Source: Bacteroidota bacterium | GTDB taxonomy: Bacteria > Bacteroidota > Bacteroidia > UKL13-3 | Assembly (NCBI GenBank): GCA_027491085.1 | Contig: JAIXWW010000012.1 | Span: 170,628 to 234,627, forward strand | DNA: 64,000 bases | Reading direction: 5' to 3' | In this document: in pieces, positions 1 to 64,000 of the stretch | Numbering within the stretch: position 1 is the stretch's first letter | How the letters are laid out: every line of letters begins with the position of its first letter | The notes under the pieces: model-generated | Seen by the model: the letters and a program-made list of their open reading frames with translations, nothing else | Databases searched by the model: none | Told to the model about the DNA's origin: nothing | Program-made: the position numbers and the translations under genes

Positions 1-447
1 TCCGCCAATTCCTTCGCTATTAATAACTACGCTATAGCCTTTAGCCTCTTTTACCAGATTACTTTTGTATATAAAAGCATTGTCAATTCCACGCTCATCT
101 TCACCTTCAAAAAATACCGTTTTATAGGCCATTTTTTGTAATTGTTTATTTTTGGTTAAATCAGTTAAAGCCTCTATACTTTCTACCTCACACATTCCCA
201 AAAAATCAGCTCCTTCCCCATTCTTAAAACTAGCTATTACTTTAGCCATTTGGTTTAATTTGGTTAAGTAACGTTCCGTATTCCACTTATATTTACCATT
301 GGGTAAAAATTCAGCATCATTTTTATTGGGATTATCAATGGTGTCAAATAAATTTTCTTGATTATAAAATGCCACACACACCTTTTGCTGCGCGTTAACA
401 TGATAGATGGACAATAAAAAAATAACTGAGATAATAATTTTTTTCAT
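1..447 (-). CDS. endonuclease/exonuclease/phosphatase (EEP) family protein, secreted; C-terminus runs off the window
   Basis: Own reverse-strand translation from ATG (445-447): MKKIIISVIFLLSIYHVNAQQKVCVAFYNQENLFDTIDNPNKNDAEF...FLGMCEVESIEAL...GEDERGIDNAFIY. Signal peptide plus YNxENLFD, EVE and DxRGID motifs typical of EEP nucleases. Absent from the ORF track because it is open at the window edge. Confidence 0.7.
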   Translation of the reverse strand, partial: MKKIIISVIFLLSIYHVNAQQKVCVAFYNQENLFDTIDNPNKNDAEFLPNGKYKWNTERYLTKLNQMAKVIASFKNGEGADFLGMCEVESIEALTDLTKNKQLQKMAYKTVFFEGEDERGIDNAFIYKSNLVKEAKGYSVVINSEGIGG

Positions 448-499
448 GAGGCAATTTTAATTTATTGTTTGCTGTCAAACAATTTAAATATTCATTCTT

Positions 500-550
500 T
501 TACAATTTATCTTTTAAATACTTAGCTGTATAGCTTTGTGCCTTGCAATG
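500..550 (-). pseudogene. relic of a UvrA C-terminus (..CKAQSYTAKYLKDKL*), displaced copy of the uvrA 3' end
   Basis: Reverse-strand translation of 500-550 gives HCKAQSYTAKYLKDKL-stop. Eleven residues are identical to the end of the intact uvrA at 2834-2866, and the pattern resembles the canonical UvrA tail (E. coli ..ECEASHTARFLKPML). Confidence 0.6.
503..535 (-). repeat. left copy of 33-nt imperfect direct repeat (uvrA 3' end), att-like
   Basis: caatttatcttttaaatacttagctgtatagct versus 2834-2866 caacttatccttcaaatacttggctgtataact: 28/33 identical, and all 5 mismatches are synonymous third-codon positions. Confidence 0.75.
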
Positions 551-804
551 AAAACCTCTTTTATTTATCTCAGCAAAGCAAAGGGACGCTTATGCTCTAT
601 ATTCTTCCTAAATTTAATAACGCTTGTGATAAACGTTAAAATGACATCCTTTAATACTTTTGCTTTATGATAGCATTACCAAACTGCTTTCAATAAAAAT
701 TGGTTTAAACATTCTAAAATAAATTTCTCCTAAAAAGTAAAAACTACTCCTATTTTTAAAACAAATGAATATAATTGTAGGAGAAAAAACGAACTTAAGT
801 TGCT

Positions 805-833
805 CCAATCCACCCAAATTTGGGTTGGCTTGG
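805..833. promoter_or_regulatory. imperfect 29-nt palindrome with perfect 14-nt core acccaaatttgggt (812-825), 80-100 nt upstream of the 906 ORF
   Basis: ccaatccacccaaatttgggttggcttgg. The core is a perfect inverted repeat and the outer arms match 6/7 with one indel. No T-run follows, so an operator is more likely than a terminator. Confidence 0.35.
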
Positions 834-905
834 AGAAAGTTTATAGGGGAAAACTTCTTATATAAATGAGTTATCGGGCAGCCTAAAAGACGACACAGAA
901 AATAA

Positions 906-1448
906 ATGACAGACTTCAAAACATACTATAATTCAAATTTTCGAGACGACTTAAATCGGTTCTTCTCGACAATTCCTGATGAAAGTAAGTTTCACGAAGA
1001 CAATCAAAACAAACAGACATTTTCAATTCAATACGAAAGATTAACACCAGCATTTGACCATCTTAACTTTTTAGACAAAGAAAGAAAAGAATATTTTGCA
1101 GTAGCACTCTTCCTTACGGTTTTAACAGATATGGTTTGCTTTTCGCATTATAAACCGAATTACAACAAATTCAGAAGTCTAACAAGATATCCAAAGTTCA
1201 TTGGCAATTGCCCTGGTGGATGTAACTACCATTATCACCCAAGCGACATATTTTTTGCTATGAACAAAGGACGTTCTTCAAGCGAACAGCATTTAGTTTT
1301 CTATGATAAGTTTTTAGAAGCAATAGAAACTATGAAGGCAGAAACAATTAATTTTTTTAAAGAACATTTAATGGAAGTAAATGGAGAGTTATTTTGGGAT
1401 AAATGCCAAAGCGAATTTCCATACAGACCACAAAAAGAAAATATATGA
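906..1448 (+). CDS. hypothetical protein, 180 aa, soluble, C-x3-C-x2-H-x-H motif; translationally coupled to mrr
   Basis: ORF track. ATG preceded by an in-frame stop. Its TGA (1446-1448) overlaps the Mrr ATG (1445-1447). No family recognised. GNCPGGCNYHYHP knuckle at nt 1209-1238. Confidence 0.6.
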   Translation: MTDFKTYYNSNFRDDLNRFFSTIPDESKFHEDNQNKQTFSIQYERLTPAFDHLNFLDKERKEYFAVALFLTVLTDMVCFSHYKPNYNKFRSLTRYPKFIGNCPGGCNYHYHPSDIFFAMNKGRSSSEQHLVFYDKFLEAIETMKAETINFFKEHLMEVNGELFWDKCQSEFPYRPQKENI

Positions 1449-2362
1449 TACCAGACTACCAATCAATAATGTTACCGTTACTTGAATTTATTGCAGACGG
1501 TAAAGAATACAAAATGCGAAACGTTACAGACGAACTGGCGATAAAATTTGGTGTTACGGAAGAAGAACAAAAAGAATTATTACCTAGCGGAGTAGCACCT
1601 GTGTTTTATAATCGAACTGCTTGGGCAAAAACATATTTAAAAAAGGCAGGCTTAATCGACAGCCCAAAACAAGGAATTGTTATCATTTCTAAGAGAGGCA
1701 TAGAGGTACTTAAGAAAAAGCCAAGTTCAATTAATGTGAAGTTTTTAAAACAATTTTCTGAATTTGTTGCATTTCAAACCGTAAAACGCGAAGACGAAAG
1801 TGAAACAGAAACAGAAACTAGCGAGGAGCAGTCTATACAGACACCTGAAGAGCTATTAGAAATGGCATATCAGAAGATAAGAAAATCATTAGCATCTGAA
1901 CTCATAAGCAAAGTGGTTGAACTATCACCAGCATTTTTTGAGAGACTTGTAGTTGAACTGTTAGTAAAAATGGGTTATGGTGGTTCAATCAAAGACGCGG
2001 GTAAAGCAATGGGGAAAAGTGGTGACGAAGGAATTGATGGAACAATAAAAGAAGACAAACTTGGGCTTGACATTATCTACATTCAAGCCAAGCGATGGAA
2101 GCCAGGAAATGTTGTTGGACGACCAGAAATTCAAAAATTTGTTGGTGCACTTGCCGGACAAGGCGCTAAAAAAGGAATTTTCATTACTACCTCAAATTTT
2201 ACTAAGGAAGCTTTGGACTATACACCGAGAAATGAAACAAAAATTGTTCTCATTGACGGTGAACAGTTGGCTCAACTGATGATTGACTATAATCTTGGTT
2301 GCACTTCTCAGCAGACCTATGAAGTTAAAAAATTAGACAGCGACTACTTTGGAGAAGAATAA
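1445..2362 (+). CDS. mrr: Mrr-family type IV (modification-dependent) restriction endonuclease
   Basis: N-terminal Mrr_N-like winged helix (MIPDYQSIMLPLLEFIADGKEYKMRNVTDELA...YNRTAWAKTYLKKAGLI). C-terminal PD-(D/E)xK Mrr_cat core (GDEGIDGTIKEDKLGLDIIYIQAKRWK). Start moved to the ATG at 1445, where homology to the Mrr N-terminus begins. Confidence 0.85.
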   Translation: MIPDYQSIMLPLLEFIADGKEYKMRNVTDELAIKFGVTEEEQKELLPSGVAPVFYNRTAWAKTYLKKAGLIDSPKQGIVIISKRGIEVLKKKPSSINVKFLKQFSEFVAFQTVKREDESETETETSEEQSIQTPEELLEMAYQKIRKSLASELISKVVELSPAFFERLVVELLVKMGYGGSIKDAGKAMGKSGDEGIDGTIKEDKLGLDIIYIQAKRWKPGNVVGRPEIQKFVGALAGQGAKKGIFITTSNFTKEALDYTPRNETKIVLIDGEQLAQLMIDYNLGCTSQQTYEVKKLDSDYFGEE

Positions 2363-2542
2363 AGCATACGGACGACAAGAAGGCCGACCCGATAACACGG
2401 GTTTGGCAAAAGTAGCGGTTCAGTGCTCCGCAGACATATTTGTGGTTAATCAAAGTTTGGTTCTCCGCTTCAATATTTGTGGTGAAAATCGCCACCTTCG
2501 CCAAGCCCGAAAACGTTAGTAAAGAAACAATTTTTTTAAATC

Positions 2543-2812
2543 TCATTTTTTCCAAATTTTAGGATTCCTGCTTGAATGAAAAATATGGTGAATCAATATC
2601 GTATTGTCCTCAATTGAATAAAATACCTCAAATGGAAATCTATTTACCAAAAGCATTCTAAAGTCTTTGTAAATTTTAGCAAAAAGTAATGGGTTTTTCT
2701 TTATTAGTTCAAATGCGTTCTCAACTTCACACAAAAACTCAAAACCAAGCTTATCTTTTTGATCATTATACCATCCAGTCGTTGCAGGCGTCCTCAGGCT
2801 GCAACAAAAACC
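2543..2812 (-). pseudogene. ParE/RelE-family type II toxin, N-terminally truncated, no start codon and no antitoxin gene
   Basis: The tail ..WYNDQKDKLGFEFLCEVENAFELIKKNPLLFAKIYKDFRMLLVNRFPFEVFYSIEDNTILIHHIFHSSRNPKIW is ParE-like. The frame is open back to 2812 but has no ATG before the internal Met at 2734, and the first ~20-30 residues of a normal ParE are missing. Confidence 0.6.
2779..2803 (-). terminator. GC-rich hairpin gttgcag-N11-ctgcaac just downstream of the uvrA stop
   Basis: 7-bp perfect stem, 25-50 nt after the uvrA stop. No clear U-tract, so terminator function is tentative. Confidence 0.3.
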
Positions 2813-2827
2813 CTATTAAATCTCTGT

Positions 2828-5683
2828 TTACTTCAACTTATCCTTCAAATACTTGGCTGTATAACTTTCGGTATTGTTAATTAAATCTTCGGGCAAACCA
2901 GCAAACACTAAGTTTCCGCCTTCATCGCCAGCTTGTGGACCAAGGTCAACAATATAATCAGCGCATTTAGCCACATCCATATTATGTTCAATTACAATAA
3001 TGGTATGTCCTTGGTCAATCAATGCATTAAACGATGTCAATAATTTATTGATATCGTTAAAATGTAAACCTGTAGTTGGTTCATCAAAAATAAATAACAC
3101 ATGTTCTGAACTTGCACGTTTACCCAAGAAAGAAGCCAATTTTACACGTTGTGCCTCACCCCCACTTAAAGTATTGCTCGATTGACCTAATTTGATATAA
3201 CCCAAACCAACATCCCTCAATGGTTTAATTTTATTAGCAATAGTAGTTTCGTCATGGAAAAACTCCAAAGCTTCATCTACGCTCATGCTCAACAAATCAC
3301 TGATGCTTTTTCCATTGTGTTTGGCATCTAAAACTTCTTCTTTAAACCTTGCACCTTTACATTCATCGCATGGCAAATGTATATCGGCCATAAATTGCAT
3401 TTCAATGGTTACTTCACCTTCGCCTTGGCAAGTTTCGCAGCGGCCACCTTCTACGTTAAAACTAAAGTGTTGCGGTTTAAAACCTCTTGCTTTCGAAATA
3501 GCTAATTGCGAGTACAAATCTCTAATGGCATCGTAAGCTTTTATATAAGTGATGGGGTTACTCCTACTCGATTTGCCAATTGGATTTTGATCAACCATTT
3601 CAATTTGTGTAATGGTTTTTATATCTCCACCAATGCTTTCGTGAGCACCAGTTTTTTCGCCTGTGTAATTACCCAAATGCTTTTGAATAGCAGGATATAA
3701 AATCTTTTTAATTAAAGTAGTTTTTCCACTTCCAGAAACGCCTGTAACCACTGTAAATGCACGCAAAGGGAACTTTACATCAAAACCTTTTAAATTATGC
3801 TGCCTTGCTCCTTTTATTTCAATATAATCTTTCCACTTTCTGCGTTTGGTAGGAACCTCAATTTTTTTAACTCCAGATAAAAACATTCCGGTTAAACTAT
3901 TGGTATCGTTTTTTATAAAATCAATATTTCCTTGCGATACTTTTTCGCCACCATGAATTCCTGCTAAAGGCCCAATGTCAATGATTTCATCGGCTGTTTG
4001 CATTATTTCTTCATCGTGTTCAACCACCACAACTGTATTGCCAATATCACGCAGTTTTTGTAAAACTCTAATCAAATTTTCAGTATCGCGCGGGTGTAAA
4101 CCAATGCTTGGTTCGTCTAAAATATACAACGAGCCAACCAAACTTGAACCTAAAGAAGTAGCCAAATTGATACGTTGCGTTTCGCCACCACTTAAAGTGC
4201 TTGAAAGTCTATTTAACGACAAATAACCTAAACCTACATTTTGCAAAAAGTTCAACCTATTGGTTATTTCAACCAAAATTCTGCTTGCTATTTTTTGATG
4301 TGTTTCCGACAGTTTTAAGTTTTGAAAATAGGCCACACAATCATCAATACTCATGAGTAAAAGTACCGATAAACAAGCGTATTCACTATCGCCATTAAAA
4401 GTATAAACCGCATCCGATTTATTTAAATTAACCAATTTTACATAATTGGCATCTTGGCGCAAACGTGTTCCTCTGCAATCGTAACAAGTAGTTTTACCAC
4501 GATAACGTGCTAACATGACACGGTATTGAATTTTATAGGTTTGTTTTTCTAACTCTTTAAAAAAGCCATTTAAACCGGGCCAACCCGCTCCACCTTGCCA
4601 TAAAAAATCTTTTTGTGATTGGGTTAATTCAAAATATGGTTTGTGTAATGGAAAATCGTTTTTACGGGTAACATGAATAAACATTTGTTTCCATTCTTGC
4701 ATTTTTTCGCCTTTCCAAGGCACAATGGCATCTTCGAAAATGGATAAACCTTTGTCAGGAACTACCAAATCTTCGTCAATCCCAATTACATTACCAAGAC
4801 CTTCGCAAGTTTTACATGCTCCAAAAGGATTATTAAAACTAAACAAATTAACACTTGGTTCTTCAAATTTTTGTCCATCTAGCTCAAAACGATTGTTGAA
4901 CAATTCATATTGCGTTTTTCCTTCGTCATTGATGGTGTGCAGCACACATTCCCCTTCGCCTTCAAAAAATGCAGTTTGTATAGAATCAGAAATTCTGTTT
5001 AAAAAATCTTCATCATTTTGTTGCACTGCAAAGCGATCAATTAACAAATATAGAGGTTCGGCATTTTTAGCTTTAGCTGTTTTCTTTACCAATTCATCAT
5101 TGCTTAAAAATTCTTCAATATCAAGCATTTCATTGTTTAAAAACAAACGATTAAAACCTGTTTGTAAATACACTTCTAATTGCTTACGCAATTCGTTTTC
5201 AGTAATAATAGTTACCAATAAATAGGCTTTGGTATTTTCGGGTAATGCCAAAATATGTTGCACCACATCGTCAATGGTATGGCGTTTTACCATATTGCCA
5301 CTAATGGGCGAAAAGGTAACACCAATGCGAGCAAATAGTAATTTTAAATAATCGTATATTTCGGTTGAAGTAGCAACAGTTGAGCGTGCATTTCGGGTAT
5401 TAACCTTTTGTTCAATAGCTATTGATGGCGAAATACCATGAATATAATCTACATCGGGCTTATTCATTTTACCCAAAAACTGCCTAGCATAAGCCGATAA
5501 ACTTTCTACATACCTGCGCTGCCCTTCGGCATAAAGTGTATCAAAAACCAAACTTGATTTACCTGAACCTGAAACCCCTGTAACTACTGTTAATTTATTA
5601 CGCTTAATGTTTACATCAATATTTTTTAAATTGTGTGCACGAGCGCCTTTGATGATAATTTCCTTGTTATTTGATTGACTCAT
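2828..5683 (-). CDS. uvrA: excinuclease ABC subunit UvrA
   Basis: 951 aa. Two ABC ATPase modules (GVSGSGKSSL; GVSGSGKTTL; LSGGE signature twice) and zinc-finger Cys clusters (CKTCEG, CETCQGEG). Confidence 0.97.
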   Translation of the reverse strand: MSQSNNKEIIIKGARAHNLKNIDVNIKRNKLTVVTGVSGSGKSSLVFDTLYAEGQRRYVESLSAYARQFLGKMNKPDVDYIHGISPSIAIEQKVNTRNARSTVATSTEIYDYLKLLFARIGVTFSPISGNMVKRHTIDDVVQHILALPENTKAYLLVTIITENELRKQLEVYLQTGFNRLFLNNEMLDIEEFLSNDELVKKTAKAKNAEPLYLLIDRFAVQQNDEDFLNRISDSIQTAFFEGEGECVLHTINDEGKTQYELFNNRFELDGQKFEEPSVNLFSFNNPFGACKTCEGLGNVIGIDEDLVVPDKGLSIFEDAIVPWKGEKMQEWKQMFIHVTRKNDFPLHKPYFELTQSQKDFLWQGGAGWPGLNGFFKELEKQTYKIQYRVMLARYRGKTTCYDCRGTRLRQDANYVKLVNLNKSDAVYTFNGDSEYACLSVLLLMSIDDCVAYFQNLKLSETHQKIASRILVEITNRLNFLQNVGLGYLSLNRLSSTLSGGETQRINLATSLGSSLVGSLYILDEPSIGLHPRDTENLIRVLQKLRDIGNTVVVVEHDEEIMQTADEIIDIGPLAGIHGGEKVSQGNIDFIKNDTNSLTGMFLSGVKKIEVPTKRRKWKDYIEIKGARQHNLKGFDVKFPLRAFTVVTGVSGSGKTTLIKKILYPAIQKHLGNYTGEKTGAHESIGGDIKTITQIEMVDQNPIGKSSRSNPITYIKAYDAIRDLYSQLAISKARGFKPQHFSFNVEGGRCETCQGEGEVTIEMQFMADIHLPCDECKGARFKEEVLDAKHNGKSISDLLSMSVDEALEFFHDETTIANKIKPLRDVGLGYIKLGQSSNTLSGGEAQRVKLASFLGKRASSEHVLFIFDEPTTGLHFNDINKLLTSFNALIDQGHTIIVIEHNMDVAKCADYIVDLGPQAGDEGGNLVFAGLPEDLINNTESYTAKYLKDKLK
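2834..2866 (-). repeat. right copy of 33-nt imperfect direct repeat (functional uvrA 3' end)
   Basis: See left copy at 503-535. Same orientation, encodes SYTAKYLKDKL. Confidence 0.75.
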
Positions 5684-5811
5684 TTATATAAAAACGAACA
5701 CAAAACTACTCAAAAAGTTCGGAAGATTATGGATTATTTTTGACAGATGGCGGTTGGCTATTGGCAACTAGCTTCTGGCTATTTAATTGAACTAATAAAC
5801 AGTTTTTATAT

Positions 5812-6384
5812 TTATTTTATCAATTCATAAATATATTTTTTTGATTTAACCTTTAAAACACCTACTCTAGTTTTGCTAATTACAATATCATCAAATTGAC
5901 TTTTATTTATTGTAACTGAATCATAGGTCATATTTAATACAGTTTCATTTAAAACTGGAGGGTAATACGTTAAATATGATTCATCAGAAAGAGGCTTCGT
6001 TTCGAAAAAGTTAGAAAAAATAAACTTGACGAATCCAGTTCCATAAGTATTTGAATAGTCTGCGAAATAATTAATCTCAAAAAAGTCTGTATCACTAGCA
6101 GCCATTGTTAAGCTTAACTTTTGCATATTATATTTTCTGCACAATCCATTTATTGCACTTTCTTGATAAAATTCAGTAGTTTCTTGTAAACCTTGGCTTC
6201 GAAAAACTAAGGTATCTTTTCCATTTTTTAGAAATAAACGTGTACTTGTATCATTATATGGTATTATTTGAGTTAGATAATTTTTATCTACATTCAAATT
6301 TTTAGTACTATCATCACAATTGTCCTTACCGCAAGAACTTATAAATAAGTATATAAAAGCACCCAAAATTAATTCTATTTTCAT
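5812..6384 (-). CDS. hypothetical lipoprotein
   Basis: Start moved to Met35 (cat at 6382-6384), giving MKIELILGAFIYLFISSCGKDN, a lipobox-like signal. No recognised domain. Confidence 0.55.
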   Translation of the reverse strand: MKIELILGAFIYLFISSCGKDNCDDSTKNLNVDKNYLTQIIPYNDTSTRLFLKNGKDTLVFRSQGLQETTEFYQESAINGLCRKYNMQKLSLTMAASDTDFFEINYFADYSNTYGTGFVKFIFSNFFETKPLSDESYLTYYPPVLNETVLNMTYDSVTINKSQFDDIVISKTRVGVLKVKSKKYIYELIK

Positions 6385-6472
6385 AGAAACAAATATAAAA
6401 GAAAGAAGCGCTCTTAAAAACTCAATTGTACTTCTTTCTTTCATAAAATTACGGAATTTCTTTCTTCTCTTT

Positions 6473-6880
6473 TTATTCCAAATCAATTCTGTCTGCAGAA
6501 TCGGTTATCTCTTCTTTGGGCAATGGTTTGGTATCTTCAGCCGCTTTTGAGTTTAAAGCATCCAAAGTGGCATCGTCAGAAGTGGTGGTTAAAATCCATG
6601 AATTTCTGCGTTTATGAAACACTTGCGCAGCTATTCCAAATTGGGTATTGAAAGCACTTTCTAGTTGTTTCACTGTAGTATTGCCGTGTATTTCAATTCC
6701 TGCTAATGCTGCTATTGGCGATAGTTTACCAATTTCCATTTGATGGTTTTTTACCATATTTTCAGCATTTAAAGGTTTATTTAAATCTGCAAAAAACGCT
6801 ACTTTTAAAAAAGGAAAACGTTTATTAAATGAATCTTGAACTTCTTCAATAGTTGTATGGTTATTAATTGTAATTTTCAT
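6473..6880 (-). CDS. hypothetical protein (135 aa)
   Basis: ORF track only. Compact ORF in a minus-strand gene run. No family recognised. Confidence 0.55.
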   Translation of the reverse strand: MKITINNHTTIEEVQDSFNKRFPFLKVAFFADLNKPLNAENMVKNHQMEIGKLSPIAALAGIEIHGNTTVKQLESAFNTQFGIAAQVFHKRRNSWILTTTSDDATLDALNSKAAEDTKPLPKEEITDSADRIDLE

Positions 6881-6993
6881 AATTGGTTGGTATTAATTTG
6901 AGCCTACAAGGTAAACATACCAACGCTGTCTTTTAGTGACCAAAGTCAAAGGTTTAACTAAGTAATAAGGTAGTTTTAAAATATAAATAAATT

Positions 6994-8322
6994 TCAATTA
7001 TTTGAACTCATTGTTTTTGTATAATGTTCTTTAATAAAATACAATATTAAACCTGAAACGATAATACCCAAAGCACCAACTATATATTGCCAATCGCTGC
7101 TTAAAAACACAAATAACCAAACCAATATGCCTAATATGGCTGGAATAGGGAAAAGTGGCATTTTATAAGGTAATCGTAGCTTTTTAGAACGGTAATGTAA
7201 AGCAATTAAACCAACAGATTGGCTAATAAATTGAACCAAAATACGCATTACAATAATGGCCGTAATTACATCTTTCAATTTAAATAAAAGACTAAAACAA
7301 AAAGCCAATCCACCAAGCACCAATAACGATATGTATGGAAAATTTTTAGTAGGATGCAACTTGGCAAATACCTTGAAAAAATTACCATCTCGCGCGGCTG
7401 CATAAGGCACTCGTGAGTAACCTAACATCACAGCAAATAAGGAAGTAATGGCAATAAATAATATCAATCCTGTTGCAAACTGAGCAGTGGCGTGTCCATA
7501 TAATTTTTCAAAAAACGCACTTACAATAAAGGTTGAGTTTTGGGCTTCTTGCCAAGGAATTACACCTAAAATGCCAATTTGCATACTTATGTAAAGCGCT
7601 GCTATTCCTGCAATGGAAATAAAAATACTCCGAGGAATATTTTTTTGCGGATTGATAATTTCTCCACCTAAATGACACACGTTATAATAACCCAAATACG
7701 AATAAATACTTTTCACCGAGGCTTGACCTAAAGCCACAAAAAACATAGGTTTTAAATCGAATGCATCTGCCGGAAAACTAAAGGCCATTTGTGCATCGAA
7801 ATGGGTAAAAGCCGATGCTATTAACCATAAAATAGTAGAGCCAACTACCACCCACATAATTACCGAAAGCTTGCCTAATGTTTTTATGTTTCTATATAAA
7901 ATCCAAACCAATAAAAGCACCAATGAACCTGATACCATTTTTTGTTCAATATCGGTTAATGGCAATAAATAAGTTAAATATTGTGCAAAACCTATGGAGC
8001 CTGAAGCCACTACTAGAGGCGCTTGAATACTGGTTTGCCAAACAAATAAAAACGAAAGCATTCGTCCATATTTTTTGCCATATAATTTTTGTAAAAACAC
8101 ATAAGAGCCTCCTGCTTGTGGCCATTTAGCTCCTAATTCCGACCAAACAAAAGCATCCATAAATGAAAGCAATGCACCTAAAAGCCATGCTAAAATACAC
8201 TGTGGGCCGCCCATGGTATGAATAATAAATGGAATGGTTACAAATGGTCCAATTCCCACCATATCAATCATATTAAGCGAGGTAGCTTGACTTAAGTTTA
8301 ATCCGCGTATTAGTTTGCTCAT
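6994..8322 (-). CDS. APC-family amino acid permease
   Basis: 442 aa, about 12 predicted TM helices. N-terminal LNMIDMVGIGPF and WSELGAKWPQAGGSYVF motifs typical of the amino acid/polyamine/organocation superfamily. Confidence 0.85.
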   Translation of the reverse strand: MSKLIRGLNLSQATSLNMIDMVGIGPFVTIPFIIHTMGGPQCILAWLLGALLSFMDAFVWSELGAKWPQAGGSYVFLQKLYGKKYGRMLSFLFVWQTSIQAPLVVASGSIGFAQYLTYLLPLTDIEQKMVSGSLVLLLVWILYRNIKTLGKLSVIMWVVVGSTILWLIASAFTHFDAQMAFSFPADAFDLKPMFFVALGQASVKSIYSYLGYYNVCHLGGEIINPQKNIPRSIFISIAGIAALYISMQIGILGVIPWQEAQNSTFIVSAFFEKLYGHATAQFATGLILFIAITSLFAVMLGYSRVPYAAARDGNFFKVFAKLHPTKNFPYISLLVLGGLAFCFSLLFKLKDVITAIIVMRILVQFISQSVGLIALHYRSKKLRLPYKMPLFPIPAILGILVWLFVFLSSDWQYIVGALGIIVSGLILYFIKEHYTKTMSSNN

Positions 8323-8346
8323 GTGTTTAAAATTGGGTGTAAATTA

Positions 8347-9072
8347 TTAAGCTTGATTCATTCTAGCAAATGCTTGTTTTAACTCATCAGGAGTTGCTTT
8401 GCTCATCATTTCGCTAAAACCAAAAGTTAAGGTAGTTTTTCCTTCTTTTAATTGCTCAAAAATGGATTCAATAAAAGCACTTACGGGTGGCGCTTGGTCA
8501 TGTATACCTTTTCCACCTAAATCGGTATTTAAAGCAGGCGGAATTATTTCAATTACTTCAATATTTTTAGCTTTTAATAACTCAGCTAACGATAAAGTTA
8601 ACGAATGAAAAAACGCTTTGGTAGCTGAATAAACTGGAGTTTTGGTTAATGGCACAAACGATAAACCCGAAGTAACATTCATAATGGTGTTTAAACTTTC
8701 CATATTCATAAACAAAGTAGTTAAATGAATAGGTGCTTCAATATTGGTAGTTATTTCTATTTTGGCGCGTTGGTAAAAGTCTTCATCAGTTATATTCATC
8801 CAATTTTGAATACCTGCATTATTAACCAACACATTCAAATCATTATGATTGGTTTGAATCCAATTAAACAATTCTATTCTATCATTTTCATTGTTTAAAT
8901 CGCATTGTTTGGTAATTAATGCTGGAAACTTGGCTTGGGCTTCATTCAATGTTTCTTGCCTTCTACCACAAATTATTACTGTATTTTCATCGTTTAAAAA
9001 ACGTTCGGCTAAACCTAGGCCAATGCCTGTGGCACCGCCTGTTATGAGTATTTTATTATTACTTAAATTCAT
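8347..9072 (-). CDS. SDR-family oxidoreductase
   Basis: TGGATGIG Rossmann motif, NNAG, catalytic YSATK. Confidence 0.85.
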   Translation of the reverse strand: MNLSNNKILITGGATGIGLGLAERFLNDENTVIICGRRQETLNEAQAKFPALITKQCDLNNENDRIELFNWIQTNHNDLNVLVNNAGIQNWMNITDEDFYQRAKIEITTNIEAPIHLTTLFMNMESLNTIMNVTSGLSFVPLTKTPVYSATKAFFHSLTLSLAELLKAKNIEVIEIIPPALNTDLGGKGIHDQAPPVSAFIESIFEQLKEGKTTLTFGFSEMMSKATPDELKQAFARMNQA

Positions 9073-9092
9073 ATTTTTTATTGGTAAAAAAA

Positions 9093-9112
9093 AGACGCAA
9101 TAAATTGCGTCT
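9093..9112 (-). terminator. rho-independent terminator after kdsA
   Basis: agacgcaa-taaa-ttgcgtct, 8-bp stem. The A-run at 9086-9092 gives a U-tract on the minus strand. Confidence 0.7.
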
Positions 9113-9157
9113 TTCTATTTAATTGTTGTTTTATAAAAGTTCTATTTTCAATTAGAA

Positions 9158-9988
9158 TTATCTGTAGCTAACTTCTAAATTATGGATTTCAATTAATGGT
9201 TTTAAAAACTCTTCTAATTGATAAACACTTAATTGAGAAGCTGCATCGCATAAAGCTTTTTCTGGTTCTGGATGTGTTTCAATAAATACACCATCAACTC
9301 CAGCAGCAACTCCAGCTCTGCTTAAAACAGGCAAAAACTCACGAGCTCCACCTTTTGCATCAGCACTTGGAATACCATATTTTCGGATTGAATGGGTAAT
9401 ATCAAATACCACAGGATAACCAATTTGTCCCATTAAAAAGAAACTTCTTGGATCAACTACCATATCGTTATAACCAAATGTGTAACCACGCTCAGTTAAA
9501 ATTACTTGGTCGTTTCCAGCATCAATGCATTTTTGAACTGGATGTTTCATGTTTTCTGGAGCCAAAAACTGACCATGTTTGATATTGATTACACGACCCG
9601 TTTTAGCAGCAGCCACCATCAAAGTAGATTGCATACATAAATAAGCTGGAATTTGTAACACATCGCACACTTCGCCAGCCGCAGCTGCTTGATCAGGATA
9701 ATGAATATCGGTTAACAAAGGAAAACCAAATTGCTCTTTAACTTTAGCCAAAATAGCTACACCTTTTGCCAATCCTGGACCATCGTAATATTTTAAACTA
9801 CTGCGGTTATCTTTTTGAAACGATGATTTGTAAATCATCTTAATTTTTAACTTTTCCGAAACTTCTTTCAATTTTTCGGCAGTTTTCATCATTATTGACT
9901 CATCTTCAATAACACAAGGGCCTGAGATTAAGAATAACTCATTGCTTCCGCATGCTATATCGCCAACATTTACTATTTTTTTTGTCAT
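9158..9988 (-). CDS. kdsA: 3-deoxy-8-phosphooctulonate (KDO8P) synthase
   Basis: Start at MTKKIVNVGD (cat 9986-9988). LISGPCVIE, FKSSFQKDNRSS, DVLQIPAYLCMQS and FDITHS motifs characteristic of KdsA. Confidence 0.92.
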   Translation of the reverse strand: MTKKIVNVGDIACGSNELFLISGPCVIEDESIMMKTAEKLKEVSEKLKIKMIYKSSFQKDNRSSLKYYDGPGLAKGVAILAKVKEQFGFPLLTDIHYPDQAAAAGEVCDVLQIPAYLCMQSTLMVAAAKTGRVINIKHGQFLAPENMKHPVQKCIDAGNDQVILTERGYTFGYNDMVVDPRSFFLMGQIGYPVVFDITHSIRKYGIPSADAKGGAREFLPVLSRAGVAAGVDGVFIETHPEPEKALCDAASQLSVYQLEEFLKPLIEIHNLEVSYR

Positions 9989-10062
9989 TGTATTAATTTT
10001 ATAAAAATAACTCAAAAACCATACTTAATTATACAGTATGTCATTGTGTCTTTTGGTAATTA

Positions 10063-12087
10063 TTAGTCGGCTTTAGGCGTTTGATTTTTTAAAGTTCTAA
10101 TGGTTTTTATTTTATCTTCTAGCTCTTTAATCATACGTTTTGCAGCAGCAATTTTATCATTGATTTGAATTACCATTTCGTTTTTAGCATTGGTATTTTT
10201 AAAGAAACCGAGGTTATTATCCCATGTATCAATATCGGTTTTTAAACCTTTAATACGTTCTTGTAAAATGCGCTCTTCACGCTGTAAACGTTGGCCACCA
10301 TCATTGTTATTAGCTAACGATTCAAAATGTGCTCTATCATCGGCTTGGCGCATGTTTTTGCGTAACTCGCGGTGACGACCATAAATTTTATCCAATAAAT
10401 CATTGTATGCTTTGCTAATAGCATCTTTGTCTTTATTTGGTACAAATCCAATTTTGCTCCAAGCATCTTGAATGGTTTTTAGCTCATTTAATGCATTAGG
10501 ATTTTCAGCCTCATTGGCAGCCATTGCTTCTAATTGCGTAATCAATTCTTTTTTAGCAATTAAATTTCCTCCTTGCTCCGCATTTTGCTCCGCAAAACGT
10601 TCTGCTTTCTTTTCAAAAAACAAATCGCAAGCAGTTCTAAATTTCTTCCAAATTTCATCGTTAAATTTATCAGGAACTGGACCAACTTGTTTCCATTGTT
10701 CTTGTAAATTTTTAATGGTAGCAGTTTGTTTACCCCAATCAATTGGCGCAGCAGCAATATTTTCTGCTTCTTTTACCAACTCTTGTTTTTTCTTTAAATT
10801 TTCGTTTCTAACCGCGTTAAACGATTTGAACCAATTGTTTTTATTGTTAAAGAAAGTATTGCGAATATCTTTAAATTCTTCCCAAACTTTTTCTCTTTCC
10901 GCCATTGGCACGTAACCAATTTTTTTCCACTCTTCCATTAATTCATTGGCTTCTTTGGTTTTTTCCATCCAATCTTTAATACGAGTAGTAGCATAAGTAG
11001 CCAACTCTTTCGATTTTTCAATCAAAGCCAATTTCAATACTAAGTTAGCTTGACGAACAGCTTCATTTTTTTCTGTTTCGGCTTTAATACCAGCATATAT
11101 TTTATCTACTTCAGCTTTAAAACGAGTCCAAATTTCTTCGTTGGCTTCTTTAGGAACTGGGCCAATATTTCTCCAATCTTCTTGGTATTTTTTAACTGCA
11201 ATCAAAGCCGATTTAATGCTTTTTTCTTCAGCTAATTCGCTTACTTTTTTGCATAAATCTATTTTAGCATCTAAGTTACGTTCTCTGTCTAATTGCGCAA
11301 TTTCATTATCTATACTTAATTTATCATAAAAAATTTCGTTAAGTACTCTATAACTTTCCCAAAGGCGTTCTACGTGTTCTTTTGGAACATTCTTAATTTT
11401 TTTCCATTCAGTTTGTAACTCTTTTAATTTAGTCAAACTTTCTTTGGTTTCTTCACTGCTATTTAAAGCCTTAATTTGGTCTAAAATATTTTCTTTAGCA
11501 CGTAAATTTTTAACGCGTTCAGCCTCTGCTATAGCTTTAGCAGCTGATATTTTATCGCGTAAATCTTTGATAGCTTTATTAAATGTATCGCGGGCAGTTA
11601 CACCGGCTTTGTATTCAAAATCGTCTTTTTCGCCACCTTCTTCAATAAACTTTTGCATAGCTGCATTTTGTTCTTCGTTTAAAGCAGCGTCAAAGTGTGG
11701 TTTTATATCTTTAAAAATTTGCAAAGCTTCACTGTGAGGCTTGTCGCTCATAGCTTGTAAAGCTATAGTAAGTAACTCGTCTTTGGTTTTGTTTGCATAA
11801 TCTAATTGCTCAGCACTTTCATGGTGTTCAATTGCAGCTAAATCAGCATCTATTTCATGCTCATCAAGCGCTATTTCAATTGAATCAGTTACTAAACTTT
11901 CAATAGTTTCCGGCTTTTTTTCTGTGTTATCTTCTTCAACAATAGTTGGCTCAACACTTGCTGTAGGCTCAGCAACAGTACTTTCACTTACTACACTTTC
12001 AGTCGTAGTATTTTCTACATTAGTTAACTCAGTAGCTTCTGCATTTAATGCAGCTTCAGAAGGATTCACTTCGTTTAATTCAGTCAT
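10063..12087 (-). CDS. DUF349 domain-containing protein (acidic N-terminus, repeated helical W-x-x-IG-x-VP units)
   Basis: 674 aa with about five repeats of the form EW+KIG.VP+....W..F, the DUF349 repeat signature. Confidence 0.8.
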   Translation of the reverse strand: MTELNEVNPSEAALNAEATELTNVENTTTESVVSESTVAEPTASVEPTIVEEDNTEKKPETIESLVTDSIEIALDEHEIDADLAAIEHHESAEQLDYANKTKDELLTIALQAMSDKPHSEALQIFKDIKPHFDAALNEEQNAAMQKFIEEGGEKDDFEYKAGVTARDTFNKAIKDLRDKISAAKAIAEAERVKNLRAKENILDQIKALNSSEETKESLTKLKELQTEWKKIKNVPKEHVERLWESYRVLNEIFYDKLSIDNEIAQLDRERNLDAKIDLCKKVSELAEEKSIKSALIAVKKYQEDWRNIGPVPKEANEEIWTRFKAEVDKIYAGIKAETEKNEAVRQANLVLKLALIEKSKELATYATTRIKDWMEKTKEANELMEEWKKIGYVPMAEREKVWEEFKDIRNTFFNNKNNWFKSFNAVRNENLKKKQELVKEAENIAAAPIDWGKQTATIKNLQEQWKQVGPVPDKFNDEIWKKFRTACDLFFEKKAERFAEQNAEQGGNLIAKKELITQLEAMAANEAENPNALNELKTIQDAWSKIGFVPNKDKDAISKAYNDLLDKIYGRHRELRKNMRQADDRAHFESLANNNDGGQRLQREERILQERIKGLKTDIDTWDNNLGFFKNTNAKNEMVIQINDKIAAAKRMIKELEDKIKTIRTLKNQTPKAD

Positions 12088-12292
12088 TTTAAAAAATAAA
12101 TAAAAATAGGTTGTACATTCTTTTTTGGAAGGGCGAATTTAAATTATTTATTGAAAAACCAAGTTAATAAAATTAATACTTAATAATTTGACTTTCTTAA
12201 TATTACAAAACATTAACAAAATTACAATGAAAAGGATTTTAGTAAATATTTGTGTTTTTTTGCTTTATTTCGAAACATTAAATAAAATAAAA

Positions 12293-12661
12293 ATGAAAAT
12301 ACGTATCAAAGGCAATTCTATTCGCATTCGTTTAACACAAACCGAAGTGAAAAACTTTGCTGATATTGGATATATTGAGGAAGCTACTGAATTTATAGAC
12401 AATAAACTTTATTATGCATTGGCGGCTTCTCCGGATGTTAGCGAACTTTCAGCACAAATGGTTGGTAATAAAATTACATTGTTGGTTCCTGAAAATATTG
12501 CTCAAAACTGGATTACAACTGACTTAGTTGGTTTTGAAAATAAGTTTGATATTGGTGGTGGTAAAAAGCTATTTCTTTTAGTAGAAAAAGATTTTGTTTG
12601 CCTAGATAATACTTTCGAAGACCAAAACGATATGTTTCCAAATCCTAATGCTGTGTGTTAA
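12293..12661 (+). CDS. conserved hypothetical protein (DUF7009-like)
   Basis: Start moved to the ATG at 12293 (MKIRIKGNSIRIRLTQTEV...). The family assignment is from memory of similar Bacteroidota proteins and is not verified. Confidence 0.55.
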   Translation: MKIRIKGNSIRIRLTQTEVKNFADIGYIEEATEFIDNKLYYALAASPDVSELSAQMVGNKITLLVPENIAQNWITTDLVGFENKFDIGGGKKLFLLVEKDFVCLDNTFEDQNDMFPNPNAVC

Positions 12662-12673
12662 TTGAATGAAAAT

Positions 12674-12743
12674 AGCTTCTAGCAACTAGCCGCTAGCAAC
12701 TAGCGAATCAATAATAAAACAATTTAGCAATAATTAGCAATAA
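12674..12743 (+). repeat. two short tandem duplications in the ydeP-like leader: ctagcaactagc[c/g] x2 and ttagcaataa x2
   Basis: 12679-12705 agcaactagccgctagcaactagcg. 12724-12743 ttagcaataattagcaataa, ending 3 nt before the ATG at 12747. Confidence 0.7.
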
Positions 12744-12746
12744 ACA

Positions 12747-15047
12747 ATGAACCAACTTCCCAATCCTGAAAATCCAGAAGAGTTTTTAGATATAAAACTT
12801 ACCGAGCCAAAGGAAACTGCCGCAGGTATTCCCGCTGTTATTTCTTCGGTTAAACATGTGTTTAGCGAAATGGGACCTATTCGTGGTTTTAAAGCTTTGG
12901 CTAAATTGAATCAAAAAGATGGTTTTGATTGCCCGGGTTGTGCATGGCCTGACCCTGATGATGAACGTTCGCCCATTGCTGAATATTGTGAAAATGGTGC
13001 AAAAGCCATTGCCGAAGAGGCTACCACCAAAGCTTTGTGGGCTGATTTTTTTGCAAAAAATTCGGTAGCTGAGCTTTCGCAATTAGATGATTTTAGAATA
13101 GGTAAAAAAGGCCGTGTGGCGGAACCTATGTATTTGTCAAAAGGAGCTACTCACTATGAGCCAGTAAGTTGGGAAAATGCCTTTAAATTGATTGCTAAAA
13201 ACTTAAATGAGTTGCCATCACCAAACGATGCGATTTTTTATACATCAGGCAGAACTAGTAACGAGGCAGCATTTTTATACCAACTTTTTGTAAGAGAATT
13301 TGGAACCAATAACCTTCCTGATTGCAGTAACATGTGCCATGAAAGCAGTGGTGTAGCACTTTCAGAAAGTGTAGGTATTGGAAAAGGCTCCGTTACTTTA
13401 GAAGATTTTTATGAAGCAGAAGTCATAATTATATTAGGTCAAAATCCTGGTACTAACCATCCGCGAATGCTGAGCGCTTTGCAAAAAGCAAAACAAAATG
13501 GATGTACCATTATTTCGGTAAATCCTTTAAAAGAAACAGGCTTGGTTGGTTTTAATAATCCACAAAAAGTAAATGGTGTTTTAGGTATAAAATCGCAACT
13601 AACTGATATATTTTTACAAGTTAAAATAAACAGCGATTTAGCACTGGTAAAAGCTCTTGAAATATTACTTTTTGAAGAAGAAGCAAAAAATCCAGGAACC
13701 GTATTTGACCATGATTTTATTAATAACAATACCTTTGGTTTTGAACAATTAAAGGCTGATATGGATAATTATTCTTTACTTGATTTAAGTAAAGCTTGCG
13801 GTATTTCATTAACGCAAATACAAGAAACTTTTGAAGCCATTAAACATAAAAAGAAAATAATTGCTTGTTGGGCAATGGGCTTAACACAACATAAAAATGC
13901 GGTTGATACCATAAAAGAAGTAGTAAATTTATTGTTACTAAAAGGAAGTATTAGTAAACCTGGTGCAGGAACATGCCCTGTGCGTGGACATAGTAATGTA
14001 CAAGGCGACAGAACCATGGGAATTTACGAAAAACCAAGTAAAGCATTTATCGATAAACTGAATAATGTGTTTAACATCAATGCACCTTATGAACATGGAC
14101 TTGACGTAGTAGATGCTATTAAAAAAATGCATGAAGAAAAAGGCAAAGTTTTTATCGCTATGGGTGGTAATTTCTTATCGGCTACACCAGATACAAAATT
14201 TACAGCACAAGCTTTACAAAACTGTAAACTAACAGTTCATATAAGCACCAAATTAAACAGGAGCCACTTAATTACCGGAGAAGAAGCACTTATTTTACCA
14301 ACTTATGGACGAAGCGATAAAGACATAAATGCCAATGGAGAAGAGCAATTTATTAGTTGTGAAAATTCAATGGGTGTAGTACAAATGAGTAAAGGCAATT
14401 TAAAACCAGTAAGTCAACATTTGTTAAGCGAAAGTGTAATGGTTTGCCAAATGGCAAAGGCTACTTTAGGCAATAAAACCAAAATAGATTGGAGCAAATA
14501 CGAATCCAATTATGATTATATTAGAACCGATATAGAACGTTCTATAAACGGCTTTACTGATTACAATAAGCGTGTAAGGGAGCCAGGAGGATTTTATTTA
14601 CCCAATGGCTCAAGAGAGGGTAAATTTAACACCTCTACTCAAAAAGCTAACTTTAATGTTGGAAAACTAACTTTAAACCAATTGGCAGATGATGAATTGA
14701 TGATGATGACTATCAGGACACATGATCAGTTTAATACCACCATTTATGGTTTAGACGACCGTTACAGAGGAATTTACAACGAACGCAGGGTAATTTTAAT
14801 GAATGAAAGCGACATCAAAAAATTAGGCTTTGAACATAGAGATTCGGTAGATATTTATAATTACCACGATAATATAGAACGTGTTGCGCATAATTTTATG
14901 ATTATTAAATACAATATTCCGGAGCAATGCACTGCTACTTATTTTCCTGAAACAAATGTATTGGTTCCTATTAGTTCTGTGGCAGATAAAAGCAATACAC
15001 CTACCAGTAAATATGTAGTTATTAAATTAGTGAAAAACACAAAATAA
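12747..15047 (+). CDS. FdhF/YdeP-family molybdopterin oxidoreductase
   Basis: 766 aa. N-terminal Cys cluster (DCPGCAWPD...YCENG), molybdopterin-oxidoreductase core (CSNMCHESSG, GQNPGTNHPR) and YdeP-like length and ends. Confidence 0.88.
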   Translation: MNQLPNPENPEEFLDIKLTEPKETAAGIPAVISSVKHVFSEMGPIRGFKALAKLNQKDGFDCPGCAWPDPDDERSPIAEYCENGAKAIAEEATTKALWADFFAKNSVAELSQLDDFRIGKKGRVAEPMYLSKGATHYEPVSWENAFKLIAKNLNELPSPNDAIFYTSGRTSNEAAFLYQLFVREFGTNNLPDCSNMCHESSGVALSESVGIGKGSVTLEDFYEAEVIIILGQNPGTNHPRMLSALQKAKQNGCTIISVNPLKETGLVGFNNPQKVNGVLGIKSQLTDIFLQVKINSDLALVKALEILLFEEEAKNPGTVFDHDFINNNTFGFEQLKADMDNYSLLDLSKACGISLTQIQETFEAIKHKKKIIACWAMGLTQHKNAVDTIKEVVNLLLLKGSISKPGAGTCPVRGHSNVQGDRTMGIYEKPSKAFIDKLNNVFNINAPYEHGLDVVDAIKKMHEEKGKVFIAMGGNFLSATPDTKFTAQALQNCKLTVHISTKLNRSHLITGEEALILPTYGRSDKDINANGEEQFISCENSMGVVQMSKGNLKPVSQHLLSESVMVCQMAKATLGNKTKIDWSKYESNYDYIRTDIERSINGFTDYNKRVREPGGFYLPNGSREGKFNTSTQKANFNVGKLTLNQLADDELMMMTIRTHDQFNTTIYGLDDRYRGIYNERRVILMNESDIKKLGFEHRDSVDIYNYHDNIERVAHNFMIIKYNIPEQCTATYFPETNVLVPISSVADKSNTPTSKYVVIKLVKNTK

Positions 15048-15048
15048 A

Positions 15049-15084
15049 AAGGTGGGAAATTAAAAACTTCCCACCTTTCTTTTT
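15049..15084. terminator. bidirectional rho-independent terminator between convergent genes
   Basis: aggtgggaa-N9-ttcccacct followed by ttctttttt and preceded by an A-run. Confidence 0.75.
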
Positions 15085-15100
15085 TAAGTAATACCTTACT

Positions 15101-18100
15101 TTATTTTACAATTTTAACAGTCCTATTTGCACCGTTATTATTGGTAATTTTAACAAAATAAACACCACTAACTAAATTTTCAATATTGATTTTTTGGCTT
15201 TCACTTTTCATATCAATATTAAAATATTCCTTACCTGAAATATCAGAAATTTGTATTTTACTATTTACAAATTTAGAATTTACAAATTCAACATTAATAT
15301 AATCCTTTGCTGGATTTGGATATACCATTACATCAGAACCATCTGAAATATTTTCAAAAGTTGATGTATAAGCTTTGTCGGTAAAAATTATTTCCAATCT
15401 TCCATCTTGAGTAGAAGCCTTTGAAGTATCAATTTTAAATGTGTAAGTATGTATATCTCTTAGGTTAGTAACTGTATTTTTATAATTATCTCTTAGGTAA
15501 ATTTTAACATTTGCATCAAAATCTTCAGTTTGATTAAATTCCATTTTGTAACTTCCTGGAGTAGAAACCCAAGCAGCCAATTTAACAACCTTATTCGTTA
15601 AACTATTTAAACTTAAATAATTAACCATTGAATAAACTCCATTACCAAAAGAAGATGCTACATTAACATTTTCATTTACAAACTTTGTAACATCTTCACC
15701 ATCAATAAATTCATCATTTTTTCCTTCATAAAATCTGATAACCGTTTCATCGTTTTCCATTGAATCTTTAAATAATTTTATTCTTAAAGTATTTAATTCA
15801 TCACCTGTTTTAAGCAAAATTGGTGAAGTATTACTTACCTTAACTGATTCAGTTAATGATAATACTGGGTTAGCTGCAGTTGCCTTTACGAAGAAGGATT
15901 GACCACTCGGGATATATCTATTTATAGAATTAACACCTGTTAAACCATCATAAGACCCATAAACATTTAAATTAGGGGTATAAATATAGAAAGTTCCAGA
16001 GACAGCTGTTTTAGTCCATCCCGAAGCATTCCAATCAATATTTGAAGGATATGGATTTCCTACTAGATTCCAACCATCATTTGCAGTACCATTATTTGAA
16101 GTAAAAGTTACAGGTAGATTTACAGTTCCAGCATTTACAGTATTACTAATTGTACCTGTTTGGTTCAATGTAAATAATGCTTGATCTTGAGAATTTGCAG
16201 TTGAACCAATAGCTAAGGTATCAGTTGAATAATTACCTGTGATTGGACCTCTGATAAAAACTCTGTAACCAACTCCGGGTGTTAATGAAGCTGATGTATT
16301 TAAACCTAAATCTGCCCAACCTACATTTAAATCGCCTGCAGTTGATTCAACATATCTTCTAACTGAAGAAGTGGTAGTAGGGATACCAAGTAAGTTTGAT
16401 CTTGTTGTTGCAAAACCATTCGAATTAGCAGAACCAATTGTTGCGCCTGATGTACCGGGTCCTGTAATGTAAAACTGGCTACCCCAATTTGCTAATGTTT
16501 GTCCCACAACAGGTGTACTTAAAAAACGCCATTTTCTTCCTGCACCTGAAATATATCTTTCAGCAGTTACATTACCACTTATAACACCACCAGTTGAATT
16601 ACCAATACTTGCAGTACCATTAACATTTGATTTTAAAACTAAAAATCCTCCTGTATTTAATGTGCCATTTGATACAGTAACTACTCCTGCATTTGTTCCT
16701 CCAGTAATGTTTAACGTATTCCCAAGTGTAACAGAACCAGAAGATGTTCTATTTACAGTAAAATTTCTTAAAACATTGGTGGTACCTAAAGTTGTTTGAT
16801 CAAATCTAATGGTTCCAAATGCACCTGTTCCTAATATTGAAATAGAAGAAGCAGAATCACCTCTTATAAATCCACTACCTGTAATTGTAGAATTAACTGA
16901 TGCTTTCCCTAATGTTAATGTAAATCCATTTAAATTCAAAATATCAGTTGATGAAGTTAACGAAATGGCATTGCCACCATTTGGACCTTCACAAAGTAAA
17001 TTGTTTAGCATACGAACGCTACCAGAAGATTTTGTAACAACAATATAGTCGATATTAAAAGTTCCTGTACCACTTATATCTTGAACACCAGTACCTGTAA
17101 AAAAGACCGCTCGTGTATTGGCATTAAAAGTTCCATTATCAATTAAACTACCTGTAACTTCTAAATCTCCACCTGAGTTTGATGATAAATTTGTTATTCC
17201 AGTAGCGCTATTAGTGAAATCGGTACATTTAATCCTTTCTGTTGAAGTTGAAACTGTAACAGTTCCATTGTTGATAATATTTCCTAAAACTGTTAATCCA
17301 ATGCTAAATGAAACGCTAGTTAAACTTTCCATACTCAAAGTACTTCCATTATCAACGGTTAAGTTTCCACTAATTTGTCTTTGTACATCAGCATTATTTC
17401 TAATATTTAATGTGGTATTATTTGAAATTTGAACATTAACAGGGTAACCTGCTCCAGTAGTTGCACTCCATTCATTGCCCCTTCCATAACTAGAACCTGA
17501 ATTATACTTTAATAAAGATAAAGAACCATAAGTTGGAGCTATATTTGAAAAACCACCTGAATTTATTTGTAAAGTCCCATTTACAATTAAACCTCCTGTT
17601 CCAGGAGTAGTGATACCTCCAGCTGTTTGCAAAGTACTGCCATTATTAACAGTTAATGTGGCTCCGTTTGCAATGGCTACTCCACTGGTAATAATATCTT
17701 GATTCAAGGAAATGTTATGATTTATTGCAATAGCACCAATATTAGTTCCTGCAGATGGAGCTACTCCTCCAACCCAACTTGAACCTGCACTAAATGTAGT
17801 TGCACCAGTTTGAGTTGTCCATGGTTGTATGGTATAACTAGCATAGGCTGCACTGGTATTTTGTGCAGTTGCGTTTCGCATATTCAATGTTAAAAGTGGA
17901 ATATTAGCAAAAGTAGGTGCTGTACTTGAAGTAGAAGTAAAAGCATAATAAGTAACGGTTCCACTAATTTGAGCTGGAATTGTAGCATTTCCAACAAAAC
18001 TACCATTTAAGGCTCCAACAGCTACACAGCCTGAATTACCGGATGTTGCAAAAGCATCAGTAGACCAAGCAACATATAAATATTCTGAACTATTTAATGC

Positions 18101-18619
18101 GCCACTCATGGTAACTGAAACTGTTGCTGTTTGTCCTCCATAAATATTTGATGGAACAGAAACAGCAGTAATGTTTTGAGGCAAAAAGGCTGTTTCCAAA
18201 ATAGCCATATTTTGACTAGCATAACTAGTACCTTTTCTGATATTAAAAGTGTAATATGAACTTGAAACTGTGGCTCCCATTTTGATGGTACCATTGTAAC
18301 CACCAGTTCCCCAAACAGCAGTTGAAACGGTATTGTAAGTTGGTGTATTTAAATTCCAAACATTAAAATAACCATCTGCATTAAATTGATAAAACTTTGT
18401 GCCAGATGATGTAGTTGCATTTGCCTGCTCTCTATAGGTAAAAACTGTATTATTTGAACCAACTCCAACTGTTGTCATAGCGTTATTACCATATGAACCA
18501 TCACAATCGGTATTATTAGACATGGAACCAGGCTGAGCAAAAGAGCACAAGCTAAAAAGTGTAAAAAGGGCACATAAAATTGTTTTTAAACTGAATTTTG
18601 ATTGTAAATTAAATTCCAT
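15101..18619 (-). CDS. large secreted surface protein with T9SS type A C-terminal sorting domain and beta-helix-like G/T/N-rich repeats
   Basis: 1172 aa. N-terminal signal peptide. C-terminus VYPNPAKDYINVEF...LVSGVYFVKITNNNGANRTVKIVK matches the Por/T9SS CTD pattern. The middle is rich in NxGTLxxxG-type repeats. Confidence 0.85.
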   Translation of the reverse strand: MEFNLQSKFSLKTILCALFTLFSLCSFAQPGSMSNNTDCDGSYGNNAMTTVGVGSNNTVFTYREQANATTSSGTKFYQFNADGYFNVWNLNTPTYNTVSTAVWGTGGYNGTIKMGATVSSSYYTFNIRKGTSYASQNMAILETAFLPQNITAVSVPSNIYGGQTATVSVTMSGALNSSEYLYVAWSTDAFATSGNSGCVAVGALNGSFVGNATIPAQISGTVTYYAFTSTSSTAPTFANIPLLTLNMRNATAQNTSAAYASYTIQPWTTQTGATTFSAGSSWVGGVAPSAGTNIGAIAINHNISLNQDIITSGVAIANGATLTVNNGSTLQTAGGITTPGTGGLIVNGTLQINSGGFSNIAPTYGSLSLLKYNSGSSYGRGNEWSATTGAGYPVNVQISNNTTLNIRNNADVQRQISGNLTVDNGSTLSMESLTSVSFSIGLTVLGNIINNGTVTVSTSTERIKCTDFTNSATGITNLSSNSGGDLEVTGSLIDNGTFNANTRAVFFTGTGVQDISGTGTFNIDYIVVTKSSGSVRMLNNLLCEGPNGGNAISLTSSTDILNLNGFTLTLGKASVNSTITGSGFIRGDSASSISILGTGAFGTIRFDQTTLGTTNVLRNFTVNRTSSGSVTLGNTLNITGGTNAGVVTVSNGTLNTGGFLVLKSNVNGTASIGNSTGGVISGNVTAERYISGAGRKWRFLSTPVVGQTLANWGSQFYITGPGTSGATIGSANSNGFATTRSNLLGIPTTTSSVRRYVESTAGDLNVGWADLGLNTSASLTPGVGYRVFIRGPITGNYSTDTLAIGSTANSQDQALFTLNQTGTISNTVNAGTVNLPVTFTSNNGTANDGWNLVGNPYPSNIDWNASGWTKTAVSGTFYIYTPNLNVYGSYDGLTGVNSINRYIPSGQSFFVKATAANPVLSLTESVKVSNTSPILLKTGDELNTLRIKLFKDSMENDETVIRFYEGKNDEFIDGEDVTKFVNENVNVASSFGNGVYSMVNYLSLNSLTNKVVKLAAWVSTPGSYKMEFNQTEDFDANVKIYLRDNYKNTVTNLRDIHTYTFKIDTSKASTQDGRLEIIFTDKAYTSTFENISDGSDVMVYPNPAKDYINVEFVNSKFVNSKIQISDISGKEYFNIDMKSESQKINIENLVSGVYFVKITNNNGANRTVKIVK

Positions 18620-18806
18620 AATTTTTATATTTTTTTACAATTTTATGAAAAAAAAACACTTTACCCAATTAATATTCATCAATTTACAAATTAAATTATA
18701 ACATAAAAATACCTGAATAATAAAATTACTTAAAAAATTCAATGTTTACTGAACATTAAGGTTTAATTGCTTTTGTTATTTTAATCATACAGTTTAAATT
18801 ATTTGT

Positions 18807-18870
18807 TCACTAAAAAAATAAAATACTACTCAAAACGTTATTATGTTTGTTACTAAAAAAGTAAAATACT
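18807..18870 (+). repeat. 21-nt direct repeat (19/21) in the leader of the TonB-like gene
   Basis: tcactaaaaaaataaaatact (18808-18828) versus ttactaaaaaagtaaaatact (18850-18870), 42 nt apart. The second copy ends 3 nt before the ATG at 18874. Confidence 0.6.
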
Positions 18871-18873
18871 TTT

Positions 18874-19716
18874 ATGCAAAACAATCAAGCATATTATTTA
18901 AATAATAATACTTCAAAACACAATTGGATTGGATTAATAGGAACTACCTTTATTCATGGTGCCATTTTTTTAGCGCTGTATTTCTTTATTTTGGTACCAC
19001 CAAATCCACCTTGGGCCGACCAAGGAGCTTCAATGATTTTAGGTGAAGAAAATATGGGTGGAGAGAGCTTAACTCCTGTGGAAAACCCACAGCCTAATGA
19101 AACCTATACTCCAATTGAAAGCCAACCAACACCCGATGAATTAAGTCAAAGTACTGATGATGACGTAAACGTGGTGGCAAAGGTAAATGATAAAAAAACA
19201 GAAAATAAGCCAGTTATTAATCCAACAATTGACAAACCAAAAGAAATTGTAGAATTACCAAGAAAGGCTAATCCAACTGCCTTATTCAAGAAAAGAAGCA
19301 ATAATAGTGAAGCTGGACATGGTTCTGGAAGTGAGGCGGGAAATGAAGGACGACCTGACGGAACTCCTGATGGCGTAATTGGCGGAACTGGCCAAGGAGG
19401 TGAAGGTAATGGACCCGGAGGCCCTGGTGGTGACGGAAAAGGTCCAATAAGGTATAGTTTATCTGGAAGAAGAGTGGCTAAAAAACCAATCATTTCTACC
19501 AACTCTAATGACGTTGGTATAGTTGTGGTGAATATAACTGTGGATAGAAATGGAAATGTGACCAAAGCTGAACCAGGTGCAAGAGGAACAACAACACTTA
19601 ACCTAGACAAATTAAAAGTAGCCAAACAAGCTGCTTTAGATACAAAATTTTCACCAAAACCAGATGGCCCTGAAGAACAGTTTGGAACAATGACTGTTAG
19701 TTTTGCCTTTGACTAA
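18874..19716 (+). CDS. energy transducer TonB-family protein
   Basis: N-terminal TM anchor, Pro/Gly-rich linker, C-terminal TonB-like domain (VVVNITVDRNGNVTKAEPGARGTT...AKQAALDTKFSP). Confidence 0.75.
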   Translation: MQNNQAYYLNNNTSKHNWIGLIGTTFIHGAIFLALYFFILVPPNPPWADQGASMILGEENMGGESLTPVENPQPNETYTPIESQPTPDELSQSTDDDVNVVAKVNDKKTENKPVINPTIDKPKEIVELPRKANPTALFKKRSNNSEAGHGSGSEAGNEGRPDGTPDGVIGGTGQGGEGNGPGGPGGDGKGPIRYSLSGRRVAKKPIISTNSNDVGIVVVNITVDRNGNVTKAEPGARGTTTLNLDKLKVAKQAALDTKFSPKPDGPEEQFGTMTVSFAFD

Positions 19717-19721
19717 ATTAT

Positions 19722-19762
19722 AAAAAAAGCCTAGTTTGAAAACTCCAAACTAGGCTTTTTTT
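19722..19762. terminator. bidirectional rho-independent terminator
   Basis: agcctagtttg-aaaactc-caaactaggct flanked by A7 and T6. Confidence 0.85.
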
Positions 19763-19779
19763 ATGCTTATTTAGCCCTG

Positions 19780-21801
19780 CTACTTTAGCAGCATTTGATC
19801 AATGATTAATTCTTTAGCTTCATCTAAAATTAAATCAGCATTGCTAGCATCTTTACCTTGATTAGCTTTGGTTTTTTCACGCGCCTCTTTTCGAGCTTTA
19901 TTTTTAGTTTCATTTTCTTTCAACTCTTTTTTATACATCGCTTCATTAACAGAAACAAACTGTTTCACATCTGATTTTTTTACTGTTTCAATATCCTCTA
20001 ATAAATAAACATATTCTGCATTACCCAACATTCTTGCATTATGTAATTGCTTTAATTTGTTTAATTGTTCTGTTATTTTTGTTTGTTTTGAATATGATTC
20101 TGGGTTGATACTATCATAAGGCAATGAATATATACTGGCATCTTCTCCATATTCTTTATTAGCAAAAATACTTGGGAATTCAATATCAGGAATTACACCT
20201 TTGTGTTGAGTACTTCCTCCACTTATTCTGTAGAATTTTGCTATTGTTAATTTAACCTGACCCATTTTTTTATCACCATATTGCATATATTGATCTAAAT
20301 CTAACATATTCTGAACAGTACCTTTTCCGTAAGTTTGTTCTCCAATTATTAAGGCTCTTCCATAGTCTTGCATAGCTGCTGCAAAAATTTCACTAGCACT
20401 TGCACTAAATCTATTTACAATTACCTCCAAAGGACCATTCCATAAAACTTCTTCATCTTTATCTTTTTCTGACTTTACAATCCCATAAGCATCTTTAACC
20501 TGTACAACAGGTCCACTTTTTATAAATAATCCAGTTAACTCAATTGCTTCTTGCAATGAACCACCACCATTATTACGTAAATCCACTACTATTGCATCCA
20601 CATTTTCTTTTTTAAATTCATTGATAATCCTTCTAACGTCACGGGTAGTACTTTTATAGTCTTTTTCACCTGCTGAAGCTCTTGCGAAATCCAAGTAAAA
20701 TGTAGGAATATCTATTGTTCCAATTTTAAATTTTTTACCATTTTTCTTTATTTCTTTTATGGAACTTTTAGATGCTTGGTCTTCTAAAACAATTTTATCA
20801 CGCGTAATTTCAATAATCTTACTTTTATTTTCTGTTATATCAGCTGGTATTATTTGAAGCCTTACTATGGTTCCTTTTTTACCCCTTATTAAGCCAACCA
20901 CATCATCAATTCGCCAATCCAAAACACTAACCATTTCACCTTCTTTTCCTTGCCCTACAGCCGATATTTTATCATTTACTGAAACCAATTTACTCTTTTC
21001 GGCAGGTCCTCCTTTCACTAAGGATGTTATTTTGGTGTATTCATTATCAGTTTGTAAAGTAGCACCTATACCTTCTAAACTCAGGCTCATACTTGTATTA
21101 AACTCATCTGCCTGACGAGGTGCCAAATAATTGGTATGTGGGTCACTTATTTCAGTTAACGCATTTGCATAAAAACTAAATACATCACTAGTTTTTGTTT
21201 TACTTAATTGTTTAAGCAAATTATAATATCGTTTTCTAACTATTTCGGCACATGTTTTAAAATCCTTGCCATCAGCTTTTAAAACCAAAACTTCATACTT
21301 TACCTTATTCATCCAAAGTTTATCAAGTTCAGAAATAGATTTTGCAAAGTTTATATCTTCACGTTTGTATAAAAAAGAATCGTTGGTATCAAAGCTCATT
21401 TCTGATTTTAATAAATCAAAACTAAAATTAATCCTCTCCTCTAGCCTACTTTGGTATTTATTGTAAATATCAAAACCAGCATCTACTTTACCTTGCAGTA
21501 AATCATCGTCTAATATATATTTATATTTATCAAAATTAATGATGTCCGATTCTAAAAAATATAAATGTAATGGATCAAGATGTTTAATGTAATTATTTAG
21601 TAATTCAGCCGAAAGCTTATCGTCAATTACCAATTTTCGGTAATGTGCATTTGCCACAACCTGACCTACAAGTCTAAATAGTTCACCTTGATAAGGTTCG
21701 GGTTGAATTGACTTTAAAACAATTTTTGTTGAATCGTTAGCTTTTAAATTGAAAGCTATATTGATTATTAATAGAAAGGATAGAATAAATTTTTTTATCA
21801 T
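19780..21801 (-). CDS. ctp: carboxy-terminal processing (tail-specific) protease, peptidase S41
   Basis: 673 aa. PDZ region, S41 core (DLRNNGGGSL, ASASEIFAAAMQDY, GEQTYGKGTVQ). Confidence 0.9.
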   Translation of the reverse strand: MIKKFILSFLLIINIAFNLKANDSTKIVLKSIQPEPYQGELFRLVGQVVANAHYRKLVIDDKLSAELLNNYIKHLDPLHLYFLESDIINFDKYKYILDDDLLQGKVDAGFDIYNKYQSRLEERINFSFDLLKSEMSFDTNDSFLYKREDINFAKSISELDKLWMNKVKYEVLVLKADGKDFKTCAEIVRKRYYNLLKQLSKTKTSDVFSFYANALTEISDPHTNYLAPRQADEFNTSMSLSLEGIGATLQTDNEYTKITSLVKGGPAEKSKLVSVNDKISAVGQGKEGEMVSVLDWRIDDVVGLIRGKKGTIVRLQIIPADITENKSKIIEITRDKIVLEDQASKSSIKEIKKNGKKFKIGTIDIPTFYLDFARASAGEKDYKSTTRDVRRIINEFKKENVDAIVVDLRNNGGGSLQEAIELTGLFIKSGPVVQVKDAYGIVKSEKDKDEEVLWNGPLEVIVNRFSASASEIFAAAMQDYGRALIIGEQTYGKGTVQNMLDLDQYMQYGDKKMGQVKLTIAKFYRISGGSTQHKGVIPDIEFPSIFANKEYGEDASIYSLPYDSINPESYSKQTKITEQLNKLKQLHNARMLGNAEYVYLLEDIETVKKSDVKQFVSVNEAMYKKELKENETKNKARKEAREKTKANQGKDASNADLILDEAKELIIDQMLLK

Positions 21802-21898
21802 GTTTGCAAATAAGCAAGCTAATACATAAAAAACAACTTAATATTTTAAATGGTAAAAAATATGGATTATTTTTATTTCAAATAAATTTTGGTTCGCT

Positions 21899-23311
21899 TT
21901 AATAGATTAAATTAATCATAGGTTCAAAATAATGTTTATGAATGTTGAATTTATATCGAGTTTGCTCCTCAACAGAGAGTTTATAGGGAAATAAAGCTTT
22001 TGAACCTGGTAAGGTTTTTAAGCCATTTAGCCAATGCCTCACATAATTACCTTTTGAATCGTAATCTAAACTTTGCTTTTCTGTATTAAAATACCGAGAC
22101 TGACGCCCATCATTTCCTACCCCCGCTTGGTAAGCCCAATTGCCATAATTGCTGGCAGCATCATAATCAATCAATAAACTTTCAAACCATTTAGCGCCCC
22201 AAAGCCAATTAATACCTAAATTCTTGGTTAAAAAACTAGCCACATTTTGCCTTCCCCTGTTACTCATAAAACCAGTTTGAAGCAATTCTTGCATATTGGC
22301 ATCAATTAAAGGATAGCCAGTTTGTCCTAATTTCCATTTTTCAAAATCGGATTTATTATTGTTCCAAGTTATTTTTGAATTGTTCAAACCATTTAATTTA
22401 AAAAGATTATTACCATGTTTTAGAGCTATGAATTGGAAATAATCACGCCATAATAATTCAAAAAATAACCAATAAGTGGAATCATTGGCTTCAATTTGGC
22501 TTTCGAATAATTTTATTTGATGGTAAATAAACCTAGGACTGATGCAACCTAAAGCCAACCAAGCCGAGAACTTACTACTGTAATTAGCACCTAACATTTC
22601 GTTACGCGTAATTTTATAAGTAGCTAAACTTTTGGTTTCAAAAAAGTAGTGGTTTAATCTATTAAGAGCTTCGCTTTCCCCTCCTTTAAATTGAATTGCG
22701 GCTTTATCACTAATGATGGTAGATGGCAATCCTAACTCATCTAATGTTGGTACTTGAGTTTTATTTTCAAAAACCAATTTATTGTTGATTACAGAATTAG
22801 AAAATAGTTTATTTACTTCGCTTTGAGCCTCTACTTTTTTTCTAAAATTGGTAAAAAGTTCAGGCAATTGATTAATGGTAAACGGAATATCGTTGATATG
22901 GATAAGTGTTTTACCCCAAATACCTTTTAACTTGACAGAAGGATGCAATATTTTTAACAAATTCTTTTCAACTTGAATTTCCTCATCTGTATTTTCTTGT
23001 TGATAGTGGATTTCTGCTATGTTAAAATCATTGCAAATATTGGTAATAATTTCAACAGAGTTACCTTTATAAACAAGTAATTCTATTCCAATACTTTTAA
23101 GATTTTCTTTTAAGTTTTGAACGGATTCAATGATAAATTGCGCTCGGTAGCTTCCAGTTTTTGGAAAACCTAAATGTGTGTTTTTGTATTGGTTATCGTC
23201 AAATACATAAACAGCCAAAACTGACTTTTGGGTATTGATTGCCTTGTATAATGCTTCATTGTCGTGCAAGCGTAAATCGTTTCTAAACCATACCAAAACA
23301 TTATTTTCCAT
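21899..23311 (-). CDS. DASH-family cryptochrome / photolyase-related protein
   Basis: Start at MENNVLVWFRNDLRLHDNEAL (cat 23309-23311). FAD-binding C-terminal domain motifs (WRDYF, GFMSNRGRQNVASFL, DYDAASNYGNWAY). Confidence 0.85.
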   Translation of the reverse strand: MENNVLVWFRNDLRLHDNEALYKAINTQKSVLAVYVFDDNQYKNTHLGFPKTGSYRAQFIIESVQNLKENLKSIGIELLVYKGNSVEIITNICNDFNIAEIHYQQENTDEEIQVEKNLLKILHPSVKLKGIWGKTLIHINDIPFTINQLPELFTNFRKKVEAQSEVNKLFSNSVINNKLVFENKTQVPTLDELGLPSTIISDKAAIQFKGGESEALNRLNHYFFETKSLATYKITRNEMLGANYSSKFSAWLALGCISPRFIYHQIKLFESQIEANDSTYWLFFELLWRDYFQFIALKHGNNLFKLNGLNNSKITWNNNKSDFEKWKLGQTGYPLIDANMQELLQTGFMSNRGRQNVASFLTKNLGINWLWGAKWFESLLIDYDAASNYGNWAYQAGVGNDGRQSRYFNTEKQSLDYDSKGNYVRHWLNGLKTLPGSKALFPYKLSVEEQTRYKFNIHKHYFEPMINLIY

Positions 23312-23350
23312 GAAATTAAATACAAGAAAAACAGCCAAAATGTTTTTAAC

Positions 23351-23392
23351 AAAAAAGCCAATAACTCAATTTAATTGAATTATTGGCTTTTC
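23351..23392 (-). terminator. rho-independent terminator downstream of clpP
   Basis: agccaataactcaatt / aattgaattattggct long imperfect stem flanked by A6 and T4. Confidence 0.7.
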
Positions 23393-23475
23393 ATTTTATG
23401 ATGATTGATCTAATTTATTTATTGGTAGGTATTTTCATCAATCCTCTTTTCTGTTTGAATAGAGTTACAAACGGA

Positions 23476-23510
23476 ATACAAATCAAAATTCACAAATCAC
23501 AGATCACAAA
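23476..23510 (-). repeat. degenerate heptamer tandem array (5 units, minus-sense TnTGTGA) immediately after the clpP stop
   Basis: Plus strand atacaaa|tcaaaat|tcacaaa|tcacaga|tcacaaa. It begins 1 nt after the TAG at 23512-23514. Confidence 0.7.
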
Positions 23511-23511
23511 C

Positions 23512-24210
23512 CTACTTAATTTCTTCTTTTTTAGGTTTAATTAATACATCGTCAAGCATACCATAAGCTTTTGCTTCTTCTGCTATCATCCAATAATCAC
23601 GGTCGCTATCAGCTTCTACTTTTTCAAAAGGCTGACCACTGTGATGTGAAATAATATCGTACAATTCTTTTTTCAATTTTTGAATTTCGCGAGCTGTAAT
23701 TTCAATATCACTTGCTTGTCCTTGCGCGCCACCCAATGGTTGATGAATCATGATACGTGCATGACGCAAAGCGGTACGCTTACCTTTTGCACCAGCACAT
23801 TGTAATACTGCACCCATTGAAGCAGCTAAACCTGTACAAATTGTTGCTACATCAGGTTGAATCCATTGCATGGTATCATAAATTCCTAAACCAGCATAAA
23901 CAGAACCACCTGGACTATTGATATACATTTGTATATCTCTTCTTGCATCCATCGATTCTAAGAACAATAATTGTGCTTGAACAATATTGGCTATATAATC
24001 GTCAATTGCTGTTCCTAAAAATAAAATTCTGTCAGCCATTAAACGTGAGAAAACATCAATTTCTCTAAAGTTCATAGGGCGTTCTTCAATTACAGTTCTA
24101 GTCATGTTTTGCATACCATGCGGAATACTTTCCATGTAAGCATCTACTTTTAAACTGCTAATGCCTTGGTGTTTGATGGCATATTTTCTAAATTCTTTTC
24201 CTACATCCAT
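23512..24210 (-). CDS. clpP: ATP-dependent Clp protease proteolytic subunit
   Basis: 232 aa. Motifs [27 protein letters not shown] (Ser nucleophile), IMIHQPLGG. Confidence 0.95.
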
Positions 24211-24261
24211 GTGTTATAATTTAATTTTTGTTTTTGGTCAAATATATATTGATGTTTAATA

Positions 24262-24296
24262 TTGTCAAGCAAAGTGCCATTTATTTTTGCTGACAA
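24262..24296. promoter_or_regulatory. inverted repeat ttgtcaAgcaaa-N12-tttgctgacaa in the clpP/dedA divergent promoter region
   Basis: 11-bp arms with a one-base bulge. 52-86 nt upstream of the clpP start and 121-155 nt upstream of the dedA-like start. Confidence 0.35.
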
Positions 24297-24416
24297 AAAG
24301 GCTAATCCAAATGTGAATTAAACCTTTAAAGTGTATTTTATACAAATTGTTTTTATAAGTGGAAAAAAACAAAATATTAATGCAGCTAAATTGATGATAA
24401 TTTATAAAATTGCGGT

Positions 24417-25073
24417 ATGGAAATACTAGAAATTTTTAAAGAACTACTAACCAATACCAAAGGGTTTTTAGAATTATTTGTATCGGAAAATGGTAGCCTT
24501 ATATATGGCTTACTATTTTTAATTGTGTTTTGCGAAACAGGTTTAGTCGTTTTACCTTTATTACCTGGCGATTCATTATTATTTACTGCAGGAGTTTTAG
24601 CTGGTAATCCTACCAATAATTTAAATGTGGTTTTGATTATAATTTTACTTATAACAGCTGCTTTAATGGGCGATAATACCAATTATTTTATTGGTAAATT
24701 TTTAGCTAAAAAAGGCGAAGGGGCAAAACTTTTCGGCATTTTTACAATTAAAAAAGAATACATTCAAAAAACTGAATCGTTTTACGAAAAACATGGTTCT
24801 ATGGCTATTATTGTAGCGCGTTTTGTTCCAATTGTGCGCACATTTGCTCCATTTGTAGCTGGTGTTGGTAGCATGAAATACAGTCGTTACATTACTTTTT
24901 GTGTAATTGGTGCAGTACTTTGGGTTAGTGTAATAACTTTAGCAGGCTATTTTTTAGGAAATATTCCTTGGGTTCAAAAAAACTTTGAAAAAATAGTTCT
25001 TGGTATTGTTTTCGCTTCGGTACTTCCTGTTATTATAGGCGTAATTAAAAGTCAACTTGCAGCAAAAAAATAA
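24417..25073 (+). CDS. DedA-family (VTT domain) membrane protein
   Basis: 218 aa. ETGLVVLPLLPGDSLLFTAG and RFVPIVRTFAPFVAG motifs. Confidence 0.85.
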   Translation: MEILEIFKELLTNTKGFLELFVSENGSLIYGLLFLIVFCETGLVVLPLLPGDSLLFTAGVLAGNPTNNLNVVLIIILLITAALMGDNTNYFIGKFLAKKGEGAKLFGIFTIKKEYIQKTESFYEKHGSMAIIVARFVPIVRTFAPFVAGVGSMKYSRYITFCVIGAVLWVSVITLAGYFLGNIPWVQKNFEKIVLGIVFASVLPVIIGVIKSQLAAKK

Positions 25074-25113
25074 TTCATATAAAACATCTTTTAAGTTAAA
25101 TAAAAACGTGGCT

Positions 25114-25848
25114 ATGCTAAGGTGTAGCTACGTTTTTATTTTACTGGCATTGAGTTTAAATACCAAAGCCGAGGTTACTTACGGATATTGCTCAGTTAAA
25201 GAATCCAAAAATGGCAAAGATTTATACCAACTTTATGGCAATACCTGGTTTGATTGTAAGCCAATTGATGCCAATTTTCAGCAAATACTATTGCGTGTTT
25301 GGGTTAAAAAAGCCAATGTATACGATGATCAACAAATTTTAGCCAAAGCCAAACTTTATAATGAATCTGGAAAAATTATAGGAATAGCCTTACAAGATTT
25401 TACACCTTATAAATTTATTGCAGAACTAGATACAGCATACGTTTTTGATTTAAGTGGAATTATCTCGCAAGCATGCATTAATCCTAGCTCTGTGCCTGAA
25501 ACAGAATTAAATAAAATTTTAGCCGTAACCAAACAAAATGCGCAGCTTGATACATTTGAAACTCACTTTCAAAAATTTAAATATGAAGCGCTAGATACAG
25601 GACAAAAATACCAATCCTATATCATTTATGAACCCAATTTTGTGCTTCAAAAAAAAGAACCCCGCATACTGATTGTATTTTACAAAAACGAATTAATTGC
25701 TATTTTTTATAGCAGAAGCGTGGTAGCCAAACTATACGATAGCATTGAAATGGGAAAAGAGTATAAACTTATATACAATTCAAAATTTACAGAAAATACC
25801 AAATCAGAGATGATTCAAATATTTAAAAAACGCCTTTCCGACACATGA
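25114..25848 (+). CDS. hypothetical secreted protein
   Basis: Start moved to MLRCSYVFILLALSLNTKAEV (signal peptide). No recognised domain. Confidence 0.5.
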   Translation: MLRCSYVFILLALSLNTKAEVTYGYCSVKESKNGKDLYQLYGNTWFDCKPIDANFQQILLRVWVKKANVYDDQQILAKAKLYNESGKIIGIALQDFTPYKFIAELDTAYVFDLSGIISQACINPSSVPETELNKILAVTKQNAQLDTFETHFQKFKYEALDTGQKYQSYIIYEPNFVLQKKEPRILIVFYKNELIAIFYSRSVVAKLYDSIEMGKEYKLIYNSKFTENTKSEMIQIFKKRLSDT

Positions 25849-26001
25849 TTGATTTTGACCATATTGAATAAAAAACTTACCTTTTTACAAAAAAATACAA
25901 TCCTTTTACAATGTGAATAACTAAAAAATATAACTCGAGTAATATTTTTCCCATTTTGTAACTTTGTTTCAAAGTAATAATTCTTAATTAAATTGCAACA
26001 C

Positions 26002-27372
26002 ATGCCATATAAAAGTGACTCATATAAAGTTTTTATTGTAGAAGATGACAAGTGGTACAATAATTTTTTACAATACACAGTATCATTGAATCCAGAATAT
26101 TTGGTAGAGTCATTTTTTAACTCAAAGGATATTTTATCAAATCTTCATAAAAAACCAGATTTAATTACTGTTGACTATTCCTTACCAGATATTAAAGGTG
26201 ATGAATTAATTAGAAAAATAAAAGATCAACTACCAGATGTACAAATTATAGTTATTTCAGGGCAAGAAGATGTGCAAACTGCTGTTCAACTTTTAAAACT
26301 TGGTGTTTACGATTATATTTTAAAGGATGAAGACACCAAACATCGTTTATTAAATACCATTCAAAATGCACGTTCCAATGCTTCATTAAAAGAAGAAATT
26401 GTATCACTTCGCGAAGAAGTTGCAAAAAAATACGATTTTAGCAATACAATTATTGGAAATTCAGATGCAATAAAAAAATGCTTTGCATTAATTGAAAAAG
26501 CAGCTGCAAGTAAAATAGTGGTAAGCATTACAGGTGAAACTGGAACTGGAAAAGAATTGGTGGCTAAGGCCATTCACTACCACAGTGAAAGGAAAAAAAT
26601 GCCTTTAGTAACTGTAAATGTAGCTGCCATTCCAAAAGACTTAATAGAATCTGAACTATTTGGACATGAAAAAGGAGCTTTTACTGGTGCTGATTCACGT
26701 AGAATTGGTAAGTTCGAACAAGCCAACAAAGGAACAATATTTTTAGATGAAATTGGTGAGATGGATATTACCATGCAAGCCAAACTATTGCGTGTTTTAC
26801 AAGAAAAAGAAGTTACCCGTGTAGGTGGAAACCAAAGTATTCCGTTAGATGTAAGAGTTATAGTTGCCACACATAGAAACCTTGCTAATGAGGTTAAAGA
26901 AGGACGATTTAGAGAAGATTTATATTACCGTTTATTAGGTTTACAAATAGCCTTACCACCACTTAATGAGCGTGGAAACGATATTATTTTGCTTTGTAAA
27001 CACTTTATTGATGATTACTGTAAAGAAAATAAAATAAAGAAAATTACACTCAGTACAGAAGCTCAAAAAAAATTGTTTAATTATCATTTTCCAGGAAATA
27101 TTAGAGAACTAAAAGCTATTGTTGAAATTGCGTGTGTAATGTGTAATGATGGAGTTATACAGGAAACAGATTTAACATTTAGCTCTGAAAAATCAATCAA
27201 TAACATGCTCATTCAAGAAATGAGTTTAGACGATTACAATAATTTAATTATTAAAAATTACCTTGAAAAATACGATAACAATGTAATTACTGTTGCCAAA
27301 AAACTAAATATTGGCAAGTCTACAATTTACAGAATGTTAAAGTCTGAATCTTTCGATAAAAATAAAAAATAA
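26002..27372 (+). CDS. sigma-54-dependent response regulator (receiver + AAA+ + HTH, NtrC class)
   Basis: Receiver with acidic pocket and LITVD acceptor context. Walker A GETGTGKE, GAFTGA sigma-54 contact motif, C-terminal HTH (VAKKLNIGKSTIYRML). Confidence 0.9.
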   Translation: MPYKSDSYKVFIVEDDKWYNNFLQYTVSLNPEYLVESFFNSKDILSNLHKKPDLITVDYSLPDIKGDELIRKIKDQLPDVQIIVISGQEDVQTAVQLLKLGVYDYILKDEDTKHRLLNTIQNARSNASLKEEIVSLREEVAKKYDFSNTIIGNSDAIKKCFALIEKAAASKIVVSITGETGTGKELVAKAIHYHSERKKMPLVTVNVAAIPKDLIESELFGHEKGAFTGADSRRIGKFEQANKGTIFLDEIGEMDITMQAKLLRVLQEKEVTRVGGNQSIPLDVRVIVATHRNLANEVKEGRFREDLYYRLLGLQIALPPLNERGNDIILLCKHFIDDYCKENKIKKITLSTEAQKKLFNYHFPGNIRELKAIVEIACVMCNDGVIQETDLTFSSEKSINNMLIQEMSLDDYNNLIIKNYLEKYDNNVITVAKKLNIGKSTIYRMLKSESFDKNKK

Positions 27373-27376
27373 TCCT

Positions 27377-27760
27377 ATGAATAAGAAAACCCTACTTGCA
27401 CTTGATGATGAACTAAGTATTTTAAAAATTTTAGATTTCTATTTTGGTAAAACATTTAATGTTGTTTCAAAAACCGATGGAATTTCAGCTCTTGAATGGA
27501 TGCAACAAGGACAATTGCCTGATGTAATCATTGCAGATGTTAACATGCCTGATATGAATGGAATGGAGTTTATAGCTCAAATTAGAAACAGCGGTTTTTT
27601 TAAAGATATTCCTCTTATTATGTTAAGCGGAAATGAAGGAAGTGCCGATAAAATTAAATGCTTAAAAGCTGGTGCTGATGATTACTTGGTAAAACCATTT
27701 AATCCAGAAGAGTTAGAGGCACGTATTGTGAATATTTTACGTAGAATTAAAAAGATATAA
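27377..27760 (+). CDS. single-domain response regulator (CheY-like receiver)
   Basis: 127 aa. LDDE, IIADVNMPDMNG, IMLSG and YLVKPF all canonical. Confidence 0.9.
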   Translation: MNKKTLLALDDELSILKILDFYFGKTFNVVSKTDGISALEWMQQGQLPDVIIADVNMPDMNGMEFIAQIRNSGFFKDIPLIMLSGNEGSADKIKCLKAGADDYLVKPFNPEELEARIVNILRRIKKI

Positions 27761-27769
27761 TTAAATATT

Positions 27770-28987
27770 ATGATTAGTTCAAATAAGCCTCATGTTGCCT
27801 TAATATTGGATGATGCATCATTTGTGGTGGAATTTTCCAGTATGTTTAAGGAATATTTTGAAATCTACTGTTTTGAAAATGCTTTTCAATTTATTCAATG
27901 GACAAATAAAAACCCACCTGTAAAACTGATAGTTAGCGGGTTTGATTTATTAGGAGTAAATGGTATAACATTAAGGAAAAACTGTAAGAATATTCCAAAA
28001 ACAGCCAATGTACCATTTTTTCTTATAGTTGATAGGATTAATGATAGCAATAAACATGTAGCACTTTATGAACATTTTGCCGATATTTTTGATTTACCAA
28101 TCAATAAGGAAGAATTTTTATTGAGAGCTAATTATATCATTGCAAATCCACCAAGATATCATCACACTATAAAAAATAAAAAGAACGATTTTGCTGATTA
28201 TTCAATGCCTTTCATGAAACGATTGTTCGATATTTTTGTTTCAGGTTTAGCATTGTTATTGTTATCACCCGTTTTTTTAATTGTAGCTATATTAATCCGT
28301 ATTGAAAGTAAAGGCCCTGTTTTTTACTATAGTAAACGTGTAGGAACTGGTTACAATGTTTTTAAATTTTATAAATTTAGAAGTATGCGTCAAGGTGCTG
28401 ATAATATGCTAAAAGACTTGAAACATTTAAATCAATACGCAAATGCAGAACCTAAAAAAGAATCTGTTATTGAAACAAAGTCGAGTGAATTTGATTTAAA
28501 AAATTATTTATGTGAAGATTGTAAGAAAAACAATACAAGTTGTAAATCTCCTCTTTATATGGATGGTGAGCAAATTTGTGAAAAATCTTACTTAGAAAAT
28601 AATAAGAGCAAACAAGGTTCGACTTTCATCAAAATAGAAAATGATCCTCGCATTACCAAAATTGGTAAATTTATTCGAAATACAAGTATTGATGAGTTAC
28701 CTCAATTATTTAATGTTTTGAAGGGTGATATGAGTATTGTGGGTAACAGGCCATTACCAATGTATGAAGCCGAAAAAATAACCACAGACCAATTTGCTTT
28801 ACGTTTTATTGCTCCGGCCGGAATTACTGGTTTATGGCAAGTTACTAAACGTGGTAAAGGTGGACCAATGAGTGAGGAAGAACGTATGGAATTAGATAAT
28901 CAATATGCCAAAACTTATTCGTTTTGGAATGATATTATTTTAATTTTAAAAACGGTTCCTGCTTTATTTCAAAAAGAGAATGTTTAA
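27770..28987 (+). CDS. phosphoglycosyl (bacterial sugar) transferase with N-terminal degenerate receiver-like domain
   Basis: C-terminal half has the monotopic PGT pattern: KRLFDIFVSGLALLLLSPVFL.., KFRSM, DPRITKIGKFIRNTSIDELPQLFNVLKGDMSIVGNRP. The N-terminal ~125 aa aligns to receiver topology but lacks the Asp, Thr/Ser and Lys consensus residues. Confidence 0.85.
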   Translation: MISSNKPHVALILDDASFVVEFSSMFKEYFEIYCFENAFQFIQWTNKNPPVKLIVSGFDLLGVNGITLRKNCKNIPKTANVPFFLIVDRINDSNKHVALYEHFADIFDLPINKEEFLLRANYIIANPPRYHHTIKNKKNDFADYSMPFMKRLFDIFVSGLALLLLSPVFLIVAILIRIESKGPVFYYSKRVGTGYNVFKFYKFRSMRQGADNMLKDLKHLNQYANAEPKKESVIETKSSEFDLKNYLCEDCKKNNTSCKSPLYMDGEQICEKSYLENNKSKQGSTFIKIENDPRITKIGKFIRNTSIDELPQLFNVLKGDMSIVGNRPLPMYEAEKITTDQFALRFIAPAGITGLWQVTKRGKGGPMSEEERMELDNQYAKTYSFWNDIILILKTVPALFQKENV

Positions 28988-29008
28988 TTCTAAAAAAGCA
29001 ATAAAAAA

Positions 29009-29042
29009 GCCCTTGTTACAATTTGATAACAAGGGCTTTTTT
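29009..29042. terminator. bidirectional rho-independent terminator
   Basis: gcccttgtta-N8-taacaagggc flanked by A-run and T-run. Confidence 0.85.
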
Positions 29043-29054
29043 ATTTTTAAAAAT

Positions 29055-29240
29055 TTACCACTTAAAAATTCCTTTCGCTGCCAAATAAGGCAACACGATA
29101 TATAAGGTTACGCCTTTTACTAAAAAGAACATAAAACCCCAAAAACCTAATTTCTTGACATAGCCAAGCCACTTCCAACGTTTACCATGCGGAACAGGGC
29201 ATTCAATAGGTTTCGATTCTGTTTTAGTTATTACTTCCAC
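29055..29240 (-). CDS. possible small membrane protein (61 aa, GTG start)
   Basis: ORF track only. One clear hydrophobic helix (FWGFMFFLVKGVTLYIVLPYLAA). Lies between two terminators, so it would need its own promoter. Confidence 0.3.
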   Translation of the reverse strand: MEVITKTESKPIECPVPHGKRWKWLGYVKKLGFWGFMFFLVKGVTLYIVLPYLAAKGIFKW

Positions 29241-29320
29241 ACTGCAAGTTTAGTAATTGATTTTTAATTATCTAAGTTGATTTTTGTTTGAAAACAATTT
29301 TATTGTTTATAAATAATAAA

Positions 29321-29340
29321 GGCTGCCTAGAAAAGCAGCC
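29321..29340 (-). terminator. hairpin after the biotin carboxylase gene
   Basis: ggctgc-ctagaaaa-gcagcc, with a T-rich tract on the minus strand. Confidence 0.55.
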
Positions 29341-29373
29341 AATATTGATATAAAATTATTTCTTATAACGAAC

Positions 29374-30852
29374 TTAAGCTTTTCTATTTTGTAGCCAATT
29401 GCTGCTTTTGCCTTCTACTGCTTGTTGTTTGGAGGCGGCATCGCTGCTAAAAAATAATTCGCCTGCTGCAAAAGCATAAGCTTCATCGTAATTATTAGGC
29501 TGTTTTAAATATTCAGGTTTAAAATAGTTTTCAATAAATTTGGTATCAAATTTACCTGTTTTAAAAGCTTCGTGTTGCATTACAAATTTTCCAAATGGCA
29601 AAGTAGTTTCAATACCTGTTAATTGGTAATCGTCAATAGCACGAACCATGCGGTTCATGGCTTCTTCACGGTCTTTTCCAAAAGTAATTAACTTAGCAAT
29701 CATTGGGTCGTATTGAATTGGAATTTCCATGCCAGCTTCAAAACTATCATCCACACGCACACCATAACCTTGAGGTGTTTTGTAAGTATTTAATTTCCCA
29801 ATATCAGGTAAAAAATTATTAGCAGGATCTTCTGCACAAACACGTAATTCGATTGCATGACCAGTTATTTTTAAATCTTCTTGCGTATAACCTAAAGCCT
29901 CACCACGTGCTACTCGTATTTGTTCTTTTACTAAATCTAAATTCACAATTTGCTCAGTAACCGGGTGTTCTACTTGCAAACGGGTATTCATTTCCAAGAA
30001 GTAGAAATTTAATTTATCGTCCACCAAAAACTCAACCGTACCAGCACCAACATAATTACAAGCTTTGGCTACATTTACAGCAGCCTCACCCATTTTTTGG
30101 CGCACTTCTTCAGTTAAACAACTACTTGGAGCTTCTTCTACCAATTTTTGATGTCTGCGTTGAATACTGCATTCACGCTCAAATAAGTGAACTATATTTC
30201 CATGTGTATCGCCTAAAATTTGAAACTCAATATGGCGAGGAGAACCCACATATTTTTCTATAAAAACAGCATCATCGCCAAAAGCACTTTTAGCTTCTGA
30301 TTGTGCTAATTTAATTTGCTCTTCAAATTGACTTTCATCTTCAACCACACGCATACCTTTACCACCACCACCTGCACTTGCTTTAATTAAAATTGGATAA
30401 CCAATTTCAGTAGCAATTTTTTTAGCAGCTTCTACATCAGTTAAAGCATCTTTGGTTCCTGGAACCATAGGCACGTTAAAGGCAGCAACAGCATTTTTAG
30501 CCGAAATTTTTCCACCCATAATTTCCATACTTTCAGCACTTGGCCCAATAAATGTAATTCCGGCTTCTTTAACCTTACGAGCAAAATGAGCATTTTCACT
30601 TAAAAATCCATATCCGGGATGGATTCCATCTACACCTAACTGCAACGCAACTTCAATAATTTTATCGCCTAACAAATAACTTTGGTTACTTGGTGGCGGA
30701 CCAATGCAAACGGCTTCATCGGCATAACGTACATGCAAGGCTTTTCTATCGGCTTCGCTAAATACAGCTACTGTTTTAATTCCCATTTCTTTAGCTGTGC
30801 GCATTACACGTAAAGCTATTTCACCTCTATTTGCTACAAGTATTTTTTTCAT
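29374..30852 (-). CDS. accC: biotin carboxylase (acetyl/acyl-CoA carboxylase biotin carboxylase subunit) with ~40-aa C-terminal extension
   Basis: MKKILVANRGEIALRV, ATP-grasp GGGGKGMRVV, EMNTRLQVEHPVTE. No BCCP domain. 492 aa versus about 450 typical. Confidence 0.88.
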   Translation of the reverse strand: MKKILVANRGEIALRVMRTAKEMGIKTVAVFSEADRKALHVRYADEAVCIGPPPSNQSYLLGDKIIEVALQLGVDGIHPGYGFLSENAHFARKVKEAGITFIGPSAESMEIMGGKISAKNAVAAFNVPMVPGTKDALTDVEAAKKIATEIGYPILIKASAGGGGKGMRVVEDESQFEEQIKLAQSEAKSAFGDDAVFIEKYVGSPRHIEFQILGDTHGNIVHLFERECSIQRRHQKLVEEAPSSCLTEEVRQKMGEAAVNVAKACNYVGAGTVEFLVDDKLNFYFLEMNTRLQVEHPVTEQIVNLDLVKEQIRVARGEALGYTQEDLKITGHAIELRVCAEDPANNFLPDIGKLNTYKTPQGYGVRVDDSFEAGMEIPIQYDPMIAKLITFGKDREEAMNRMVRAIDDYQLTGIETTLPFGKFVMQHEAFKTGKFDTKFIENYFKPEYLKQPNNYDEAYAFAAGELFFSSDAASKQQAVEGKSSNWLQNRKA

Positions 30853-31053
30853 AAAATTATTGGGACGAATATAAAATGTTTTTAGCCTAATTGTTTACAT
30901 AACTTTTATTGGAAAAACATATTAACCAAACCAATTCCTAAAATTAAATAATCTTGGTTTTTAAACTGATTTATTTCCACACTATTTAAAAGGATTAATA
31001 CTATTTTTGCATAGTTTTAAAACAATTTATTGCTCAATTAATTTATATAATTA

Positions 31054-31929
31054 ATGATAAAAAAAGTTAGAGTTGGCGGTGTTCCTGAACATTTTAATTT
31101 AGCTTGGCATTTAGCCATTGAAAATGGAAAATTTGCAGAAAAAGGTATAGAAATTGAGTGGATTGATGTTCCGGGAGGCACAGGTGCTATGTGTAAAATG
31201 TTGAGAGATGGTGAAATAGATATTGCCATAGCTTTAACTGAAGGTGTAATAGCCGACATAACTCATGGAAACCCTAGTAAAATTGTACAGTTTTATGTTA
31301 ACTCTCCTTTACGTTGGGGTATTTTTGTAAATGCCAAATCGCCTATAAATACCATTGTAGAAATGCAAGGTCACAAATATGCTATAAGCCGTTATAAATC
31401 AGGTTCGCATTTAATGGCTTACGTAAATGCAGCCAATAATGGTTTAACCATTAACGATGAAACAGATTTTGAAATTATAGGTAACCTAACAGGTGCGCGA
31501 AAAGCTTTGGCAGAAGATACTGCTCAACTGTTTATGTGGGAAAAATTTACCACAAAACCTTTTGTTGATAATGGGGAGTTTAAAATGATTGGTGAATGTA
31601 AAACACCTTGGCCTTGTTTTGCTGTAGTTGCCACTGATGATTTTATAGAAAATCAACCGCAAACTTTAGATGAGGTATTGGAAATAGTGAACCAAAGTTG
31701 CAATAAATTAAAATACAACGATGAAGCAGTTGATTTAATAGCTTGGCGTTATCAAATTAAATTAGCCGATGCTATGAAATGGTTCAGCGAGCTTGAATAT
31801 GCAGCCAAAGCCGAGTTAAACGAAGAAGAAATGAATATTATTTTTGGTAAACTGGTTCAGTTTAAAATTATTGATACCATTCCAAACATTTTTGATATTT
31901 GTTATAACAAAACAGTAGAATTAGCTTAA
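31054..31929 (+). CDS. NMT1/THI5-like periplasmic-binding-fold protein (substrate-binding domain protein)
   Basis: VRVGGVPEHFNLAWHLA...GGTGAMCKMLRDGEIDIAIALTEG pattern recalled from this family. Function unknown. Confidence 0.55.
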   Translation: MIKKVRVGGVPEHFNLAWHLAIENGKFAEKGIEIEWIDVPGGTGAMCKMLRDGEIDIAIALTEGVIADITHGNPSKIVQFYVNSPLRWGIFVNAKSPINTIVEMQGHKYAISRYKSGSHLMAYVNAANNGLTINDETDFEIIGNLTGARKALAEDTAQLFMWEKFTTKPFVDNGEFKMIGECKTPWPCFAVVATDDFIENQPQTLDEVLEIVNQSCNKLKYNDEAVDLIAWRYQIKLADAMKWFSELEYAAKAELNEEEMNIIFGKLVQFKIIDTIPNIFDICYNKTVELA

Positions 31930-31955
31930 TACTAATGTATCTAACATACTAAAAA

Positions 31956-31988
31956 GGCTGCTTGAGGTAATCTCAAAGCAGCCTTTTT
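31956..31988. terminator. bidirectional rho-independent terminator
   Basis: ggctgcttgag-N5-ctcaaagcagcc (one-base bulge) flanked by A5 and T5. Confidence 0.8.
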
Positions 31989-32006
31989 ATTTAATAATTC
32001 ACTTAT

Positions 32007-35000
32007 TTAATATGCTCTCTTTTTAAATAAATCTTTTATACCATCAAACTCTTTGCGATAGTATAATCCAATACCTTGAGTGGTTATGTTTCTATTAAAA
32101 ATTGGATCTGTTGTAAAGCGGTTAAATGCTCTTGCTTTAAAATTTCCATTTTGTGAAATATTGTATTGTGCTAAAATATTATTTTGTGAATTATCGGTAG
32201 CAAAACTTCCACGTACTTCCAATTTATTATTAAGTAATTTCTTACTTGCGGATATAATAATATTTCTTCTAGTTTGGTCTGTACTGTTTATAAGATCAAC
32301 ATTTAAATCAAAATTTGGTATGTACTTATTTACTATGTTGGTAACTTGAGCTGAAGCTATTTGAGAAAGGGTATTAATTCCTATATTATTATTAATTCCT
32401 GCTGTAGCTGAATTAGCCGAATTAATAGCAGTAAATCTACCAAAAACTATTAAACTAATAATTTGCTGAGTCATATTTTCAGGCTCTTTACGTAAATTAC
32501 TTACCGCTAAATTTAAATCCGAAATACTGCTGCTATTCATTGAATTATCAATATCAGGGAAATTTAAATCAAATACATATTGTGGTTGTAATAAAGAGCC
32601 TTTAATATTCATGACAGCTTCAACAGTAGTTTTGGGGTCGCTGGTTGCTGTTCCGTTTGTATTTTGAGTAGCAGCTGCACTATTACCAGTGAGTTCGCTT
32701 GTTGTTGTTCTTAACTTATAAACACCAACAATATTTAGCTGGGCATTCAAGGGGTCGCCACTCCAATTTATATTACTTTTTTGCAATTTAAATTTTTTGG
32801 GTACAATGTTTAAGGCCGTAAAAATATAATCGCCTTCAATTACATTATACTCGCCATACATATTAAACGCGCCTTGTCGAGTAAGTTCTAGTTTTATATC
32901 ACCTAAACCAGTGGCTCTTATTTTATCATCAGTTTGCTCATTTAGCAAAATTGCCACTTCGGCATTAGGCCTAGTTTTTATTAAACAATTAATTGAAAAT
33001 CCACTTAAATTTTCCTGCCTTGTAATTAATAGTTTTTTGGTGGTATCTTTCGAGTTAAAGTGCATCAGTGTTTCATCTTCACCATCGCTCACACCAAATG
33101 GAGTAATGGTAACTTTAGTGCCTTTTTCAGTAGCAGCTTCTATGTTTAGTGCAATATCATTTAAGGGCCCTTTTATCGACATATTTCCACTTCCAAATGC
33201 TTGTCCATGGTAAAGCGAATTATCTTTACTAGTGGTGTTCAAAACCATTAAGTTATTAAAGTCTTTGATATCTATATCAAAGTCAAATCTGTTAAAATTA
33301 TGGTGATTAATACTGCCACTAACTTTGGCAATATTGTTATTTACGTCCATCATTTCAAAAGGTACAAACTCTATGATACTTTTATTAAAATGAATGGTGT
33401 TGGTGCAGTGGTAAGTAGTTTGTAAATAGTTAATTTTAGTGTGTAAATTATTTACTTGTAAAACCCCGTCAATATCTGGCTTATCTAATGTTCCACTCAC
33501 CAATGCTTTTAAACTTAGTTTACCTTTATAAATAGTTATATAATCTTTTCCAAACGATTGAAAAGCGCTTGCATCGGCCTCACTAAAACTTACATTGGCA
33601 TCAATTACGTTGGTATTAACTAACCAATAACCACTGGCTTCAAAATTATTTAATTTACCATTTAAAGCAGTTGCATCAAACGAAAGTCGTTTATTTTTAT
33701 CATCAAAATTACTTATTAACTCAATATCACCAATGGTGTCGTTATCCAATTTTAAGTTATTTACAACTACATTTCCATTTATTATATTTTTATCTTGGTA
33801 AGATTGATATGATAGATTACCATTACTTTTTCCTTCGATATTAATGTATAAATTAGGGTAAAGTAAATTTAGGTTGTTGAGTTCAAAATCTGTTAACGAA
33901 ACCAATAAATTCTTTTTATTAGTTTTTTGATTAACCTGCCCATTTATTGCTATCAATTGTTTGCCACTACTTAATGATACTTGTTCTATTTTAACCAATG
34001 AGTCGTATAAATTTAATTCTCCATCAGGATTTATTTTCCAGTTTGATTGACTATAAATGATGTTAGATTGGTTAAACTTAAACTGTACTTGTTTTGGTAA
34101 AAAATTGACTACACTGTTTAGATTAGCATAAATTAAACTGGTTGTATCTTGAACGATAACTTGTAATAAAGCTTTATTGTTTGCTCCACTAGCTTTTAAT
34201 GCAAACTCCTTCATCAAAATGGTATCGTTTTGGGCAAACTTTGAAATACCAAATAAAAATTGAGCTGAATTATTGGGTTTAATTTCTGTTTTGAGCGTTA
34301 AATCATTTAATAGATAATTTTTGTATCTAAATGTTTCAACATAACCAAGCACCTCGGCTATATCTTTATAGTTGTTTAAATTACCTTTTAACTCCAATTG
34401 CTCTATATCTAAGTCAGGAAAAAATAGTACATTTAGTTTTTGAGTATTATCCAAAGCTAAATCAAAGCTAAAGTTTTGTTTGGTAATTTCTTCATTTTTA
34501 TATGGCGATAAATAATTAGGCACCACTTTACAGAGCATATTGTTAAAGCATTTGTAAAGACTTAAAAAATTATATTCTCCATTAATAGTAGCATTTAGGA
34601 AATCGCTTTTTAGTACCAAATTTCTGTTTTCAGTTCCAGCATTGCTTGATTTTACTTTAATTTGATTGATTGTATAATCAACATGGTTGTATTCTAAAGT
34701 GGTGTTACTAATATTAAGTTCACCATTATTTCTATCAATATCTTTTACAGCAAAATCACCCTTAATTTTGGTTGTTAAAATAATGTCTTTATCGTACAAA
34801 TTGAGTGTTTTTAAATGAGCCTGGTTTATATTTGTTTCAAATAAAAATTCTGGAATTTTTTTGTTTAAATCTGCTTTACCAACTAAATTAAAACCAATAT
34901 TCTCATCATTTATTTCAAGCTTACCGTTAAAATACTTTCGATCAAAATCACCAATTATGCTAATATTTTTATAATCGTAATTATTATATGTAAAGTTTTT

Positions 35001-36389
35001 AATAGTGGTAGTGGTATTTGCTTTTAACGTTTTTAAGTCGAATCCTTTTCCATTTAACTCACTTGTTAGACTTACCATTCCAAACTGTTTGGTATCGTTT
35101 AACAATGCACCTAAATTAAATTCAGTTAAGTTTAAGTTTCCCGAATAAATTGACTGCAAAGCATCATCTGTAAGTTTCATATTTAAATCGGAACTGATAT
35201 TTCCAAAAGGAGTTTCTAAATTTCCATAAGCCACAAAATCGTTATAAAAACCAGTATAACTTCCTTTAAACTTTAGTAACCCAAATCGTTCCAATTCGAC
35301 TGGCAATGCCATGCCCGCAAGTTTATCCAATTCCTTTTTAGTTGAAGTGGCATAATCAGCTTTAATTTCAAAAAACGTTTGGTCAATATCGGGTAAGCCA
35401 CTTAAACTAGCACTGCCGTTAAATTCTGTATTATTTGCATAACGTAAATGGCCATTTTTCATGCTCAAGTTATCAATAGTACCTTTAATTTTTGCAGTTA
35501 TGGTAGCATCATAATCATATTGATTTAAAAGCGGTGCAAAAAATGCTATGTCAGATATGTGCACGTAGCTTTGTTTTAAATTAGCTTCTAGCTTAACATT
35601 ACTAATAAAGTTATTGGCCATACTATCGTAATTAGCATAGCGCATACAAGCATAATCTTTAATTTTACTTTTGTTTAGCTGTAAATCAAGGTTAGCAAAC
35701 TCCATGGTGGTAGGCGAAATGATAGTTTTGCAAGCCATCTTTTTTATTTGCAAACCACCTTTTTCCATTCCACTTAAGTCATTCAGAAAAAAATGAAGCG
35801 AATCTTCAATAATTTTAAAATGCGATGCTTTGATGTCAATATTGTAAAAATCTTCATCAAAAGGATTAAACCCTGGTTGATCCCATTTTGCAGTATAATC
35901 AATCATTTTGAACCTACAGTTTTTTCCATTAACCTCATCAAAAATAAGTTTAAATTTTTGAGCATTGGGGTCAGGCGGCATGGTATCATTTGGATCCAAA
36001 ATATTGAATAAAACATCAATATTAAAAGTTTTATCGGAGTAAGTAATTATTTTACACATACCTCCATTAATATTTACTTTCGAAAGTGTAAACTTAGATG
36101 AATCTAGTTCAACTCCGCCTAAATCGAATTGTAAATTTTCTACAAAAAACAGTGTGTCTTTTTTTTGATCGCCCCAATAAATATTATCCAAACTAAAAGT
36201 TGTCCAACCATCATAGTTAAACCTACCAATAGAAATTTCGCATTTAAATGCTTTACTTAAGTAGTTATCAGCTTTTTGAATTATGAAATTTTGAAAAGTT
36301 CCACTATTAAAAATAAGGTAACCCAATAGCAATAGGGAAAAGAAAATTCCTATAAATGTGTACGATATTTTAATTAATAGCTTTTTCAA
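32007..36389 (-). CDS. tamB: translocation and assembly module TamB-like protein (AsmA-like, DUF490 C-terminus)
   Basis: 1460 aa. N-terminal TM anchor, long beta-rich body, divergent from tsaD as is usual in Bacteroidota. Confidence 0.78.
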   Translation of the reverse strand: MKKLLIKISYTFIGIFFSLLLLGYLIFNSGTFQNFIIQKADNYLSKAFKCEISIGRFNYDGWTTFSLDNIYWGDQKKDTLFFVENLQFDLGGVELDSSKFTLSKVNINGGMCKIITYSDKTFNIDVLFNILDPNDTMPPDPNAQKFKLIFDEVNGKNCRFKMIDYTAKWDQPGFNPFDEDFYNIDIKASHFKIIEDSLHFFLNDLSGMEKGGLQIKKMACKTIISPTTMEFANLDLQLNKSKIKDYACMRYANYDSMANNFISNVKLEANLKQSYVHISDIAFFAPLLNQYDYDATITAKIKGTIDNLSMKNGHLRYANNTEFNGSASLSGLPDIDQTFFEIKADYATSTKKELDKLAGMALPVELERFGLLKFKGSYTGFYNDFVAYGNLETPFGNISSDLNMKLTDDALQSIYSGNLNLTEFNLGALLNDTKQFGMVSLTSELNGKGFDLKTLKANTTTTIKNFTYNNYDYKNISIIGDFDRKYFNGKLEINDENIGFNLVGKADLNKKIPEFLFETNINQAHLKTLNLYDKDIILTTKIKGDFAVKDIDRNNGELNISNTTLEYNHVDYTINQIKVKSSNAGTENRNLVLKSDFLNATINGEYNFLSLYKCFNNMLCKVVPNYLSPYKNEEITKQNFSFDLALDNTQKLNVLFFPDLDIEQLELKGNLNNYKDIAEVLGYVETFRYKNYLLNDLTLKTEIKPNNSAQFLFGISKFAQNDTILMKEFALKASGANNKALLQVIVQDTTSLIYANLNSVVNFLPKQVQFKFNQSNIIYSQSNWKINPDGELNLYDSLVKIEQVSLSSGKQLIAINGQVNQKTNKKNLLVSLTDFELNNLNLLYPNLYINIEGKSNGNLSYQSYQDKNIINGNVVVNNLKLDNDTIGDIELISNFDDKNKRLSFDATALNGKLNNFEASGYWLVNTNVIDANVSFSEADASAFQSFGKDYITIYKGKLSLKALVSGTLDKPDIDGVLQVNNLHTKINYLQTTYHCTNTIHFNKSIIEFVPFEMMDVNNNIAKVSGSINHHNFNRFDFDIDIKDFNNLMVLNTTSKDNSLYHGQAFGSGNMSIKGPLNDIALNIEAATEKGTKVTITPFGVSDGEDETLMHFNSKDTTKKLLITRQENLSGFSINCLIKTRPNAEVAILLNEQTDDKIRATGLGDIKLELTRQGAFNMYGEYNVIEGDYIFTALNIVPKKFKLQKSNINWSGDPLNAQLNIVGVYKLRTTTSELTGNSAAATQNTNGTATSDPKTTVEAVMNIKGSLLQPQYVFDLNFPDIDNSMNSSSISDLNLAVSNLRKEPENMTQQIISLIVFGRFTAINSANSATAGINNNIGINTLSQIASAQVTNIVNKYIPNFDLNVDLINSTDQTRRNIIISASKKLLNNKLEVRGSFATDNSQNNILAQYNISQNGNFKARAFNRFTTDPIFNRNITTQGIGLYYRKEFDGIKDLFKKRAY

Positions 36390-36462
36390 TGTAGTTTTGT
36401 CAAATATATAATAATTTATTTTAAAGAGAATAAATTATCCTTATCAAAATTTGAACCATAAA

Positions 36463-37464
36463 ATGTCATTAACCAATATTACTATACTTGCTATAGAATC
36501 AAGCTGCGATGATACCGCTGTTTCTATCATAAAAAATGGAAAAATATTAAGCAATGTAATTGCTGGGCAAAAGGTACACGAGCAATATGGGGGTGTGGTT
36601 CCTGAATTGGCTAGTAGGGCACATCAAGCCAATATTGTTCCAGTTTTGGATGTAGCCATAAAACAAGCTAATATTCAATTATCTGAATTGCATGCCATAG
36701 CATTTACTCAAAACCCAGGTTTAATAGGCTCGTTAATGGTTGGTTGTAGCTTTGCAAAATCTTTGGCACAAACATTAAATATTCCTTTGATAGCGGTTAA
36801 TCACATGCAGGCACATGTTCTAGCTCATTTTATTGACGAACCCAAACCGACCTTTCCTTTTTTATGCTTAACCGTAAGTGGTGGACACACACAAATAGCT
36901 GTTTTTAAAAACTATTTTGAAAGTGAGATTATAGGAAAAACCATTGATGATGCCGCAGGTGAAGCTTTTGATAAAGCTGCAAAAATGTTAAGTTTACCTT
37001 ATCCCGGTGGTCCCTTAATTGATAAATATGCCCAACAAGGAAATGTAGTTTATGAATTTGCTAAACCCAATATTCCAAAACTTGACTACAGTTTTAGTGG
37101 TTTAAAAACTTCGTTTTTGTATTTCCTAAAAAATGAAATGGCTAAAAACGAAAATTTTATTGAGGAGAATAGAGATAATTTATGTGCATCTATACAACAT
37201 AGCATTGTTACTCATTTAATGAAAAAATTGGTTTTAGCTAGTAAACAAACAGGAATAAAAAATATTGCTTTGGCAGGCGGGGTTTCAGCAAATAGTGGAT
37301 TACGCAAAGCAATTGAAGAAGCTGGAAAAAAATACCAATGGAAAACCTTTATTCCTGCTTTCGAATATTGTACTGATAATGCCGCTATGATTGCGATGAC
37401 AGCGCATTACAAATATTTAAACAACGAATTTGTAAGTTTAGAAATTGCTCCAAGTGCTCGGTAA
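36463..37464 (+). CDS. tsaD: tRNA N6-adenosine threonylcarbamoyltransferase
   Basis: ILAIESSCDDTA, GGVVPELASRAH, HMQAH, LTVSGGHTQ, ALAGGVSAN motifs. Confidence 0.95.
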   Translation: MSLTNITILAIESSCDDTAVSIIKNGKILSNVIAGQKVHEQYGGVVPELASRAHQANIVPVLDVAIKQANIQLSELHAIAFTQNPGLIGSLMVGCSFAKSLAQTLNIPLIAVNHMQAHVLAHFIDEPKPTFPFLCLTVSGGHTQIAVFKNYFESEIIGKTIDDAAGEAFDKAAKMLSLPYPGGPLIDKYAQQGNVVYEFAKPNIPKLDYSFSGLKTSFLYFLKNEMAKNENFIEENRDNLCASIQHSIVTHLMKKLVLASKQTGIKNIALAGGVSANSGLRKAIEEAGKKYQWKTFIPAFEYCTDNAAMIAMTAHYKYLNNEFVSLEIAPSAR

Positions 37465-37573
37465 AAAAGTTATAGTGTAGTAAATTTAGTTTTTTTGTTG
37501 AAATGTTTTTTTTCAAGTTATTTGTTTTATTCATTTCAATTTTTATTTTGCAAATTCATTTATAAAAAAAAAT

Positions 37574-37999
37574 ATGAAAAAAATCTTAACTATTTTTAGT
37601 GTTTTAGCAGTAATGGTTATTGCTGGCACAACTTCAGTAAAAGCTGAAAACTATGTAATTAATGACAATGCTGTAGAAGCTGTTTTTGCATCTTGCGATG
37701 CAGCCCCAGTTACATTAGATTATGTAAACTCTATTTTACCTAATGTTCCCACCGAACAAGCTAAAGTTACTGGCGGTACAAATGCTTGGGTGGCTTTTGC
37801 ATTATGTTGGATAGTTGGAGGTTTAGGAGTTCATCGCTTCTACCTAGGTACAGCTCCATTAACTGGTATTGGTTACATTTTAACTTGTGGCGGAATATTC
37901 GGTGTAGTTGTTTTAGTTGACTGGGTTGTTTTATTAGTTGGAGCAATAAACAACGACATTGGAAAATACGAGGATAATACTAAATTCTTTATGTGGTAG
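37574..37999 (+). CDS. TM2 domain-containing membrane protein
   Basis: Signal peptide plus WVAFALCWIVGGLGVHRFYLG TM2 signature. Confidence 0.8.
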   Translation: MKKILTIFSVLAVMVIAGTTSVKAENYVINDNAVEAVFASCDAAPVTLDYVNSILPNVPTEQAKVTGGTNAWVAFALCWIVGGLGVHRFYLGTAPLTGIGYILTCGGIFGVVVLVDWVVLLVGAINNDIGKYEDNTKFFMW

Positions 38000-38021
38000 T
38001 TTTAACTAACTGTAAAATAAA

Positions 38022-38056
38022 AAAGCCCAATCAAATTTATTGATTGGGCTTTTTTT
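38022..38056. terminator. bidirectional rho-independent terminator (overlaps last codons of the 38037 gene)
   Basis: aaagcccaatca-aatttat-tgattgggcttt plus T-run. Confidence 0.8.
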
Positions 38057-38867
38057 GTGATTCTAGAATTTCTATTATTTTATTATTCAAATCACTGTTA
38101 ATTTTATTAATCCTGCTAGTATTATACTTCCCGACATTATTGATAGCATAAGCAATACCACCTGAATAAAAAACGTACGAAATGAAAAAACCTGTAAAAA
38201 CTCCTGTTACATAATAACCATGATAAAAGTTGTAAGCTCCCCAAGCCAAACCTGATAAAATTAAGCCTGCATTTATTATTCCATGAGTTGTTTTTCCTAC
38301 ATAAACATGACCTGTTCCTGGTAAAAAGGTTTGTAATGTTTGAGCTGTTTTTACTTTTTTTAGTTTCAAACTAAATGCTTGTTTGTATAATTCATTAATT
38401 GAATTACTATCACTTTTATTTTTTAGTTCCGAAATAAGAAGCGCCTTACTCTCACTCCACTTTTGTAAATTGTTTAAATTAAGAATTTCTAATAAAATTA
38501 GATTTTTACAAAATGCAATATCGTTTATGAAATATTTGATTTTATTCAAATTTAATTCAACTTCATTGTAATTATTGGCCAAATAATTTGAAATAGCTTG
38601 CTCGTAAAAAAGAATAAATTTGCTTGAATCTGATAAATCGTTTTCATTAATTCTATTCAAAGTTTGTATGGCCTCATCATATTTTTTTTGCTCCTTTAGA
38701 TAAATAGCCTTTTTAAAATACAGTAAATTTAAACTATCTAAGTTATTTATACTTTTATAAATTTTTAGTTCATAATCTAGTTCAGTTTGTAAATTATTTA
38801 AATTATTGCTTTGTGCATTAATTAAAATAGTTACGCAGCATAATATTACACTGAAGTAGTACTTCAT
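38037..38867 (-). CDS. hypothetical protein: signal peptide, TPR-like helical region, C-terminal multi-TM domain (paralogue of 38818-39672)
   Basis: Start at MKYYFSVILCCVTILINAQ (cat 38865-38867). C-terminus FLPGTGHVYVGKTTHGIINAGLILSGL... parallels IIPGLGKVYAGKGFDGL in the neighbour. Confidence 0.55.
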   Translation of the reverse strand: MKYYFSVILCCVTILINAQSNNLNNLQTELDYELKIYKSINNLDSLNLLYFKKAIYLKEQKKYDEAIQTLNRINENDLSDSSKFILFYEQAISNYLANNYNEVELNLNKIKYFINDIAFCKNLILLEILNLNNLQKWSESKALLISELKNKSDSNSINELYKQAFSLKLKKVKTAQTLQTFLPGTGHVYVGKTTHGIINAGLILSGLAWGAYNFYHGYYVTGVFTGFFISYVFYSGGIAYAINNVGKYNTSRINKINSDLNNKIIEILESQKKPNQ

Positions 38868-39672
38868 TTTTTCTTTCAAAATCAACCTCCTTTCTACTTA
38901 TTTTTACGTCATGATAACTTGTTAATATATTTCCAATATAAAATAAGGATGTTATGGATGCAAACGTTATGAATCGACCAGAGTTTACTCCTGAATTTTG
39001 TAAACTTTCATTTAGTATAAATACCAAAGGTACATGAGTAAAAAATGTACTAAGGCCGTCAAAACCTTTACCTGCATATACTTTTCCCAAACCAGGTATG
39101 ATTGCTGAAAACATTCCTGCCACAAAACCACTTTTCTCATTTTGAGTTCTTTTACTACTCCATTTGTTCAAAGTAGTTTGTAATGAACTATAAAAATACA
39201 ATGAGTCATTTATTTGAACTATTAAAGAATCATAACTGGAATAGTTTTTATTAATTATTGCATTTGAAGCTAGTAGTAATATTTTAATTTGTTTAATAAC
39301 GGAATCGCTATTTGAAACCGCATTTAAACTCTTAGAAATATCTAATTCAGACTTGTTTAAATAACCTAATGCAATAGCTTGAACCAACTTAGCGTGAGTA
39401 AAAGTAGGTGATGAATTACTTATTTGTTGTAAATTTATTACAGAGGAATCAAATTGTTTTTTTTCATAAAATTGAATTCCCTTTAGAAAATGAATGCTAT
39501 CTTTTTGAATTAGGCCATTTATTGGTAATGAATTATTTAAATAAAGAAGAGCTAAATCCTGTTCCTTTTGATTGATTAAACTTTTATAAAAAATATAGTC
39601 AAATTGGCTTTGGGCTTTCGAATATAAACCCATCATAAGAAGCAAAAAAAATATTTTGAATTTAATACTCAT
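38818..39672 (-). CDS. hypothetical protein: signal peptide, TPR-like helical region, C-terminal multi-TM domain
   Basis: ORF track. TAATG overlap with the upstream YidD-like gene. Its 3' end overlaps the next start by 50 nt. Confidence 0.55.
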   Translation of the reverse strand: MSIKFKIFFLLLMMGLYSKAQSQFDYIFYKSLINQKEQDLALLYLNNSLPINGLIQKDSIHFLKGIQFYEKKQFDSSVINLQQISNSSPTFTHAKLVQAIALGYLNKSELDISKSLNAVSNSDSVIKQIKILLLASNAIINKNYSSYDSLIVQINDSLYFYSSLQTTLNKWSSKRTQNEKSGFVAGMFSAIIPGLGKVYAGKGFDGLSTFFTHVPLVFILNESLQNSGVNSGRFITFASITSLFYIGNILTSYHDVKISRKEVDFERKNEVLLQCNIMLRNYFN

Positions 39673-40109
39673 TAGTGTTTACAACTATATTCTTCAGGAT
39701 TATCAGGAAACTTAAATTGAGAATTTAAATTTCTAATATTCAAACCTAAGACTGTTATTCTATTGCATCTTTGAACCCTATCAGCTGATAAAAAAATGCC
39801 TTTAACAAGTCCATGTTTTTTTATACATTGTTTTGAAAATTCGCTGCATGATGGAGAATAAATACAGCCCGCATTAACTTGACTTGAAAGCACATTTTGA
39901 TAAAAGAACATTAGTCCTGAAAATGTTAAATTAATCGGGTTATAGGCTTGCCATTTATTCTTACTTAAATTGGTGTATTTTCTAATATTTTTTTTAGGAA
40001 TTACACTTTCATTTTTTTGTTTAATTAATAACAAATCCGAACTTGATATTTGCGCAGAAACTGTTGCTTTCAATACAATAATTGAAAAAATAAATAGAAA
40101 GAACCTCAT
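39672..40109 (-). CDS. YidD-family (PF01809-like) protein, unusually long (145 aa) with N-terminal signal/anchor
   Basis: FYQNVLSSQVNAGCIYSPSCSEFSKQCIKKHGLVKGIFLSADRVQRCN matches the YidD core (YQ..S....C.F.PSCS.Y....I.K.G...G......R..RC). Confidence 0.7.
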   Translation of the reverse strand: MRFFLFIFSIIVLKATVSAQISSSDLLLIKQKNESVIPKKNIRKYTNLSKNKWQAYNPINLTFSGLMFFYQNVLSSQVNAGCIYSPSCSEFSKQCIKKHGLVKGIFLSADRVQRCNRITVLGLNIRNLNSQFKFPDNPEEYSCKH

Positions 40110-40816
40110 TTTTTCTCAATTTTTATAAGTTTTGCATTTGAAGGAATAATAAAATTAAGGTAAGAATTACTTACATTTCCATTCAATTTAATATTTGAAA
40201 AAACTGTTTTTTCTACTGTTGAATCACCATTTTCAAAATAATTAATATTGGTAATAGCCAAAGGAAAATTGATATTGAATACTTTTGAATAATTGTAATA
40301 ATAACTACGCTTGATAACTTGATTTTTATTGTTTATGAACTTAGTGAAAACTGGTTTTCCTTGTTGGTAAACTAATTCAACTGAGCTAAAAAGTTTCATG
40401 TAATTAGTAGAAGGCATCCAAGTTGTAATCATATAACCATTTTCAAACTTTGTACCTTTTAAAGTAAAACCTAAACTACGAAGTCCTAACTCATTATTTT
40501 TATCTTTTAAAAAATAGTATAGAGTAGAAGTTTCGGTACTTTGCATGTAGTTAAAATCTTTGTAAACAGAATTTTCTGACGGATTATAAATACTTAAATC
40601 GCCTTTAGAGTTATTAATTACAATTGTTTCAATTGGAGATAAAACATGGGTAACCATTTTACCGTCAACATTGTAGAATATATCTGCATTTGTTACAATT
40701 AGTTTGCCTTTAACCGATTTTTTACTTTGCATGGTAAAACTAATTTTTTCAAAGTTTTCGTTTGCTGTTTTAAAACTAAAAAGCATCAAAACTAAAAAAA
40801 CTGTAAGCAGTTTCAT
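40106..40816 (-). CDS. hypothetical secreted protein (possibly LolA-like beta fold, weak inference)
   Basis: Start at MKLLTVFLVLMLFSF (cat 40814-40816). ATGA overlap with the YidD-like gene. No motif recognised. Confidence 0.5.
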   Translation of the reverse strand: MKLLTVFLVLMLFSFKTANENFEKISFTMQSKKSVKGKLIVTNADIFYNVDGKMVTHVLSPIETIVINNSKGDLSIYNPSENSVYKDFNYMQSTETSTLYYFLKDKNNELGLRSLGFTLKGTKFENGYMITTWMPSTNYMKLFSSVELVYQQGKPVFTKFINNKNQVIKRSYYYNYSKVFNINFPLAITNINYFENGDSTVEKTVFSNIKLNGNVSNSYLNFIIPSNAKLIKIEKK

Positions 40817-40853
40817 GTGCTTACAGTTTTTAATAATAACTAATTGAATTTGC

Positions 40854-42395
40854 TTACTTAGCATAATTTACTGCTCTTCTTTCGCGTATAACAGTTACTT
40901 TAATCTGACCTGGATAAGTCATTTCAGTTTGAATACGGTTAGATAATTGTAATGAAATCATTTCTGATTCTTCATCAGTTACTTTTTCGCTTTCAACCAT
41001 TACGCGTAATTCACGACCAGCTTGAATAGCAAATGCTTTTTCTACACCTTTAAAACTTAAAGCCATATCTTCCAATGTTTTTAATCGTTTCATGTAATTT
41101 TCAGTATCTTCACGTCTTGCACCTGGTCTAGCTCCACTTATAGCATCACAAGCTTGAACAATTGGCGATAACATACTTGTCATCTCAATTTCATCGTGAT
41201 GGGCACCAATAGCGTTTACTACTTCAGGATGTTCTTTATATTTTTCGGCTAATTTCATACCTAATAATGCATGTGGAGTTTCCGCATCGTCATCTGGTAC
41301 TTTACCAATATCGTGTAATAAACCTGCACGTTTAGCTAATTTTACATTTAAGCCCAATTCGGCTGCCATGGTAGCACATAAGTTTGCTACTTCTCTACTG
41401 TGCATTAATAAGTTTTGGCCATAACTACTTCTGTATTTCATCCTACCAACCATTCTTATCAATTCAGGGTGTAAACCATGAATTCCTAGATCAATACAAG
41501 TACGTTCGCCTATTTCTACAATTTCATCTTCAATTTGTTTTTTAGTTTTAGCTACTACCTCTTCAATACGCGCTGGGTGAATACGTCCATCGGTAACCAA
41601 GCGGTGAATTGCCAAACGAGCAATTTCGCGTCTAATTGGATCAAAACATGAAAGAATAATTGCTTCTGGGGTATCATCTACAATAAATTCAACACCGGTA
41701 GCAGCTTCCAATGCCCTGATATTTCTTCCTTCTCTACCAATAATACGGCCTTTTAATTCATCGCTTTCTATATTAAATACAGAGATGGCATTTTCAATAG
41801 CATGTTCAGCAGCAGTACGTTGAATAGTTCCTAAAATAATTTTTTTAGCTTCTTTATTAGCTGTTAATTTAGCCTCGTCAACAATATCTTTAACCCTACT
41901 TAAGGCTTCAGTTCTTGCTTGATCTGTTAAAGTTTCAACCAATTGTTTTTTAGCTTCTTCGGCAGTTAAACCAGCAATTTTCTCTAATTGCTTTTGTTGG
42001 TTTAATAATGCTTTTTCGGCTTCTTGTTGCTTTAACTTTACTGTTTCTTGTTGTTTTGTTAAAGTTTGTTTGATTTGCTCTAATTCAGCATCTTTTTTTG
42101 TTGCAGCCTCTGTTTTTTGCTTTAAGCTGTTTTCAACTTGCTTCAGTCTGTTTTCGTTCTGAGCAATCTCGCTGTTGCGTTTGTTTACTTCTTTTTCGTG
42201 TTCCGATTTTAATTGAATAAATCGTTCTTTGGCTTCAAGCTCTTTTTTCTTTTTGTTAATTTCGGCTTGTGCTTCTGCGTCTTTAATTAGGGTGTTGGCT
42301 TTGTTTTTTAGCAAATTATTATTTACAATAAATGCAACAACAGCTCCTCCACCAAATGTAAGCATAGCAATAATTACTACTAAATAAATTTCCAT
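40854..42395 (-). CDS. rny: ribonuclease Y
   Basis: N-terminal TM helix, coiled coil, KH domain ([15 protein letters not shown]), HD domain (HSREVA...LLHDIGK). Confidence 0.95.
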
Positions 42396-42485
42396 TTGTT
42401 TTTGGTTTAACTTTTTGTTTTAATTCATAATATCAAAAGTAACAATTAGTTACAATTGATAAAGTTAAACAGCTAAAACTAGCTT

Positions 42486-42773
42486 TTACAGTTGAACAGA
42501 AGCCAATAGTTGCTTTATTTCAAGCAATTCTTTGTTAGTTTGCTCCGTGTTTGCTTCCAATTGCAAACTCATTTTTTGATACTCGGCAGCTATTTCTAAA
42601 GCGAACATGGCCAATGCATCTTGGTTATCTTTTAACGAAAACTGTTCGCCATAGGCTTGCACTTTTTCGTTTATCATTTTGCTCATAGCCCTAATATTTT
42701 GCTCATCGCTTGCGGCAATGGTTAGCGGATATTTGCGCCCAGCTATCCTGATATTTATTGATATTTCGTTCAA
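42486..42773 (-). CDS. zapA: cell division protein ZapA
   Basis: 95 aa. ISINIRIAGRKYPLTIAASDEQ... pattern and the conserved position between pheT and rny. Confidence 0.8.
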   Translation of the reverse strand: MNEISINIRIAGRKYPLTIAASDEQNIRAMSKMINEKVQAYGEQFSLKDNQDALAMFALEIAAEYQKMSLQLEANTEQTNKELLEIKQLLASVQL

Positions 42774-42786
42774 ACTGTTAAGTAAT

Positions 42787-43077
42787 TTAAGTGCTTAACA
42801 TTTTTATACATTCATCTATTAGTTTTATTTTTTCAGTTAATTCTTTTTTCAACTGTTTTTTTTCTAAATCTGATAAATGCATTTCACTCGCAAGTTTAAT
42901 AATTTTATTGTTATCTTCTAACTGTTCTATACTATTTTTTTGATTTTGTATAAATTTTTTTAATTCCTCGTTTTCATTTTTTAACTCCATATTGCTAATG
43001 CTCAATTTTTTATTTTGCGCTAGCAGCTTTAAAACTTTCAGTTTTATTTCAGTTGTTAACAATGAATTTTGATTCAT
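42787..43077 (-). CDS. hypothetical coiled-coil protein (96 aa)
   Basis: ORF track. Heptad-rich K/E/L composition and the conserved slot upstream of zapA. Confidence 0.5.
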   Translation of the reverse strand: MNQNSLLTTEIKLKVLKLLAQNKKLSISNMELKNENEELKKFIQNQKNSIEQLEDNNKIIKLASEMHLSDLEKKQLKKELTEKIKLIDECIKMLST

Positions 43078-43098
43078 TTTTCAGTTTTCGATAAATTT

Positions 43099-45528
43099 TT
43101 ATGCTCTTAAACTAGCTCCAACTTCTTTTTCAAAGTTCTTAATTAATTTTTTCATAACCGAGTCAATTTCCTCTTCAGTTAAGGTTTTGTTTTCATCTTG
43201 CAGCATAAAACTTAAAGCGTAACTCTTTTTACCGCTTTCTATTTTATCGCCTTTGTATACATCAAAAACATTTACTTGCTTGATTAAATTACTATCTGTT
43301 TTTACTGCAATTTTTTCTAATTGCGCATAATTAATTGCGTCATCTATCAACAAAGCTAAATCGCGCCTAACTGCTGGAAACGCTGGAACTAACTTAATGG
43401 TAGTTTTTTCGTTTTTGTTTAATTCAACTAATAAATCAACATTGATATCAGCATAAAAAACAGGCGCATTTAAATCAAATTTATCAGCTAATTTTTGATT
43501 TACGGTTCCCACTATAGCAATTTGTTTTTGCTTATAATTTACCGCAACAGCGTAATCAAAATTGGAATTTTCAGTTAAAACAAACTCCAATTTAGTTAAT
43601 TTACTTTTAGCTAAAATATTTTGAACAAATCCTTTGATAATATAATAGTTAGCTTGCTTGTTATTTTGATTCCAATTTTCGCTTTCAACAGAGCCTGTCA
43701 TAGCTAAAACCAGGTGCGATTGCTCCACATAATTTTCTAGTAAATTAATTCCACCAGCTTCGGTTTTATTGCCTTTAAAGTAAGTTTTGCCAAACTCATA
43801 AAACTTTAAATTGCTTAATTTACGGTTATTATTGTATTGCAAAGCCTCTAAAACACTTGGCAACATATTTAAACGCATAATGTCTAAATCGCTGCTTAAC
43901 GGATTCAACATTTTAACTGCATTTTGCAATTCATCCTCGCTGTAATAAGCCGATTTTGTTAAGGTATTAGTAGCAATTTCGTTAAAACCATTTGCACTTA
44001 AATAATCAGCTAAGTTGTTTTTTAGTTTAACTTTTTGCTCAGTTTCGTTGTATGAAATGGTTGATTTAATATCGTTTCCAATTTCAATATTGTTTAAACC
44101 ATAAATACGTAAAATTTCTTCAGTAACATCTGCAGGTCTGGTAACATCAGAACGATAAGGAGGAATTGAAATGATTAATACATCACCTTTATCAGCTATT
44201 ATTTCAATATCTAAAGCAGTTAAAATCTGTGTGACTCTCTCTTTTTCAATTTCTTTTCCAATTAATTGATTTGATTTGGTCAACGAAAATTCAATAATTG
44301 TATTTTCAATTTTGGCTGGATAAACATCAATGATTGCTGAACTAATATTACCACCAGCTATTTCGATAATTAAATTAGCAACGCGTTTTAAGGCTATTTC
44401 AGTAATATTAGGGTCAGTTCCTCTTTCATATCTAAAACTTGCATCGGTGCTTAAACCATGCGCTTTTGCAGCTTTTCTAATGGTTGCTGCATCAAAATAA
44501 GCACTTTCTAAAAATATATTCTTAGTTGTATCGGATATTCCTGAATCTAATCCACCAAAAACACCTGCTAATGCCAAAGGTTTTTCTGAATCACAAATCA
44601 TGCACTCGTGTCCTTTTAAGGTACGTTCTACTTTGTCTAAAGTAGTAAATTTACTGACAGCTACGGCTTTTTTCACTATTATTTGATTACCTTTAATTTT
44701 ATCAGCATCAAAAGCATGTAAAGGTTGTCCTAATTCATGTAAAACATAATTGGTAGCATCCACAATATTGTTAATAGGGCTAATGCCAATGGCGCGCAAT
44801 CTGTTTTGCATCCATTCAGGCGAAGGTTTTACTTCAATATTTGAAATGCTCAATCCCGTATAACGTTTGCAACCTTCAGTATCATCTATTGAAACAGCAT
44901 AGGGTTTTGAATCTATATGTTGAATTTCGAATTTCGAATTTCGAATTTCGAAATTTGTAATTGCCCTTAAATCTCTCGCAGTACCCAAATGACTGGCAGC
45001 ATCGCCTCTATTAGCTGTTAAGCCTATTTCAAAAACAAAATCGTTATAAACTTTAAAATATTCAGATGCAGGTTTTCCTACTTCGTAGTTATCGGGTAAA
45101 ATTAAAATACCATCATGACTTTCACCTAAACCAATTTCATCTTCAGCACAAATCATTCCTTCGCTCACTTCGCCTCTAATTTTTGATTTGCTAATTTTAA
45201 AAGGCTCTCCTTTGCTTGGGTATAAAGTAGCTCCAACTGTTGCCACCAATACTTTTTGACCAGCGGCCACATTAGGTGCTCCGCAAACAATTTGTTTATC
45301 TTCGCCTGTGCCAATATCAACTTTACAAACACTTAATTTGTCGGCATTTGGATGTTTTTCTCTTTCTTTAACAAAGCCAATAACAATGCCTTCTAAACCA
45401 CCCTTAATGCTTTGGTAATTTTCAACATTTTCTACCTCTAATCCGCAACCAGTAAGCATTTGGCTTACTTCGTTAGGAGTTGAATTTATATCAATAATAT
45501 CTTTTAACCAGTTATAACTTATTTTCAT
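43099..45528 (-). CDS. pheT: phenylalanine--tRNA ligase beta subunit
   Basis: 809 aa. MKISYNWLKD start, tRNA-binding OB domain, B3/4 and B5 domains, C-terminal FDX-ACB-like domain. Confidence 0.95.
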   Translation of the reverse strand: MKISYNWLKDIIDINSTPNEVSQMLTGCGLEVENVENYQSIKGGLEGIVIGFVKEREKHPNADKLSVCKVDIGTGEDKQIVCGAPNVAAGQKVLVATVGATLYPSKGEPFKISKSKIRGEVSEGMICAEDEIGLGESHDGILILPDNYEVGKPASEYFKVYNDFVFEIGLTANRGDAASHLGTARDLRAITNFEIRNSKFEIQHIDSKPYAVSIDDTEGCKRYTGLSISNIEVKPSPEWMQNRLRAIGISPINNIVDATNYVLHELGQPLHAFDADKIKGNQIIVKKAVAVSKFTTLDKVERTLKGHECMICDSEKPLALAGVFGGLDSGISDTTKNIFLESAYFDAATIRKAAKAHGLSTDASFRYERGTDPNITEIALKRVANLIIEIAGGNISSAIIDVYPAKIENTIIEFSLTKSNQLIGKEIEKERVTQILTALDIEIIADKGDVLIISIPPYRSDVTRPADVTEEILRIYGLNNIEIGNDIKSTISYNETEQKVKLKNNLADYLSANGFNEIATNTLTKSAYYSEDELQNAVKMLNPLSSDLDIMRLNMLPSVLEALQYNNNRKLSNLKFYEFGKTYFKGNKTEAGGINLLENYVEQSHLVLAMTGSVESENWNQNNKQANYYIIKGFVQNILAKSKLTKLEFVLTENSNFDYAVAVNYKQKQIAIVGTVNQKLADKFDLNAPVFYADINVDLLVELNKNEKTTIKLVPAFPAVRRDLALLIDDAINYAQLEKIAVKTDSNLIKQVNVFDVYKGDKIESGKKSYALSFMLQDENKTLTEEEIDSVMKKLIKNFEKEVGASLRA
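44922..44957 (-). repeat. heptanucleotide tandem repeat gaatttc x4 (+ gaaatttg) inside the pheT coding sequence
   Basis: Plus strand tgaatttcgaatttcgaatttcgaatttcgaaatttg. It encodes NFEIRNSKFEIQ (3 units = 7 codons, hence the FEI..FEI peptide echo). Confidence 0.9.
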
Positions 45529-45607
45529 TAATGAATAATTGTAATTGTTTTATAAAAATTTGTGTGCGAAAATAACAAAATGCAGGATAGGATTGCTATT
45601 TTTGAAT

Positions 45608-45967
45608 ATGAAAAAAACTTTAGTAATAGGTGCAAGCCCTAATCCTGATAGATATGCCTACTTGGCAACTGAAATGCTCAAGGAATACAAACATCCTGTT
45701 TTTGCATTTGGCTTAAAAAAAGGAATGATTAATGAAACCGAAATACAAACTGAATGGCCTAATAATGAAGAATTTGACACTGTAACTTTGTATGTTGGGC
45801 CGCAAAATCAAGCCGATTATTTTAATAAGGTAGTGAGTTTAAAACCCAATCGAGTAATTTTTAATCCCGGAACCGAAAATAAGGAATTTGAAAATTTATT
45901 GATTCAAAATAATATTGAACCCATTGAAGCTTGTACTTTGGTTCTGTTAAGAACTAACCAGTTTTAA
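45608..45967 (+). CDS. CoA-binding domain protein
   Basis: Start at MKKTLVIGASPNPDRYAY. Short YccU/YneT-like CoA-binding pattern. Confidence 0.75.
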   Translation: MKKTLVIGASPNPDRYAYLATEMLKEYKHPVFAFGLKKGMINETEIQTEWPNNEEFDTVTLYVGPQNQADYFNKVVSLKPNRVIFNPGTENKEFENLLIQNNIEPIEACTLVLLRTNQF

Positions 45968-45976
45968 TAAAAAAAA

Positions 45977-46011
45977 CACCTTGCAACTGATTAAAAGTGC
46001 AAGGTGTTTTT
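45977..46011. terminator. bidirectional rho-independent terminator
   Basis: caccttgca-N12-tgcaaggtg flanked by A-run and T-run. Confidence 0.8.
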
Positions 46012-46016
46012 GGATA

Positions 46017-46913
46017 TTATCTATGATTTTTGAATCTATCACTAACCACTAACTCTTTACTACCTGCTGTATGAACATAAAAACCTTCCCCAGATTTAAC
46101 TCCTAAATTACCTGCAGTAACCATATTTACCAATAATGGCGATGGTGCATATCTGTGATCGCCTAAACCTTCGTGTAGTACATTCATAATAGCTAAACAT
46201 ACATCTAAGCCAATAAAATCAGCTAATTGTAATGGACCCATTGGATGAGCCATACCAAGTTTCATAACAGTATCAATTGATTCAACCGAACCAACTCCAT
46301 GTTGTAAACAGAAAATAGCTTCGTTAATCATTGGCATCAAAATACGATTTGCAATAAAACCAGCGTAATCATTTGCCAAAGCAGGAATTTTACCAACTGC
46401 TTTCGATAATTCGATAATTGTGGCAGTAACTTCTTCACTTGTTTTAAAACCATTAATTACTTCAACCAATTTCATTACTGGAACCGGATTCATAAAGTGC
46501 ATACCTATTACTTTATCAGCGCGTTTAGTAACACTTGCTATTTTAGTTATTGATATTGACGAAGTGTTAGATGCTAAAATAGTATGAGCTGGACAAATTT
46601 CATCCAATTGTTTGAATATATCTAATTTAATAGCCATATTTTCGCTTGCCGCTTCAACTACTAAATCTGCATTGCTTGCAGCATCTTTTAAATTGGTATA
46701 TGTAGTAATATTGGCTAAAGTAGCCGTTTTATCAGCTTCTGTAATGGAGCCTTTTGCAACCTGACGATCAAGATTTTTAGCAATGGTAGCCAATGCTTTT
46801 TGCAAAGCAACTTCATTAACATCAATTAAATTTACTTGGTAGCCAAATTGAGCAAATGTATGTGCTATACCATTCCCCATTGTTCCAGAACCAATTACTG
46901 TAATATTTTTCAT
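46017..46913 (-). CDS. hbd: 3-hydroxybutyryl-CoA / 3-hydroxyacyl-CoA dehydrogenase
   Basis: ITVIGSGTMGNGIA Rossmann motif. HFMNPVPVMKLVE. C-terminal dimerisation domain (GMAHPMGPLQLADFIGLD). Confidence 0.9.
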   Translation of the reverse strand: MKNITVIGSGTMGNGIAHTFAQFGYQVNLIDVNEVALQKALATIAKNLDRQVAKGSITEADKTATLANITTYTNLKDAASNADLVVEAASENMAIKLDIFKQLDEICPAHTILASNTSSISITKIASVTKRADKVIGMHFMNPVPVMKLVEVINGFKTSEEVTATIIELSKAVGKIPALANDYAGFIANRILMPMINEAIFCLQHGVGSVESIDTVMKLGMAHPMGPLQLADFIGLDVCLAIMNVLHEGLGDHRYAPSPLLVNMVTAGNLGVKSGEGFYVHTAGSKELVVSDRFKNHR

Positions 46914-47115
46914 TATTCTTTTCTATGTTTAGTTTTTTTTGAAAGGCAAATCTATTAAACACTTGCGCTTTAACAAATGTAAAATTTATGATGTTTACTA
47001 TTTTTATATAACGACTAGGAAAATTACTAAACTTAAAAATTTATTAAACTTATTAACTTGTGTGTATGGGCTTATATTTTTATTAATTTTACCCCGAAAT
47101 CATAACAATATACTT

Positions 47116-48657
47116 ATGCGTATTTTAAAAATATCATTACTAATTTTATTCTCAGTATTCAATTGTGCAATATTTGCACAAAAACTAGATTCAAAAAAAG
47201 TTCCAACAAATCAGCCTCAAGGTCATTCAATTTCAATAACTTTGAAAGGATACCCCAATAAGATGTTTTATTTAGGATATTATTTTGGCGATAAACAGTA
47301 TTTGCGAGACAGTGCAGTAACAGATGCTAAAGGTAAAATGATTTTTAAAGATAACAAAACCTTAGAAGGTGGAGTTTATTTAATTGCAACTGCTGACAAA
47401 TCATTACTTTTTGATTTTATAGTTACCGAACAACATTTTTCATTAGAAACAGACACCAATGGTATCATTGAAAACATGAAAATAACAAACTCACCTGAAA
47501 ATGTTGCCTTTTTTGAATACACTAAATTTACAAGCACAGTTGGAAGAAAAGCAAGTATTTTAGAACCTAAAATAAAAGCTGCTAAAGAAAATAAAAACAA
47601 GGAAGAGGAAGATAAATTAATGTCAGAGTACAAATTATTGATGACTAATTTAAATGCTGAACGAAAAAGAATTTTAGAGGCAAATCCGACCTTTTTAATT
47701 AGTAAAATTTTTAAAATGATGCAGGAAATTGATGTACCTGAAGCTCCTAAGAATGAAAAAGGTGATTTAATTGATTCTAATTTCCAATATCAATATTATA
47801 AAACTCATTACTTTGATAATTTTGATTTTTCGGATGAAAGAATCACGAGAACGCCTACTTTTTTTCCAAAATTTGAAACTTATATGTTAAAAGTAGTACC
47901 TCAAATTCCTGATAGTATTATTGTTGGTGCTGATTTGATGCTAAAGCAAGCTAGTAAAGGAAAAGAAAATTTTAAATTTTGCTTATTTTGGACCACAAAC
48001 CATTACGAAGCATCTCAATACATGGGAATGGATGCTGTATTTGTGCACTTAATTGACAATTACTACGCTAAAGGAAAAGCTTATTGGGTTGATAGTTTAT
48101 TAATTTGGAAAATGAAAGATAAGTGTGATAAACTTCGCAATAACTTAATAGGTGTAAAAGCTAAGAATTTAAGTATGCTAGACACTAACAATCGTTATCA
48201 TGCACTTTATAATATGGATTCTAAATATACACTTGTTATGTTTTGGAATGCTACATGCGGACACTGTAAAGAAGAAATGCCTAAAGTAGTAGAAGCATAC
48301 AATGAATTAAATAAGGATGTAATTGAAAAAAATTTAGCACTTTCAAAAATTAAAACTAAAGATAAAATTGGCCCTAAATTATTACCTTTAAGATTTGATG
48401 TATTTTCAGTTAGTTTAACTGAAAGTGTAGATGATTGGAAAAAGTACTTAATTGAACAAAAATTACCATGGAAATTAAATGTTTATGACCCATTGAATGA
48501 AACAAATTTCCGACAATACTATGATGTTTACAGCACACCAGTGCTTTACATATTAGATAGCAATAAAAAAGTGATAGCAAAGCGAATAGCAGCAAACCAA
48601 ATCAAAGAGTTTGTTGAAAATGCTGAAAAGTTTGAAAAAGAAAAAAATAACAAGTAA
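47116..48657 (+). CDS. thioredoxin-fold (TlpA/redoxin-like) protein with large N-terminal DUF5106-like domain
   Basis: Start at MRILKISLLILFSVFNCAIFAQ (signal). WNATCGHCKEE CxxC motif. Confidence 0.72.
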   Translation: MRILKISLLILFSVFNCAIFAQKLDSKKVPTNQPQGHSISITLKGYPNKMFYLGYYFGDKQYLRDSAVTDAKGKMIFKDNKTLEGGVYLIATADKSLLFDFIVTEQHFSLETDTNGIIENMKITNSPENVAFFEYTKFTSTVGRKASILEPKIKAAKENKNKEEEDKLMSEYKLLMTNLNAERKRILEANPTFLISKIFKMMQEIDVPEAPKNEKGDLIDSNFQYQYYKTHYFDNFDFSDERITRTPTFFPKFETYMLKVVPQIPDSIIVGADLMLKQASKGKENFKFCLFWTTNHYEASQYMGMDAVFVHLIDNYYAKGKAYWVDSLLIWKMKDKCDKLRNNLIGVKAKNLSMLDTNNRYHALYNMDSKYTLVMFWNATCGHCKEEMPKVVEAYNELNKDVIEKNLALSKIKTKDKIGPKLLPLRFDVFSVSLTESVDDWKKYLIEQKLPWKLNVYDPLNETNFRQYYDVYSTPVLYILDSNKKVIAKRIAANQIKEFVENAEKFEKEKNNK

Positions 48658-48663
48658 TAAAAA

Positions 48664-48695
48664 AGCCGACCCTAATAATCAAGGTCGGCTTTTTT
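48664..48695. terminator. bidirectional rho-independent terminator
   Basis: agccgacc-N11-ggtcggct plus T5. Confidence 0.8.
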
Positions 48696-49080
48696 ATTTT
48701 GTATTACGTTCTAGTTTTCTCAACTCATTATATAGCATATCTCGTGTATTAATAATAGACCCATTGCTAAATTTCATTTTATAGGCCTCCCCACTCATGT
48801 ATGATTTACTTGCTATTAGATCAATAAAATCTTTAGCTGTTTTTACTTTATTACCAGCCTTTTTCCTTTTCATTTTTAAATGCTCAGCAGCTTCTTTGGC
48901 TTCATATTCACTACCATTTCGAATAAAAACTGCATTGCTTTTTTCTATAAATAAAATAAGTTTATTTATTTTTTCTTCTTCAATATTATTTTGAAAGCAC
49001 AAATTTGGTTTGGCAATTATTTGTTGAACTTCAAAGGTGTTTAAAAATAAAAAAGATAATATTACGAATAGTTTTTTCAT
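48694..49080 (-). CDS. hypothetical secreted protein (DUF5329-like, assignment tentative)
   Basis: Signal peptide. FIRNGSEYEAKEAAEHLKMK pattern recalled from DUF5329. Confidence 0.5.
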   Translation of the reverse strand: MKKLFVILSFLFLNTFEVQQIIAKPNLCFQNNIEEEKINKLILFIEKSNAVFIRNGSEYEAKEAAEHLKMKRKKAGNKVKTAKDFIDLIASKSYMSGEAYKMKFSNGSIINTRDMLYNELRKLERNTK

Positions 49081-49145
49081 ATTTGCTGCGTTAATTTATT
49101 TGCAATTAAGTAAAATATTTACATTTCAAACATTCAATTTTAATA

Positions 49146-50462
49146 ATGCATCAACTTCCCCCTTTATTTTTGGTATTTCCCTTTGTTATACTATTACTTT
49201 TAATTGCAATTGGCCCTATATTTTTAAGTAAGTTTTGGCACCATCATTTTCAAAAAGTTAGTGTTGGTTTGGGAGCAGTTGTCTTTTTATATTATGGGTT
49301 GATGATGGATAGTTTTTCGCATTCTTTAGAAACCATTGCAGAATATATTTCATTTATTAGTTTACTTACTATATTATTTGTGGCAAGTGGCGGTATTTAT
49401 GCATTTATTGACGCAGAAAGTAAGCCTTTAACCAATATTTTGTTTTTATTTTTAGCTGCTATTTTAACCAATTTACTAGGAACTACAGGTGCTTCTGTAC
49501 TTTTAATAAAGCCTTTTATGCGCATTAATAGATACAGGCTTCAACCCTATCATATCGTATTTTTTATATTTATTGTATCTAATTTAGGCGGATTATTAAC
49601 TCCAATTGGAGACCCACCTTTATTTATGGGCTATTTGAAAGGTGTACCATTTGAATGGACTTTTATACATTTGTTACCCAAATGGATCCTAGCTATTTCC
49701 CTCCTATTATTTATATTCTTTTTGGTAGATAGAAAAAATACCAAGTTAGATGATGTAGATACAAGTTCACATTACACCAATAAGATTTTAATAAATGGGA
49801 AACGTAATTTTGTTTGGCTTGCCATTGGAATTATAAGTATTTTTATTGATCCAAATCTTATAGATGGTTTACCCCATATTGATATGGAAGGTAAAAAAAT
49901 ATCATATTTAAGGGAAATAATTCAACTAAGTGCAGCATTTTTTTGTTTTAAGTTTAGTAATAAAAATGCTATGGAAAGTAACGAATTTTCATTTGAACCT
50001 ATAAAAGAAGTGGCATGGCTTTTTATTGGTATTTTTTTAACTATGATTCCAGCTTTACAATGGTTAGAACACCGTGCACAAAATCCATTAATAAGTAATC
50101 AAATAACTGTAGGCGTAGCTTATTGGTTTAGCGGTATTTTTTCATCGGTTTTAGATAATGCACCAACTTACTTAAATGTTTTTGCAGTGGTATTATCTAA
50201 ATTTGGTTTTAGTATTGATAATATAAATGATGTAAAGTTATTTTTAAAGTCAAATAATATTGATTTTCTTTCTGCATTATCAACAGGAGCAGTGTTTTTT
50301 GGAGCAATGACCTATATTGGAAATGGACCAAATTTTATGGTTAAATCAATTGCTGATAAAGCGGGTGTAAAAATGCCAAGTTTTGGTGAATATATTTATA
50401 AATACAGTATTCCGTATTTGTTACCTGTTTTAATAGTGGTTTGGCTTGTATTTTATTTTTAG
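49146..50462 (+). CDS. ArsB/NhaD-superfamily ion transporter (annotated in relatives as sodium:proton antiporter)
   Basis: 438 aa, at least 10 TM helices. GDPPLFMGYL and GNGPNFMV motifs. Confidence 0.72.
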   Translation: MHQLPPLFLVFPFVILLLLIAIGPIFLSKFWHHHFQKVSVGLGAVVFLYYGLMMDSFSHSLETIAEYISFISLLTILFVASGGIYAFIDAESKPLTNILFLFLAAILTNLLGTTGASVLLIKPFMRINRYRLQPYHIVFFIFIVSNLGGLLTPIGDPPLFMGYLKGVPFEWTFIHLLPKWILAISLLLFIFFLVDRKNTKLDDVDTSSHYTNKILINGKRNFVWLAIGIISIFIDPNLIDGLPHIDMEGKKISYLREIIQLSAAFFCFKFSNKNAMESNEFSFEPIKEVAWLFIGIFLTMIPALQWLEHRAQNPLISNQITVGVAYWFSGIFSSVLDNAPTYLNVFAVVLSKFGFSIDNINDVKLFLKSNNIDFLSALSTGAVFFGAMTYIGNGPNFMVKSIADKAGVKMPSFGEYIYKYSIPYLLPVLIVVWLVFYF

Positions 50463-50483
50463 TTCTTCGCGGAATTTATAGAA

Positions 50484-50654
50484 CTATAAACTGCCCCTTT
50501 TCTTTAACCAAACAAATGTAAAAACAATGGTAAGAATAAAGTATAAGTAGGCTTTTCCTTCTACAAAGTTTTCGAAAATGGAAATATAAAAACCTACTAA
50601 AAGGCATATTATAGCAAGCACAAGCCAATTTCTTAAAATCCACTTATCCATCAT
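50484..50654 (-). CDS. possible small two-TM membrane protein (56 aa), below the ORF-track length cutoff
   Basis: Own translation: MMDKWILRNWLVLAIICLLVGFYISIFENFVEGKAYLYFILTIVFTFVWLKKRGSL*. Its ATG overlaps the lptC-like TGA (ATGA at 50651-50654). Confidence 0.35.
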   Translation of the reverse strand: MMDKWILRNWLVLAIICLLVGFYISIFENFVEGKAYLYFILTIVFTFVWLKKRGSL

Positions 50655-51208
50655 TTTTTTAAACTAATTATTCCTTTAATTTTAAATATTTTGTATTGAG
50701 AGAATTCTGTATTACTTTCTAAACCATCTCCATAAATAATTTCATCAGGAGTAGTAATTTTAACAGCTTCATTGGTATTAATTTTATTGGTTTTTTCATC
50801 CCAAATAAGTAATTCTGTTCTAAGAGTATCACCTTTAATATTTACCACAATCACATCATTTTTAACAGTCATGGTTCTAGCTCTGTCATCGCGTATGGCA
50901 TATTTTGATTTAATGTAACTGGTTATTTTTTTTTGATTGTTGTAAAAATAGGCAGTGATGCCCTTTTTCATAATGGATTGATTACTTTTATCATTATCAA
51001 AACGTTCGAGGGTTGGTGCGAATACTTTCGCTTTTACAAGGCCCGAATCGGTATAATTTAATAAAATATTTGTTCCAACCTCTATTGGTAAATTATCGGA
51101 AGCAGTTAATATTTGTATTTTTTCTATATTATCGTTTTTGCAAGCTAAAATGCTGGTAATAATACTGAATGTTAAAATAGTTCTGAATTTGAAAGAAAAA
51201 TTAATCAT
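50651..51208 (-). CDS. lptC: LPS export periplasmic protein LptC-like lipoprotein
   Basis: Start at MINFSFKFRTILTFSIITSILACKND (lipobox). Body matches Bacteroidota LptC (..ITAYFYN.., DTLRTELLIWDEKTNKI.., YGDGLESN). Confidence 0.72.
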   Translation of the reverse strand: MINFSFKFRTILTFSIITSILACKNDNIEKIQILTASDNLPIEVGTNILLNYTDSGLVKAKVFAPTLERFDNDKSNQSIMKKGITAYFYNNQKKITSYIKSKYAIRDDRARTMTVKNDVIVVNIKGDTLRTELLIWDEKTNKINTNEAVKITTPDEIIYGDGLESNTEFSQYKIFKIKGIISLKK

Positions 51209-52607
51209 ATTTATATTTAATAAACCATTTATCAGAAAATACAATTCCAACAGTAAACTTATAGTATTCTTCGTTTATTAAATTAGTATTTGCGCCCCTA
51301 GTTAAATATTCAAAGCCAACATTTACCCTAGAAAATTTTCTGTTTCTATCTCTTTCTGCAATTGGTATGCCAATTCCGCAACTGTAAGCATTGATATTAA
51401 CCGATTGATTGTCTAACATAATGTTTGATTGTTCAATTCTATAACCAATTCTATATTCTAAACGTTTAAAATAATTTCTAGCATCCTCTTTTACATCAGG
51501 TAGCCAACATGCGCCTGTTTTAAAAAACCAAGAATTTTGTAATCCCCTATTTACTCCAAAACTACTAAAATTACTCCATGCAGTTGTTCCAAAATCGGCT
51601 GCAATAGTCCAATTGTAATTATTGGTAAATGCAATTCCGTATTGTAAACTCATAGGAATGGTAATATTACCTGTTTTATTGTCGTCTGTTTTTATAGAAT
51701 CTCGTGAATAGTCAATACCGCCTCTAGAAAGAGTTCTAAATGAATATCTTTGAGTGATATCAATATTTGTCTCGGTATTTATTGTGAATCCAGCATTTAT
51801 GGTTATTGGATATTTTTTAGAAGTTGTGAATTTATTTCTCTCAAAACCATTTGAATCGATTATATTTTTATAAATCGGTAAACTAATATTTACACTATCA
51901 AAATGAGCTTGTAAACCATATTCAATTACAAAACCATTGATATAATTTTTACTCTCCTGAGTCCAATTGAACATAAAATAATCTGTTGGAACAGTTTGAA
52001 TAATTTTAGAATTATTCTGTCCAAATATATATCCAAAATTTACACCTGCAGAAAAATTATTGTTAATTTTTGCACCAATACCAATATAGGCTCTATTCAA
52101 TCCCCCATCCCCTGTTTGAGTTGTGGTTGCATTGATAATTCCAGCAGTATCAGTTTGGATGGGAGTATTACGTTTGATATCATAACCTAAAGCAGTATAT
52201 GGAGCTGCACCAAAAGCTACTCCTACTCCTCGCTTGGAAATGGTGGTTCCAAAATTAAAGTAAGTTAAGCCTGATAATGAGCTATTAATTTGTGAACCGC
52301 CACTTTTCAAAGTACCATTACTTAGCATGGCACCTGCTTCTAAATTAGTTTGTTTTAAAGCACTGTATGATGCGGGATTTAAATTATTTAAATCATAACC
52401 ATGTCTTATACCTTGGCTTACTTGTCCCATATTACCTAAAGTGGCCGAACCATAGTATTGTAAATCGCCAACTCCAAAGTACGAATATGGACTTTGCGAA
52501 AGGTTTTGAGCATTGGTGTAAAAATTTTGGAATAAAAAACAAAGCAATAAACTTAAGCTTATTTTGTTGTTTAATATATTTGATTGCCTAGCAGGGGCTT
52601 TATACAT
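51201..52607 (-). CDS. hypothetical outer-membrane beta-barrel protein
   Basis: Signal peptide, alternating beta-strand pattern rich in G/Y/N, aromatic-rich C-terminus. Conserved slot between coaX and lptC. Confidence 0.6.
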   Translation of the reverse strand: MYKAPARQSNILNNKISLSLLLCFLFQNFYTNAQNLSQSPYSYFGVGDLQYYGSATLGNMGQVSQGIRHGYDLNNLNPASYSALKQTNLEAGAMLSNGTLKSGGSQINSSLSGLTYFNFGTTISKRGVGVAFGAAPYTALGYDIKRNTPIQTDTAGIINATTTQTGDGGLNRAYIGIGAKINNNFSAGVNFGYIFGQNNSKIIQTVPTDYFMFNWTQESKNYINGFVIEYGLQAHFDSVNISLPIYKNIIDSNGFERNKFTTSKKYPITINAGFTINTETNIDITQRYSFRTLSRGGIDYSRDSIKTDDNKTGNITIPMSLQYGIAFTNNYNWTIAADFGTTAWSNFSSFGVNRGLQNSWFFKTGACWLPDVKEDARNYFKRLEYRIGYRIEQSNIMLDNQSVNINAYSCGIGIPIAERDRNRKFSRVNVGFEYLTRGANTNLINEEYYKFTVGIVFSDKWFIKYKYD

Positions 52608-53322
52608 TGTAGGTTAATATTTTATTGAGTCCGAATAAAGTTAAATAAGGACTTGCAAATAAGGCATTTTTTAGGTGTTTTTCAAACAAAAAACAATCGC
52701 CACCGCTTAATAGTATTTCAGTTGGTCCAAATTGGTTTTTATACCATTCTATTCTGCTGTTTATTTCGGCTAAAATGCCATAGAAAGCACCGCTTTGCAT
52801 GCAGCTTTCGGTGGTATTTCCATTAAAATGAGCTGGCTCACTAAAGTTTAGCAAAGGTAATTTGGCTGTAAAATGGTTCATGGCTTGTAATCGCATATTT
52901 AATCCTGGCGAAATAGCTCCGCCCAAGTAGGTTAAGTTACGGTTTAAAAATTCAAAGGTTACACAAGTGCCTAAACTTATTACTAAAATGTTTTGCTCCG
53001 CGGCAAAATTAGTTGCTGCAGCAGCAAGTGCAATTCTATCTAAACCAAGTGTTTGTGGTGTTTGGTATTGGTTAATAAAAGGTAGTTTGGTAAAATGATT
53101 AAAAGGCAAATAATTGGTTTTTTGTTGCAATAACTGAGTTACAGCCTCTAAATTATTGTTTACATTACTTATTATGCTGTGTGTAATTTCGTATTTGGTT
53201 AAAATAGATTGTAGTAACTCTGTGGTAAGTGCAGGCAGCAAAATAGTATCGAGCAATTCAGACTTATCAAAAATACCCAACTTAGTTTGTGTGTTTCCTA
53301 TATCAATACAAATGTTTTTCAC
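52600..53322 (-). CDS. coaX: type III pantothenate kinase
   Basis: GTG start. ICIDIGNTQTKLGIF, GLDRIALAAAA and the type III PanK pattern. Confidence 0.9.
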   Translation of the reverse strand: MKNICIDIGNTQTKLGIFDKSELLDTILLPALTTELLQSILTKYEITHSIISNVNNNLEAVTQLLQQKTNYLPFNHFTKLPFINQYQTPQTLGLDRIALAAAATNFAAEQNILVISLGTCVTFEFLNRNLTYLGGAISPGLNMRLQAMNHFTAKLPLLNFSEPAHFNGNTTESCMQSGAFYGILAEINSRIEWYKNQFGPTEILLSGGDCFLFEKHLKNALFASPYLTLFGLNKILTYNV

Positions 53323-53330
53323 GTTTATTT

Positions 53331-53372
53331 TAGTTCGTAGTTTTTAGTTCTTAGTTTGAAGTTCATAGTTCG
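53331..53372 (-). repeat. heptamer tandem array x6 (minus-sense nRAACTA) in the coaX leader
   Basis: Plus strand tagttcg|tagtttt|tagttct|tagtttg|aagttca|tagttcg. It ends 9 nt upstream of the coaX GTG. Confidence 0.85.
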
Positions 53373-53388
53373 AAGTATTTGGTTTAAT

Positions 53389-53447
53389 TCTCATTTCTTT
53401 TCTCATTTCACATCTCCCATTTCACACTTCTCAACTCACATTTCACA
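53389..53447 (-). repeat. degenerate repeats of catttcaca / ctcatttc immediately 3' of the birA-like stop
   Basis: ttctcatttcttttctcatttcacatctcccatttcacacttctcaactcacatttcaca. Confidence 0.7.
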
Positions 53448-54243
53448 AATAATTCATCATAGCAATTTCCTTATGCGCAAACTCTAGCAACTTATTATCA
53501 ATTATTACCTGCAATAAACCATAATTATTTACATTAACAATGGTGCCTTGGCATATTTTGTTGTTGACTATAAATTGGCAAATTTCATTTTTTCGGTATA
53601 AAAGTTGGTTGTATTGTTCAGCAATTTCGTTGTAATTACTTTGCTTAAGTGTTTGATATACAATATTTATTTCATCAGTAAGTTGGTGTAAAATGGCTTG
53701 TATTTCCAAATCATGATTTAAAATATTTTTTAGCGAAATGGCATTTTTATTTTCAAAAACAGTTTGGTTTACATTGAGCCCAATTCCAATAATGGTTTGT
53801 TTTAAAACAGTTCCTTGAATGGCATTTTCAATTAAAATACCGGCTATTTTTTTGTTTTCTATATAAATATCGTTTGGCCATTTTATAAAACAGTTTTTCT
53901 GTGTAATATTTTTTATAACAGTTTGTAAAGCAATGCTAATAGCCATGTTTATATACGCCTGATGTTCAATTTTTACAAAATGAAATTCAAGTAAAATACT
54001 GCATAACAAATTTTTATTGGGTTCACTTTCCCACGTATTGCTTGCCATTCCTCTTCCTGCCGTTTGGTGGGCAGTATAAACCACCAAACCATTTTCTGTA
54101 TCCAGGTTTTTGATGTAATTATTGGTAGAATTTACCTGATTTATGAAATGATATTTAAAATGAATTGGGAACAAATTTTTAAAACCGTTTTTAAAAGCTA
54201 TTTTTGGCGCGCAATATAGATAAGATAAATAGAAGATGAGCAT
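53443..54243 (-). CDS. birA: biotin--[acetyl-CoA-carboxylase] ligase (group I BirA-like, no HTH)
   Basis: VNSTNNYIKN, HQTAGRGMASNTWES (GRGR-type motif), KWPNDIY. Start uncertain: ATG at 54243, or TTG at 54174 (MFPIHFKYHFINQVNSTN), which fits orthologue length better. Confidence 0.8.
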   Translation of the reverse strand: MLIFYLSYLYCAPKIAFKNGFKNLFPIHFKYHFINQVNSTNNYIKNLDTENGLVVYTAHQTAGRGMASNTWESEPNKNLLCSILLEFHFVKIEHQAYINMAISIALQTVIKNITQKNCFIKWPNDIYIENKKIAGILIENAIQGTVLKQTIIGIGLNVNQTVFENKNAISLKNILNHDLEIQAILHQLTDEINIVYQTLKQSNYNEIAEQYNQLLYRKNEICQFIVNNKICQGTIVNVNNYGLLQVIIDNKLLEFAHKEIAMMNYL

Positions 54244-54718
54244 TGATAAAAAACCAGCAAAAAAAGTAGCTGCAAAGAAAGTAGCCAAAAAAATAGCTGC
54301 CAAAAAAGTGAGTTCAAAAGCAGAAACTGCTAAAAAAGAAACCACAAAAACACCTAAAATAACCGATCCAACCGAGTTTTTAGCTTGGGCTGTAGCACAA
54401 GGAATGTTTGAGCGCAAAGCACAAGATATTAAGATATTAGATATGCGCAATGTGCGTGGTGCTAGTTCCGATTTTTTCGTAATTTGTAATGCCGATAGCG
54501 ATAAGCAAGTAGAAGCTATTGCTCATAGTGTGGACGAAGAAGTGAAAAAACTAACAGGCGAAACTCCTTGGCACCGCGAAGGTTTAGAAAATAACGAATG
54601 GGTTTTATTGGATTATTTTAACGTAGTAGCACATATTTTCCAAACTGAAAAACGTGAGTTTTATGCAGTAGAAGAACTTTGGGGCGATGCGTTAAACGTT
54701 GAGTTTATTGGTAAATAA
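54236..54718 (+). CDS. rsfS: ribosome silencing factor RsfS with ~40-aa Lys/Ala-rich N-terminal extension
   Basis: Core ..AQGMFERKAQDIKILDMRNV..SDFFVICNADSDKQVEAIA..WVLLDYFNVVAHIF matches RsfS. The only ATG upstream of the core is at 54236. Confidence 0.85.
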   Translation: MSIDKKPAKKVAAKKVAKKIAAKKVSSKAETAKKETTKTPKITDPTEFLAWAVAQGMFERKAQDIKILDMRNVRGASSDFFVICNADSDKQVEAIAHSVDEEVKKLTGETPWHREGLENNEWVLLDYFNVVAHIFQTEKREFYAVEELWGDALNVEFIGK

Positions 54719-54810
54719 TTTAAAATTAAATAATTAATAATTTTGCTTTGCAATGTAAATTAAGTTTTTAAACAAGGTAACTTATTACATTTGCATCCTT
54801 TTAAAAAAAT

Positions 54811-56637
54811 ATGTTAGATAGAAATACGATTATTGGCTTTTCGCTAATTTTGGCCTTATTAGTAGGTTGGGCTTACTTTTTAAAACCTAGCGATGCAGAA
54901 ATAGAGGCTTACAAACGTCAACAAGATAGTTTAAAAATAGCTGAAGTTCAACAAGACAGTTTAGCTAAAACAGTTATTGATTCAGCCAAAACCAATGCAG
55001 TATTAACTGCTGCCAACGATTCGAACATGGCTGTTCAAACATTTGGAACTTTTGCTGCTTATGCCAAAGGAACTGAACAATTTTCTACCATTGAAAACGA
55101 AGAATTAAAAATTACTGTAAGTAATAAAGGTGGACGTATTTACCGTGTAGAATTAAAAAAATACAAAACTTACGAAAAGAAAGATTTAGTTTTATTAGAT
55201 GGTGCTGAAAACGTTCAATCGTTCGATTTTTCGACAGTTGATAATAAAATTATCAATACCACTGATTTGTATTTTACACCAACATTAGCCGATGATAAAA
55301 AAAGCATCAGCATGAAGGTAAATATTGGCAATAACCAATACATTGAACAACTATATGCTTTTGATGAAAATAACAATATGTTGAAATATAATTTAAACCT
55401 AGTAGGTTTAGAAAAAGTAATTCAACGCAACAAAACCAGTATTGATTTAAATTGGGCTGTAAATTTAAAAGTACAAGAAAAAACACGCGAAGCTGAAGAG
55501 CGTGTTTCAACCATTTTTTATAGAATAAAAGATGATGAGCCTACTAAAATTTCGGAAGGTAAAGAAGACAAAGAGAATATTACCAGCAATGTACATTGGG
55601 TAAGTTACAAACAACAGTATTTCAACCAAACTATCATTGCTGATAAAGGCTTTACTGATGCTGTTTTAGAAACTAAAAACGATCCTTACAAAACCAACTT
55701 ACGTAAATTTAGCTCTCAGTTAACCATTCCTTATAACCATACTGCAAACGAAAGTTTTGCTATGAAAATTTATTATGGTCCAAACCATTATAAAACTTTA
55801 GAAAAATTAGATATTTCGCTAGAACGCATTGTAACTTTAGGTTGGGGTATTTTTAGATGGGTGAATAAGTACATTGTTATCAATGTGTTTGATTTCTTAA
55901 GTAGATATATTGGTAGCTTTGGTATCATTATTCTTTTATTAACGTTATTAATTAAAACAGCTTTATTGCCATTGGTTTACAAAAGCTATTTGAGTGCTGC
56001 TAAAATGCGTTTATTAAAACCTGAGTTAGATGAAATAAAAGAGAAATACGATGGCGATATGACCAAGATGCAACCTGAAAATATGAAGTTGTATAAAAAG
56101 GCGGGTGTAAATCCATTTGGTGGTTGTATTCCTGTGCTATTACAATTGCCTATTTTGTTTGCAATGTTCCAATTTTTCCCTTCTGCTTTTGAGTTACGCC
56201 AACAAAGTTTCCTTTGGGCTGAAGATTTATCAACCTTCGATAATGTATTGAACTTACCATTTACTATTCCGTTTTATGGCGACCACGTAAGTTTATTTGC
56301 TTTGTTAATGACTATTTCATCGGTGGCTTATGCTATGTATAATAATCAAGCTACAGGTGTTACGGGTCAAATGAAATGGTTGGGTATGTTTATGCCAGTT
56401 ATTTTCTTATTTACCTTAAATAGTTTTGCAGCAGGTTTAAATTACTACTATTTTGTAAGTAACTTGGTAACCATAGCACAGCAATTGATTATTAAAGGTT
56501 TTGTAGATGAAAAGAAACTACACAGTGAATTACAAGAAAATAAAAAGAAACCAGTTACTAAATCAAAATTCCAACAAAAATTGGAAGACATGGCTAAAAG
56601 TCGTGGTGTTGATTTAAACAATATGGGTAAAAAATAA
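54811..56637 (+). CDS. yidC: membrane protein insertase YidC
   Basis: 608 aa. N-terminal TM, large periplasmic domain, C-terminal 60-kDa insertase core (MRLLKPELDEIKEKY.., NPFGGCIPVLLQLPILFAMF). Confidence 0.92.
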   Translation: MLDRNTIIGFSLILALLVGWAYFLKPSDAEIEAYKRQQDSLKIAEVQQDSLAKTVIDSAKTNAVLTAANDSNMAVQTFGTFAAYAKGTEQFSTIENEELKITVSNKGGRIYRVELKKYKTYEKKDLVLLDGAENVQSFDFSTVDNKIINTTDLYFTPTLADDKKSISMKVNIGNNQYIEQLYAFDENNNMLKYNLNLVGLEKVIQRNKTSIDLNWAVNLKVQEKTREAEERVSTIFYRIKDDEPTKISEGKEDKENITSNVHWVSYKQQYFNQTIIADKGFTDAVLETKNDPYKTNLRKFSSQLTIPYNHTANESFAMKIYYGPNHYKTLEKLDISLERIVTLGWGIFRWVNKYIVINVFDFLSRYIGSFGIIILLLTLLIKTALLPLVYKSYLSAAKMRLLKPELDEIKEKYDGDMTKMQPENMKLYKKAGVNPFGGCIPVLLQLPILFAMFQFFPSAFELRQQSFLWAEDLSTFDNVLNLPFTIPFYGDHVSLFALLMTISSVAYAMYNNQATGVTGQMKWLGMFMPVIFLFTLNSFAAGLNYYYFVSNLVTIAQQLIIKGFVDEKKLHSELQENKKKPVTKSKFQQKLEDMAKSRGVDLNNMGKK

Positions 56638-56660
56638 TAGCTAGTAAGTTATAAATAGAA

Positions 56661-56692
56661 AAGGCTACTTTAGGATTAAAGTAGCCTTTTTT
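56661..56692 (+). terminator. rho-independent terminator after yidC
   Basis: aaggctacttta-ggat-taaagtagcctt plus T-run. Confidence 0.85.
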
Positions 56693-57111
56693 GTTTTGGA
56701 TATATTTTTTTAGAACGTCCTAACTTATGTTTCGTTTGGTAGCTATAAGACTTCGCTCAGCAACTCTAATTCAGCTTTCAATATTAATAATTCAACATTA
56801 CAAAAGTTTCATTTTGAAACAATGTTGCTCCAATTTGGATGGATTTAGGTGAGACATAAAAAATTAATGTATTAATTATCAGTGTATTGGAATTATGGTT
56901 AATTGATTGCAACAGGTTAATTATAAAACAAAAAAAACTATGACAACCTTCATCATAACAATTGCTGCAAGTATTTCGTTTATTATGGTAGTTAACCAAA
57001 TAATGAAAACACGTATAAATGTAAAGCCAGTTTTGGTTAAAATAAAACGATAATTTGTTGGCAATAAATTTGCCTTAATCAATGAAAAAAAATATTTAAA
57101 TACTTAAAAAA

Positions 57112-57143
57112 GAAGGCTGCTTTATATATTTAAAGCAGCCTTC
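57112..57143 (-). terminator. rho-independent terminator after the DUF421 gene
   Basis: gaaggctgcttta-tatatt-taaagcagccttc, 13-bp stem, A-run on the plus side. Confidence 0.8.
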
Positions 57144-57164
57144 GTAAATTTTGGGCAGTTTGGT

Positions 57165-57680
57165 TTAGCCTATACTTTTATCTCCATATTTCTTTAGGCG
57201 TTTGCGCTTATGTATGGTTTGGTTTTTTAACTCTTTTGATATTACACTGATACTACCATCTTTTTCAAGCATAATGAGTTCGGCATCTTTTATACTTTTT
57301 ACACCATGTTCGCGGGCTAAAGCTTCCAATTCTTCAATGGTTATTTTTTGATTTTGTAGATTTTTGTTTTTCACAAAACCTTTATATACCAACATAACAG
57401 GTTCGTCTTCTAAAACCTTGCTGAATACTTTGCTTTTAAATGATATTATTTTAATTAAATAATTCAAAACAAATAGTGTTAAAGCAGCTACTAGTCCACC
57501 TGAAAGCGATGAATCGGGCCCAACCATGGCATTTTGAACTGCATTACTAATTAATAAAATTAATACCAAATCGGTAATACTTAATTGGGAAAGCTCTTTT
57601 TTGCCAAATAACCTAATGGCTAAAATAATAAAAACATAAACAGCTAAGGAGCGAAGAATGATATTGAAGTATAAATCCAT
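57165..57680 (-). CDS. DUF421 (YetF-like) membrane protein
   Basis: RLFGKKELSQLSITDLVLILLISNAVQNAM pattern. Confidence 0.8.
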   Translation of the reverse strand: MDLYFNIILRSLAVYVFIILAIRLFGKKELSQLSITDLVLILLISNAVQNAMVGPDSSLSGGLVAALTLFVLNYLIKIISFKSKVFSKVLEDEPVMLVYKGFVKNKNLQNQKITIEELEALAREHGVKSIKDAELIMLEKDGSISVISKELKNQTIHKRKRLKKYGDKSIG

Positions 57681-57690
57681 AAATTATTGT

Positions 57691-58182
57691 TTAAACTTTT
57701 CTGATAATATTATTAGGTAAACTAACTAATAATGAAAAGCCTGTATTTTCAATTTTAACCAATACTTTTTTAGCAGATTTATATTCTATAAGCTCACCAA
57801 TTTGATTTTGAAGCGGACCTGCAATAATTTTGATTGCTTCTCCTTGTTCAAATACTTCTTCTATGGCTTCCAAATCATCGTAATTGGCTACCATTAGTTT
57901 AATAAGTGCTATTTGTGATTCGGATAATTCAACTGGTTGGTTTTGAAATTTAACAAACTTAACAACACCAGTTACATTTAATATTTCATAATAATTACTA
58001 ATGGAAGTATTTATGAATAAATAAGAGTTAAATAATGGTGTTTCTACCTTTTTCTTTCTGTCACTCCATTGAACTAATTTTAATTGTAATGGCAAAAAAG
58101 TTTCAAAACCTCGTTTATTTAATTCGAGGTTTACTTTCTTTTCAGCTCTTGGCGCTGTGTATAATAAATACCATTTATTCAT
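57691..58182 (-). CDS. UpxY-family (NusG-like) transcription antiterminator
   Basis: WYLLYTAPRAEKKV...GFETFLPL NGN domain and C-terminal KOW-like segment. Confidence 0.8.
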   Translation of the reverse strand: MNKWYLLYTAPRAEKKVNLELNKRGFETFLPLQLKLVQWSDRKKKVETPLFNSYLFINTSISNYYEILNVTGVVKFVKFQNQPVELSESQIALIKLMVANYDDLEAIEEVFEQGEAIKIIAGPLQNQIGELIEYKSAKKVLVKIENTGFSLLVSLPNNIIRKV

Positions 58183-58245
58183 TTGTTGCTTTAAGTATAG
58201 CTTTAGTTGATTTTAAAAAATTGGAAATAATAAAATAGGTTTTCT

Positions 58246-59880
58246 TTATTCTATATTTTCTTTCAAAATTTTATTCAACCACTTTAAAAGCATAAACATA
58301 ATAATGGTAGCAAATGCCAATAAAACAAAGTTTACTAAAAAATAATTGGCTTTATCGGTATAATTATCCCATGTTTTAGCCAAAATACCCGAAAGTTTAT
58401 TACCGATAGAAGTTGATAGAAACCAACCTCCCATCATAAGTGCTGTTAATCTTTTTGGACTTAATTTTGAAACCAGTGATAAACCCATTGGACTTAAAAA
58501 TAACTCTCCAATTGTGACAACTCCATAACAACCTATAAGCCACCATGCCGATGCTTTTTCAGCACCATTGTTACAATAAATAACCCCAGCTACCATTACC
58601 AAAGTACTTAAAGCCGAAATTAGTAAGCCAAAAGCTATTTTAGAAGCAGTGCTAGGTTCTGATTTTTTGCGTTTTAAAAACGCAAAAAATGCCACAACTA
58701 CAGGGGTTAATATAATTACCCAAAGCGGGTTAATTGATTGAAATAATTCGGTGTTGAATAATGATATTTCGGTATTTTCAGCAGGGGTTAATGCAGGTTG
58801 TAAATTTCTAAAATACACATTTTTATCCCATATTTTTTTAACTTTTCCATTTTCCTTAATTACCGAAAATTTTTCGTTAAATGCTTCTACAGAATCTACT
58901 TTATTGGTTACTTTTTCTACCAAATATAAATTTTCGGCTGTACTTTTCACAAAATTGGGTGTAGCTCTATCAGTATAATATTGAGCCCAAGTAGTTAAAG
59001 CTGTGCCATTTTGTTTAAACACAGCCCAAAACATAACCGAGACTAGCATGATAGTTAACAATGCAGCAATTGGTTTTTTATCGGCTAGGCTAGCTTTTAC
59101 GTATAAACCTACATAAAAAACTACAACTGGAATAGTTCCAAAAATGAAAGCATCAGTACTATCGCTACCAAAAATATCGCCTGGAATAAACCACGCTCCC
59201 AAACCTACTATGATAGCTGGCAAAAAAACAGTGGCAAATATTTTTGACATGGGCATATCTTCTTTTTGGGCAGGTTTTAATACATCGGCATGCTTATAGT
59301 TTTTTAAACCAATATAATAAACTATTAAACCTACAAACATGCCTATGCCCGCTGTTCCAAATGCATAACTCCAACCATATTTATTGCGCATAAAAGCAGC
59401 AATAAAAGTACATGAAGCAGCACCAATATTAATGCCCGAGTAAAATATATTGTACCCTGAATCTTTTAAATGCTTGTATTTTTCTTCGTTGTATAAATTA
59501 CCTAAAAGAGTAGAAATGTTGGGTTTGAAAAAACCATTTCCAAGAACAATTAAAAACAAGGAAATATAAAAATAGGTAGTGCCCGGAATGGCCAAACCTA
59601 AATAGCCTAACCCCATTAAAACACCTCCTAAAAATATAGATTTACTGTACCCCAAAATTCTATCGGCTAATAAACCTCCCAAAAATGGAGTTAAAAATAC
59701 AAAGGCTATAAAAGTGCCATAAATATCGGCAGCCTCTCCCCTAGCCATGCCTAAACCACCTTTTTCTAAAGAGGTGGTTAGGTACAATTGAAAAATACCA
59801 ATCATTAAGTAATAACCAAAACGTTCCCACATTTCGGTAAAAAATAAAAAGGGTAAGCCTAAAGGATGTTTTTTATTCAT
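58246..59880 (-). CDS. proton-dependent oligopeptide transporter (POT/PTR2 family, MFS)
   Basis: FFTEMWERFGYYLM and GGLLADRILG PTR2 signatures. About 14 TM helices. Confidence 0.9.
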   Translation of the reverse strand: MNKKHPLGLPFLFFTEMWERFGYYLMIGIFQLYLTTSLEKGGLGMARGEAADIYGTFIAFVFLTPFLGGLLADRILGYSKSIFLGGVLMGLGYLGLAIPGTTYFYISLFLIVLGNGFFKPNISTLLGNLYNEEKYKHLKDSGYNIFYSGINIGAASCTFIAAFMRNKYGWSYAFGTAGIGMFVGLIVYYIGLKNYKHADVLKPAQKEDMPMSKIFATVFLPAIIVGLGAWFIPGDIFGSDSTDAFIFGTIPVVVFYVGLYVKASLADKKPIAALLTIMLVSVMFWAVFKQNGTALTTWAQYYTDRATPNFVKSTAENLYLVEKVTNKVDSVEAFNEKFSVIKENGKVKKIWDKNVYFRNLQPALTPAENTEISLFNTELFQSINPLWVIILTPVVVAFFAFLKRKKSEPSTASKIAFGLLISALSTLVMVAGVIYCNNGAEKASAWWLIGCYGVVTIGELFLSPMGLSLVSKLSPKRLTALMMGGWFLSTSIGNKLSGILAKTWDNYTDKANYFLVNFVLLAFATIIMFMLLKWLNKILKENIE

Positions 59881-59922
59881 GCTCGCGAAAATATCATTTT
59901 TTTTGAATTAGCCACTCCTTGT

Positions 59923-59986
59923 GGGTAATTGGAGTTTAGTTGATTTTTTTATTTAAAGATTTTTGAATTGTTGGATGTTTGGATTC
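59923..59986 (+). repeat. octamer-phased degenerate array (8 units, nnnGATTn)
   Basis: gggtaatt|ggagttta|gttgattt|ttttattt|aaagattt|ttgaattg|ttggatgt|ttggattc. Confidence 0.65.
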
Positions 59987-60421
59987 CTAGTCATCTTTTT
60001 GCCCTTTATTGCTGTAAAATACTATTGGCATGAGACCAATAAAATAAATTGATAGATTATTATTGGATAGCTAGTTTTTGCTTCGCGCATATTTTTGTTT
60101 AACTAATCGTCACCAACAAGTAATAAGTATTACCCTTGGGGCAAAGGTAATTGCTGTGTTAGTTTTGTTCCAAAAATGTCGCTGTTATATAGCATTTGAT
60201 TTTATTTATGGGTAGCAATTATGTTAATCATTCAAAGCAACAAAATTATAGTTCAAACAATTAGTTTTATGAGTTGCTGTGAGTACCGATAGCTTTAGGA
60301 AAATGACCTTACGTAAAATACTAAGTGTAGTTTGTAAAATGCACTAGATTGGATTAGATTGTAAAACAAACTAGTAAAAATATTTCAACCTTTAGAGTCC
60401 AAAAAAAATCACAATTCCGAA

Positions 60422-60461
60422 AATAAAAAAGGTTGAAAGAAACTTAATTCGTCCAACCTTT
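60422..60461 (-). terminator. rho-independent terminator after the thiolase gene
   Basis: aaaggttg-N18-caaccttt. The minus strand is followed by ttttttatttt. Confidence 0.6.
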
Positions 60462-60532
60462 AATTATATAATTTTGAAATCTTCTAATATTTAAATTTTA
60501 AAATCAAAAAATCTCCAAATCTTTGAATCTTT
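60461..60532 (-). repeat. octamer-phased degenerate array (9 units, nnnGATTn), inverted relative to 59923-59986
   Basis: Minus-sense aaagattc|aaagattt|ggagattt|tttgattt|taaaattt|aaatatta|gaagattt|caaaatta|tataatta. Confidence 0.65.
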
Positions 60533-60540
60533 ATATAAAG

Positions 60541-61719
60541 TTAGCAAGCTTCAATAACAATAGCAGAAGCTCCTCCTCCACCATTGCAAATGCCTGTTAC
60601 TCCAATTTTTCCTTTTTCTTGTTGTAAAGCATGAGCTAAAGTAGCAACAATACGCGAACCACTGCTTCCAAGTGGATGACCAATTGCTACAGCACCGCCA
60701 TATATATTTACTTTAGCTGGATCAATATTTAATAATTGGGTATTAGCAATACCTACTACCGAAAACGCTTCATTTAATTCAAATAAATCAACATCTTTGA
60801 TATCAATTCCTGCCCATTTCAATGCTTTATTTACAGCTAAAGCAGGTGCAGTAGTAAACCACTCAGGTGCATGTGCAGCATCGGCAAATGCTAAAATTTT
60901 AGCCAATGGTTTTAAACCTAATTCTTTTACTTTAGCACCACTCATTAATACCAATGCACTTGCACCATCATTTAATGTAGAAGCATTAGCAGCAGTAACA
61001 GTTCCGTCTTTTTCAAAAACAGGTTTCAAACCTCTAATTTTATCAAAATTAACTTTGGTATATTCTTCATCTGTTGTAACCATAATGCTGTCTTTACCAC
61101 GTTGAGGAATTTCAACAGGAACAATCTCTGCATCAAATTTCTTAGCAGTGTGAGCAGCTGCAGCGCGTGTGTATGATTCAACGGCAAAATCATCTTGTTG
61201 TTCGCGGGTAATTTTCATATCGCGAGCACATAATTCAGCAGCGCTTCCCATATGGAAGTCGTTATAAACATCCCACAAACCATCTTTTACCAAACCATCA
61301 GTTAAAGTTCCGTGGCCTAATTTATAACCATTACGAGCTTTATCTAACAAATAAGGCACATTGCTCATGCTTTCCATACCACCAGCAATAACTACATCGT
61401 TAATACCTACCATAATAGTTTGAGCTGCCTGCATAATAGCTTTTGAGCCAGAAGCACACACTTTATTAATTACAGTAGCAGGAACAGTATTTGGTACACC
61501 AGCAAAAATACTAGCTTGTGTAGCAGGCGCTTGACCTAAACCAGCACTTAATACATTACCCATAAATACTTCTTGAACCATTTCTGGTGTAATTCCAGCT
61601 TTTTCAATAGCACCTTTAATGGCTTTAGCACCTAACTGAGTAGCAGTTAAACTTGAAAGACTTCCACCAAATGAACCCATTGGCGTACGCACAGCCGATA
61701 CAATATAAACTTCTTGCAT
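60541..61719 (-). CDS. acetyl-CoA C-acetyltransferase (thiolase II)
   Basis: VYIVSAVRTPMGSFGG, NKVCASGSKA (active Cys), GNVLSAGLGQ, C-terminal NGGGGASA. Confidence 0.93.
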   Translation of the reverse strand: MQEVYIVSAVRTPMGSFGGSLSSLTATQLGAKAIKGAIEKAGITPEMVQEVFMGNVLSAGLGQAPATQASIFAGVPNTVPATVINKVCASGSKAIMQAAQTIMVGINDVVIAGGMESMSNVPYLLDKARNGYKLGHGTLTDGLVKDGLWDVYNDFHMGSAAELCARDMKITREQQDDFAVESYTRAAAAHTAKKFDAEIVPVEIPQRGKDSIMVTTDEEYTKVNFDKIRGLKPVFEKDGTVTAANASTLNDGASALVLMSGAKVKELGLKPLAKILAFADAAHAPEWFTTAPALAVNKALKWAGIDIKDVDLFELNEAFSVVGIANTQLLNIDPAKVNIYGGAVAIGHPLGSSGSRIVATLAHALQQEKGKIGVTGICNGGGGASAIVIEAC

Positions 61720-61980
61720 TGTTTTTTTTGTTTTTAAAATAGTGGGGCGAATTTATACTTATAAAGTAAACTTAGAAGTATTTTTTTATAATATTAGTTA
61801 TAAAAAGGGAAATTTAAAGCCTAGTTTCAAATTGACACTACAATATCCCAAAAAGAGAACAACTTGAAACTTAAACAATAAAACAATTTTTCAATATATT
61901 GATTTAAAGATGTTTAAACCAAAAACAGCTTTTGGACTTACTATTGATATTTAAATATTAAACTAAATTATACTTATAAA

Positions 61981-62388
61981 ATGAAACATATTAAATTATT
62001 ATCTGGAATTGCAATTTTAATAGCTGCTAGTTCTTGTACAAAATTAAAAGATACAGATTATGTACCAACGGCTAGCCCAAAGGCAAATAATTTTAAAGAA
62101 ATTAAGGTTGCTGATAATTTTAATTGGAGTACAACAAATAATATTGAATTAAATGTTATTGGATTTGCTAGTATTACGCCAATTTCAAATACTTTTATAG
62201 TTTCATCAGAAAATCAAAAAGAGGTTTACTTTGCTTCAAACAACTTGATGAGTGAAAATTTTACAGCAAATTTTGACCTACCAGCTAATGTAAAAAAAAT
62301 CAGAGTTAATTACGGTTCCATTTCAAAAGTATTAGATGTAAACGCTAAAAACATTAACTTTGATTACCTTTTACCGGTAGTAGAATAA
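61981..62388 (+). CDS. hypothetical lipoprotein (135 aa)
   Basis: MKHIKLLSGIAILIAASSC lipobox. 20 nt upstream of the LruC-domain gene. Confidence 0.55.
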   Translation: MKHIKLLSGIAILIAASSCTKLKDTDYVPTASPKANNFKEIKVADNFNWSTTNNIELNVIGFASITPISNTFIVSSENQKEVYFASNNLMSENFTANFDLPANVKKIRVNYGSISKVLDVNAKNINFDYLLPVVE

Positions 62389-62408
62389 ACATTTTAAAAA
62401 AATAAGCA

Positions 62409-63875
62409 ATGAAAAAAATAGCAATCTTATTAATTATTACTTTAACAGGTTTTGTTTCAAAATCGCAAACATTGAGTTTGAATTGTGAGTCGGGTAATAG
62501 ATCAATTGAACAAGGAAATTGTTGGGCTTTCGGCTCAGTAAGTTACTCCAACCTTGAATTTAGAATAAATGGATTTTGGAGTATGCGTACAAACCAACTT
62601 ACTAATTTATCAACTTCGGCTTGTTGGGTTAAAACGCCTTGGTTTAAACCTGGTAGTGGAAATATTACCATGAAAACTAGGCTAGAAAATGCAAGTGGTA
62701 CAAGTAGAGGAATAGTTTTTACCTATGTGCCATATGATGCCAATGCAATTAGTTCAACAAAAGAAGGTACTGGAACTGCGTTTTACACATACAATTTTGC
62801 AACGCCACTGGATATTTGGGTTAAAGATATAACTGTTCCTATTCCGTCAGCTATTGCAAATTCGAATCAAGCATATAAAATAATTATAAGTTTTATTGGT
62901 TCTGGAGGTTCTGGTAGAGCTTTTGCTGATGATTTAGTTATTCCAGGAACTTATTGGTCTAATCAATCAAATGGCTGTTTGCCAAAAGCTTTAATTGTGG
63001 ATGCTGATAATGATGGTGTTCAAGATAGCGATGATGCTTATCCAAATGATGCTGCTAGAGCTTATAATAATGTATTTCCAGCTTCGGGATACTCAACCTT
63101 AATGTTTGAAGATTTATGGCCTACTTTAGGTGATTATGATTTTAATGATTTTGTGGTTGATTACAAAATAAACAGAGTTACCAATGCCGCTAATAATGTA
63201 GTTGAAATTAAAGCTGAGTTTGTATCTAGAGCTGCTGGTGCTAGTAGACCTAATGGTTTTGCATTTAGTTTTGATGGTTTAGTTAATTCAAAAATTACAA
63301 GTGTAACTGGTAATAAAATTTTTACTCCAAACCCGCATACATTTAATGCCAATGGCACGGAGGCTGCTCAAACAGATGCTCATTTTATTGTAGTTTCAAA
63401 TATTTTTAAGGTATTAATTCCTCAAGGTGGAGGTTCAGGTGGAGTTAACACCAATCCAAGTGCTGTAAGGGTGCCAAACGATACTACTAGAATGACCATT
63501 TCATTCAATACAACTACTAACACTACTAGTTTAAGTGATGTAACTTTAGCTAAATTTAACCCATACCTAATTGTTAACCAAACTAGAGGTACTGAAATAC
63601 ATTTAGCAGATAAAGCTCCAAGTGCATTAGTAAACACTGCATTATTAGGTACAGCAGATGATAACACAAATGCTGGTTCAAACAGATTTTACAAAACAAA
63701 AAATAACCTACCTTGGGCTATTAATGTAACTTCTAGCATACCATATATGAAAGAAACCATTGATTTTACTAAAGGTTATAATAATTTTATTGATTGGTCT
63801 GGAAGCAATGGAACCACTAGTACTGATTGGTATTTAAACTTATCAAATTTTAGAGATACTAATAATTTATACTAA
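62409..63875 (+). CDS. LruC domain-containing secreted protein
   Basis: DADNDGVQDSDDAYPNDAARAYN..STLMFEDLWPTLGDYDFNDFVVDY is the hallmark LruC-domain opening. Signal peptide present. Confidence 0.8.
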   Translation: MKKIAILLIITLTGFVSKSQTLSLNCESGNRSIEQGNCWAFGSVSYSNLEFRINGFWSMRTNQLTNLSTSACWVKTPWFKPGSGNITMKTRLENASGTSRGIVFTYVPYDANAISSTKEGTGTAFYTYNFATPLDIWVKDITVPIPSAIANSNQAYKIIISFIGSGGSGRAFADDLVIPGTYWSNQSNGCLPKALIVDADNDGVQDSDDAYPNDAARAYNNVFPASGYSTLMFEDLWPTLGDYDFNDFVVDYKINRVTNAANNVVEIKAEFVSRAAGASRPNGFAFSFDGLVNSKITSVTGNKIFTPNPHTFNANGTEAAQTDAHFIVVSNIFKVLIPQGGGSGGVNTNPSAVRVPNDTTRMTISFNTTTNTTSLSDVTLAKFNPYLIVNQTRGTEIHLADKAPSALVNTALLGTADDNTNAGSNRFYKTKNNLPWAINVTSSIPYMKETIDFTKGYNNFIDWSGSNGTTSTDWYLNLSNFRDTNNLY

Positions 63876-63892
63876 TTCTCTTTTATAATATG

Positions 63893-63928
63893 AAAACTCC
63901 TTTTATTCAGTTAAAAGGAGTTTTTTTT
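63893..63928 (+). terminator. rho-independent terminator after the LruC-domain gene
   Basis: aaaactcctttt-attcagtt-aaaaggagtttt plus T-run. Confidence 0.85.
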
Positions 63929-64000
63929 ATTCAACTATGTAAAAATTGTAATCATATATAATGTTTCTTCCAATTTTGAACAAAAAATTTCCCATAAAAG

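Follow-up and report, generated by a model that had tools for sequence, protein, structure and literature searches.

Near one edge of the 64-kb stretch of DNA analysed here (the window), the last codons of uvrA occur twice in the same orientation. This raises the questions of how the end of the gene was duplicated and whether the DNA between the two copies arrived together with the repeat. The original prediction described an islet carrying an Mrr pair, bracketed by an att-like repeat. Its gene calls (EEP, unknown ORF, Mrr, truncated ParE and uvrA) were confirmed by profile searches and ORF analysis, as summarised in Table 1.

Table 1. Features of the uvrA locus, in window coordinates.
Feature	Position	Strand	Basis
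EEP-family extracellular nuclease gene, 5′ part	1..447	-	PF19580, 3.5e-38; full 338-aa gene in L002
Native hairpin TTGTTTGCTGTCAAACAA	465..482	.	between original uvrA stop and EEP start; same sequence after the uvrA stop in L176
Relic, displaced native uvrA 3′ end	500..537	-	left repeat copy 503-537 plus native stop 500-502; collinear with the single tail of L176; also in L173 (without Mrr)
Platform, non-coding left part of the insertion	538..869 (~330 bp)	+	84% conserved in L173 (blastn); absent from L176
Hairpin with palindrome CCACCCAAATTTGGGTTGG inside the platform	797..841	.	inverted self-match; conserved in L173
Mobile gene cassette (leader, ORF180, Mrr, attC-like site)	870..2518	+	homology to unrelated contigs bounded by 870 and 2518/2519
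ORF180, conserved 180-aa protein with CxxxCxxHxH motif	906..1448	+	170 homologues
Mrr-type (type IV, modification-dependent) restriction endonuclease	1445..2362	+	Mrr_N 3.9e-31, Mrr_cat 8.9e-36; PADLOC mREase_IV 1.6e-90
attC-like recombination site	2377..2518	+	nhmmer, RNAalifold, covariance model
ParE/RelE-type toxin gene remnant	2543..2775	-	PF05016, 23 bits, profile 27-89/89; in-frame stops upstream
Hairpin GTTGCAGGC..GCTGCAAC	2781..2805	.	just downstream of the present uvrA stop; homology of L172 to the window reaches 2774; L173 and L176 differ
Present uvrA tail	2828..2868	-	right repeat copy 2834-2868 plus an extra Lys codon and stop; distal part incoming DNA
uvrA (951 aa), target gene	2828..5683	-	gene call

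The repeated uvrA end and the empty site

A repeat finder aligned positions 503-537 with 2834-2868 at 30 of 35 identical nucleotides. Read on the minus strand, the relic has the codons CAA AGC TAT ACA GCT AAG TAT TTA AAA GAT AAA TTG TAA (QSYTAKYLKDKL*), and the present uvrA tail has GAA AGT TAT ACA GCC AAG TAT TTG AAG GAT AAG TTG AAG (ESYTAKYLKDKLK). Over the SYTAKYLKDKL codons, 28/33 nt were the same and all five differences were synonymous third-position changes, as predicted. With every 33-mer of either strand of the window considered, the next-best match to the tail reached 22/33, and none of 100 shuffles matched with three or fewer mismatches; thus the repeat is beyond chance. Two of the five differences arose within the relic of the window strain, and the other three, which distinguish the native from the incoming tail, are also polymorphic among natural uvrA alleles. 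The synonymous pattern therefore indicates descent from two functional alleles and does not imply that selection now acts on the relic, in which stops interrupt the frame upstream. The proposal of a coding relic kept or derived under selection thus stood as to its coding origin, and not as to selection acting now.

The prediction that an empty site would place uvrA directly next to the EEP gene was borne out by L176. This contig of 3.9 kb comes from a strain of the same species and has 95% nucleotide identity to the window. Its uvrA ends in ...SYTAKYLKDKL* and is followed by the hairpin and then by the EEP gene, a core gene in this position, which starts 53 nt after the uvrA end. Positions 250-3190 of L176 align to window 5780-2834 and positions 3156-3693 to window 537-1, and the shared 35 nt (3156-3190) align to both repeat copies. 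Given this empty site, the window holds a 2,331-bp insertion (538-2868), and the relic is the native tail, displaced. The DNA between the repeat copies is inserted accessory DNA, strain-variable and about 2.3 kb long, at the last 12 codons of uvrA. For L176 itself, a precise deletion instead of the ancestral state could also be considered. The hairpin at 465-482 is probably the original uvrA terminator, and the one at 2781-2805 is part of the inserted DNA and common to L172.

The functional uvrA now ends in a replacement tail that came in with the insert (KDKLK*). The empty-site allele, the tails of the window, L173 and L175, and the L173 relic all have an identical segment, AAAGTTATACAGCCAAGTATTT; the distal G..AAGTTGAAGTAA of the present tail is unlike the native A..AAATTGTAA. 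In L173, the relic and the strain's own uvrA tail agree at 32/36 positions.

Could the relic instead be left over from another uvrA paralogue that was deleted in situ, or be an assembly artefact? UvrA is internally duplicated in tandem, some bacteria carry class II uvrA paralogues, and the assembly from which the window comes is broken within the insert (window 2467/2489). However, the similarity is limited to about 36 nt with sharp edges, and in the empty-site allele the two flanks are continuous. Moreover, assemblies made independently from other samples (L173, JGI) also contain the relic, and the two Logan contigs of the window match it at 100%. We consider this reading extremely improbable; L176 and L173 exclude it, if those contigs are not themselves artefacts.

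A cassette with its own boundaries inside the insert

The insert consists of a 330-bp platform, an intact ORF180/Mrr cassette with a site of ~130 nt, and a ParE stump. L173 keeps synteny on both sides and conserves window 1-874, including relic and platform. As cargo it carries two other ORFs with attC-like sites, without ORF180/Mrr, and its junction lies exactly at GTTAT, so that the cargo swap point between the two strains is the GTTAT at window 870. The persistence of the relic in a relative that lacks Mrr had been named beforehand as evidence against the original prediction, but it shows only cargo turnover inside an older insertion. The platform ends in an attI-like junction motif, ..CTTATATAAATGA|GTTAT (…TATAAATGA|GTTAT), and in L003, L092, L126, L097, L128, L099 and L173 a tataaaNNNa|GTTA motif stands in front of the first cassette; CCCAAATTTGGG occupies the corresponding position in L126, an unrelated contig. 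The 84% identity of the platform agrees with how far the strains have diverged at synonymous sites, so a single old insertion is enough to explain it.

More than 20 contigs show homology to the ORF180-Mrr unit from 870 to 2518 (871-2515, G|TT to G|TT, by integron convention). Identity was 98.5% in L091, 99.7% in L004 and 99.4% in L003, and about 76-80% in at least 15 other contigs. The left neighbour elsewhere is either another site's ...AAAAC|GTTA end or the tataaaNNNa|GTTA motif; the L003 and L004 copies adjoin SpoU/S4/integrase in a flank of 40.6% GC, and the L091 copy sits within another array. ORF180 and Mrr form a recently acquired mobile cassette. Because the cassette is 98.5-99.7% identical elsewhere and the platform is 16% diverged between strains, the cassette came much later than the repeat. 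The ORF180 stop overlaps the Mrr start (ATGA), pointing to translational coupling. The ORF180 family had no Pfam, NCBIfam or PADLOC match, and its AF2 model (pLDDT 85.9) had no PDB fold match. The 5′ end of the cassette (GTTATCGGGCAGCC) is complementary to GGCCGACCCGATAAC (2382-2396), which directly precedes the block of the same cassette; such complementarity would be expected of a circularising cassette.

These results bear on the literal form of the original prediction, in which a self-contained island with ORF180 and Mrr (and ParE) brought the repeat and its integrase was later deleted. Direct repeats do bracket the cargo, an empty site exists, the L003 copy of the cassette has a tyrosine recombinase next to it, and ParE is truncated. 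Yet L173 has relic and platform without ORF180/Mrr, the unit has its own boundaries inside the insert and arrived much later, and tblastn found no integrase remnant in 538-869. This course of events is thus very unlikely: the non-core insert with a replacement tail was upheld by L176, but the repeat did not come with the Mrr pair.

The GC-rich block, formerly listed as plain cargo, is present and is an attC-like hairpin site that ends a mobile cassette. Its boxes are ..GATAAC on the 5′ side (AAC at 2394-2396) and AAAAC-G|TTA on the 3′ side (G2515|T2516), with a long covarying stem and a central pair of ~37-nt repeats (2418-2449, 2455-2486). Using nhmmer, we found about 100 copies in the ORF180 loci of related contigs, all on the ORF180 strand; uvrA control loci totalling about 1.5 Mb yielded no copy. 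Same-orientation arrays reached 12 copies in L144 and 11 in L146. The sites were uniformly 132 nt long with invariant AAC and CGTT end motifs, and RNAalifold showed compensatory changes in 16/17 stem pairs. Paired cells made up 93.8% in the real alignment, 68% after shuffling and at most 40% after sliding. The covariance model scored the window site at 126 bits and found no second site anywhere in the window; no attC-like site was found in the 1 kb of L172 cargo examined. Folding energy alone was not significant for the site (z = -0.9).

The blocks of ~130 nt might instead be a family of structured repeats (REP/MITE-like, or transcribed RNA hairpins such as terminators) that have simply built up between accessory genes, with cargo differences between strains produced by ordinary homologous recombination. 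They follow ORFs as terminators do, have no Rfam match, differ from canonical attC in spacer geometry and have no linked integrase in most contigs. This is unlikely, as cassette homology stops exactly at an invariant G|TT in dozens of contexts, including non-block junctions, block orientation is strictly uniform and block length uniformly 132 nt. The AAC/GTT boxes at the two ends do not vary, in contrast to the covarying stem, and the complementarity of the cassette 5′ end fits circularisation.

The predicted truncation of ParE was confirmed by a profile match starting at position 27 with stops upstream. The remnant lacks about 28 N-terminal residues and the antitoxin, and is the stump of an older cassette.

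Origin of the insertion

We favour, with a probability of roughly 0.68, the explanation that 538-2868 is an integrase-less, integron-like cassette platform inserted at the uvrA end, with swapped cargo and entry by att-type recombination. On this explanation, the incoming DNA brought its own uvrA end, so that the gene remains complete and now ends in …KDKLK*. The displaced native tail kept its stop and hairpin and survives, 2.3 kb away, as a relic beside the EEP gene. Platform entry may have been recombinase-mediated, at a short site in the uvrA tail: both known insertion junctions read G|TTA, and a fully conserved 22-nt segment contains AAATAC-TTGGCT-GTATAA. Cassettes may then be exchanged at GTTAT by a tyrosine recombinase acting in trans, Xer/IntI-like as in L003, L108 and L128, and the Mrr cassette may serve as anti-phage defence.

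The original statement that no recombinase survives in the insert was correct, and none was found in the 64-kb window or in 22.8 kb of L173. The same cassette occurs once, in L003, beside an Xer/IntI-like tyrosine recombinase without the IntI-specific domain, and Xer/IntI-like recombinases also lie beside arrays in L108 and L128, so the integrase-array link comes from three contigs only. The L003 and L108 integrases, 37% identical over full length, had NF040815 as top model and TIGR02249 next (207.7/196.8 and 220/207 bits). The candidates lack the IntI-specific insertion (2a3v residues 213-246 unmatched) and fall below the TIGR02249 cut-off.

Several observations stand against the favoured explanation. 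The duplication in L177 has a different length, and a fixed att core needs extra deletions to fit it; no recombinase was found in the insert, the 64-kb window or the 22.8 kb of L173, and the window has only one attC-like site. Duplicated uvrA tails occurred in 0 of 80 Bacteroidota species representatives, giving no sign of a family routinely targeting uvrA, and 0 of 80 ORF180 loci were near uvrA. The spacing between the boxes of the site (1-2 nt versus 5 nt) is unlike canonical attC.

A competing explanation is that homology-facilitated illegitimate recombination, not an att-type reaction, made the duplication. DNA of a donor with an array natively downstream of uvrA would have been taken up. 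One end would have recombined homologously inside uvrA, and an illegitimate joint at the AAAG microhomology, 36 nt short of the stop codon in the recipient, would have fixed the other, so that the recipient tail became the relic. L177 speaks for this. It carries an independent duplication of about 83-86 nt in a different genomic background (uvrA-PKD), and its insertion of only 193 nt comprises a new tail and about 105 nt of L173-like distal array. Its relic is decayed (about 86 nt), its junction differs from that of the window, and it has no platform. In addition, uvrA alleles are highly mosaic, so recombination in uvrA is frequent, and no integrase was found in insert, window or L173. The lack of uvrA-tail duplications in the 80 species representatives also fits this explanation. 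Arrays elsewhere adjoin housekeeping genes without repeats, as in L096 (an ABC-F-like ATPase, by N-terminal sequence) and L099 (a 1,121-aa gene), and the contig of the 91%-identical UvrA P0242 breaks 158 nt past uvrA, as arrays tend to. In contrast, two independent joints both fall in the last ~90 nt of uvrA and both made duplications, which is unlikely for random joints. Both also read G|TTA, the crossover motif of cassette sites, and what all copies conserve is an imperfectly palindromic segment whose spacer is 6 nt long. No clear donor-derived divergence patch was found at the uvrA 3′ end, and no donor with a relic-free uvrA-array junction. We regard illegitimate joining as possible but doubtful. 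The proposed integration into the gene's 3′ end was thus supported by the replacement tail and the displaced native tail, while its att-like mechanism stays conjectural in view of the L177 duplication.

Comparison with known systems

The insert resembles integrons and CALINs, which are attC clusters that have no integrase, in its one- or two-gene units, each ending in an imperfect-palindrome site with terminal AAC...GTT boxes. Site structure is conserved and sequence variable, the ~126-nt size lies inside the attC range, arrays run in one orientation with G|TT exchange, and the first cassette abuts an attI-like site. Another parallel is the sedentary chromosomal integron with a fixed place next to a housekeeping gene, such as the one at ilvD in Xanthomonas. 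The cargo, toxin-antitoxin and defence genes, is also similar; integron cassettes carry phage defence (bioRxiv 10.1101/2024.07.02.601719), and integrase-less cassette clusters are common (PMC9024848). Unlike integrons, the recombinases near the arrays lack the IntI domain, score below the integron-integrase cut-off and have an N-terminal extension of ~90 aa. The spacers between R and L boxes are asymmetric (1-2 versus 5 nt), and there are two or three central ~37-nt repeats. In complete Bacteroidetes genomes, IntegronFinder 2.0 found only In0 and one complete integron, in Salinibacter (PMC9024848). The present host is an uncultured member of Bacteroidia, in which a whole platform was inserted, bracketed by a duplicated gene end.

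Genomic islands at gene 3′ ends classically use tRNA or tmRNA genes, sometimes protein-coding genes, with a replacement 3′ end in attP. The likeness lies in repeats formed by the gene 3′ end, an incoming tail, a displaced native end and an empty-site allele; the differences are the missing integrase, a size of only 1.8-2.3 kb, imperfect repeats, another repeat length in the second event and no sign of recurrent uvrA targeting in other species. As in IMEX, the integrative mobile elements exploiting Xer (CTXphi, the gonococcal genetic island), an integrase-less insert would use a tyrosine recombinase supplied by the cell, perhaps XerC/D, and its conserved core has two arms and a 6-nt spacer, but the target is not the chromosomal dif site and is unlike the dif consensus. 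One-sided uvrA homology and the AAAG joint recall homology-facilitated illegitimate recombination, a product of which L177 resembles, whereas that process does not predict the repeated G|TTA joints in the tail and leaves the internal cassette turnover unexplained. The endonuclease agrees with Mrr-family type IV enzymes, known as cargo of defence islands, across its full length (Mrr_N winged-helix and Mrr_cat; mREase_IV), but is coupled to an uncharacterised 180-aa partner, which elsewhere adjoins a GIY-YIG nuclease, a UDG-like protein or a DUF3276 protein.

Duplication of the uvrA tail and the empty site

The frame on the uvrA strand that stops at 500 reads …CKAQSYTAKYLKDKL before its stop codon, and the repeat finder aligned this relic with the uvrA tail as a direct repeat identical at 30 of 35 positions. 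The 11 codons common to both copies matched at 28/33 nt, and all five differences were synonymous third-position changes, exactly as the original prediction had described. When both strands of the window were searched with the uvrA-tail 33-mer, the second-best match reached only 22/33, and shuffled sequences contained no match to the tail with three or fewer mismatches. These results indicated that the repeat is not a product of chance. In the alignment of all tails and relics, the similarity was limited to about 36 nt, with sharp edges.

Profile and PADLOC searches bore out the predicted gene content, namely an EEP-family nuclease, a 180-aa ORF (ORF180) without a family, an Mrr protein and a partial ParE. 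Both features of the Mrr family, the Mrr_N winged helix and the Mrr_cat PD-(D/E)xK domain, were present. The ParE fragment matched profile positions 27-89 only, at 23 bits, which equals the cut-off; with stops upstream and neither a full-length fold nor an antitoxin gene, it is not an intact ParE/RelE toxin. An Rfam search of window positions 1-3300 at E ≤ 1 returned only a chance snoRNA match, and the window contained no further copies of the GC-rich block, the platform or the hairpin. The compositional check of the insert gave a slight deviation (34.7% GC versus 31.6% in the window; tetranucleotide distance at the 93rd percentile), a signal that is mild and not decisive.

Features of the insert region in window coordinates
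Feature	Position	Strand	Remarks
EEP-family nuclease gene	1-447	minus	profile match
Relic (displaced native uvrA tail)	500-537	minus	
Direct repeat, relic copy	503-537		
Platform	538-869		non-coding
Insertion	538-2868		2,331 bp; equivalently 503-2833
Cassette	870-2518		leader, ORF180, Mrr and attC-like site
ORF180	906-1448		180 aa
Mrr protein gene	1445-2362		Mrr_N + Mrr_cat (PF14338 3.9e-31, PF04471 8.9e-36); PADLOC PDLC03657 1.6e-90; type IV methyl-directed restriction enzyme
attC-like site	2377-2518		
attC-like site, covariance-model match	2390-2521		126 bits
ParE stump	2543-2775	minus	
uvrA	2828-5683	minus	951 aa; C-terminus …TESYTAKYLKDKLK, then stop
Direct repeat, uvrA copy	2834-2868		

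Among species-representative genomes, the three closest UvrA proteins had identities of 73, 70 and 68%, the neighbourhood was kept in none, and a second own uvrA tail was found downstream at 0 of 80 loci. UvrA homologues of 82-91% identity could not polarise the event, with gyrB, BrkB and FlK adjoining uvrA there. The EEP homologues of 85-87% identity gave no synteny route, as both flanks of the gene differed from the window. These flanks are rearranged on both sides among relatives; in one with an 87%-identical EEP nuclease (L085, 10476-10928), the EEP gene is followed immediately downstream by a Y1 transposase gene of the IS200/IS605 type.

Conspecific UvrA proteins (about 99% identity) and their contigs were taken from a large protein collection. 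One of these contigs (L176; JGI 3300046832; 95% nucleotide identity to the window) contained the predicted empty site, with uvrA directly beside the EEP gene: uvrA ends …AAAGTTATACAGCCAAGTATTTAAAGGATAAATTGTAA, followed by AAAGAATGAATATTTAAATTGTTTGACAGCAAACAATAAATTAAAATTGCCTC and then the EEP ATG. In the BLAST alignment, L176 250-3190 corresponded to window 5780-2834 and L176 3156-3693 to window 537-1, and the 35 nt at L176 3156-3190 aligned to both repeat copies. This alignment indicated that the window carries an insertion, that the relic represents the native tail together with its stop codon and hairpin, and that the working uvrA uses the incoming tail. Two features of an integrated island were thus found, namely an unoccupied single-copy site in a close relative and direct repeats of the target 3' end that flank the insert, the gene being restored by the element's copy. 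The observation is confirmed, and the empty-site allele upholds its main interpretation. The segment AAAGTTATACAGCCAAGTATTT was identical in the empty site, in the tails of the window and of the contigs L173 and L175 and in the L173 relic, with one substitution in the tail of another contig (L172) and two in the window relic. In the distal part of the tail, the incoming form G..AAGTTGAAGTAA stood against the native form A..AAATTGTAA.

In another conspecific contig, L173 (158 kb, JGI), the genes flanking the locus to the left and right are conserved. Its matches covered window positions 8000 to 2807 and 874 to 1, with different sequence in between. Its relic was identical to its own uvrA tail at 32 of 36 positions and the platform (330 bp) was kept at 84% identity; ORF180 and Mrr were absent, and two other small ORFs were present instead. 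The switch between the two sequences falls exactly at GTTAT, window 870 (L173 …GGCATATAAC/TTGTTTATATAGGAAG… versus window, reverse complement, …GCCCGATAAC/TCATTTATATAAGAAG…). Since L173 has relic and platform without ORF180 and Mrr, the duplication is older than the Mrr pair. The original prediction had set an Mrr-less carrier of the relic against itself; the insertion stands, and what falls is the Mrr pair as the bringer of the repeat. An element that integrated into the uvrA 3' end with a replacement end is likewise retained, as the moderately favoured reading, for the insertion and the incoming tail seen through L176, and its literal form, an Mrr island that lost its integrase, is given a low rating in view of L173.

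The 16% divergence of the platform is close to the synonymous-site divergence of uvrA between the window and L173 strains, so that one old insertion with later cargo turnover suffices. In L172 (99% UvrA identity), 54 nt past the uvrA stop were common with the window and were followed by still other genes. One species thus offers a clean natural experiment, an empty site plus occupied sites with three different cargoes, in which a housekeeping gene end can be seen to host a small cassette platform with changing content.

The ORF180-Mrr cassette and its attC-like sites

The insert is a small, integrase-less cassette platform of the integron type at the uvrA stop codon, with strain-variable cargo. 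Its current cassette is a recently arrived type IV restriction module with near-identical copies in unrelated genomes. By exact-protein look-up, ORF180 and its Mrr neighbour were located in two other contigs, at 99.4-99.7% nucleotide identity. The copy in L003 adjoined a tyrosine recombinase and SpoU/S4 genes, in a flank of 40.6% GC.

We scanned metagenomes with an alignment of ORF180 homologues and compared the 80 resulting loci with the window by BLAST. The homology repeatedly started at window 870 and ended at 2518/2519, irrespective of the sequence outside, and these fixed edges define a 1.65-kb unit of leader, ORF180, Mrr and the GC-rich block. BLAST-anchored extraction revealed over 35 different contexts upstream of a cassette start at GTTA. 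Upstream lies either the …AAAAC end of another site or, where the cassette is the first one, non-block sequence that is read as a putative attI-like site. In a complete integron, attI adjoins the integrase gene and receives the cassettes. The motif tataaaNNNa/GTTA preceded first cassettes in the window, L173, L003, L092, L126, L097, L128 and L099, lying 170 nt from the integrase start in L003 and 75 nt after the integrase stop in L128; the palindrome CCCAAATTTGGG was common to the window, L173 and L126. We also observed, in the attI-like regions of two unrelated contigs (L126 170-245 and L092 40-112), two copies each of the palindrome GTATGA-N5/6-TCATAC, which flank a motif of the CCCAAATTTGGG type shortly before the GTTAT crossover and are candidate protein-binding sites. 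Units bounded at G/TT and exchanged across arrays and contexts, as gene cassettes are, were thus found. The first 14 nt of the cassette, GTTATCGGGCAGCC (870-883), are complementary to GGCCGACCCGATAAC (2382-2396), the 15 nt before the stem of its own site, as expected if both adjoin in a circular intermediate. In the circularised cassette, the junction of which would be 2515/871, this pairing would extend the R-box helix.

Integron attC sites have inverse core sites, R'' (RYYYAAC) on the 5' side and R' (G/TTRRRY) on the 3' side, with AAC and GTT as the most conserved triplets. They are imperfect palindromes of about 57-141 nt in which structure rather than sequence is conserved, and in canonical sites the central spacer is unpaired and extrahelical bases distinguish the bottom strand as the recombinogenic one. 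Iterated nhmmer searches recovered about 100 copies of the block, all on the ORF180 strand; the uvrA control loci, about 1.5 Mb in total, contained none. Most copies measured 132 nt, a length that counts 4 flanking nt at either end, and central insertions brought a few to 150-180 nt. The sites begin …(C/T)TAAC-A and finish AAA(A/C)C-GTT(A/G), and past GTT the sequence varies per copy. In an alignment of 47 diverse copies, boxed positions were invariant only at AAC (columns 5-7) and CGTT (columns 131-134); the boxes of the window site are ..CGATAAC.. and ..AAAACGTTAG.

RNAalifold returned a 17-pair stem that links both ends, with compensatory changes at 16 of the 17 pairs. Pairing, including the AAC/GTT box, held in 93.8% of cells versus 68.4% after shuffling and at most 40% when the partners were slid, and double-change cells numbered 211 versus 66. 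The single-strand folding energy of the site (z = -0.9) was not significant alone. The core-site boxes, the structure-conserved imperfect palindrome and the length of attC were all found; the ~130-nt blocks bear the hallmarks of integron attC sites, and the unit has gene-cassette properties. As to geometry, the spacer between the boxes measures 1-2 nt (5' side) and 5 nt (3' side), and the stem is broken by single mismatches. At the site centre (window 2418-2449 and 2455-2486), two imperfect tandem repeats of ~37 nt (GTTCAGTGCTCCGCAGACATATTTGTGGTTAATCAAA), three in some copies, were conserved across many copies.

A covariance model built from the site alignment detected exactly one site in the window (next match 13 bits), one strong and one degenerate distal site in L173, and none in the controls. 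The model is specific for attC-like sites and could serve for cassette mining; many of the cassettes carry defence genes or functionally uncharacterised genes. The Logan assembly of the source sample (SRR16126870) splits into two contigs inside the site, at window 2467-2489, consistent with a site repeated elsewhere in the genome or community.

Two or more sites were present in 25 loci, at a median spacing of 1.6 kb, with 12 sites in L144, 11 in L146 and 5 in L109. Arrays of same-orientation sites between short, mostly co-oriented ORFs were found in these related loci only, the window having a single site. The sites of L144 (5317-20017) and L146 (2-14421) share one orientation within 15 kb, and small GC-rich hairpins inserted in some of them (such as ..CCCGATAAATCGGG..) raise the length to 150-180 nt; no integrase was found within the 20 kb examined around these two arrays.

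ORF180 represents a conserved family of ~180 aa with 170 homologues and a Cys/His motif, GNCPGGCxYHxHP, in which C102, C106 and H109 are invariant and H111 is nearly so. It matched no Pfam, NCBIfam or PADLOC family. The AlphaFold (AF2) model was confident (pLDDT 85.9, pTM 0.85) and matched no fold in the PDB (best E 2.6). ORF180 opens the cassettes, and the next gene varies, being Mrr, a GIY-YIG nuclease (L120), a UDG-like gene (L141) or a DUF3276/PurA-like gene (L144); some ORF180 genes are followed directly by an attC-like site without a partner. The ATGA overlap between the ORF180 stop and the Mrr start suggests that the two form a functional pair, and ORF180 could act as the common sensing or regulatory component of two-gene defence modules. 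Toxin-antitoxin genes are typical integron cargo, and the ParE stump is read as the remains of an older toxin-antitoxin cassette.

Recombinases and the route into uvrA

No tyrosine recombinase was found in the insert, the 64-kb window or L173, tblastn detected no integrase remnant in the platform, and no cognate integrase stood beside either repeat, as it would in an island. Among the ORF180 loci, a related recombinase was located at the array start in three, divergent and 170 nt from GTTAT in L003, co-oriented and immediately upstream in L108 and L128. The recombinase of L098 was not counted as an array integrase, being part of an IS91 element inserted in the array; there (2641-4738), an IS91-family transposase (NF033538, 8e-113) and its companion tyrosine recombinase lie between two attC-like sites.

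The L003 and L108 proteins aligned end to end at 37% identity, a ~90-aa N-terminal extension included. The top NCBIfam matches of the two were NF040815 (site-specific tyrosine recombinase/integron integrase; 207.7 and 220 bits, cut-off 220) and TIGR02249 (integron integrase; 196.8 and 207 bits, cut-off 265). When the L003 integrase was aligned to the VchIntIA structure (2a3v), chain residues 213-246 were skipped, the stretch where the IntI-specific additional domain is located. In the account of Messier and Roy (2001) cited in PMC9668308, the hallmark of IntI is a tyrosine recombinase with an additional domain around patch III. An adjacent IntI with the extra domain, as in a complete integron, was not found; the sites pass most tests for attC, but the system was for this reason not filed as a canonical integron.

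For the route into uvrA, we moderately favour recombinase-mediated integration, with a recombinase that would have acted in trans. This route is supported by repeats that bracket the insert exactly, by the existence of the empty site, by an imperfect palindrome with a 6-nt spacer in the conserved 22-nt segment (AAATAC-TTGGCT-GTATAA), and by the platform/relic junction …ACAAAG/TTATAC…, which has the G/TTA form of the cassette crossover. Against it stand the missing integrase, the lack of such repeats in 80 other species and the finding that 0 of 80 ORF180 arrays lie near uvrA. In a circular form of the element, window ..2827-2868 would be joined to 538.., with the attP junction …TTTACTTCAACTTATCC…GTATAACTTTG/TGCCTTGC…. 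A likeness of the L003 S4-integrase spacer to the uvrA core was dropped, as it amounts to a 9-mer only.

Homology-facilitated illegitimate recombination anchored in uvrA remains as a rival, and a further contig, L177, bears on it from both sides. This lineage has ~99% UvrA identity and different neighbours (TPR upstream and PKD downstream, as in L175). Compared with L175 12773-12860, L177 12773-13050 contains a 193-nt insertion composed of a new 83-nt uvrA tail and ~105 nt whose homologue lies at the distal end of the array in L173, followed by a decayed relic of ~86 nt that has lost its stop codon. The same gene end was thus used in a second event, with a repeat of ~85 nt, and none of 80 other species had a duplicated tail. 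As an independent duplication of the uvrA end, of other length and without a platform, L177 indicates that pieces of array travel from genome to genome together with the uvrA tail and that the repeats vary in length, which speaks for illegitimate recombination. However, two independent joints in the last 90 nt of uvrA, both at G/TTA and both producing duplications, would be unlikely for random illegitimate joints. The SNPs of uvrA were mosaic throughout, and no donor-derived patch was visible at the 3' end; the strongly mosaic alleles suggest frequent recombination or transfer of uvrA among related lineages. UvrA proteins of ~99% identity also occur in wholly different neighbourhoods, TPR/PKD in L175 and L177 versus 135-aa/EEP in the window and L173.

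Comparison with known integron systems

Uncultured and freshwater Bacteroidia apparently hold a large population of integron-type arrays, undescribed as far as our literature search showed. The sites of these arrays resemble attC but form a distinctive class, and the neighbouring candidate recombinases lack the IntI hallmark. These arrays could be read as a distinct integron class, a reading that we consider unlikely, at roughly one chance in five. Such a class would have ~130-nt attC-like sites served by Xer-like tyrosine recombinases without the IntI-specific domain; its integrase-less platforms would themselves be mobile as circles; and the circles would recombine at G/TTA secondary sites within housekeeping-gene 3' ends. 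An excised circle would take the tail of the host gene along and enter another genome by insertion at the same site. Circles carrying gene tails would explain both the 35-nt duplication of the uvrA tail in the window and that of ~85 nt in L177. If the link between recombinases and arrays is real, it bears on the evolution of integron integrases from Xer-like recombinases and on the minimal features needed by a cassette recombination system.

The arrays occur in a phylum where integrons are considered rare. IntegronFinder 2.0 reported, for complete Bacteroidetes genomes, In0 elements only plus a single complete integron, in Salinibacter (PMC9024848), and reviews place Bacteroidota among the phyla with low integron prevalence (PMC8618304, PMC9668308). 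IMEX integrate at the chromosomal dif site by means of the host XerC/D, whereas the site described here is inside the coding sequence of uvrA, and the window contains neither the dif site nor the Xer genes of the host; the likeness of the uvrA site to IMEX is limited to the two-arm layout with a 6-nt spacer.

Follow-up and report, generated by a model that had tools for sequence, protein, structure and literature searches.

A facultative pairing of an orphan gene with an Mrr nuclease on a putative integron-like gene cassette of Bacteroidota

Gene capture is classically the work of integrons. Almost no integrons were recorded in Bacteroidetes in the survey made with IntegronFinder 2.0, and the integron integrase IntI carries, in the account cited in PMC9668308, a specific additional domain located around patch III (Messier and Roy, 2001). 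Compact defence genes, including Mrr_cat proteins, travel as integron cassettes in Vibrio according to the treatment of phage-defence cassettes in a preprint (10.1101/2024.07.02.601686). This report examines a locus of a Bacteroidota bacterium at which a small orphan gene, named X hereafter, immediately precedes an Mrr gene. Positions 871-2515 probably represent one cassette of a Bacteroidota integron-like system, in which X and Mrr are two cargo genes whose pairing is facultative.

Within the window (the whole stretch of 64,000 nucleotides that was analyzed), X (906..1448, + strand) codes for an all-alpha orphan protein of 180 aa, as indicated by the ORF call, its homologues and an AF2 model. 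Its stop codon TGA (1446-1448) overlaps the ATG (1445) of the co-oriented downstream gene as ATGA, at 1445-1448, exactly as an earlier note on this DNA had described. The downstream gene (1445..2362, + strand) codes for an Mrr-family type IV restriction endonuclease of 305 aa composed of a Mrr_N winged helix (PF14338, 3.9e-31, residues 5-90) and a Mrr_cat PD-(D/E)xK domain (PF04471, 8.9e-36, residues 159-279), and a full-length PADLOC match to mREase_IV (1.6e-90) agrees with the family to which it had been assigned in that note. The GDEGIDG…YIQAKRW stretch is present in the translation, the catalytic motif D…(E/Q)xK is intact, the start MIPDYQ is common to all homologues of the protein, and close relatives are found in at least 479 genomes. 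Judged from its sequence, the window Mrr appears to be a nuclease of the usual type IV kind, modification-dependent and acting on its own.

X is a real, conserved gene, because its homologues make up 170 clusters at 90% identity and 255 representatives at 50% identity and because pairwise dN/dS values of 0.08-0.19, a measure that the earlier note had proposed as a check, reveal purifying selection. The Cys/His knuckle that had been noticed in this protein of no known family is indeed there, as C102-x3-C106-x2-H109-x-H111 (1209..1238, + strand) inside the family signature YPKxxGxCPGGCxxHxHP; the motif stretch reads GNCPGGCNYHYHP from nt 1203, with C102..H111 encoded by nt 1209-1238. The family is unmatched in Pfam, NCBIfam and PADLOC, its PHROGs match is at noise level only, and a PDB search with the sequence profile of X returned nothing. 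Foldseek, which had also been suggested for the predicted structure, was run with the AF2 model (pLDDT 83, pTM 0.84) and yielded no PDB or BFVD match (best E-values 2 and 0.7). C102, C106 and H109 are invariant in close homologues; across the wider family both Cys residues, P96 and K97 are kept, the motif's His residues vary, and the Cys/His loop is the least confident region of the model (pLDDT <50 at 103-108). The description of X as soluble holds with a qualification, as no 19-residue Kyte-Doolittle window has a mean above 1.6 and the central helix 63-82 peaks at 1.59. X is mildly acidic (pI 6.2), and DNA binding is therefore not suggested. The only domain fusions found, DUF3293-X, X-APH and a weak X-DUF4268, are uninformative and may be gene-calling read-throughs.

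Three enzymatic readings of X were rejected because the residues involved vary across the family and the topology does not fit. HEPN ribonucleases are recognized by a conserved Rx4-6H motif that begins the last helix of a four-helix bundle. The candidate R45-x6-H52 of X is invariant in close homologues only and lost across the family, and the model places it in a loop within the N-terminal third of the protein, not at the start of the last helix; no Pfam HEPN family matched at E<1, and Foldseek aligned X to the HEPN-MNT structure 5yep with an E-value of 2.3. In HNH/His-Me finger nucleases, a catalytic His and a metal-binding Asn/His are borne on a beta-beta-alpha fold. In the corresponding reading of X (C-x3-C-x2-H-x-H…N120), H109 and H111 are replaced in many members, the model has no confident beta-beta-alpha element, and neither Pfam nor PDB gave a match. 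For an HD domain, as for the other two readings, the His, Asp and Cys residues considered are not kept across the 255-cluster family, and the topology is unsuitable.

The earlier note had called X an "obligately coupled" partner of Mrr, and the pair could accordingly be read as an obligate two-protein defence module in which Mrr cannot do without X as its sensor, specificity subunit or self-immunity factor. Three observations fit such a module: wherever the X-Mrr pair is intact the ATGA overlap is preserved, purifying selection acts on both genes, and the pair is retained across X sequences down to 50% identity (locus L073). However, Mrr lies downstream of X in 7 of 47 X loci, and homologues of X are thus far from always being 5′ of Mrr_cat genes, the regularity for which the earlier note had suggested looking. 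Upstream of the 80 Mrr genes closest to the window Mrr (69-95% identity), X is intact in 3, frameshifted in 1 and present as fragments in 2, and 74 of the 80 are counted as lacking an intact X; even Mrr genes that are 89-93% identical to that of the window stand alone. Single-gene cassettes exist for X and for Mrr, and X has decayed beside an intact Mrr in three loci, as a pseudogene in L022 and pseudogenized or fragmentary in L080 and L087. Between the window and L001, dS is 0.04 for X and 0.28 for Mrr, and the histories of the two genes differ. Co-occurrence of the kind that marks an obligate two-gene or type II toxin-antitoxin (TA) module was found from neither side of the census. The obligate module is largely refuted by these counts and must be regarded as very unlikely; the pairing is facultative, since Mrr is an ordinary stand-alone nuclease and X is independently mobile.

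What the two genes share is a complete gene cassette of 1,645 bp (871..2515, + strand) comprising a leader, X, Mrr and most of an attC-like site. The 5′ leader TTATCGGGCAGCCTAAAAGACGACACAGAAAATAA (871..905, + strand) would form the 3′ half of an extended R-box stem in the circular form. The attC-like site of 135 nt (2387..2521, + strand), identified by its covarying stem, a covariance model and the R''/R' rule, begins 25 nt past the Mrr stop and consists of an R'' box CGATAAC (2390-2396), a covarying stem of ~20 bp and an R' box G2515|TTAGTA; its centre of ~66 nt is variable and contains an internal 32-nt direct repeat, and its AAAAC spacer is invariant. Of the 20 pairs predicted by RNAalifold, 14 show compensatory changes, and the covariance model scores 146 bits at the window copy. 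The locus has the layout of a cassette, namely ORFs followed by an imperfect inverted-repeat site whose 135 nt fall within the ~57-141 nt range. It also has the G|TT crossover, as the heptamer formed by G2515 and TTATCG (871-876) matches the reverse complement of its own R'' CGATAAC at 7/7 positions and homology breaks at 870|871, the DNA shared with 10 other X loci beginning at 869-871. L001 carries the same cassette at 95% nt identity with a different sequence left of G|TT, and because the flanks differ in this way the cassette is, on sequence grounds, mobile. The AAC and GTT triplets of the boxes are near-invariant and the other positions deviate (CGATAAC, GTTAGCA) from RYYYAAC / GTTRRRY, while the spacer is one-sided (AAAAC) compared with the canonical two-sided central spacer with extrahelical bases. 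A leader resembling GTTAnnGGCAGCyTAAAAGACGAC is also found behind the element in unrelated cassettes, among them solo Mrr cassettes, and in the folded circular junction the leader pairs with 2381-2396. The reconstituted junction folds with a predicted energy of -29.8 kcal/mol (z = -3.3) on the bottom strand and -26.1 kcal/mol (z = -1.8) on the top strand, and the better folding of the bottom strand is only a hint of folded single-strand recombination.

The covariance model detects 66 copies of the site in X loci; almost all share the strand of the genes, and they lie in arrays with 1-2 genes between copies. The R'' box is 7/7 complementary to the R' of the previous element in 17 of 28 adjacent pairs, compared with 1 of 46 for its own R' and 6% for random pairs; expressed per cassette, the 5′ TTnnnn plus the terminal G complements the cassette's own ..AAC box in the same proportion of adjacent pairs (17/28). 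Because the first six bases and the last G of a cassette complement its own ..AAC box, the sequence pattern suggests that cassettes must pass through a circular form, like integron cassettes. A terminator, a REP/MITE-type repeat or a structured RNA would suit an element that lies directly past stop codons, folds into a long hairpin and has conserved TTTG motifs in its centre, yet it would leave unexplained the 7/7 complementarity between R'' and the previous R', the start of arrays at a fixed site beside a tyrosine recombinase and the ending of cassette homology exactly at G|TT. In addition, no T-run follows the 135-nt hairpin, and neither Rfam nor a tRNA search turned up a match in the element or the islet around it, so that a role other than recombination is barely credible for this element.

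Among 80 recombinase loci, 70 of 73 model matches lie downstream of the recombinase gene on the same strand. The predicted crossover occurs once, 89-108 nt past this gene, in 23 of 27 loci, in an attI-like consensus, TATA[AT]A[CT]AAG|TT, whose context is common to the window. The enzyme is a XerA-like tyrosine recombinase with best contiguous matches to the XerA structures 4a8e and 5hxy. Aligned to VchIntIA (2a3v), its profile splits into two pieces with 61 IntI residues opposite 19 profile positions; the IntI-specific additional domain is absent from the recombinase, and its scores, such as 200.8 bits for TIGR02249 (cut-off 265), fall short of the curated integron-integrase thresholds. At its N-terminus the enzyme is extended by ~70-100 aa; it is oriented like the cassettes and belongs to a family of at least 7,969 clusters in metagenomes. 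Because of the missing domain and the scores below curated cut-offs, the system is not a canonical integron, and a recombinase of this kind would explain why surveys call the phylum nearly integron-free. The full platform of array, tyrosine recombinase and attI is found in related loci, and the window retains the attI-like site only. The cargo of 73 cassettes (median 1 kb) includes GNAT, ANT(6), beta-lactamase, R-M and Mrr genes as well as a LinB-like enzyme. Arrays occur in dozens of genomes of Flavobacteriales, Chitinophagales, Sphingobacteriales, Cytophagales and Ignavibacteria. A literature search found no account of such Bacteroidota arrays, which is no proof of absence, and the cassette-array system, widespread in Bacteroidota, is apparently undescribed.

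In the window, the cassette lies in an islet of ~2.3 kb bounded by a 35-nt direct repeat, the left copy of which (503..537) is a duplicate of the uvrA 3′ end and forms the left boundary of the islet, the right copy (2834..2868) being inside the 3′ end of uvrA itself (2828-5683, - strand); a repeat search gives 86% identity between the copies and a spacing of 2331 nt. In the genome collection, the best-matching uvrA reaches 79% identity, and its neighbourhood is not syntenic with the window. An attI-like site (745..870, + strand), made of the imperfect palindrome CTCCAATCCACCCAAATTTGGGTTGGCTTGGAG followed by TATAAATGAG and ending at the crossover G870, has the same architecture as its counterparts behind the recombinase gene, which were found in 23 of 27 related loci. 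No recombinase gene or remnant was detected within the window by tblastn, the search of 440-900 giving noise only. The islet is a decayed cassette platform between duplicated uvrA 3′ ends from which the recombinase has been lost, and for want of this enzyme the present copy of the cassette may be immobile. The earlier note had described a small islet with a TA relic; the relic is a fragment, a 63-aa ORF (2543..2734, - strand) that encodes a truncated ParE-like toxin and whose Pfam ParE_toxin match (E 1.8e-4, 22.5 bits) stays just below the cut-off of 23 and spans profile positions 32-89 of 89, the C-terminal two-thirds.

The two-gene cassette itself would have arisen by fusion of an X cassette with an Mrr cassette through loss of the site between them. 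The last ~7 codons of X resemble the 3′ end of the solo-Mrr leader, a comparison based on ~22 A-rich nucleotides, and the ATGA overlap would exist because X reads through into that leader. Both genes would be transcribed from a promoter that probably lies in or beside the attI-like region. The sigma-AB-type motif TAnnTTTG upstream of X is not enriched in the window, and where the recombinase loci have their conserved box the aligned window sequence is TATAATTG, with one mismatch, which is why this promoter remains inferred.

Elsewhere, X is closely coupled to its downstream gene in about half of the loci, often by an overlap of 4 or 8 nt, with distances of -15 to +16 nt in ~20 loci. Its homologues stand beside Mrr, two other PD-(D/E)xK families, BREX, TOTE and a type IIG R-M gene, so the linkage to nucleases anticipated in the earlier note is borne out; the defence setting proposed there is likewise supported by these links, and what had been missed is that the pair forms one mobile integron-type cassette with its own site. 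In BREX, homologues of X, which for BREX and TOTE together include distant as well as close ones, are inserted within operons (PglX-X-PglZ and PglZ-X-BrxL), and in TOTE (TPR, OB, TBP, Effector) they occupy the position helicase-TBP_TOTE - X - TPR/CSD, in both cases with no recombination site nearby; X matches none of the core-component Pfam or PADLOC families of these systems, neither of which is contained in the window. Other partners include PD-(D/E)xK nucleases lacking a methyltransferase (L004/L005 and L040) and a membrane protein (L012). Since several coupled partners are unrelated nucleases, there is room for a real functional partnership between X and Mrr.

Whether the overlap has a meaning depends on how these partners are read. 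Incidental coupling, in which X is unrelated cargo sharing a fused cassette with Mrr and the overlap is functionally meaningless, holds a sizeable minority of the probability. It would account for solo cassettes of both genes, for the end of X resembling the solo-Mrr leader, for the mixed cargo of arrays, for X lying directly downstream of a formyltransferase (L011) and an M28 peptidase (L020), both housekeeping-like, and for its presence in just 1 of 80 recombinase-proximal arrays. It does not account for the tightly coupled loci, in which the identifiable partners are nucleases, DNA or RNA binders, a membrane protein, BREX and TOTE and never resistance or metabolic cargo, or for insertion into BREX and TOTE operons away from any recombination site. 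For these reasons, a modular accessory role in defence, with X a Cys-pair or metal-binding sensor or regulator working with nucleic-acid-targeting effectors, is suggested by the pattern of neighbours as the likeliest one and is given slightly less than even weight; the unmatched fold of X and the variable His residues of its motif weigh against it.

An upstream position with a 4-nt overlap is typical of antitoxin-toxin and C-protein-REase pairs. X might accordingly be an upstream inhibitor or regulator that keeps cassette nucleases in check when they reach a new host, infection then leading to its release or degradation, a reading that the lack of a methyltransferase beside several of its PD-(D/E)xK partners would favour, as would the frequency of TA pairs among two-gene cassettes of known integrons in the preprint's account (Darracq et al., 10.1101/2024.07.02.601686). 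This TA-like role is nonetheless unlikely, as X and Mrr each persist alone, no DNA-binding or antitoxin domain was detected in X, whose pI does not suggest DNA binding, and one small protein would hardly inhibit several nuclease families and a membrane protein.

Beyond the cassette reading preferred here, a broader one is put forward tentatively: an unrecognized and very common integron-like capture system of Bacteroidota and Ignavibacteria, built on a XerA-like recombinase, would coexist with X as a portable accessory of new fold that plugs into unrelated immune effectors. Equally tentative is the part of this reading in which the Cys pair of X is a metal or redox site and X a sensor or regulator. 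The arrays follow the integron cassette rule with a recombinase lacking the domain thought necessary for integron recombination. If the system were confirmed and truly undescribed, the definition of integrons would be widened; its confirmation would also provide a route of movement for defence and resistance genes (ANT(6), LinB-like, beta-lactamase) in a major environmental and gut phylum, and a direct test of whether folded-site recombination requires the IntI insertion. X, small and found alone or coupled to several unrelated effectors, is a tractable orphan for defence biology.

Compared with known systems, the arrays described here are closest to integrons (class 1 and Vibrio chromosomal), with which they share short, mostly one-gene cassettes arrayed in one orientation, a terminal imperfect inverted-repeat site with ..AAC / GTT.. 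boxes (57-141 nt in integrons, 135 nt here), a G|TT crossover placed so that a cassette's own site is completed by its first six bases, an attI-like site beside a tyrosine recombinase, a bottom strand that folds better than the top strand, and a cargo mix of resistance enzymes, GNATs, R-M and defence genes. On the other hand, the Bacteroidota recombinase is XerA-like, lacks the IntI domain, has an N-terminal extension and is encoded in the orientation of the cassettes, and the site has a one-sided AAAAC spacer, an R stem ~7 bp longer, a conserved leader of ~25 nt past the crossover and boxes that fit RYYYAAC/GTTRRRY loosely. The phage-defence cassettes of Vibrio belong to canonical IntI/attC integrons, and the systems named in the preprint's account of them do not include X (10.1101/2024.07.02.601686). 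The Mrr protein is unremarkable, having the same full-length architecture (winged helix, PD-(D/E)xK core) as E. coli Mrr and other Mrr_N + Mrr_cat enzymes, and the window copy differs in being cassette-borne and in overlapping an upstream orphan gene. Lastly, X resembles the modular defence pairs made of a conserved small gene and a variable effector, the C proteins and type II TA systems in being a small upstream gene whose overlapping partner, a nuclease or membrane effector, varies, whereas it has no HTH or antitoxin fold, often occurs alone, and has partners that survive without it.

The gene here called X (906-1448, forward strand) encodes a 180-aa protein carrying the Cys/His motif GNCPGGCNYHYHP (C102 to H111, nt 1209-1238), and its TGA overlaps the ATG at 1445 of the downstream type IV restriction nuclease gene Mrr as ATGA, all three features being as the earlier note had described them. 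The Mrr gene (1445-2362, forward strand) encodes 305 aa and, judged by its domains, appears to be a standard, ordinary Mrr (Pfam Mrr_N, 3.9e-31, and Mrr_cat, 8.9e-36; PADLOC mREase_IV, 1.6e-90, full length) with close relatives in at least 479 genomes. That note had also taken X to be obligately coupled to Mrr, a claim contradicted by the neighbourhoods of both genes. Among 47 species-level genomes encoding an X relative, Mrr lies directly downstream of X in seven. Conversely, among the 80 closest Mrr relatives (69-95% identity) from the at least 479 genomes, an intact X lies upstream in three, a frameshifted X in a fourth (locus L078, on the same contig as the X locus L022) and X fragments only in two; the rest lack X, including Mrr genes 89-93% identical to that of the window. 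X as an obligate Mrr subunit is thus essentially excluded. Damaged copies of X, bearing a frameshift, an internal stop codon or reduced to fragments, were seen at L022 111-643, L036 5001-5579, L080 2869-3001 and L087 2821-2970, and an intact Mrr adjoins the damaged X in L022 (a pseudogene), L080 and L087.

The remaining genes downstream of X are highly diverse, and many have a 4- or 8-nt overlap with it. They encode BrxL in L025 and PglZ in L007, where X lies within BREX operons; the TPR/cold-shock protein of TOTE systems in L029 and L032, where a helicase-TBP_TOTE gene precedes X; an MmeI-like type IIG enzyme (L018); a DUF3276+HTH protein (L019, L021, L023, L031); a protein of 191 aa whose PD-(D/E)xK motif reads D…ELK (L004, L005); a protein bearing the Vsr-like motif IEFDG…H (L040); and a protein with a single membrane helix at its N-terminus (L008, L012). 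A constant position 5' of Mrr, about which the earlier note had asked, is not what the X homologues show; linkage to nucleases, BREX or TOTE recurs.

X is a real gene, since its homologues form 170 clusters, mostly from Bacteroidota and every one labelled 'hypothetical', an exhaustive profile search gathers 255 representatives, and pairwise dN/dS is 0.08-0.19; homologues are plentiful and under purifying selection, on which the earlier note had made its proposal depend. Its statement that X cannot be placed in any family also holds: searches of the sequence against Pfam, NCBIfam and PADLOC are negative and its one PHROG match is at noise level; the X profile matches no entry in the PDB, and the predicted structure none in the PDB or BFVD. 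The AlphaFold2 model (pLDDT 83, pTM 0.84) shows a bundle of eight helices, the Cys/His loop being disordered. F29-H30-E31-D32, H52, C102, C106, H109 and C167 are invariant in close homologues; family-wide, conservation is confined to Y7, F12, F64, D75, F89, P96 and K97 (of the YPK motif) and P112, the Cys pair being kept in most members and the His residues variable. In the rare longer proteins P0179, P0132 and P0218, the X domain is joined to an APH-type kinase, DUF3293 or, weakly, DUF4268, fusions that may be real or may be gene-calling read-throughs.

Homology of the window to ten other X loci starts at one same base (869-871), and a stretch just past the Mrr stop (~2380-2520) recurs behind unrelated genes, 92-94% identical where coding DNA is only 77-80%. 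Nine copies of this 135-nt element (2387-2521 in the window) share a long hairpin of 20 pairs, of which 14 show compensatory changes; its centre, ~66 nt long, is variable, and on its flanks stand an invariant 5' TAACA and 3' AAAACGTTA. A covariance model built from these nine aligned copies and searched against the window and 47 X loci found 66 copies, nearly all on the gene strand and forming arrays in which one or two genes separate neighbouring copies (six copies each in L010 and L023). The decisive test for a cassette reading is box complementarity: the AAC-ending 7-mer that begins an element is perfectly reverse-complementary to the terminal GTTnnnn of the previous element in 17 of 28 adjacent pairs, against 1 of 46 for the element's own GTTnnnn and 6% for random pairs. 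Such a pattern marks integron cassettes, which are cut at G|TT and whose first six bases complete their own site when circular. In the window, CGATAAC (2390-2396) pairs with G2515 plus TTATCG (871-876), and this adherence to the rule sets the cassette limits at 871-2515. As single-stranded DNA, the reconstituted circular junction folds better on the bottom strand (-29.8 kcal/mol, z = -3.3, 0 of 200 shuffles as good) than on the top (-26.1 kcal/mol, z = -1.8). Inside the centre of this attC-like site lies a 32-nt direct repeat (2418-2449 and 2455-2486, 75% identical, with ATATTTGTGG in each), of which we know no counterpart among canonical attC sites.

The same cassette occurs in L001 at 95% nucleotide identity, with a different sequence left of G|TT. 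Compared over window 862-2427 and L001 2156-3715, the cassette is a mosaic, homology stopping within the variable centre of the site; dS is 0.04 for X and 0.28 for Mrr, so the two genes differ in history, and this, with the break in the site centre, points to recombination within cassettes. Solo Mrr cassettes are found in L060, L097, L101 and L107, where an element ends 35-55 nt ahead of the ATG, and an element follows the Mrr stop in about ten loci; solo X cassettes occur in L011, L013, L033, L038 and L039, and L036 has the same layout but with X a pseudogene. In X-Mrr cassettes the final ~22 nt of X read ACAGACCACAAAAAGAAAATATATGA, the solo-Mrr leader ends in ACAGACATAAAAGAAAAATATGA, and some X homologues terminate right after EFPY. 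Comparison of the X end with this leader suggests, no more firmly than so short and A-rich a sequence allows, that a cassette with X and one with Mrr fused through loss of the intervening site, after which X would read through the old Mrr leader to the TGA within ATGA.

The window cassette lies in a 2.3-kb islet that has a copy of a 35-nt direct repeat on either side (503-537 and 2834-2868, 86% identical); as the second copy is the true uvrA 3' end, an element appears to have integrated there and duplicated it. A truncated ParE-like ORF (2543-2734, reverse strand, TTG start) covers the C-terminal two-thirds of its profile, has no antitoxin gene alongside and may be what is left of a second cassette, inverted and of toxin-antitoxin type. 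At the head of the L004 and L005 arrays, on the same strand, stands a tyrosine recombinase whose relatives occur in at least 235 genomes. In 80 of these loci, taken with 8-kb flanks on either side, 70 of 73 element matches lie downstream of the recombinase on the same strand. In 23 of 27 loci the AAC box of the first element has just one reverse-complementary counterpart, 89-108 nt past the recombinase gene, in the attI-like context TATA[AT]A[CT]AAG|TT with an imperfect palindrome ahead. A TAnnTTTG box, corresponding to the -7 promoter consensus of Bacteroidetes, precedes the crossover at an aligned position in 14 of the 23 attI-like regions and is a candidate promoter for the cassettes. Across L133-L212, it was seen ~20-40 nt past the recombinase stop (e.g., L140 9040-9075). 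The window reads TATAATTG at the aligned position and shares the attI-like architecture over 745-870 (…ATCCACCCAAATTTGGGTTGG…TATAAATGAG|TT); a search of the window for a recombinase gene or remnant found neither. The 'small islet with a toxin-antitoxin relic' of the earlier note accordingly keeps its relic, and the retained attI-like site, missing recombinase and flanking repeat recast the islet as a decayed platform with one cassette left. Many contigs (L134, L135, L137, L144, L148, L157 and others) terminate within 0.1-1.7 kb past the recombinase gene. Short-read assemblies that break at repeated sites would have this effect, and MAGs therefore probably under-represent the arrays.

The 73 delimited cassettes have a median length of 1,015 bp, with one ORF in 39 and two in 23, and their cargo (Mrr_cat, GNAT acetyltransferases, ANT(6), a LinB-like enzyme, beta-lactamase, a C5-methylase with Eco47II, NotI, YhcG nuclease, thioredoxin) looks like that of integrons. 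Among the genes carried by cassettes in L005-L209 are two for the streptomycin adenylyltransferase ANT(6), one for a LinB-like lincosamide nucleotidyltransferase and one for a beta-lactamase, so that mobile cassettes of environmental Bacteroidota contain genes of the resistance type.

As X occurs as a solo cassette, it would work on its own, yet roughly one copy in two is tightly coupled to the gene that follows. The partners that could be identified are, without exception, proteins that target or bind nucleic acids, membrane proteins or components of BREX or TOTE, and none comes from resistance or metabolic cargo, although these are common in the arrays. This bias favours X as a portable accessory of immune effectors, a sensor or regulator around a Cys-pair metal or redox site, a tentative reading to which we give slightly less than an even chance. 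Pure hitch-hiking of X, which the partner bias disfavours, ranks next, with a smaller though still appreciable probability. A role as inhibitor or controller is conceivable, though hard to reconcile with the solo copies.

The recombinase family exceeds 7,969 clusters, with members publicly named 'site-specific tyrosine recombinase/integron integrase', 'tyrosine-type recombinase/integrase' or 'XerD'. In the PDB the recombinase is closest to archaeal XerA proteins, to which it aligns uninterrupted, whereas the alignment with VchIntIA (2a3v) is split, 61 IntI residues standing opposite 19 profile positions. This gap corresponds to the IntI-specific additional domain (as defined in PMC9668308). 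The recombinase therefore falls outside the canonical integron integrases; it also scores under the curated cut-offs of the NCBIfam XerA/integron-integrase model and TIGR02249. In a literature incompletely covered, we found no published description of these arrays or of the recombinase as their integrase, and the chances that the system is undescribed seem about balanced. Defence genes on cassettes are already known from Vibrio integrons, and the sole complete integron that IntegronFinder 2.0 reported in Bacteroidetes is that of Salinibacter ruber, all its other finds there being In0 elements.
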